Shown here: positions 1 through 27,419 of the stretch, piece after piece | Layout: each line of letters begins with the position of its first letter | Numbering within the stretch: the stretch's first letter is position 1 | Source of the DNA: Candidatus Hodarchaeota archaeon | Lineage (GTDB): Archaea > Asgardarchaeota > Heimdallarchaeia > Hodarchaeales > Hodarchaeaceae | DNA length: 27,419 bases | Assembly: GCA_016840035.1 (NCBI GenBank) | Contig: JAEOTC010000073.1 | Span: forward strand, 1-27,419 | Direction: 5' to 3' | Notes under the pieces: generated by a model | What the model saw: only the letters and a program-made list of their open reading frames with translations | Told to the model about the DNA's origin: nothing | Database searches by the model: none | Program-made: the position numbers and the translations under genes

Positions 1-2
1 AG

Positions 3-308
3 GCTATTGAAGCGAAAAATCAGATCTCTATACTGAAATTACTTGATCAGAATAGAATTTTGCTTGAAGAATTAAGTTTTGCCTGCACGTGTCACCTAGA
101 AATAGAAGCGCATCAAGTCATGAGTCACACGGCCTCAAAATACGGTGCTGTAGCAAAGTTCTCAGGTGCAGGAGGGGGAGATTGTAGTGTGGGTGTGTGT
201 TTCAATGAATCAGATGCAGCCCTCATTGTTAATGAATGGGTAGAAAATGGTATCATGCCTATTGATATCGAATTTTCTCAAGAGGGAATCCGAATAGAAA
301 AAGATTAG
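3..308 (+). CDS. GHMP kinase C-terminus, probable phosphomevalonate kinase (ERG8/MvaK2-like), 5' partial
   Basis: The frame is open from the window edge (AIEAKNQISILKLLDQNRILLEEL...). It contains AKFSGAGGGDC, the GHMP motif III variant typical of phosphomevalonate kinases, plus NRxLLxxL. It lies in a mevalonate gene neighbourhood. Confidence 0.75.
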   Translation, partial: AIEAKNQISILKLLDQNRILLEELSFACTCHLEIEAHQVMSHTASKYGAVAKFSGAGGGDCSVGVCFNESDAALIVNEWVENGIMPIDIEFSQEGIRIEKD

Positions 309-333
309 AAAAAAACTAGAAAGAACAGAAGAA

Positions 334-429
334 TTATACTATTTCTACTGTTTCGTTATCTCCATCGACTTTTATTTGCATCCCTGTTTCAATTTTACTG
401 ACATCTATTTGATCTACACACGGTAATTC
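334..429 (-). pseudogene. 3' remnant of a second phosphomevalonate dehydratase small-subunit gene
   Basis: The minus strand reads ELPCVDQIDVSKIETGMQIKVDGDNETVEIV*, versus EIPCVDQIDVSKIETGMQLTVDGDNATVELE* at 2208-2303. Hand count: 25/31 aa and 77/96 nt identical. No start codon or 5' portion is present. Confidence 0.9.
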
Positions 430-696
430 GTAAAAATTATCAGATTTTCCAATGATAGTAAGGCTTAGAACAACGATAACCTTATTCAATCCTGTTAATT
501 AATTTTTCTGCAAGATTCAGACATGGATTTCAAATTCTGTCAATAAAGAAGACTATATTCAACAGGATTGCTATATAAACATCTTGTAGTATCAATTCGA
601 TCTGAGTTCCCACATATTACAACCTTTAGATAGATAAATTAACAATCTATTGACGAATTCCTTTAAATGAAATTCAACTATATATGGTGAGAATTT

Positions 697-1914
697 ATGG
701 AATTAACACCCGAAGAACAAGATATGGCGGCAGGGAAGTATGGTAAAGCCACACAAACAGCCATGGAAATTTTAGTAACACTTGGCGAAATATATGGTGC
801 AAAAAGACTGATTGACATAAGTTCCGTTCAAATAGCAGGTGTAAGCTATGCAAATTTGAACGAACCAGGTCTTTCGTGGCTAGAAGAAATGGCAAAAGAT
901 GGAAAGGTGCGAACTTTCACCACCCTCAATCCTGCTGGAAAATCTTTTAGTTAGTTAAATACTAAGAGGTCCAGAATGGATCTAGAGGAATGGAAAAAGT
1001 TAGCCATCAGTGAAGAGTTTGCTGAGAATCAACAAAGAGTTGTCAAGGCTTTCGGCAAACTTGGTGTTATCACTACGTGCTCCTGCACGCCCTATTTGTA
1101 CGGTAACCTTCCTGCATATGGTCAACATATTTCTTGGAGTGAGAGCTCTGCTGTTTGTTATGCTAACTCCGTTTTAGGAGCTAAAACAAACCGTGAAGGT
1201 GGGCCAAGTGCTTTAAGTGCTGCTCTTGTAGGAAGAACTCCTGAATATGGTTTCCACCTTGAAGAAAACAGACAACCAGAAATCACAGTTAATATTACTT
1301 GCGAGGTGAAAGGTACATTTCGATTTGGGGCACTAGGAAAGGTGCTTGGAGATCGTTTTGGGAAGAAAATCACTTATATTACTGGTATCCACAAAGCCTC
1401 TGTTGAAGAGTTGAAATCCTTTTGTGCATCATATGCAACTTACGGTGGAGTAGCTCTCTTTCATATGGAGGATATCACACCTAACAGAGTGAACAAAATT
1501 CCCGATACAGTAGAAACCGTTACCGAAGACGATATGAAGAAAGCGCTTGGAGATCTAGATGATGAAACTGAAATAGATTTCATTAGTTTAGGTTGTCCTC
1601 ACGCTTCATTAGCAGAATTGGAATATATCGCCAAAAAATTAGATGGTAAGACGATTAATCCTAAAAAAGAAGTGTGGATCACAACTGCAAGACCTACAAA
1701 ACAGATTGCCGATAGAATGGGTTTCACAAAACTAATTGAAGACTCTGGAGCAAAAATTGCCGCTGATACTTGTTGTGTTGTTGCTCCTATCAAAGGTCGT
1801 TTCCATGGATTAGCCTCAGATTCTGCCAAGATGTGTTACTATGGATCAGGGCGTAACAAATTTGCTGTGAAATTAATGTCAATGGATGAATGTCTTGAGG
1901 AGGCGTTGTCATAA
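697..1914 (+). CDS. Phosphomevalonate dehydratase large subunit (aconitase X, DUF521); join(697..940,977..1914), 393 aa after removal of the putative intron
   Basis: ORFs 697-954 and 976-1914 are in the same frame and join to give TTLNPAG-MD. AcnX motifs CTPY, WSESSA, NSVLGAKTNREGGPSAL, GCPH and DTCxVV (Fe-S Cys ligands) are present. GGTGA SD at 686-690. TAATG coupling to the small subunit. Confidence 0.9.
941..976 (+). other. Putative 36-nt archaeal bulge-helix-bulge/loop (BHB/BHL) intron in mRNA
   Basis: 4-bp central helix CTGG(935-938)/CCAG(971-974), 3-nt bulges AAA(939-941) and AAT(975-977), 10-bp inner stem 942-951/961-970 with two G-U pairs, outer helix ATCC(929-932)/GGAT(978-981). Cutting after the 2nd nt of each bulge gives GGA A|TG GAT = G-M-D in frame and removes the TAG at 952-954. 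Confidence 0.8.
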
Positions 1915-2303
1915 TGAAACTGATAGGTAGAAAAATCTATAAAGGGAAAGTTACAGGTGAAGCATTAGTTACTAACGATAGCATCTCCTTTTATGGTGGT
2001 GTTGATCCTGAAAATGGCGTAGTTGTTGAAAAAGGTCATGAACTGGAAGGTACCAGTATCAATGATAAGATATTAGTTTTTCCTTCTGGTAAAGGGTCTA
2101 CAGTTGGATCTTATGTTATCTATCAGATGAAAAAAACAGGGAAAGGTCCAAAAGCATTGGTTTTGAATGATTGTGAAGCAATTGTAGCTGTCGGAGTAAT
2201 TATTTCCGAGATTCCTTGTGTCGATCAGATAGATGTCAGTAAAATTGAGACTGGTATGCAATTAACAGTTGACGGTGATAACGCAACAGTAGAGTTGGAA
2301 TAA
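1914..2303 (+). CDS. Phosphomevalonate dehydratase small subunit (aconitase X swivel domain, DUF126)
   Basis: Motifs ISFYGGVDP, GKGSTVGSY (catalytic Ser region) and IPCVD. Overlaps the large-subunit stop (TAATG), with a GAGGAGG SD upstream. Confidence 0.93.
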   Translation: MKLIGRKIYKGKVTGEALVTNDSISFYGGVDPENGVVVEKGHELEGTSINDKILVFPSGKGSTVGSYVIYQMKKTGKGPKALVLNDCEAIVAVGVIISEIPCVDQIDVSKIETGMQLTVDGDNATVELE

Positions 2304-2307
2304 TACT

Positions 2308-5300
2308 CTACTCCACTAATTTTCCTTTTTGAAAATATGTATTTCTTCTCTTGTACTTTGTTTCTATAGGATTTCCCATCCATAGGATATCTAGTACACG
2401 ACATATATCTAATAGTCTCCAATTTTCATAAGAAAGGTTTTTTCCATTCATAAGACCAAGAGCGCTTCTATTTGTGGACGGAAAAACATCTCTCAACATA
2501 TTTTTAAAATCATCTGAATCAGCGAATTCCTTCATTAATCTAATAACTTTTATGGATTTTGCTCCAGGAGAAAAATGTTCCTTCTCGATTTCATCAATTT
2601 TTGTTTCCCAAAATGTTAATCTTCCTTCATGATTGAGCATTTTAGGTATTGAATTTGGAAATATTGAGCGTTTCAGGATCTCTTTACTCCATTCGCCTCT
2701 TGTTTGTCCCCCGATCAGTAGATCCCTCAATCCCTTTGTTGTAAAGATTTCTGTAAGTCTTTTATGATCTTTAACCTGTAAATCAAATTCCATATTATTT
2801 CTCTTTTCAGGATGGGTTTTTTGTAGGCCTATTAAGTTTAATTCCTTTACATTTATAGATCCTTTGACGGTGACATTTCTAAATTCTTGCAATTCTCTCA
2901 TTCGGAATAGGAAAATATTCGTTTCTTTGGGTGGAATATTGTAATAAATGCTTCCTGCTTGTCTCGTTCCCTTTACTGGAATAAATTCAGCTGGATTATC
3001 TGGGGTAAATTTGACACTGTTACCTTTGATATTTGGATCGAAATAATGAAATAAAAACATACCAAAATATGACTGTCCATGGTTCATAGGAAACTTGTCT
3101 TTTGAGAGAGCGTTTGATATTAATAACTTGGATGAGGGAGAAAACGATCCATGAATTCTTTGATTTATTTTTTGTCTCTCAATTCTTACAGATTTTCTTT
3201 TCATCTCCCATAAACTAGCATCAAATTCATAAGTCGTTTTCTTATCCATTATTGGGGATAGTACAATCCCATCAGCACCTTGTCCGTGTTCTCCTCCAAG
3301 GTAAAGTCCATATACATTAGTTAAAAGAGAAATCGAATTTGGAGTTCGAGAATGAAAAGCATAGTGTTTCCTCCTGAAATTTTGGTGTCTCCTTGCTTTT
3401 CCAGTAATTCTTTGTATCAGGGCAGTATCTCCCCAATTTGTATTTGAACCTTCAAAAATCCAGTTCTTCGTCATCTGTACTGATTTTTCTTCAGTGTGGC
3501 CCAATATTTTGTACAATGAGTATAGAGTAGACGCATAAGCACATCGCAAACGAAGATCTCTTGTCATCTTATGAGAATCCCACTTAGAGAGTAATCTTTC
3601 ACCAGAAAGGACACTTTCAGGCGCGGCACAATACTCAAAAGCGTTAATCTTAAGTTCCCTGATGTTTTGCCAAGCTCCCTTCGGATTTTTGTAAAAACTT
3701 GCACTCTCAGGAAAAACATCTCTTGTGAATCTTGACACTGCACTTAATTCTCTTGGTTTCCATCTTTCATCTATACTAATTCGAGTATTTAGTCTATTGA
3801 AAGAAGAAAAGAACATAGATGTTAAAGTAACCGCTTTCATCATAATATCTGTATGAGCAGCCTCTGGACGACGGTTCAGAGGGGATCTTGAACCAAACCA
3901 TAAGTTTCTACCGGTATTATACATTTCTTGGGCTATTGTGAGGAATCTAGGGTCTTTTGCATCCAGTAAAAAATCGACTGATAAAGAAGCAATTCGAGAA
4001 ACAAGATGTTTGGATAAAATTAAATCTGCTTTTGATAGATCATTTTTTATTACTTTTCCGAACTGTAAGGCCCCTCTATCATGTTTACATTCAATATGGT
4101 TAAATAAAATGTTGAAATTATTCCTGATTCTCTCTCTTATTTCCCTCCTAGCGATTACACCATTAACAACTACCTCACTCGGGTCAATTTTCATGATATT
4201 TAAAAATCTAAGAAAATGGGAACTCTTTTCTATCTTCCCTTTTTCAGATTGGTTTATTAGTTCAATTAGTCTCAAGAGTCTCTCGGTAGACCGGATTTCA
4301 AATAAAGAATTTGATACTTCAGCAAAACTCTTCCTAGTTCTGGTTTCAAAAACAGTTGTTAGCTGATGTTCTTTCAGGAAATTTCTCATTGACAGATTTG
4401 GAGATATAGGTTTTAAATTTCTAAACTCATCATGATAAGCACTAAATTCCAAGGACATAGCAAATTTATACAGATTGGGTAGTTCAGGTTTAGAATGGTA
4501 TAGAATTTTCGTAAATTCGTGTTCAGTTGTCCCAATCAACAACCTCATCTTTATGAAAGGATCTTTCAATAGGGCCTTAAATTCCTCTTCGTTCCTATAA
4601 ATTTCTTTAATCCCTGGATCATGACATAGGAAAGATCTAAATAAATCAGAACGAGTGTCTTGATGAATTGGTGAAATTATTCCTCCAATCCCTAAATCTT
4701 CTAAACTAGATGTAACATCACATACTTTATCATTATCTATTGCTAACAACATCCGAACAATATTATATTCCCTCTTCATCATAATATTTGAATTTTTAGG
4801 GATGTACAAGTGAACATTGTCTGTATGTTTCTCGTTTCTCAATGAAATCAACTTTATTTCCTCATTAAACAAGGTTAAAGCCGACTTTATTGAATCAATG
4901 TCCAATTTCTCATTAGAATTTTCACTAAAGGCCTTTATGAAATTTTCTTCACGAAATACTATTTCTATTCCCATTCTTCTAAACTTATCATGATCTGAAT
5001 TCCTAAAAAGCATTGTTTTTTGAAACAACTTCCCTTCAGAATATTCCATATCATTAAAATTGAAAAAATCTGATTTTAGTTGGATTTCTTCTTCCAGAAA
5101 GTTGTGGACTTTCTCCTGCCCTATTAGGGATAAATTCAAATCCTGATGTATTAAATCTACTTTTTCTCTTACTTCTCCCTCGACTTCCTGTAAGATTTCC
5201 AGATGATTTGTGGATTGAATAATTGTTTCAGTTTCCTGCTTTATATCTACTAATGGCTTTTCTTCTAATTGAAGTGTGTTCTCAATGTCCTGCTCTGTTT

Positions 5301-5517
5301 GTTTCTCTCCCACTTCCTCCTCCCTTTTCTCTTGAAAATCTACTTGAAATTGCTCTGATTCTTCTTCTCTGATCACGATTTGGTCTTCATAGGGCCCTTC
5401 TGCCAGCAGTTCTTTTTCGAGCTGCTCGATTTCATGCACCCAATCCCTTTTTTCTTTTTCTTCTTGTCTTTCCTGCTCTTCCTCCTGTTTCCACTTAAAC
5501 CTCTCTTCTGATGACAT
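2308..5517 (-). CDS. Large hypothetical protein (1069 aa) with a Glu/Gln-rich N-terminus and a possible PD-(D/E)xK nuclease-like motif
   Basis: Long uninterrupted ORF with an acidic, low-complexity first ~140 aa. GADGIVL...ASLWEMK (3199-3279) resembles a D...ExK motif. Confidence 0.8.
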   Translation of the reverse strand: MSSEERFKWKQEEEQERQEEKEKRDWVHEIEQLEKELLAEGPYEDQIVIREEESEQFQVDFQEKREEEVGEKQTEQDIENTLQLEEKPLVDIKQETETIIQSTNHLEILQEVEGEVREKVDLIHQDLNLSLIGQEKVHNFLEEEIQLKSDFFNFNDMEYSEGKLFQKTMLFRNSDHDKFRRMGIEIVFREENFIKAFSENSNEKLDIDSIKSALTLFNEEIKLISLRNEKHTDNVHLYIPKNSNIMMKREYNIVRMLLAIDNDKVCDVTSSLEDLGIGGIISPIHQDTRSDLFRSFLCHDPGIKEIYRNEEEFKALLKDPFIKMRLLIGTTEHEFTKILYHSKPELPNLYKFAMSLEFSAYHDEFRNLKPISPNLSMRNFLKEHQLTTVFETRTRKSFAEVSNSLFEIRSTERLLRLIELINQSEKGKIEKSSHFLRFLNIMKIDPSEVVVNGVIARREIRERIRNNFNILFNHIECKHDRGALQFGKVIKNDLSKADLILSKHLVSRIASLSVDFLLDAKDPRFLTIAQEMYNTGRNLWFGSRSPLNRRPEAAHTDIMMKAVTLTSMFFSSFNRLNTRISIDERWKPRELSAVSRFTRDVFPESASFYKNPKGAWQNIRELKINAFEYCAAPESVLSGERLLSKWDSHKMTRDLRLRCAYASTLYSLYKILGHTEEKSVQMTKNWIFEGSNTNWGDTALIQRITGKARRHQNFRRKHYAFHSRTPNSISLLTNVYGLYLGGEHGQGADGIVLSPIMDKKTTYEFDASLWEMKRKSVRIERQKINQRIHGSFSPSSKLLISNALSKDKFPMNHGQSYFGMFLFHYFDPNIKGNSVKFTPDNPAEFIPVKGTRQAGSIYYNIPPKETNIFLFRMRELQEFRNVTVKGSINVKELNLIGLQKTHPEKRNNMEFDLQVKDHKRLTEIFTTKGLRDLLIGGQTRGEWSKEILKRSIFPNSIPKMLNHEGRLTFWETKIDEIEKEHFSPGAKSIKVIRLMKEFADSDDFKNMLRDVFPSTNRSALGLMNGKNLSYENWRLLDICRVLDILWMGNPIETKYKRRNTYFQKGKLVE

Positions 5518-5951
5518 TTGTCGGCCCCTCTTACCTGTTTTTTCTGTTATGGAATAATTCCCTCAGTCTAGATTAGGCCCTTGCTTTATATACTCGCAAA
5601 ATGTCATATCCCTCACTACCTGTAAGGAATTGCTCATTCGGTCTTTTCAGATTTTAAAAAAGTCAAACTAGTAATATGGGTGAGGGTCTATGCATGGTAC
5701 ACCTTACACAAATCCTGTCACTGGAGGGGCACCAATTAGTCACAGAAGTGCGAGAGTACCTTATTGAGATGGAGTAGTTTATCGTGTTTAACTGGATAAG
5801 AATAAGAATTATCATGTTCTAAATAAACTTAATTTTACCTACAAATCAAAGTTATCGATGCTTGAGACGACTATTCTTTCTTCCGCTTTAAAATGAGTGC
5901 TATGATTCCAAATATAATCTAGGTTGAAACCTGTATGTTAAACTAGTCATA

Positions 5952-6680
5952 CTAAGGGGGATGTGTCTGTTTGTAGACTAGAATTAGCAAACCAGAAATA
6001 AATAAGAAAAAGAGAATTGACACCCAGTTAAAGTTGCTTATATCATCCAGGATATTGACTGTGGTTAAGCGAGGTAGGACCTTTATGCAAAGGAATTCAT
6101 ATTTATAATTCAGATATCCATTTCTACTGTACGTGTGATTATACAGCCATATCCATCCTGTTTTTGTATCTACCTTGATATATTCCGTATGTCTCATAAA
6201 TTCCCCAGTTGAATAAGCTGCATAATTACTTGCGTTGTCATTGTCAATATTATACCCTAAGATGTCTCCCCAATAGCTGATATTCTCTGTGGTCCTTCTT
6301 ATAAAAATCTGTGGACCAATCTTTAGAACTGCATCAGATATTTCTGTTTGTTGAAATTTTATTGTCCCAACAGGCCAATCAGTATCACCAATGAATGTGA
6401 AAGTAATCTCAATATCGGTTCCTTTATCTAGTACAATTTCCAGCACTGATCCATTCTGTTTTTCAATTTTAGCATGCATTTGAGTTTTATTACCTTCATT
6501 CGTAATATTAAAATATTCCGTGAGACGATAAATTCTACGTTCCCCTTCTGTTACTCTCCAATACGGAGTAGGATAGGTTTCGCTACTACTTTGAACTATC
6601 GTTGGAAGGGAGATGACGATCATTACTAATAGAACACATTTCACCTTCAGTTTCATCACCCACACAACTTTGATTGACAT
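5952..6680 (-). CDS. Secreted, C-terminally membrane-anchored hypothetical protein (start may be ATG 6656)
   Basis: Basic-then-hydrophobic N-terminal signal-like segment (KLKVKCVLLVMIVISLP) and a C-terminal TM helix (WVSILFFLFISGLLILVYK). Lies directly downstream of the protease-like gene. Confidence 0.8.
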   Translation of the reverse strand: MSIKVVWVMKLKVKCVLLVMIVISLPTIVQSSSETYPTPYWRVTEGERRIYRLTEYFNITNEGNKTQMHAKIEKQNGSVLEIVLDKGTDIEITFTFIGDTDWPVGTIKFQQTEISDAVLKIGPQIFIRRTTENISYWGDILGYNIDNDNASNYAAYSTGEFMRHTEYIKVDTKTGWIWLYNHTYSRNGYLNYKYEFLCIKVLPRLTTVNILDDISNFNWVSILFFLFISGLLILVYKQTHPP

Positions 6681-6735
6681 TAAGGTACTATTTTAGTGTA
6701 TTGAGTCTTGGGAAAAAAGGAGAAAGGAGGCCATA

Positions 6736-9700
6736 TTATGGCCCATCATCATATTCATCAATCCAATTCGCTACTCGTTCATCTGTATCAGGATGAATGT
6801 GCCAACTTGCAGGAAGACCCATAATAAAACCACAAATCCCACTAATATTGTAAGAGGTATTTTCTTTCCAATACCAATAGTATTCTTGAGAGGTTTCATT
6901 GAAATCGGTATAATTAAAGTACATAGGGGTGTATTCCAAGTGTTCTATACATCCATGAGGAGCCTCCATATCCTCATTATGCATATATGTATGTAATACT
7001 TCATGGAGAATTGCACGACTATCCGCGTTAAAAAGATACCCTTCAGATGTGTTATAATTTGTTATGAAAATGCAATTTTCGGCTGCAGATACGGTGGTCG
7101 CAGATATATTTGGTTCAACAAAGGTAATAAGCAGATCAAAGCCATGATTCCCGGGTTGGGTACCAATCCCATTACTCCAAGAGTTTGATAACCCTAAAAG
7201 ATTATTTGCTTGAGTCCGGGCCCATGAATGCTCTCCTCCTTCTCCTATAGCAGAGGTGTTCGCATCAGAGTTGAATACTGTAACGAGAAAATCCGTTGAA
7301 AAATGTTCTTGAAAAGAGGTATTTGCCCAAGTAGAGGCATTTTCACCATAAATACGAAAATTGGAATTGGTTTCGATATCATCAAATATAGTAGTCGGAT
7401 GGGAGGTACTGATATCATCACAGACAATGGCGGTGACAAAGACTTTATGAGTGGCTCCACTAGTTATTGAGAATATTGCATTACTCAAAGTATTATTTTT
7501 ACTACCCCAGGAGGTATGATTGGCGAAAATGTGCGTAATTTCATATTCTCCACTATTTAATGCATACCAACCTATTCCTGTTGAACCTTCAGCGTTACTA
7601 GCACCTTCAAACACACGGGAAATGGTTGCATACACCCAAGAGGTACCTCCAACAGCAATCGTGGATCCAGAAAATGAGACATCAACCCACGGTTCATAAT
7701 AAATATCTCCAGTATGATCAAGTTGTATCTTAAAATTGAAATCGGAAACTACTACTGTCCCAGAGTTTTTAAACTTGACCTGCAGTGAATGATTGATATC
7801 ACCTTTGGTACCATTAGAAAACGACCAATCATCTACTTCAACCTTACCATACTCGATGAATGTCCCCACCCAATCTACATAGATATAATTTGAGGTAGAA
7901 GGGGCAACTTTTTGGATTTCTACTTTGAAAAAGGCATCATCATTGATTTTCGAGGGAGTCCATGTCGTGGCATTAGAAAAATCTAGAGTATCTAGAGCCC
8001 ATAAGGAGTGACTAGTTAACTCTGTCCAGTTTGACGGGCCGCCCAGATAATGCACTCGAACCTTTAAGTAATCCGAAGTCCCATTTTCGGCTCTCCAATT
8101 AACGAGAACTTTAACTTTTTGTATTATAATCGCTTTTGGAGTTATACTCCAATCATAATCTGTAAAATATAGACTTGAGGTATTACTAGTTCCTAAGGCA
8201 TAAGTATTATTCAAAGTGTAGGCATTGGTTACATTGGTCCAACCACTACCTCCTGAATACCCTGTAGGATCATGACAGCCTGTCGGAGGGGGATTGGTAA
8301 CATTATATGTAAAGGTCAGCTTGGGGTCATAACTGGATGTGTTTTCCCCGATTCGTGCATAATCGGCTTGCCGATAATCACAATTATATTTCTCCAACCG
8401 CCACGAAATATAATTTTCCTCAGATTCCCGATATTGGGCCCAATAGTTAAGGGCGTTCTGTATCTTTGTACTACTAGCTGTCTTCCAACCCGTGCCTGAA
8501 CCTGTAATAATTCCTGTTTGAGTGACTTGGGTTCCCATAGCTACCCCAGAAGTGTCATTTTCTTTGGCGGAGAAGGTATTGAAATTCCCCCCGATATTAT
8601 AAATTCGACAGGAGATTCCATCTCCACTTTCAAAATAATTGGTGGTAAAATATAATTCCAATGAAGCGTTTGTGATTGTTTCAATGTGGGCAGTAATCCC
8701 AGTATCAATCGCAAAATACCCATCCATGTCCACATAATCCCAGACAGGATAATCATACACCCATTCACGGCCTACTTCCATATAGGAATTTCCTGTTTTC
8801 CATGAGCTTGTTCCAGAATATTCTCTCCATAGATCATTATTGTCATCATCCACATACCAGGTTGTTGTGGGATCAATTTCGATTGTGGATCCTGCTAAGA
8901 AAGACCCGTATCCGTACATTCCGAATCGCAGTGTCTTTCGCGAAATTCCATTCGGCAAGAGCTGATTATGTAGGTTTAAGTACTTCTGTGTGAATCCAGC
9001 TTCTTCCATATCATTGAAATTAGTTCCTATATGGGCCTTATTATTTTGTGAAAAAATCTCTACCTGACTGATGTGATTGTTCAAGATTGCACCTGCATTC
9101 CAGACCTCATCAATTGTCTTTTCAATTTGATGCGAGATATTAGAAAAGAGAAATCGTGCGGGTTTAAACCCAGTTCCATCCGTTTGTGGGGCACTCATTA
9201 ATTCATAGGCAAAGCCTACATCAGAAAAGCTATGGGTAAGACATGTGATCTGATTAATCATATGGAACAGACCATCTGTTTTATTGTACTTGAATCCATG
9301 CCGAAAATTCCAGGTACTGCTTAGAATACTGACATTTGGGGTATCAAAATATAGCCCCCAGGTATCTACATCTTGATAAAAATGTAGTGTGTTACGGGGA
9401 TTTTGAAACGGTTCGGAATAAAGTGTCCGATCATTGAGAATTTTGTCATAAATATTGCCTTCATCTTGAACATACAAATGAGGAAATAAGGCGTACAAGG
9501 GGGAATCATATGAGGGAAGTGATGTATTGGTGAGACGTGGATAATACAAATATTGGGCATGACCCCATTCTGTATCTTGAAAGTTGAGATAAAAAGCCAT
9601 CACACCATTAAACGATTCGTAACCAACACCCCAGAGGGTAGAATTCTCGATTTGTGAGAGAAAAACCGGAATAGAATCGGGTGATTCAAAGAAGTAAATT

Positions 9701-10338
9701 GAACTATTTCTTAATCGGATTATGAATCTATGCGGATATTCCTCCTCGGTAACCCAATCCGAGTCTTCTATTATCCCTGGCTGATTTACTAAAGTGTCTG
9801 AGGTATACTGATATTGATTCGTCTGAGGATGATACCAGTGTCGATTGGTCATTCCCCGTGAGGCAGTTAATTCTAGCCTTTCGGAAGTGTTCTCTATGGT
9901 ATATCCTACTGTTCGACCAGTTGGGTCAGGAATCAACGTTTGCTGTGAGAAGCACCCCAATCTATTAACCTGAGGTAGGGAATCCAAGTCATGTGTTTTT
10001 GTTTCGGGATGAATTATGCTCTCAGAGGAAGTGGGTCTACTCATCTGAGTACTAAGAGGTGATAGTTGAGCTGGATCACCGAGAGAAGTAAGACTTCCTA
10101 AGTTCACACTGGGGAGTACACTAATAACTAGGATCAGAAATAACCCCGTGATAAACATTCGGTGAAAAATAATTTTCAATCCCGGATTCGATTCTATTAA
10201 TTGTTTATATATTTTTAAAACCTTCATTTTTAAATTCTCCATTATAGATATTCTCTGAAACCCTTTACTCCTACTAATATTTTTTTCCATACCGTTGTGT
10301 AAGAAAGGTTGTAATTTCAGAGTCATGTGACTATCCAC
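6736..10338 (-). CDS. Large secreted multidomain protein with a C-terminal HEXXH zinc metalloprotease-like domain (true start probably ATG 10290 or 10227)
   Basis: Hydrophobic segment MFITGLFLILVISVL. IEIDPT is followed by a DNRLRE/CBM96-like segment ending PKLTFTY. RAILHEVLHTY (HEVLH 6991-7005) is followed by a downstream His and GFIMG (Met-turn-like). Many N-x-S/T sequons. The C-terminal half is paralogous to 11675-13753. Confidence 0.85.
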   Translation of the reverse strand: MDSHMTLKLQPFLHNGMEKNISRSKGFQRISIMENLKMKVLKIYKQLIESNPGLKIIFHRMFITGLFLILVISVLPSVNLGSLTSLGDPAQLSPLSTQMSRPTSSESIIHPETKTHDLDSLPQVNRLGCFSQQTLIPDPTGRTVGYTIENTSERLELTASRGMTNRHWYHPQTNQYQYTSDTLVNQPGIIEDSDWVTEEEYPHRFIIRLRNSSIYFFESPDSIPVFLSQIENSTLWGVGYESFNGVMAFYLNFQDTEWGHAQYLYYPRLTNTSLPSYDSPLYALFPHLYVQDEGNIYDKILNDRTLYSEPFQNPRNTLHFYQDVDTWGLYFDTPNVSILSSTWNFRHGFKYNKTDGLFHMINQITCLTHSFSDVGFAYELMSAPQTDGTGFKPARFLFSNISHQIEKTIDEVWNAGAILNNHISQVEIFSQNNKAHIGTNFNDMEEAGFTQKYLNLHNQLLPNGISRKTLRFGMYGYGSFLAGSTIEIDPTTTWYVDDDNNDLWREYSGTSSWKTGNSYMEVGREWVYDYPVWDYVDMDGYFAIDTGITAHIETITNASLELYFTTNYFESGDGISCRIYNIGGNFNTFSAKENDTSGVAMGTQVTQTGIITGSGTGWKTASSTKIQNALNYWAQYRESEENYISWRLEKYNCDYRQADYARIGENTSSYDPKLTFTYNVTNPPPTGCHDPTGYSGGSGWTNVTNAYTLNNTYALGTSNTSSLYFTDYDWSITPKAIIIQKVKVLVNWRAENGTSDYLKVRVHYLGGPSNWTELTSHSLWALDTLDFSNATTWTPSKINDDAFFKVEIQKVAPSTSNYIYVDWVGTFIEYGKVEVDDWSFSNGTKGDINHSLQVKFKNSGTVVVSDFNFKIQLDHTGDIYYEPWVDVSFSGSTIAVGGTSWVYATISRVFEGASNAEGSTGIGWYALNSGEYEITHIFANHTSWGSKNNTLSNAIFSITSGATHKVFVTAIVCDDISTSHPTTIFDDIETNSNFRIYGENASTWANTSFQEHFSTDFLVTVFNSDANTSAIGEGGEHSWARTQANNLLGLSNSWSNGIGTQPGNHGFDLLITFVEPNISATTVSAAENCIFITNYNTSEGYLFNADSRAILHEVLHTYMHNEDMEAPHGCIEHLEYTPMYFNYTDFNETSQEYYWYWKENTSYNISGICGFIMGLPASWHIHPDTDERVANWIDEYDDGP

Positions 10339-10344
10339 GGATAT

Positions 10345-10425
10345 ATATTTAAATTCTGCATAACAAAATCTCTACAAATTCATAACAAAAGTATAACATA
10401 TGGACAACATAATAATAACATAGCT
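10345..10425 (-). promoter_or_regulatory. TATA box (TTTAAATAT) preceded by an 11-bp-phased TGTTAT direct-repeat array
   Basis: Plus-strand ATAACA-like units start at 10360, 10371 (degenerate), 10382, 10393, 10404 and 10415. ATATTTAAA lies at 10345-10353. Confidence 0.7.
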
Positions 10426-10445
10426 AGCCCTCTGCTAGCTTCTGT

Positions 10446-10604
10446 TTAACTTCGACCTGGTAATGAGTTATGAATCAGAATAGGCTTCAATATCCCTCTA
10501 ATATCCTCCCAACGTTCGTGTTCATATGTTTGCTTGCAAGCGATATTACACCACCCCAAAGTTTCAGTAATAGGTGCTTGACTAATACCACATCGGTACC
10601 ACAT
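10446..10604 (-). CDS. Small 52-aa Cys-containing protein, possible zinc-finger/TRASH-like (below the ORF-track cutoff)
   Basis: MWYRCGISQAPITETLGWCNIACKQTYEHERWEDIRGILKPILIHNSLPGRS*. GGTGA SD upstream. A 7-bp hairpin AGCTAGC/GCTAGCT at 10422-10440 follows the stop. Confidence 0.5.
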   Translation of the reverse strand: MWYRCGISQAPITETLGWCNIACKQTYEHERWEDIRGILKPILIHNSLPGRS

Positions 10605-10888
10605 GAAATTTGTTCACCAGTTGACGTATCGTAGATTAGAAAAGGAGAAACATCATCCTGTTAAAGCTCATTTTTACTGGTTTGATGATCTTACCCTTCA
10701 CTGGAAAACGTCTGAACTCCCAAATTTGAAGTAGAAAACAAATAATTATGTTTCCTGAAAAATAGAAGGGTTGTTTGAGACCTCTGACTTATTTGGAAGA
10801 CATGTTTTGTAAAAGGGGGAAAAATCTGAGAGAATGAAATCTGTTCTTAATTTATGAAGTCTAGCAAAAATCTCAATTCCTGATAATC

Positions 10889-11584
10889 TCACTGCGAGAT
10901 TTTACCCCAACGGTTCAATGATTTTTTGTTTGTTAGTTTCTTGAGAAGAAATAATCCACCAAAAGAAAAAAGTATTAATGTTACAGAATTAACCACATTC
11001 AAACCTATTGGGTGAGTACTAGAAGAATCAACTAAGGGCCAGGTGTGGATTTTGATCAGCTTGGCTGGCATTCTACTGGTTATCTCGATTTCCCCATACT
11101 CTCTGGTTGTTAATTGTACAACGATAATTCCCCCAAGAATAAAAGCATCTTCAATTTGATAAACTTCAAATAAAAACGCGTAAGTACTCCCTGACGTAAT
11201 TGATTGCGTTGGTGGAGCAATCAGACGTTTTGTTCGGTTCCAATACCCTTCATAATCATTCATTGCTTGCCAAACAACGATCTTTGTGATTTTGCATAGG
11301 TTCTCCCCTGAATATTGGAGACTAAGTGCTAGGGACATATATCCAGCTACGTCATCTGGAGGAATGTCTGTAGTATTGGGATGAACCACCATGGGAACCA
11401 GCACCCAATCTGATGTTGTTCCTAAAATACGTAATGAAAAAAGGTTTTCTGAGGAAATAGTTCCATTTGTAACAGGAGGAGTATTAGCTTTACTGATAAG
11501 GATCAAAAAGACAACAAAACAGAAAGAGCCTATTTGATTATTCATCACTGACTTTGTCAAATAATGTCTCCTCATGGATTTCAC
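10889..11584 (-). CDS. Secreted, C-terminally membrane-anchored hypothetical protein
   Basis: N-terminal hydrophobic segment (FCFVVFLILIS) and a C-terminal TM helix followed by a basic tail (VTLILFSFGGLFLLKK). Lies downstream of the second protease-like gene. Confidence 0.78.
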   Translation of the reverse strand: MKSMRRHYLTKSVMNNQIGSFCFVVFLILISKANTPPVTNGTISSENLFSLRILGTTSDWVLVPMVVHPNTTDIPPDDVAGYMSLALSLQYSGENLCKITKIVVWQAMNDYEGYWNRTKRLIAPPTQSITSGSTYAFLFEVYQIEDAFILGGIIVVQLTTREYGEIEITSRMPAKLIKIHTWPLVDSSSTHPIGLNVVNSVTLILFSFGGLFLLKKLTNKKSLNRWGKISQ

Positions 11585-11674
11585 CTTATTGTGTTATTTA
11601 TTGAGTATGGGATCATTCATTCTTTTTAAGAGTTCCCAGTAGAAAGAAAAAAGGAGAGGGATAAAAGATTCCTC

Positions 11675-13753
11675 TTAATCGACTCCTTCATAATGGTCAA
11701 TTCGGGCTGAAAGCCAGAGTAATATATCGGGATGCATATACCAGGTTGGTGACCCACCCATAATGAAACCCCACATACTATAGATGGGTATTTGGGAGGA
11801 ATTTAGATGTTCAACACTCGAACCATTATCTAAATATGTGTGGATTAATTCATGTAGCATCGCTCTTGCGTCAAATCCTGGGTTGTTATTGAGAATCGTA
11901 TTTTGCCAGCCACGAGCCCCCCTATAGGTAATATTATCATCAGGGGGATCATACATTATGGTACTAGAGTTCGTATATACAACAAGTAGATCAAACCCAT
12001 GGTTTGAAGTATATGTTCCCTTTCCAGAAGGATCCCATCCATTACCATTGGCCCATCGTGAAGATAGACCTAGGACATCCTGAGCGAGTTCTTCTGCAAA
12101 CCGAGTGTAATAGGTTGCATTAGGGCTATCATAAGACCCCGAATACTTTATCCCAGAAGTTTCATTATCGGAGATAAAGGTTTTTAGAATGAACTCTGTA
12201 TCAAAATAATCTCCAAATGTCTCTTGTTCCCAAGATGATGATGACACATTATATATTCGTAATGAATTATTATTCTCAATACCGTCGAAATGTGAAGTAG
12301 GAGTTGAACTAGGAAGATCATCTAAAACGATAGGGACGACAAATATTCTATGTGTAGACGACGAGTTGACTGAATATAATTCGCCACTTGGTATACTCGC
12401 ACTCATATTCCATGTAGAAGTATAAACATATGCATCCGTAATATTAAAGACACCGATATTCATTGCAAACCACCCAATCCAAGACTCACACAAAGGATCA
12501 CTGTACCCCTGAAATATGTAAGGAAGATCACTATAAGCAAATGCACTGGTTGTTTCACCCGGTCCTAAAATGATCGAAAATGTAAATTCTTTGTTTATCC
12601 AGACATTGTAATCTGTGTAGTTTAGTGCATTTACTTTAATTTTCGCGTAAATCGTTGAACTAACTGAAATATCTCCATAGTTTTTAAATTTAAACCCAAT
12701 AGATTGGTTGGTACCTTTATAGGAAGAGGTACAATTGATATCCTCTACACGAACATCGTAAAATTCAACTAAAGTTCCAACCCAATCAACCAGAATCGCA
12801 TCATCCGCATTCTGAATATCCTTTTGAAGAGTGACTCGTAAATCATTGCCATTAAGTTGGTCAGGGGTCCATAAAGGAGAAGTCGTGAAGTTCACGATAT
12901 CAACCGCCCAAGCGGTCTGTGAATCAAGGGTTTGCCACGCTGAGGAGCCCCTATCCCATTGAATGCTGACCTTCAGTTTATCATCGACCACTGCTTTCCA
13001 GTGAATATACACTCTTACACCCTGAGGTGCTCCACCAGTATGTACATCCCAATCATAACTATAGTAAGTTACATTATACTCATTCTTAGTGCACGCGGTA
13101 TATCCTGGATTACTACCCCGTTTCCCATATGCTTGGGTTTCATTAGCCCAATTTGTTCCCCCATTATAATTTGAGGGATTCTTGCAGTTACTAGAGGGAG
13201 TCGGTGATAATGTAGGGGGGCCTCCTTCATACACCACGGTTTGCTCCAGTTCATCAATTTTGATGGTATCAATGGTTCCGACTTGATTGTGCACAAGTTT
13301 CACTTTAAACTTGGCATAGGAGATAGTAATATGACCCCAAGAATGGTGAGTACAGTTGACAGTATCCTGTTCCCACGAACCACCAGTGGACACGGTATGG
13401 CCTCCACACCAGCTAGTACCGTAGTCATCGGAAAAGTAAACAGATAATGTGTCGTCATTTCCGTCATCAACGTACCAATCCAAGTAAACCTGATTTACGA
13501 CGACATATGCATCATTAGGAATTTGGACGTCAAAGTCATAATAGATTATCGTGCCTCCACTCGCACTATTACTGGCATACGATCCCCCATTCGATTGCAC
13601 TCCTGACTCACTCGACCAATTACTTGTGACATCAGTCCAGGACGAAGGAGTCTCTGAGCTACTTGTTGCAAGTGTACTCACTAAACTAAGAGTAAGTAAA
13701 CCAACTAGAAATAGACTCTCGATTTTCAACATTTTACTAATATTTTTATTCAT
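11675..13753 (-). CDS. Secreted HEXXH zinc metalloprotease-like protein, paralog of 6736-10338 (ORF open to 13795)
   Basis: Signal peptide (SLFLVGLLTLSLVSTLA) and GGTGA SD before ATG 13753. RAMLHELIHTY (HELIH 11840-11854). Blocks shared with the paralog: VDWVGT, KFKNxG, IGWxAxNxG, NHGFDLL, GFIMG, HPD. Confidence 0.87.
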   Translation of the reverse strand: MNKNISKMLKIESLFLVGLLTLSLVSTLATSSSETPSSWTDVTSNWSSESGVQSNGGSYASNSASGGTIIYYDFDVQIPNDAYVVVNQVYLDWYVDDGNDDTLSVYFSDDYGTSWCGGHTVSTGGSWEQDTVNCTHHSWGHITISYAKFKVKLVHNQVGTIDTIKIDELEQTVVYEGGPPTLSPTPSSNCKNPSNYNGGTNWANETQAYGKRGSNPGYTACTKNEYNVTYYSYDWDVHTGGAPQGVRVYIHWKAVVDDKLKVSIQWDRGSSAWQTLDSQTAWAVDIVNFTTSPLWTPDQLNGNDLRVTLQKDIQNADDAILVDWVGTLVEFYDVRVEDINCTSSYKGTNQSIGFKFKNYGDISVSSTIYAKIKVNALNYTDYNVWINKEFTFSIILGPGETTSAFAYSDLPYIFQGYSDPLCESWIGWFAMNIGVFNITDAYVYTSTWNMSASIPSGELYSVNSSSTHRIFVVPIVLDDLPSSTPTSHFDGIENNNSLRIYNVSSSSWEQETFGDYFDTEFILKTFISDNETSGIKYSGSYDSPNATYYTRFAEELAQDVLGLSSRWANGNGWDPSGKGTYTSNHGFDLLVVYTNSSTIMYDPPDDNITYRGARGWQNTILNNNPGFDARAMLHELIHTYLDNGSSVEHLNSSQIPIYSMWGFIMGGSPTWYMHPDILLWLSARIDHYEGVD

Positions 13754-13871
13754 TTCGTATTTCACCTTTATTTTCTTGAAGAAAAACACCAACACTCAAT
13801 ATATAGTTTCCAAATCAGGAAATCTTTAGTATTAGTTGGTTATTTCTTCCTATGAACCAATTTCCATTCTG

Positions 13872-13941
13872 ATATTTAAATCCTAAATAATAGAAGACTC
13901 ACAAAATGAAAACAAATTGATAACATAAGGATAACAGAAGA
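13872..13941 (-). promoter_or_regulatory. TATA box (TTTAAATAT) preceded by an 11-bp-phased TGTTAT-like array
   Basis: ATATTTAAA at 13872-13880. Units at 13887 (ATAATA), 13898 (CTCACA), 13909 (AAAACA), 13920 (ATAACA) and 13931 (ATAACA). TATA-to-array offset is the same as at 10345-10425. Confidence 0.65.
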
Positions 13942-14016
13942 CTAGCATTTTTCTGACATGACTCGGTTATTCTAGGGTGATTAAATACTTTTGACTCATT
14001 CATGACCTGAAATAAT

Positions 14017-14790
14017 TTGAAATTCAAAAAGGCAAAGACCATTCCTTCCTCACAATTTCAAGAGGTTTCACATTATAAGCAGTCTATATTCGAATATTAT
14101 GTCAAGATTTTGGAAAATAACAGGATTCCTATCCTCTCGTCAGGTGTCGACGAAAAATATGAAGGATTGCTTATTCAACACTATCCAATTGATATCTTTA
14201 TTGAAACTCCAGAATGGTTAATAATTTTTGAAATCATCTCAAGAGAATCCGTCGGTATCAGTAGAATCCAAACTATTGTAAATCAGCGATTCCACTTGCT
14301 TAGCCAACATCGACCAATCATCGGGATTATTGAAAGTTGCGGGGGATATGATGAGATCTCTAAACAGGAATTATCGTCATTTACACATCCGCTCGTTTTA
14401 ACCCAAGAATGTCAGTTTATAATGTGGAATAGCCACGCACGGTATAACAAGCTTATTTCACGTGTTCTGTTTCCCGATCCGGATGCAGATGCTTCAGAGA
14501 AAGTCATTCCTCTCGATTCGGATGAAATGTGTGATCAAATCTTGAGTGGGCCGTTGAAGACAAAGATCTACTTTTCCCTGCTGGAACGAATGAAATACGG
14601 GTCAGAGATTGCTCAAGAGGTGGGTAAATATAGTTCTTCAGTCTATCGTGCATTGGAAACTCTTGAGACGGCAGGAATAATAAAGAGTCGTCGCTGTTCG
14701 ACTAAGTATCGAAGAGTTTATTACTATTTGACTCCTAGAGGATTAGAATTAAAAGATACGATTCAACGCTTATCTGCCACAAAAAACTGA
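14017..14790 (+). CDS. Putative transcriptional regulator: degenerate Mrr/restriction-endonuclease fold plus C-terminal ArsR-like winged HTH
   Basis: The N-terminal FE...PIDIFIE...IIFEII...VG...IQ...GII..GGY pattern is Mrr_cat-like, with the ExK Lys missing. The C-terminal SEIAQEVGKYSSSVYRALETLETAGII...YYYLTPRG is a wHTH. Confidence 0.75.
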   Translation: MKFKKAKTIPSSQFQEVSHYKQSIFEYYVKILENNRIPILSSGVDEKYEGLLIQHYPIDIFIETPEWLIIFEIISRESVGISRIQTIVNQRFHLLSQHRPIIGIIESCGGYDEISKQELSSFTHPLVLTQECQFIMWNSHARYNKLISRVLFPDPDADASEKVIPLDSDEMCDQILSGPLKTKIYFSLLERMKYGSEIAQEVGKYSSSVYRALETLETAGIIKSRRCSTKYRRVYYYLTPRGLELKDTIQRLSATKN

Positions 14791-14972
14791 GAATCGTAAA
14801 GGGAGAGTTTCTCTTTTTCCTACTCATCAATAAAGGAAAGACATGTTTCAGAGTTTCTTGACTCGACTTTCCGAGGTTTTCAACTAATTTTCCACTTTTT
14901 CAAATCAAAAATGCCCAAAATAGTAACCCTTGGAAATAATGAAAAGACTCTTTTCTAAATAATTGATTCTGA

Positions 14973-15428
14973 ATGTCTTATGTGAAAACCGAACAGAAAA
15001 CATGGAAAGCAATTAAACCTCATCGGTCGATGATGATTCTTGAAAAAAACCGATTGCTTCAAACCCTCTATACGGAGGCCCTGGAAGCTCATAATTGGCG
15101 AGTAATGGGGTGTATGGCTACCACTCATGAACTCATTGAACTTTTTGAAAAATGCTCAATCAAACCAGAACTTCTCCTTTTAGATTATGATAAGAGGTAT
15201 TATCCAGATTTACTAGCCATTCTAGAAAAGATCCTTTCAATTCATCCTTCCCAGTATCTCTTATTCGTCAGTAATGACAAACGCCTCCTACATGATGAAA
15301 CCTTTCTTCCTCCTTTCTTACGGGAAGTCCCTGTAATTTTGAAAACCACACTTACAGTTGAGGATTTAGTTCATGATTTGGACTATTTACCTGATTATGT
15401 CTACACTAATCTTCATTGTTTCACCTAA
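14973..15428 (+). CDS. Stand-alone response-regulator receiver (REC)-like domain protein
   Basis: Pattern MMILEKN...LYTEALE...KPELLLLDY (phosphoacceptor Asp)...LLFVS...VILK follows the REC fold. The acidic pocket is partly degenerate. Confidence 0.7.
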   Translation: MSYVKTEQKTWKAIKPHRSMMILEKNRLLQTLYTEALEAHNWRVMGCMATTHELIELFEKCSIKPELLLLDYDKRYYPDLLAILEKILSIHPSQYLLFVSNDKRLLHDETFLPPFLREVPVILKTTLTVEDLVHDLDYLPDYVYTNLHCFT

Positions 15429-15479
15429 CATAAAAAAAAAGAAAATTCTTTTTGAAAACGGGTAGAATTATGTAGAGAC

Positions 15480-17168
15480 TTAGTTTAATATCACAGGCAG
15501 AAGTGTATGAGGGATAAAATGCTCAATGTTATTTGGAGTAGTATGATTAAATAGTAAGCCCTCCTGGTTGAGACTTTGGAGAAAACAATTAGGATCCTCC
15601 ATATATCGGGAAAGAGCGTATCTTTGAGCAATCCATTCTCTTTCTTCATGACTACTAAACCTGAAGTAAACTCCAGTACTATTATATTGCTGAATATCTG
15701 GATGGAGACGGATCAATGAATGTGTAACCAGTGTTAGGCACCCTGAGCGAGTAATTCGAGTGAAAGCGTTTCCAAGTGTCTCGGTATAGACCTTCTGATT
15801 CACCTCTTCGTTCTCCCGATGTTCCTCGGTAAATATTTGTGAAGCATTGGTAACCACAATAATTGTTTCTGAATCACACCACATCGAAAGTGTATGTAGC
15901 AAATATGCAAGGAGCACTCGTTTTATAGGTAAAAGTGGGTTAGGAAACTGATAAATTACCAATCCCTGTTGTGGGGTTAATAATAAGGTATAATCTTGCG
16001 AAAGTGTCTGGAAATTGAGTTCTGGAGCCTCTGCATATAAATTTAGACTAGTTTGCAGCTGTTCACTTAGGGAAAATTCTAGATCAGTATTAGCATCAGT
16101 GAATCTATCAGTTCGCGTGATATTCTTCAGTGAAAGTTCTTCTGAAGGTAAAAATTTAATCGCTTCCTGAAGTTTTGATTGTAAATGTGAAAGATTGGCA
16201 TGTAGATCTCTACTTCCGCTAGCAAATGCGAGAAGATTCCCCAAAATGTTAGCTTGATAGGTAATTTGACTTTCTCTGGAATTGAATCCTTCTGGTATTG
16301 GCAGTTTACATAGATTCAACTGTAAATTGTGACCGATTCGCAAAACAGTCATAGGAACATTATCGTTGCTATATTCATTCCACTTTGAAATTAATCCGTT
16401 TAATTCGTTCTCACAGTCTAACACGATAACTTTCTTACCTTCTTGTGCTAAATTGGCAAGATATTGTTGCAATACTCCAATGAGAGTCCGACGTTCTGAA
16501 CCACCGAGAACAATCAGTTCCGATAACTGTGTTAAGCCGACCTGTTTTTGTGAATTCATAAAATGGGTTCCTAATGGAAATATAATAGGATCATAGCTAA
16601 ACGGGAGTTTGGGGATGATTCGTTTTGGAACCCGTTCTAGCTCAACTATGGGACGGATAAATGCTTTATCAAATGGAATATATTGCTTCGCGGCATTGAC
16701 ACCAGTTCTATGTCGATAGACTGTAAGTAGTTCATTTTTGGAGAGAATTTTCAGGTTGAAACCTGTTGCTAATGTGCTAAGGACTGCGGTTCTGGTGGTA
16801 AGTAAGCGATTTACAGCCTGCTCCATCATTAATTCTGAATTTTGTTCAGTAATACCGAAATATTCTTTGATAACTAAATAATTGTACGTCAGAATCAACT
16901 CAAAAGGAGTTCTTTGTGTCTTTCTTGACTCTTCGATAATATTGTTCGTCCTCCACGTGGAAACTCCTTGGTGATCTTCTACTACCTTGGCCAGCAATGA
17001 TATCTGACCAAGTTCCTTAGCAGAGAGAGCAACAATTGAGAGAAGAACCTTTTGCCTCTCAATAGATCCATAAGGCTGACTCGTACTAATAACCAGGATA
17101 TCTTCTTGATAAAAGGATATATCAACAAAATAGGCTAAAGAAGTACACGGTTTCAATATTAATCCCAA
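15480..17168 (-). CDS. VirB4/HerA/FtsK-like P-loop protein with degenerate Walker motifs (start uncertain, TTG)
   Basis: The order FPLG...LIVLGGSERRT (Walker A position)...KVIVLDCENE...LNL...IIVVTNASQIF (Walker B position)...GCLTLVTHS...YFR matches HerA/VirB4 architecture. GKS/T and DE are lost. Confidence 0.6.
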   Translation of the reverse strand: MGLILKPCTSLAYFVDISFYQEDILVISTSQPYGSIERQKVLLSIVALSAKELGQISLLAKVVEDHQGVSTWRTNNIIEESRKTQRTPFELILTYNYLVIKEYFGITEQNSELMMEQAVNRLLTTRTAVLSTLATGFNLKILSKNELLTVYRHRTGVNAAKQYIPFDKAFIRPIVELERVPKRIIPKLPFSYDPIIFPLGTHFMNSQKQVGLTQLSELIVLGGSERRTLIGVLQQYLANLAQEGKKVIVLDCENELNGLISKWNEYSNDNVPMTVLRIGHNLQLNLCKLPIPEGFNSRESQITYQANILGNLLAFASGSRDLHANLSHLQSKLQEAIKFLPSEELSLKNITRTDRFTDANTDLEFSLSEQLQTSLNLYAEAPELNFQTLSQDYTLLLTPQQGLVIYQFPNPLLPIKRVLLAYLLHTLSMWCDSETIIVVTNASQIFTEEHRENEEVNQKVYTETLGNAFTRITRSGCLTLVTHSLIRLHPDIQQYNSTGVYFRFSSHEEREWIAQRYALSRYMEDPNCFLQSLNQEGLLFNHTTPNNIEHFIPHTLLPVILN

Positions 17169-17199
17169 AATGGAATCGACTATACTTCTTATTCATGAG

Positions 17200-17218
17200 G
17201 AGGCTTTTATATCTGAAA
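17200..17218. repeat. 19-bp promoter-like direct repeat, copy 1 (GAGGCTTTTATATCTGAAA)
   Basis: 18/19 identical to 20993-21011. Contains TATAAAA on the minus strand and lies in a divergent intergenic region. Confidence 0.75.
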
Positions 17219-17280
17219 TTTGATCCATTGAAATCATTTCGAATATTTAAGTGGAAATCTGCATTATGTACTGAATTTAC

Positions 17281-17916
17281 TTGTACAATCGGACTCATCT
17301 TTGGTTTGGGCTGGTATGTAATCTTGGTATTTCATACCTCTACATCCCTTTTTCGGTGACTGTCTGGTTTCTCCTACTTCCTATCTTGATACTATTTAGT
17401 TTCTTCTCCCTTCTTCCCAACGTATTAGATCCATATTTCTGTAAAGACCGTAAAACTCACACGTGTCTTGAAAGATGTCGACACCCAGTTACGCATAGTC
17501 CCCTTATTTTCCTCCTTTTAAGTTTTATTTTATCTCTAATTCCTTTAGACTTTACTGAATATCGCCTGTTTATATGGTTCTTTGTTGTTTCCTATGGTTC
17601 CCATTTGTTTTTAGATATCTTTTCTCACGAGGGATTACCTCTGTTATTTCGTCCTTCATTATTTCTTCAGGATCACGCAAAAAACTATCTCTTTGATTTT
17701 CATTCAAAACCTCGTCCACGATTACGTCTTCTCTCAGATAAGGTTTTACGCAATGATCTTCAAATTAATCATCGAATTTGTCTTGGATGTAAGGTGATTG
17801 TTCTCCTCATTGGTTTTCAGCTTATTGTAGAGATGAGCAAGACCAATTTTGATCTTCAACTACTATTAAATGCCATATTACGTCTTTTTTCATCAATGAT
17901 GAGGAGTTCGTTGTGA
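17281..17916 (+). CDS. YdjM/DUF457-like membrane metal-dependent hydrolase
   Basis: Motifs TH, LLPNVLD, RHPVTHS and SHLFLD..SHEGLPL..P, with multiple TM segments. Confidence 0.75.
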   Translation: MYNRTHLWFGLVCNLGISYLYIPFSVTVWFLLLPILILFSFFSLLPNVLDPYFCKDRKTHTCLERCRHPVTHSPLIFLLLSFILSLIPLDFTEYRLFIWFFVVSYGSHLFLDIFSHEGLPLLFRPSLFLQDHAKNYLFDFHSKPRPRLRLLSDKVLRNDLQINHRICLGCKVIVLLIGFQLIVEMSKTNFDLQLLLNAILRLFSSMMRSSL

Positions 17917-18980
17917 TGTCGCAACACATGAATACAAAACCAATTCTTCTACGATTTCTTGCTCTTTTTCTTCTAGTCTTCCCTTTTTGGTCAATAGGCC
18001 ATTCCAATCTTGTCGAAACAACCATTTCTGATTCACAGAGTACAATTGAAGTGATTAATTTAGATGTTTCAAATGATATTTCCTGTACTAACCGACTAAC
18101 TGCTTTTACCATTCAAAAGGCATTTTTTCCGCTGTCAATTACAAATCAGGAATTATTTGCTATTTTCACGGTTTCTAATTCGGGTCAGGTGCTGAAGAAA
18201 ATTTCTATCACAGTTAATGTGGATGATTATGAGTGGGTGCAAACCTATAATCGAGTGGAGAACTCACGCGATATTTATTATGATTTTTCCTTGGAAACGG
18301 AACTTGTCATCCCATTAACTGGCACTCCCACCTGGAATGATATCACAATCTTCCATGCAAGCTTTTCATTAGAATATTATCCAAGTATCACAAATATCGA
18401 CGCTTCGTTTAGCCTTCTTAAATCTGAAATCGTACAGGTTCGTAATCTGCGTTCATCCGAGGTTATAGGTATTCCTTCTAACTTCATTGTCCATGTAGTC
18501 CCCTCAGAGGTATTACAACACCGAAAGAGATATATTCTAACCACATATTATAGAACCAACATTTCTCAGAATTCTAAGCTATATGTCACTCTATCCTTGG
18601 ATACTCCGCTCCAGATTGAAACTCTTAATCTTATTGGGACCTCCCTTACCTCCAAATATGATGATATTCGTACTTCTCACCGCGTAGAGATAATTTTAGA
18701 GAGAAACCTAACTAAGGTTCAATTCCAGTTAGAACTAGCGGAGGGATTGGTAGAGAGTATTGTAGAAATTAATATTCACATTGATAACGTGATTTTAACT
18801 TCACAAGATCCTAACCTCAGAAATGGACTATTCAATGAACTACATCTACCTCCTCATCCGATTCCAGAGGAAATTATGTTTGTTGTTTTAATTACTGTTC
18901 TATTTGGAATTCCCACTTATTTAGTCTATAAACACCAAGAACTAGAAGCGAAAAAACGGTTGAATATTCTAAAAGAGTGA
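17913..18980 (+). CDS. Secreted, C-terminally membrane-anchored hypothetical protein (beta-rich ectodomain)
   Basis: Signal-like N-terminus (LLRFLALFLLVFPFW) and C-terminal TM (IMFVVLITVLFGIPTYLVY) with a charged tail. GTGA overlap with the upstream gene. Confidence 0.8.
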   Translation: MMSQHMNTKPILLRFLALFLLVFPFWSIGHSNLVETTISDSQSTIEVINLDVSNDISCTNRLTAFTIQKAFFPLSITNQELFAIFTVSNSGQVLKKISITVNVDDYEWVQTYNRVENSRDIYYDFSLETELVIPLTGTPTWNDITIFHASFSLEYYPSITNIDASFSLLKSEIVQVRNLRSSEVIGIPSNFIVHVVPSEVLQHRKRYILTTYYRTNISQNSKLYVTLSLDTPLQIETLNLIGTSLTSKYDDIRTSHRVEIILERNLTKVQFQLELAEGLVESIVEINIHIDNVILTSQDPNLRNGLFNELHLPPHPIPEEIMFVVLITVLFGIPTYLVYKHQELEAKKRLNILKE

Positions 18981-18987
18981 ATGACAC

Positions 18988-19698
18988 ATGTTTGCCAAGG
19001 ACGAAGCAATTGATGTGCGGGAGGGGTTTATCGTCTACTTACTTGTATATACTCTTTTCAGGAACTCTATTTTCGCTGCTTCAGTAGGAGTGCTCGTAGC
19101 TTTCATATTAGCGTATTATCGTTCCAGGATAACTCAATTTGACTCACAGAGAGCACATCGAGGCTTAAAATTCTCCATCTTTGAATCAAAACTCCTTCCT
19201 AACACAGTAATGATAGATATAGGTCAGCATTTATACGCCTACACTGGATTTCTTTTTCTTTCTACAATTGAGGACGACATTTCTGTAGCTACACTCCGGT
19301 TACAAAGCCAATTTGGAACTTCTCATACCTATAGCCAGCTTGGTTCTCTCTATCTTCTCAATTATAAATATGAGATTACCTCCTCATGGGAGAATGTCCC
19401 AGAAGCGAAAAAATTGTATGTTCTTCAGCAGTGTAACCAACATATCACAAACTTTCAGAGAGTTTTACAAGAGATGCTTCCAGGGGTAAAATTTCGAGTT
19501 CTTTCGATTGATGAAGTAATGGATGAACTTGTAGTATGCATCAATCCTCCAAACCCAATTGATCTTTTACCATCTAATGATTCCAAGATCACATTTAATT
19601 CTTCTTCAATGGAAATCACGTTGCCACCTTCAGAAAACGACCAAGATTTACCTGAATCCCCAATAGCCACCCCACCCATTCTCCCAAAGATACCCTAG
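18988..19698 (+). CDS. Membrane protein with an N-terminal TM hairpin, a soluble domain and a Pro-rich C-terminal tail
   Basis: TM segments at about residues 14-44. The C-terminus is ITLPPSENDQDLPESPIATPPILPKIP*. Its stop overlaps the stop of the AAA ATPase gene. Confidence 0.78.
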   Translation: MFAKDEAIDVREGFIVYLLVYTLFRNSIFAASVGVLVAFILAYYRSRITQFDSQRAHRGLKFSIFESKLLPNTVMIDIGQHLYAYTGFLFLSTIEDDISVATLRLQSQFGTSHTYSQLGSLYLLNYKYEITSSWENVPEAKKLYVLQQCNQHITNFQRVLQEMLPGVKFRVLSIDEVMDELVVCINPPNPIDLLPSNDSKITFNSSSMEITLPPSENDQDLPESPIATPPILPKIP

Positions 19699-20984
19699 AT
19701 CTGTCGTAATAATTTTCGTTTCTGGATAATTTTAGGTTTAGGATGTAATCGTTCTAATCGATATTTCTCCTGCAGAAGTACAGGTTCCCAAGAATACGCA
19801 GGTTCGTTAGTCTTTGGGAATCCAAATTGTTGATCTAGGAATCGAAAGGTTGATGGCTCTAGTGCTTCAAATGTACAAAAGTATGGGGTTAAATCGGCTC
19901 TTAAGGACAATATTTTCTTTCGTAGAAGTGATTCAGCTTGTTCGTTATTGTCAAGAATTGCATCCGCTGTTTCCCAAATTGCTCCATGCACAATATTAGT
20001 GATTTCATTAGCGGTTAGTCCTAACATTGCCTGAACCAACTGTATATTCTCCTTTGAATGGAATTCTAGATTCACTCCCGCCCTATGAGTAATATTTGAT
20101 ATTAATTGCTGAATTGTAACTTTATCTGGAGGAGGAATGTAGACTCGTCTATCAAAACGACGCATCATTGCGCCCTCCAATCGATCAGGTCTGTTAGTTG
20201 TTGCGATAACCCTTACCTGTTTTACATTGTCTTTATTCTCATAACGATAGCCATCTAATGCTGTTAATAGGGCTTTTCTAAGCCTCATCATTGCTTCGGA
20301 TTCACTTTGGACTTTGCCCGCGATAGCATCAAACTCGTCAAAGAGTATAATACATCCTTCAGGTTCTGCATACGCGTTCTGGAATACACGCTCGATGTTT
20401 TTTTCGGTCTCTCCAAACCATTTACTCGAAATATTCCCTGGAGTTATGTTGTAAAGTGATAGACCCGACTCTTTAACCTTATCAATCGTTAATAACGACT
20501 TTCCGCATCCTGGAGGTCCAAAAAACAAAGTAGAAAGGGGGGGTTTATTACTTAGCATCCAGATATCCTTACGCTCCAGTGGAACTGTCACAATTTGGTT
20601 CAATACTTTTTTTGCTAATTTCAACCCTATTGTTTTAGGTTGGTATTCTTTCTTTTCATATTTAATACGTATTTTGGATATTAAATCGTCATTTCTATTC
20701 ATGGAGGAATTATTCATATTAATGGGATGGATATGATCTTTTTGAGAGAATTTAAGTCCGTCTATAGTTTCATTAATTATACTTAATTGAAATTCCCACA
20801 ATTTCTGGGTAGAGGACTGTGAATTTTTGTCTATGGCGTTAATGAAAAGTTCTTGGGACTGGTTGAAATAGTTCAAAGCACTCAATGGATTATTTCTTAG
20901 CAAGAAAGAATGTCCCACTAAATATTTCTGATGAGCATTTAATATCTCCTTGGGGAATTCGTAATTTTTCATTTCAACATACAA
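19695..20984 (-). CDS. Vps4/CdvC-like AAA+ ATPase (meiotic clade) with a MIT-like N-terminal helical domain (likely start ATG 20972)
   Basis: Motifs IGLKLAK..L..IVTVP, Walker A GPPGCGKS, pore loop SKWFGETEK, Walker B IILFDEFD, ESEAMMR, SRH TTNRPDRLE.AMMRRFDRRVYIPPPD. The N-terminus SALNYFNQSQELF...QLSIINETIDGLK resembles MIT helices. Confidence 0.85.
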   Translation of the reverse strand: MYVEMKNYEFPKEILNAHQKYLVGHSFLLRNNPLSALNYFNQSQELFINAIDKNSQSSTQKLWEFQLSIINETIDGLKFSQKDHIHPINMNNSSMNRNDDLISKIRIKYEKKEYQPKTIGLKLAKKVLNQIVTVPLERKDIWMLSNKPPLSTLFFGPPGCGKSLLTIDKVKESGLSLYNITPGNISSKWFGETEKNIERVFQNAYAEPEGCIILFDEFDAIAGKVQSESEAMMRLRKALLTALDGYRYENKDNVKQVRVIATTNRPDRLEGAMMRRFDRRVYIPPPDKVTIQQLISNITHRAGVNLEFHSKENIQLVQAMLGLTANEITNIVHGAIWETADAILDNNEQAESLLRKKILSLRADLTPYFCTFEALEPSTFRFLDQQFGFPKTNEPAYSWEPVLLQEKYRLERLHPKPKIIQKRKLLRQI

Positions 20985-20992
20985 TATCTGCC

Positions 20993-21011
20993 GAGGTTTT
21001 TATATCTGAAA
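20993..21011. repeat. 19-bp promoter-like direct repeat, copy 2 (GAGGTTTTTATATCTGAAA)
   Basis: 18/19 identical to 17200-17218. The minus-strand TATAAAAA ends ~25 nt before ATG 20972, consistent with leaderless geometry. Confidence 0.75.
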
Positions 21012-21086
21012 AGCAATCTATTCACTCTATAAACTAGATTTCATATTATTTTACATATATAAACCTCATCCTCCATTCCTTACTGA

Positions 21087-21971
21087 ATGAATATGAGTTC
21101 AATATTCGAGGTGCTCTTTGAGGAAGTCGGTCGATCAATTTTAGGTTGGTATGTGGCACAATTTGATATCTCAACTCCGTTCAGAGCAGTTGTGTATATC
21201 TTGTTTAACTTTCTCCTGGTGAAAGGAATTCTTACTCTTTTTCCCTTTCTCAATCCACTTGCTGATTTTCTGACCTGGCCTTTTCGACTAATTAACCTTT
21301 ATTCCCATATTGACGCAGCTCGTGAATTGGATATCGAAATTAAACAAAATGCAAAACTAAATCCTCCAGCTATTGCCCCTCCTGATGAAGAAGAACGTCG
21401 TATAGAGTTTGGGGTCTATAACCGATTTGAATTAGATAAACGCGCAGTAGGGTCGAATTTCTACTTCTCAGGAACCAGAGTTGCTGATACAAGTAAAATT
21501 GCATTGGCTTCCACAAAGATTGCCGTCCTATTCTTCTTAGTGTATTTAGCTATTTTCCCTTTTGTGGCAATCCTTGGAATTTTCGGATTCATAATTCATC
21601 TGTATTCCTCCTTGGTACTTTTTCATGCCTTATTTCCAAGTACTAATGAACAGATGATGGTTCTGTACGAGCTCATGCGTGGGGGTCATATCCCTCCCTT
21701 GTGTATGTATTGGGTCTGTTTTGTATTTGGAGCTTTTTCTCTTGAAACTCTATTACGATCAGGTGGTAATATCTTCTTAGGCCTGTTTTCTGGCATTGTA
21801 TGGAGTCATGGATACCTGTTCTTTCTTACTATGATTTGTCAGTGGTTTAATGTTCACTCAAAGCAGAAATATCCTGTTTTACGAGCAATTCCAGACAGTA
21901 GCGAAACTAAGTCCGAGAATAAGCATAAATCTGCTATGTCCCACTTTTCTTCAGAACTGAATTATGAATAA
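21087..21971 (+). CDS. Polytopic membrane protein, possibly a degenerate M50/site-2-protease-like fold
   Basis: Multiple TM segments. WPFRLINLYSHIDAA occupies the position of an HExxH helix with only the second His retained. Later segments include KIALAS and FPSTNE. Confidence 0.75.
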   Translation: MNMSSIFEVLFEEVGRSILGWYVAQFDISTPFRAVVYILFNFLLVKGILTLFPFLNPLADFLTWPFRLINLYSHIDAARELDIEIKQNAKLNPPAIAPPDEEERRIEFGVYNRFELDKRAVGSNFYFSGTRVADTSKIALASTKIAVLFFLVYLAIFPFVAILGIFGFIIHLYSSLVLFHALFPSTNEQMMVLYELMRGGHIPPLCMYWVCFVFGAFSLETLLRSGGNIFLGLFSGIVWSHGYLFFLTMICQWFNVHSKQKYPVLRAIPDSSETKSENKHKSAMSHFSSELNYE

Positions 21972-21992
21972 ACTACAAAAAAAATGGATGTG

Positions 21993-22013
21993 TAAGGAAA
22001 TACATTTTCCTTA
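21993..22013. terminator. Inverted repeat TAAGGAAA-N5-TTTCCTTA between convergent genes; possible terminator
   Basis: Perfect 8-bp inverted repeat overlapping the UbiD stop. The A-tract at ~21977-21984 gives a U-tract on the minus strand. Confidence 0.35.
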
Positions 22014-23321
22014 TTCATTAAAATAATCCTTTAAATCAACTGCGGGAAACTCTGCTCTCCCGAAGCTTTTCCCTGCAGTTTTAAGTGGGGCTGTTAAATC
22101 AAACCCGACTTTATTGGTAAGTTTGGTCCCAGGTTCTGCACTAGGATCTAGACTTGAACCAGGTTCTTTCCCAATATCAACTAAATCCCGCTCAGCTTGA
22201 AATCGAGTTGCCATTGACCATTCTACATCAAGGGGATCGTAAATATTGATATCTTTGTCCACTACAAACACATGCTTGCAACTTCGATGTCCTTGGAAAG
22301 CAGCGTGAATAGCTTTCTTACCATCATCCTCTTCTTTCTTATCAATTTTTACAATAGCATGTAACCATGAAGATCCACCTGGATTTACGTTTACATCGAT
22401 ACAGGTAACACCTGCTTCGTTTACTGTTTTAAATATCGTTGGTTCACGTGGCATTCCCATCAAAACTTTATGTTCTAATGCTCCTGGTATCAAAGCTTGC
22501 CAGATAGGATTCTTCCTATGAGTAATCTTTCTCACTTCAAAAACAGGTTCATCGCGGATAACATCGTAAGTTTCAGTCAAATCTATGAAAGGCCCTTCAT
22601 TCGAGCGATCATTCATAAACACACGCCCTTCTAAAACAACTTCACATCCAGCGGGGATTAACATATCTACAGTTTGTGCTTTTACAACTTGGGTTGGAGC
22701 TAATGCATTTGCGATCTCAAGTTCATTAATTCCCGTTTTAACCGAAGTAGCTGCAGCTACCAGCACATTAGGAGTGTTACCAACACAATAAACTGCATCA
22801 ACCTCTCCTTTTCTTTCTAGAAATTTGTAAAAATCCCTACCTTTGATAATTCTCGTACTCATACGATTTTTCATAAATTGCATTGCCCGATGGAAGTCCA
22901 AATTCTGCCCATATTCGGGATCCTTAGTTACTACAACTGCTGATGAAATATATCTACCTCCATCTCGCTCATTATGTTTTAGGATAGGTAGTTTATCTAA
23001 ATCTACATTATCCATCACAACTTCTTGACAAGGAGCACTTGTAACTTCTTCAGGCAAGCTTCTTTTATCAATAGCCTCAGTGAGCTTGGGTATAAGCTCT
23101 GCAGTCGAGATTCCGAAATAATCAGCAATACTTATTTTTGTACTAAAGATATTTCCTGCTACCTTAAAGTTTGAGTATCCTTTTACGTTTTCAAATAGAA
23201 TGGGGGTCGGTTCAGCCGTTTTCAAAACAGCAGCTGCCTCAATATCTATATCGACACCTTTTTTGATTTTGGTAATTCCATTTTTCTTTTCTAATTGTGT
23301 CATGTATTCACGAAAATCCAT
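22011..23321 (-). CDS. UbiD-family decarboxylase, probable anhydromevalonate phosphate decarboxylase (AMPD)
   Basis: UbiD motifs LPILKH...DGGRYI, EGPFIDLTETY, EHKVLMG, VVDKDINIYD...VEWSMATRFQ and SSLDPS. Directly downstream of mvk, with PMDh genes in the same window. Confidence 0.88.
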   Translation of the reverse strand: MDFREYMTQLEKKNGITKIKKGVDIDIEAAAVLKTAEPTPILFENVKGYSNFKVAGNIFSTKISIADYFGISTAELIPKLTEAIDKRSLPEEVTSAPCQEVVMDNVDLDKLPILKHNERDGGRYISSAVVVTKDPEYGQNLDFHRAMQFMKNRMSTRIIKGRDFYKFLERKGEVDAVYCVGNTPNVLVAAATSVKTGINELEIANALAPTQVVKAQTVDMLIPAGCEVVLEGRVFMNDRSNEGPFIDLTETYDVIRDEPVFEVRKITHRKNPIWQALIPGALEHKVLMGMPREPTIFKTVNEAGVTCIDVNVNPGGSSWLHAIVKIDKKEEDDGKKAIHAAFQGHRSCKHVFVVDKDINIYDPLDVEWSMATRFQAERDLVDIGKEPGSSLDPSAEPGTKLTNKVGFDLTAPLKTAGKSFGRAEFPAVDLKDYFNE

Positions 23322-23350
23322 CGATTAACACCTCTATCGCTATTTTAATT

Positions 23351-24289
23351 TTAAACTCCTATTTTTGTTTTCCAGGCAGCAAATCCTGCTTCCTTCAGTG
23401 CGTTATAGACTTTATCCTGCAGATCAGTTCCTGGAGTTAGCATATTTATATTTCCTCCGCGCCCAGTTCCTGTAACTTTAGCCCCTAATGCCCCGGCTTC
23501 TCTTGCTACTTTAACCATATTATCTAATTTTTCATTAGATACCGTTATTTTCTGTAGTAGTTCATGATTTTTATTCATAAGCTTTCCTACTTGCTCTAAG
23601 TCCATTAATTCTAGCGCATGTCTCCCATCCTTAACGAGTGATTTATAGTCTTTCACAATCTTATCAAACCACTTGGGATTCTCTTCTTTTTTAGCACGAA
23701 CATCTGCCACAACTACACTTGTATTAGCTGTCATTCCTGAACTAGCTATTACCATATCCACTGGTTTAGAAAGCTTTATGGTTTCCATTGTGTTTGGCCC
23801 TCCGTGAAGATTCTTTACGAAGTAAACCAAACCTCCAAATGTCGAAGCTGTATTATCAATACCGCTAGGTGTGCCATGATATCCTTTTTCACCCTCATAT
23901 GCAGCCTCATTGATTTTCTCATCATCCCATCCCATCTGAAACTCATCATTAATTGCACGAGCTAAAGCAACACAGCTAGCAGCGGAAGCTCCTACACCAC
24001 TCGCACAAGTCAAATTCCCACCTAAGGTAATTTTCATTTTCTTATCTTCGAGGTCAATTCCCATATAATCTAGCACATTTCGTATTGACACTTTTTGTTC
24101 ATCAAATTTCTTTTTTTTATACCCAGGCACTTCAGGTCGATTATCAAATAGTTCATACCCTTTTCCCTCCTCTATTTCAACGATTGCCTCAGTAAAATCG
24201 CCAATTGCTGATGCCATGGCCGGTAAACCATAAACTACAAAATGTTCGCCGAAAAGTATTGTTTTTCCAAATCCAGAACCTGTTCCCAT
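23351..24289 (-). CDS. mvk: Mevalonate kinase
   Basis: GHMP/MVK motifs GKTILFGEHFVVYG, SGVGASAA, HGTPSGIDN, NHELL and GAKVTGTGRGG. Confidence 0.93.
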   Translation of the reverse strand: MGTGSGFGKTILFGEHFVVYGLPAMASAIGDFTEAIVEIEEGKGYELFDNRPEVPGYKKKKFDEQKVSIRNVLDYMGIDLEDKKMKITLGGNLTCASGVGASAASCVALARAINDEFQMGWDDEKINEAAYEGEKGYHGTPSGIDNTASTFGGLVYFVKNLHGGPNTMETIKLSKPVDMVIASSGMTANTSVVVADVRAKKEENPKWFDKIVKDYKSLVKDGRHALELMDLEQVGKLMNKNHELLQKITVSNEKLDNMVKVAREAGALGAKVTGTGRGGNINMLTPGTDLQDKVYNALKEAGFAAWKTKIGV

Positions 24290-24451
24290 CTTTATTTCTC
24301 ACCATAAACTTAATTCATTCAATTTACCTTACGAATGCAATAAGGACTCAATCTTTGACCAAGATTTCAGATGAACATTTGTCTTCATTTGGCTTTTTTT
24401 GTTTAGCTAACTGAGAAAGGTTGAAAAAAAAATAATTTTTTGCTTTAAATT

Positions 24452-25672
24452 ATGAGATCTCTTTTAGATTTCGATTTAAGTGGCAAAATTTGTTTAACTC
24501 GAGTGGATTTTAATTGTCCGCTTGACGATGATAAAAATATTCAGGATTTCACTCGTATTAAAGCTCATGCTGAAACAATTAAGGCCATATCTGATAATCA
24601 AGGAAAATCTGTTATAATAGCTCACCAAGGAAGACCTGGAAGTTCTGATTTTAGTAGTTTAGTACAACATTCTGAAAAACTGCAATCAACTTTGTCAGGG
24701 AAATATAATGTTGATTTCATCGAGCAAACACATGGACCAGCAGTAGAACAGAGAATTAATAAGATGAATCATGGAGATATCCTTGTCCTTGAAAATGTTC
24801 GGCAGGTTGAAGGTGAAATTCAGAATAAACTCCCTTCCGAACATGCAAAAAGTGAATATATCAAAAGCTTATCAAAGGTTGGCGAGATTTTTATCAATGA
24901 TGCTTTTTCTGCGGCACATCGTTCGCATATGAGCTTAGTAGGATTTACTGGGATTTTACCATCTGCTGCAGGACTTATTATGGAGAGAGAAGTGATTAAC
25001 CTTCAACGAGTTGTTGATGACCCTCAAAAACCTTGTGTTTTCATTTTAGGAGGAATTAAGCCTGAAGACTCATTCAAAGTAGCTGAACATGTATTGAGTA
25101 ATGATATCGCAGATGCTGTTTTAACAGGTGGTGTTATCTCTGAAATTTTATTAGTCGCAATGGGAAAGTCTTTGGGAGAACCAACTATGAATTTTTTGAA
25201 GAAAAAAGATTTACTTCAATTTATTGAACCAGCAAAAAGTCTACTTTCAAAATTTTCAGATAAAATCGAAATCCAGCAAGATTTTGCGGTTGATGAAGGT
25301 GGCAGAGTTAACTATGGAATGTCTGATCTTCCACTCAGTGCATCCATTCTTGATATTGGAGGGAAGACAATTGAGCATTATACTGAAATTATCAGAAATT
25401 CTTCAACATGCGTTCTTAACGGCCCCATGGGTAAATTTGAGGATCCAGAATTTGCCAAAGGGACTTTAGAAGTATTTAAAGCTATGAGTAAATCTCAAGG
25501 ATTCTCTCTTGCGGGTGGTGGGCATAGTATCTCTATTCTAGAGAAAAATAACATCAAACTATCCTATATGAGTACAGCTGGAGGAGCCATGATTCGTTTC
25601 TTAATGGGAAAGACACTACCGGCTATAAATGCGCTTTATAAGAATGAGGATGAATTTCCTAGCAGTATATAA
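24452..25672 (+). CDS. pgk: Phosphoglycerate kinase (archaeal type)
   Basis: Motifs RVDFNCP, AHQGRPG, LENVR, FINDAFSAAHRSHMS, NGPMGKFE, GGGH and STAGGA. Confidence 0.97.
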   Translation: MRSLLDFDLSGKICLTRVDFNCPLDDDKNIQDFTRIKAHAETIKAISDNQGKSVIIAHQGRPGSSDFSSLVQHSEKLQSTLSGKYNVDFIEQTHGPAVEQRINKMNHGDILVLENVRQVEGEIQNKLPSEHAKSEYIKSLSKVGEIFINDAFSAAHRSHMSLVGFTGILPSAAGLIMEREVINLQRVVDDPQKPCVFILGGIKPEDSFKVAEHVLSNDIADAVLTGGVISEILLVAMGKSLGEPTMNFLKKKDLLQFIEPAKSLLSKFSDKIEIQQDFAVDEGGRVNYGMSDLPLSASILDIGGKTIEHYTEIIRNSSTCVLNGPMGKFEDPEFAKGTLEVFKAMSKSQGFSLAGGGHSISILEKNNIKLSYMSTAGGAMIRFLMGKTLPAINALYKNEDEFPSSI

Positions 25673-25871
25673 GAATTTAATTAGATTATTCTCAATACTA
25701 AAGTTATACTAATCACCAAATCGAATTATTTTCTGTAACACACTAATATTGATAAAACCGTTAAGATAGAACCTATCTAATCCAACAAAAAACAAATTTT
25801 CAATAAATCGGAAGAGATAAAAAAAGGGATAAGTATCATTATCCTAAATTCCATAGGATGTTAGGTTGAGC

Positions 25872-26384
25872 ATGGTTAAATCTGAAGATGTCCAGCAAAT
25901 CCAAAATGATTTGGAACTGGTTACTAAAACAGCCAAAGTATTAGCTACTAAATTAGAAAAAATTTCTCGAAGAATAGATGAAATGATGAAGTCAGTTGAA
26001 GGAGTTACGGGTTCAGCTGCTCAAGTACCTGTTTCTAAAGCCGCGCCTAAAGCTGCTCAACCAGTAAAACCTGCTCCGGCAGCACGGCCTGAACCTCGTG
26101 CACCAAAAAAGACAGCAGCATTTGATAGTACGAGTACCAAAGCAGGAAGATATCTTGATGCGTTTTTAACACAATTACAAGAGCTTAAAAGAGGAAGAGA
26201 GATATCTGAAGCTCTCTCCCAGCTACGAGATCAAGTTATGCAATCAGCAGAAGTGGGCTTTCATCCCGCATTTCATGAAATGGGAAGAGAAGCAAGTCGT
26301 CTAAAAAATATGAGTATCATTACGGAGGAAGAGAGAGAAGTCCTTATCGAGAAGGTTTATGACTGGAAAGATCGTATCGGTTAA
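25872..26384 (+). CDS. Hypothetical protein: N-terminal coiled coil, Pro/Ala linker, C-terminal helical domain (TTG 25866 is an alternative start)
   Basis: Heptad-like N-terminus, a PA-rich linker (KAAPKAAQPVKPAPAARPEP) and an amphipathic helical C-terminus. Confidence 0.8.
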   Translation: MVKSEDVQQIQNDLELVTKTAKVLATKLEKISRRIDEMMKSVEGVTGSAAQVPVSKAAPKAAQPVKPAPAARPEPRAPKKTAAFDSTSTKAGRYLDAFLTQLQELKRGREISEALSQLRDQVMQSAEVGFHPAFHEMGREASRLKNMSIITEEEREVLIEKVYDWKDRIG

Positions 26385-26409
26385 GATAATCATAATTTCG
26401 CTTTTTAAT

Positions 26410-26937
26410 TCAACCTGATCTTACATGATTTCCACATTTATTACAGAAAAACGCATTTCCAGGCAAGGTAGATCCACAAGAGGAGCATTTCCGCTTGTTA
26501 TCCATATAAGAAGAACTAGATGAAAACACTGGATCCTTCTCGGCCTCACTTGTTGCTGAAAATGGACTTGGACTAAATGGAGAGAAACTTGGGGGAGAAG
26601 AATCTTCAACGGGAGAATCGAAAAAGGAAGACTCCGTAGGAGAAGGTGAGGAAACCTGCTCTTCAGCAAAATCAACTCGACTCGCAAGATTATCTAATTT
26701 TTCTGAGATTTGAGACATAATTGGGAGAAATGGACAAGTAGCACCTTGACCTAAATCCATAGAAGTGGGAATAGAAGACGATTCAGGACTGATCAACTTA
26801 AATCCTATACGTAAGCCCTCTGATTTCTCATTGATAGCAATTCCTTGCTCAAGTAATCCACGGATCACCTCTTTCGCAGAATAAGCGCGGCCGCGAATTA
26901 GAATCCTTCCTGAGATCTGATCAAGGGGTTGATTCAT
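26410..26937 (-). CDS. Zinc-ribbon protein with a Ser/Pro-rich linker (ORF open to 26994)
   Basis: C-terminal CSSCGSTLPGNAFFCNKCG. GAGGA SD-like sequence before ATG 26937. Confidence 0.82.
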   Translation of the reverse strand: MNQPLDQISGRILIRGRAYSAKEVIRGLLEQGIAINEKSEGLRIGFKLISPESSSIPTSMDLGQGATCPFLPIMSQISEKLDNLASRVDFAEEQVSSPSPTESSFFDSPVEDSSPPSFSPFSPSPFSATSEAEKDPVFSSSSSYMDNKRKCSSCGSTLPGNAFFCNKCGNHVRSG

Positions 26938-27306
26938 GAGTTCGAGTCCTCTATTAAGTAAAGAGAATTCGAACATAATAAGAAAAAATATCATCTACGT
27001 ATTATTGAAATTTGGTTTAATGCTCAGATTGGTCAATTATTTAATGCAGATCCTTTTGAGATTATTTTACATTTATAGATTACGAGATCTGGAACAAATT
27101 CTCAAAGAAACAATGAATGACACTTATTTCGATCATCCTTTATTCTCTTGTAATCACATTTCCCCAGACAGTAGATTTACAATTTTTTTCGTTAATTACG
27201 AATTCCTTAAGAACAACATTTTTGAAAATGAATAATTTTTAAAAGGATAAGCTGAAAAGACTAGAAGTGACAAAAAAAAGCAAATTTCTAATGTTGAGGT
27301 GAAAAA

Positions 27307-27419
27307 ATGCCAGCGGCTTTCGTATTAGTTAATGCAGAAATTGGATCAGAAGATGATGTATTAGAAGAATTAAAGGGTACCAAAGGTGTTGTTGGTGCTT
27401 GGATTGTTTACGGTGTTTA
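27307..27419 (+). CDS. Stand-alone Lrp/AsnC ligand-binding (RAM) domain protein, 3' partial (not in the ORF track)
   Basis: MPAAFVLVNAEIGSEDDVLEELKGTKGVVGAWIVYGV... with a GAGGTGA SD at 27296-27302. Confidence 0.85.
   Translation, partial: MPAAFVLVNAEIGSEDDVLEELKGTKGVVGAWIVYGV

What the first reader, a model, noticed from the sequence alone, without database searches (positions are those of the whole stretch)
929..981. Candidate BHB-type intron in the mRNA of a lipid-biosynthesis gene (PMDh large subunit)
Seen: a 36-nt insert with an in-frame TAG interrupts NPAG|MD. It forms a 10-bp inner stem, a 4-bp central helix CTGG/CCAG flanked by 3-nt bulges AAA (939-941) and AAT (975-977), and a relaxed outer helix ATCC/GGAT (BHL-like). 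Established: the archaeal splicing endonuclease EndA cuts after the second nucleotide of each bulge, and RtcB ligates the exons. Applying that rule (940|941 and 976|977) yields exactly GGA-ATG-GAT and a 393-aa protein. Such introns are mostly known from tRNA and rRNA, with crenarchaeal cbf5 the well-known mRNA case. Inference: this is endonuclease-dependent mRNA splicing of a metabolic gene in a probable Asgard-like archaeon, which automated annotation would call a split gene or pseudogene.
Basis: partly seen in the sequence, partly recalled or inferred. Interest (0 to 1): 0.93.

Follow-up and report, generated by a model that had tools for sequence, protein, structure and literature searches.

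The report
tRNA-type intron splits Asgard acnX gene
A 36-base hairpin shaped like an archaeal tRNA intron interrupts a lipid-precursor enzyme gene of an Asgard (Hodarchaeales) archaeon, so its mRNA very probably has to be cut and rejoined by the tRNA-splicing enzymes, which papers report for only one other archaeal coding sequence.

Summary
The AcnX/phosphomevalonate dehydratase large-subunit gene is cut at NPAG|MD by a 36-nt insert (941-976) that carries an in-frame TAG. The two pieces match Pfam AcnX positions 1-82 and 83-400.

- Seven copies with DNA in hand carry an insert at this site, of 29, 34, 36 or 37 nt, mostly not multiples of three.
- 6 of 10 inner-stem pairs show compensatory changes.
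- The cut rule restores GGA-ATG-GA in all seven copies.
- Both exons are under strong purifying selection (dN/dS 0.04-0.08).
- 14 same-genus orthologues lack the insert exactly.
- The genome encodes two EndA paralogues and RtcB.

There is no RNA evidence. The main rival is translation as two polypeptides, because exon 2 starts with ATG. My motif scan found no other coding-sequence intron in this genome.

The papers I searched report coding-sequence BHB introns only for crenarchaeal cbf5. This scan had already noted the same acnX intron on another Hodarchaeales genome (e1-5444811). I class it as a new member of a known kind.

The parts
697..940 (+). Exon 1 of the AcnX (phosphomevalonate dehydratase) large-subunit gene. 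It encodes residues 1-81 plus the first base of codon 82.
   Evidence: Pfam PF04412 profile positions 1-82. It aligns to 7cnr_A residues 1-82 and includes the substrate-contact positions G48, V49, S50, N53 and N78 (=Asn79 of TkAcnX) (PMC8184944 passages).
941..976 (+). The predicted 36-nt BHB-type intron, bounded by cuts after the 2nd nucleotide of each bulge. Homology alone places the 36-nt insert anywhere from 938-973 to 941-976.
929..932 (+). 5' strand of the relaxed outer helix (ATCC). It pairs with 978-981 (GGAT). TG 933-934 is unpaired.
   Evidence: fold; helix 1 is 92.9% paired across 7 sequences, and none of its pairs shows a compensatory change (3 of 4 never vary).
935..938 (+). 5' strand of the 4-bp central helix (CTGG, in exon 1). 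It pairs with CCAG 971-974 at the intron's 3' end.
   Evidence: The pairing is CCAG in the 4 copies of the 36/37-nt class and ACAG (G.A at the inner end) in the 3 copies of the 34/29-nt class.
939..941 (+). 5' bulge AAA, with the predicted cut at 940|941.
   Evidence: Cut rule from PMC2738675 (passages).
942..970 (+). Inner hairpin: stem 942-951/961-970, loop 952-960, in-frame TAG 952-954.
   Evidence: 6 of 10 pairs change on both sides.
975..977 (+). 3' bulge AAT, with the predicted cut at 976|977.
   Evidence: invariant in 7 of 7.
977..1914 (+). Exon 2 (residues 82-393, stop at 1912-1914).
   Evidence: Pfam profile positions 83-400. Best solved relative is 7cnr_A, E 1.2e-74.
1914..2303 (+). 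AcnX small subunit (swivel domain), whose start overlaps the stop of exon 2.
   Evidence: PF01989. NF003046 at 181 bits, above its cut-off.
3..308 (+). C-terminal part of a phosphomevalonate-kinase-like GHMP kinase, cut by the contig start.
   Evidence: TIGR01220 profile positions 264-357, 63.8 bits, below the full-length cut-off because the protein is partial. PF08544.

Best explanation
The 36 nt at 941-976 are an archaeal bulge-helix-bulge (relaxed, HBh'-type) intron inside the coding sequence of the AcnX/phosphomevalonate dehydratase large subunit of a Hodarchaeales (Asgard) archaeon. In the pre-mRNA, exon-1 codons GCT-GGA pair with the intron's 3' end (CTGG/CCAG). This helix is flanked by two 3-nt bulges, a 10-bp intron hairpin and a loose exon-exon helix. 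The two-paralogue splicing endonuclease (EndA alpha/beta-like) is inferred to cut between the 2nd and 3rd nucleotide of each bulge. RtcB is inferred to join the exons to give ...NPAG-MD... and a 393-aa enzyme, and to release a 36-nt intron that is probably circular. Shown here: the structure, its conservation and covariation, frame restoration, selection on the exons, and the presence of the enzymes. Inferred: the cleavage and ligation themselves.
For: The Pfam match is exactly co-linear across the break. The fold has z -3.69. Same-site inserts occur in 7 copies with DNA: window 36 nt, G002 36, G014 36, a JGI metagenome contig 37, G000:C158 34, G015 34, and a G008 remnant 29. In the 7-sequence alignment, 89.8% of cells pair and 6 of 10 inner-stem pairs change on both sides. 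0 of 500 shuffles reach the covariation score, and sliding the partners drops pairing to 19-41%. Columns 15-20 and 58-64, which hold the cut sites, are invariant, so the rule gives GGA-ATG-GA in 7 of 7. The NPAG codons read AATCCTGCTGGA in 7 of 7 insert copies against 1 of 14 insert-free genus copies, and that one is the sister of an insert-bearing copy. dN/dS among insert-bearing copies is 0.036-0.076 where dS is not saturated, for both exons. G002 (93% complete) and G014 (91% complete) have this as their only AcnX-L match. In the protein database, 29 of 30 N-terminal fragment clusters at >=78% identity end NPAG plus an unrelated tail starting with K or I. 20 of the 60 best C-terminal hits start at the junction codon: 18 of 312-313 aa begin MD, one of 293 aa begins MD, and one of 312 aa begins VD. 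The genome encodes EndA paralogues of 182 and 210 aa, each with N- and C-terminal endonuclease domains, and RtcB. The same genome has a tRNA-Ser T-loop intron with bulges AG|T and AA|T and a central helix of 3 pairs plus A.G. It must be processed with 4-bp spacing to give a 7-nt T-loop, which parallels the 34-nt class.
Against: There is no RNA or protein evidence. Exon 2 begins with ATG, and in the window copy a GAGGT lies 5 nt upstream of it, so separate translation is possible; that motif is absent from the other 6 copies. The outer helix is displaced by two unpaired bases. In the 34/29-nt class the central helix has a G.A mismatch. The thermodynamically preferred register (a 3-bp helix with bulge GAA) would give a frameshift if cut by the rule, and for G015 the minimum-free-energy fold is not BHB-like at all. 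Only 7 related sequences underlie the covariation, so the shuffle control overstates significance. The G008 copy is a truncated pseudogene. My genome scan found no excess of other coding-sequence introns, so this would be a lone mRNA substrate in this genome.
Confidence: 0.8

Rival explanations
1. Split gene. The insert is a short spacer that stops translation of an 81-aa N-terminal fragment. The conserved Met codon then restarts translation of a 312-aa fragment, and the two chains assemble into an active large subunit without any RNA splicing.
For: Exon 2 starts with ATG in all 7 DNA copies. 18 of the 19 C-terminal pieces of 312-313 aa start MD, and one starts with a GTG-type V. GAGGT lies 5 nt upstream of the ATG in the window. 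Variable, frame-breaking insert lengths fit two separate ORFs as well as they fit an intron. AcnX type II is already a two-chain enzyme (PMC8184944 passages).
Against: A spacer has no need for a 4-bp helix with exon-1 codons, two 3-nt bulges at the exact frame-restoring positions, or a covarying hairpin. It also gives no reason to freeze synonymous sites of the NPAG codons only in insert-bearing alleles. The SD-like motif is not conserved in 6 of 7 copies, and the ATG lies in or next to paired RNA. Six N-fragment clusters lack a stop in the insert and run 12-31 residues out of frame into exon 2. The break is 3 residues after the substrate-binding Asn (N78 = Asn79 of TkAcnX), inside the TTLNPAG motif that the window protein shares with TkAcnX.
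Confidence: 0.13
2. Decaying pseudogene. The insert inactivated the gene, which is dispensable, for example if a classical phosphomevalonate kinase route exists.
For: A phosphomevalonate-kinase-like gene lies directly upstream. The G008 insert-bearing copy is truncated and frameshifted, and sits beside an intact insert-free copy.
Against: dN/dS is 0.04-0.08 on both exons between insert-bearing copies whose synonymous sites are near saturation. Both ORFs are intact in 5 of 6 full or partial non-remnant copies that have both exons. It is the sole AcnX-L match in G002 and G014. No diphosphomevalonate decarboxylase scored above cut-off in this 87%-complete genome.
Confidence: 0.03
3. Translated insertion. 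UAG is read through, for example by the amber-anticodon tRNA of this genome, or the ribosome bypasses the hairpin, giving a 12-residue insertion.
Against: G014's insert carries TAA instead of TAG, and the 29-, 34- and 37-nt inserts break the frame. The only nearby landing GGA (978-980) would be out of frame. Twelve extra residues would sit 3 residues from a substrate ligand.
Confidence: 0.01

Closest known systems
BHB-like intron in the cbf5 (pseudouridine synthase) pre-mRNA of Desulfurococcales and Sulfolobales (Watanabe 2002; Yoshinari 2006; Yokobori 2009, PMC2738675: abstract and passages read)
   Same: A short intron inside a coding sequence. It has a relaxed BHB motif with predicted cuts between the 2nd and 3rd bulge residues. 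The host has a hetero-oligomeric EndA. The intron is present or absent among close relatives, implying gain and loss.
   Different: The gene is a metabolic enzyme rather than an RNA-modification enzyme, and the phylum is Asgard/Hodarchaeales rather than Crenarchaeota. Splicing of cbf5 was confirmed by cDNA and in vitro cleavage; here nothing has been tested at RNA level.
BHB intron in the 5' UTR of Haloferax volcanii HVO_1309 mRNA (Schwarz et al. 2020, PMC7714728: passages read)
   Same: An mRNA substrate of the archaeal splicing endonuclease.
   Different: That intron lies in the untranslated leader and does not interrupt a reading frame.
Non-canonical and multiple BHB introns of Asgard tRNA genes (bioRxiv 10.64898/2026.10.13.758758: passages read; Kaneta 2018, PMC5829648: abstract from the search listing)
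   Same: Same size range (about 20-37 nt), A-rich 3-nt bulges, relaxed motifs and the same two-paralogue EndA. A tRNA-Ser intron in this genome shares the grammar, including a purine-purine mismatch in the central helix.
   Different: The host RNA is a tRNA. There the exon side of the motif is tRNA structure; here it is made of codons.
HAC1/XBP1 unconventional mRNA splicing by IRE1 plus RtcB in eukaryotes (recalled; the PMC8718801 abstract in the search listing mentions RtcB in XBP-1 splicing)
   Same: Spliceosome-independent removal of a short mRNA segment by a protein endonuclease acting at RNA structure, followed by RtcB-type ligation that changes the reading frame.
   Different: The endonuclease is IRE1 rather than EndA/TSEN, the sites are stem-loops rather than a BHB motif, and the process is regulated by stress. 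No regulation is shown here.

Membership tests
Archaeal BHB intron (EndA/RtcB-spliced) | [quoted passage not shown] | tested here: met
   Window: CTGG/CCAG with bulges AAA and AAT. 4 of 7 copies have 4 Watson-Crick pairs. 3 of 7 (the 34/29-nt class) have 3 pairs plus G.A.
Archaeal BHB intron (EndA/RtcB-spliced) | Helices flanking both bulges (strict hBHBh') | tested here: not met
   The inner helix is present (10 bp, covarying). The outer helix ATCC/GGAT is displaced by the unpaired TG 933-934, so the 3' site lies in a 2x3 internal loop. The motif is therefore relaxed (HBh'/BHL-like), not strict.
Archaeal BHB intron (EndA/RtcB-spliced) | Cutting between the 2nd and 3rd bulge nucleotide yields the functional mature sequence | tested here: met
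   It gives GGA-ATG-GA(T/C), that is NPAG-MD, in 7 of 7 copies despite insert lengths of 29-37 nt. This matches the insert-free orthologues. Rule from PMC2738675.
Archaeal BHB intron (EndA/RtcB-spliced) | Pairing maintained by compensatory change among homologous introns | tested here: met
   6 of 10 inner-stem pairs change on both sides, and 0 of 500 shuffles reach the score. Only 7 related sequences were available.
Archaeal BHB intron (EndA/RtcB-spliced) | Host encodes a splicing endonuclease able to cut relaxed motifs, and an RtcB ligase | tested here: met
   There are two PF01974/PF02778 proteins (182 and 210 aa) on C112, consistent with an alpha/beta heterotetramer, and RtcB on C173 at E 3.4e-166. 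The oligomeric state is inferred.
Archaeal BHB intron (EndA/RtcB-spliced) | Excision observed in RNA (spliced junction, free or circular intron) | not testable with these tools
   No transcript data were available. The database search found no full-length protein identical to the joined pieces.
AcnX type II large subunit (phosphomevalonate dehydratase, PF04412) | Full-length match to the family, with the swivel-domain small subunit encoded next to it | tested here: met
   The two pieces cover profile positions 1-400. PF01989/NF003046 small subunit at 1914-2303. Best solved relative is TkAcnX-L, 7cnr_A.
AcnX type II large subunit (phosphomevalonate dehydratase, PF04412) | Substrate-contact residues of TkAcnX-L (Gly48, Val49, Ser50, Asn53, Asn79) | tested here: met
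   The alignment to 7cnr_A places G48, V49, S50, N53 and N78 at these positions. Residue roles are from PMC8184944 passages. The Fe-S cysteine ligands were not checked.
AcnX type II large subunit (phosphomevalonate dehydratase, PF04412) | Mevalonate 5-phosphate dehydratase activity | not testable with these tools
   Function is inferred from homology and gene neighbourhood only.

The most novel reading that the evidence does not exclude
The acnX intron is not just tolerated. It is a control point and an evolving genetic element. Splicing by EndA/RtcB would gate production of the archaeal-type mevalonate enzyme, which is encoded beside a classical-route kinase. That would be a prokaryotic counterpart of HAC1/XBP1-type regulated mRNA splicing in the closest relatives of eukaryotes. 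The patchy distribution of the intron among sister alleles would reflect repeated precise loss through spliced-RNA copies, or spread by recombination.
Probability: 0.1. Interest if true: 0.85.

Novelty: new member of a known kind. Interest (0 to 1): 0.62.

Why it matters
In the papers I could search (passages), an endonuclease-spliced intron inside an archaeal coding sequence is reported only for cbf5 of Crenarchaeota. One further mRNA case lies in a 5' UTR. A second, well-supported coding-sequence case in a metabolic gene of Hodarchaeales, the Asgard group placed closest to eukaryotes, would show that the tRNA-splicing machinery of this lineage also serves mRNAs.

The case has practical value too. 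It explains why annotation pipelines report this mevalonate-pathway gene as two fragments, and so may score the pathway as incomplete. It also offers natural alleles with and without the intron in one genus, which makes splicing, intron loss and any regulatory role directly testable.

Tried and rejected
Covariation therefore rests on 7 sequences.
- Intron lengths: for six alleles, lengths of 29 (four clusters), 34 and 35 nt are only inferred from protein tails.
- Spliced products: I looked for full-length database proteins identical to the fragment pairs, which could be spliced transcripts or polymorphic alleles. The best identities were 0.877-0.988 for N-terminal parts and 0.869-0.984 for C-terminal pieces, so there is no evidence either way.
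- Genome-wide scan of G000 for other coding-sequence BHB introns: a 4-bp central helix plus at least 4 bp of inner helix gave 379,146 raw hits. After open-frame and codon-usage filters, 996 passed under the true cut rule against 976-1006 under four shifted-cut decoys. Stricter structure filters also gave no excess. Among the 52 listed candidates, only the acnX site combined a short intron with a 10-bp stem and a 4-bp outer helix. The scan misses motifs with a mismatch in the central helix, such as the C158 copy, and exons shorter than 60 codons.
- Mobile repeat: blastn-short of both inserts against the genome found only chance matches of 13-18 nt.
- Rfam: no family reached its gathering score in the window.
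- tRNA introns: aragorn's intron mode gave 30 tRNAs, 19 of them with 'introns', several implausible (up to 1415 nt). I use it only as a rough sign of intron richness. My cross-check of scanner hits inside those genes was mostly noise, apart from two clean examples.
- Structure prediction: the single-sequence AlphaFold2 model of the insert-free orthologue P0066 was useless (mean pLDDT 38.4), so I make no structural statement from it.
- Classical mevalonate route: the search for diphosphomevalonate decarboxylase found only a weak GHMP-kinase hit. The window starts at a contig end, so whether the classical route is complete cannot be told.
- Rejected readings: read-through, ribosomal bypass, assembly artefact and intrinsic terminator (no T-run follows the hairpin).
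- Supplementary files of papers were not consulted.

Full report
**What is there.** The window is contig C7 of a 4.3-Mb, 87%-complete genome bin. Record titles of its nearest relatives name them Hodarchaeota, Hodarchaeales or Heimdallarchaeota, which are Asgard archaea. Between 697 and 1914 lie two ORFs in the same frame, of 85 aa and 312 aa. Pfam AcnX (PF04412) matches the first over profile positions 1-82 and the second over 83-400. They are therefore one gene interrupted at ...TTLNPAG|MD... by 36 nt that contain an in-frame TAG. The AcnX small subunit follows at 1914-2303, and a partial phosphomevalonate-kinase-like gene precedes the pair. The best solved relative is the Thermococcus kodakarensis AcnX type II large subunit, 7cnr_A. 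In that alignment the window's N78 falls on Asn79(L), which PMC8184944 (passages) describes as contacting the 5-phosphate of mevalonate 5-phosphate and Glu129. The break is thus three residues after a substrate ligand.

**The structure.** The minimum-free-energy fold of 921-990 has this architecture at -23.0 kcal/mol, against -12.95 +/- 2.72 for 200 shuffles. One detail differs: ViennaRNA slides one A-U pair, A939-U970 instead of A942-U970, which makes a 5-bp helix. The canonical register uses the same bases and is available in all copies. The outer helix is offset by two unpaired bases, so this is a relaxed HBh'/BHL-like motif, not a strict hBHBh' motif.

**Comparative evidence.**
- Distribution in the genus: a protein search of 41 related genomes and tblastn of both pieces showed the two halves directly adjacent in 14 same-genus loci. 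They are separated at exactly this point in G002 (36 nt), G014 (36 nt), G015 (34 nt) and a second copy in the window's own bin, C158 (34 nt).
- Wider distribution: the named records searched gave no new insert-bearing record. Three with an insert are the same records as G002, G014 and G015. 37 others, including Thorarchaeota and bacterial homologues, have no gap.
- Two more copies: a class-wide search of 83 genomes added a truncated, frameshifted remnant copy in G008 with a 29-nt insert. One pattern scan of JGI metagenomes added a 37-nt copy.
- Lengths: 29, 34, 36 and 37 nt rule out a translated insertion.
- Pairing: in the 7-sequence alignment the proposed pairs hold in 89.8% of cells. 6 of 10 inner-stem pairs show changes on both sides, no shuffle of 500 reaches the covariation score, and sliding the partners gives 19-41% pairing.
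- Cut sites: the columns that carry them are invariant. The rule 'cut between the 2nd and 3rd bulge residue' (PMC2738675) therefore restores GGA-ATG-GA in every copy.
- Exon codons: the codons that build the central and outer helices read AATCCTGCTGGA in all 7 insert-bearing copies, but in only 1 of 14 insert-free ones. That one (L003) is the well-supported sister of an insert-bearing copy, as expected after a recent precise loss.
- These sequences are related, so the counts are descriptive and not independent tests.

**The gene is alive.** Between insert-bearing copies, dN/dS is 0.036-0.076 for both exons wherever dS can be estimated, and synonymous sites are otherwise saturated. G002 and G014 have no other AcnX-L match.

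In the protein database, 29 of the 30 N-terminal fragment clusters at >=78% identity, the window's own included, end in NPAG. An unrelated tail follows, starting with K in 19 clusters and I in 10. Six of these run on out of frame into exon 2.

20 of the 60 best C-terminal hits start at the junction codon. 18 of 312-313 aa begin MD, one of 293 aa begins MD, and one of 312 aa begins VD. The other 40 are full-length. The intron is therefore common in this genus-level group, and pipelines annotate it as two genes.

**History.** On a tree of exon 2 from 19 genus sequences, insert-bearing copies are scattered: G014 next to insert-free G004, G015 next to G010, and C158 next to G013. The outgroup pair and all other families lack the insert. 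Two readings remain possible. Either the intron was gained once and then lost precisely many times, or it spread among alleles by recombination.

The window's bin holds two acnX operons, on C7 and C158, that fall in different subclades and have different neighbours. I cannot tell paralogues from a mixed bin (contamination 4%).

**Machinery and local grammar.** The genome encodes two EndA homologues with both endonuclease domains (182 and 210 aa) and one RtcB. The Asgard tRNA preprint reports two paralogues in 44 of 60 genomes and reads them as an (alpha-beta)2 enzyme. PMC2738675 links hetero-oligomeric EndA to relaxed motifs and to cbf5 pre-mRNA splicing.

The genome has bona fide tRNA introns of similar size and bulge sequence. 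One is a tRNA-Ser T-loop intron on C14 whose central helix is 3 pairs plus A.G, and which must be removed as if the helix had 4 pairs to leave a 7-nt T-loop. This matters for the 34/29-nt acnX class. There the central helix is CTGG/ACAG, and the thermodynamically preferred register would give a frameshift.

**Rivals.** The serious rival is a split gene translated as two chains, because exon 2 starts with the conserved Met codon. The BHB geometry, the covariation, the frozen exon codons and the non-conserved SD-like motif argue against it, but only RNA or protein data can exclude it. I rate pseudogene, read-through and bypass as very unlikely, for the reasons given under each.

**Scope in this genome.** A motif-plus-open-frame scan with shifted-cut decoys found no excess of other coding-sequence introns (996 against 976-1006). 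The acnX site was the only clear hit. The insert is not a repeat, and Rfam finds nothing in the window.

**Comparison and novelty.** This works like the cbf5 intron and meets the sequence-level criteria of a relaxed BHB intron. RNA-level membership is untested. My four literature searches found no report of a BHB intron in an Asgard protein-coding gene. PMC7714728 (2020) states that cbf5 was the only mRNA BHB intron reported before its own 5'-UTR case. Subscription journals outside the library could hold more.

Earlier unpublished notes of this scan already describe the same acnX intron in another Hodarchaeales genome (e1-5444811), and BHB-type introns in other Asgard and DPANN protein genes. 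Within this project the finding is therefore a confirmation on new DNA, with added alleles, a tree and a genome-wide control.

**Verdict.** It is a new member of a known kind. Confidence is 0.8 and interest 0.62.

Noticed in passing
window 334-489 (-): A 51-aa ORF whose last 30 residues are 83% identical to the C-terminus of the AcnX small subunit encoded at 1914-2303. It looks like an inverted remnant of a duplicated small-subunit gene just upstream of the operon.
   Followed up: partly
L107 2739-3025 (-) = G008:C46 about 55739-56024: A decayed second acnX-L copy: intact exon 1, a well-formed 29-nt intron hairpin, then a 1-nt insertion in an A-run and truncation after about 31 exon-2 residues. 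It lies beside the homologue of the window's 1069-aa ORF. An intact insert-free copy lies about 4 kb away on the same contig.
   Followed up: partly
G000:C158 5809-7021 (L108 2310-3522): A second acnX-L/acnX-S operon in the same bin, followed by a UbiX-like gene. It carries the 34-nt frame-breaking intron class and groups with G013 rather than with the C7 copy. It could be a paralogue or a contig from a co-binned relative.
   Followed up: partly
G000:C14 about 7535-7675 (+): A tRNA-Ser(CGA) gene with two introns. The T-loop intron (31 nt) has a central helix TTCA/GGAA with an A.G mismatch, bulges AG|T and AA|T, and a GNRA-capped 8-bp hairpin.
   Followed up: partly
window 3-308 (+): The C-terminal part of a phosphomevalonate kinase (classical mevalonate route) lies directly upstream of the archaeal-route dehydratase. 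The contig starts here, so the rest of any classical-route cluster is not visible.
   Followed up: partly
protein P0077 (JGI, 312 aa): One insert-bearing allele has a C-terminal piece that starts VDLEEW, so the DNA codon at the junction is probably GTG. Under the BHB cut rule the A of the Met codon comes from exon 1, so ATG would still be restored by splicing. I could not fetch the DNA.
   Followed up: no
window 2308-5517 (-): A 1069-aa ORF with a Glu-rich N-terminus. It has a homologue in the same position next to the acnX remnant in G008 (L107 3-2483). Function unknown.
   Followed up: no
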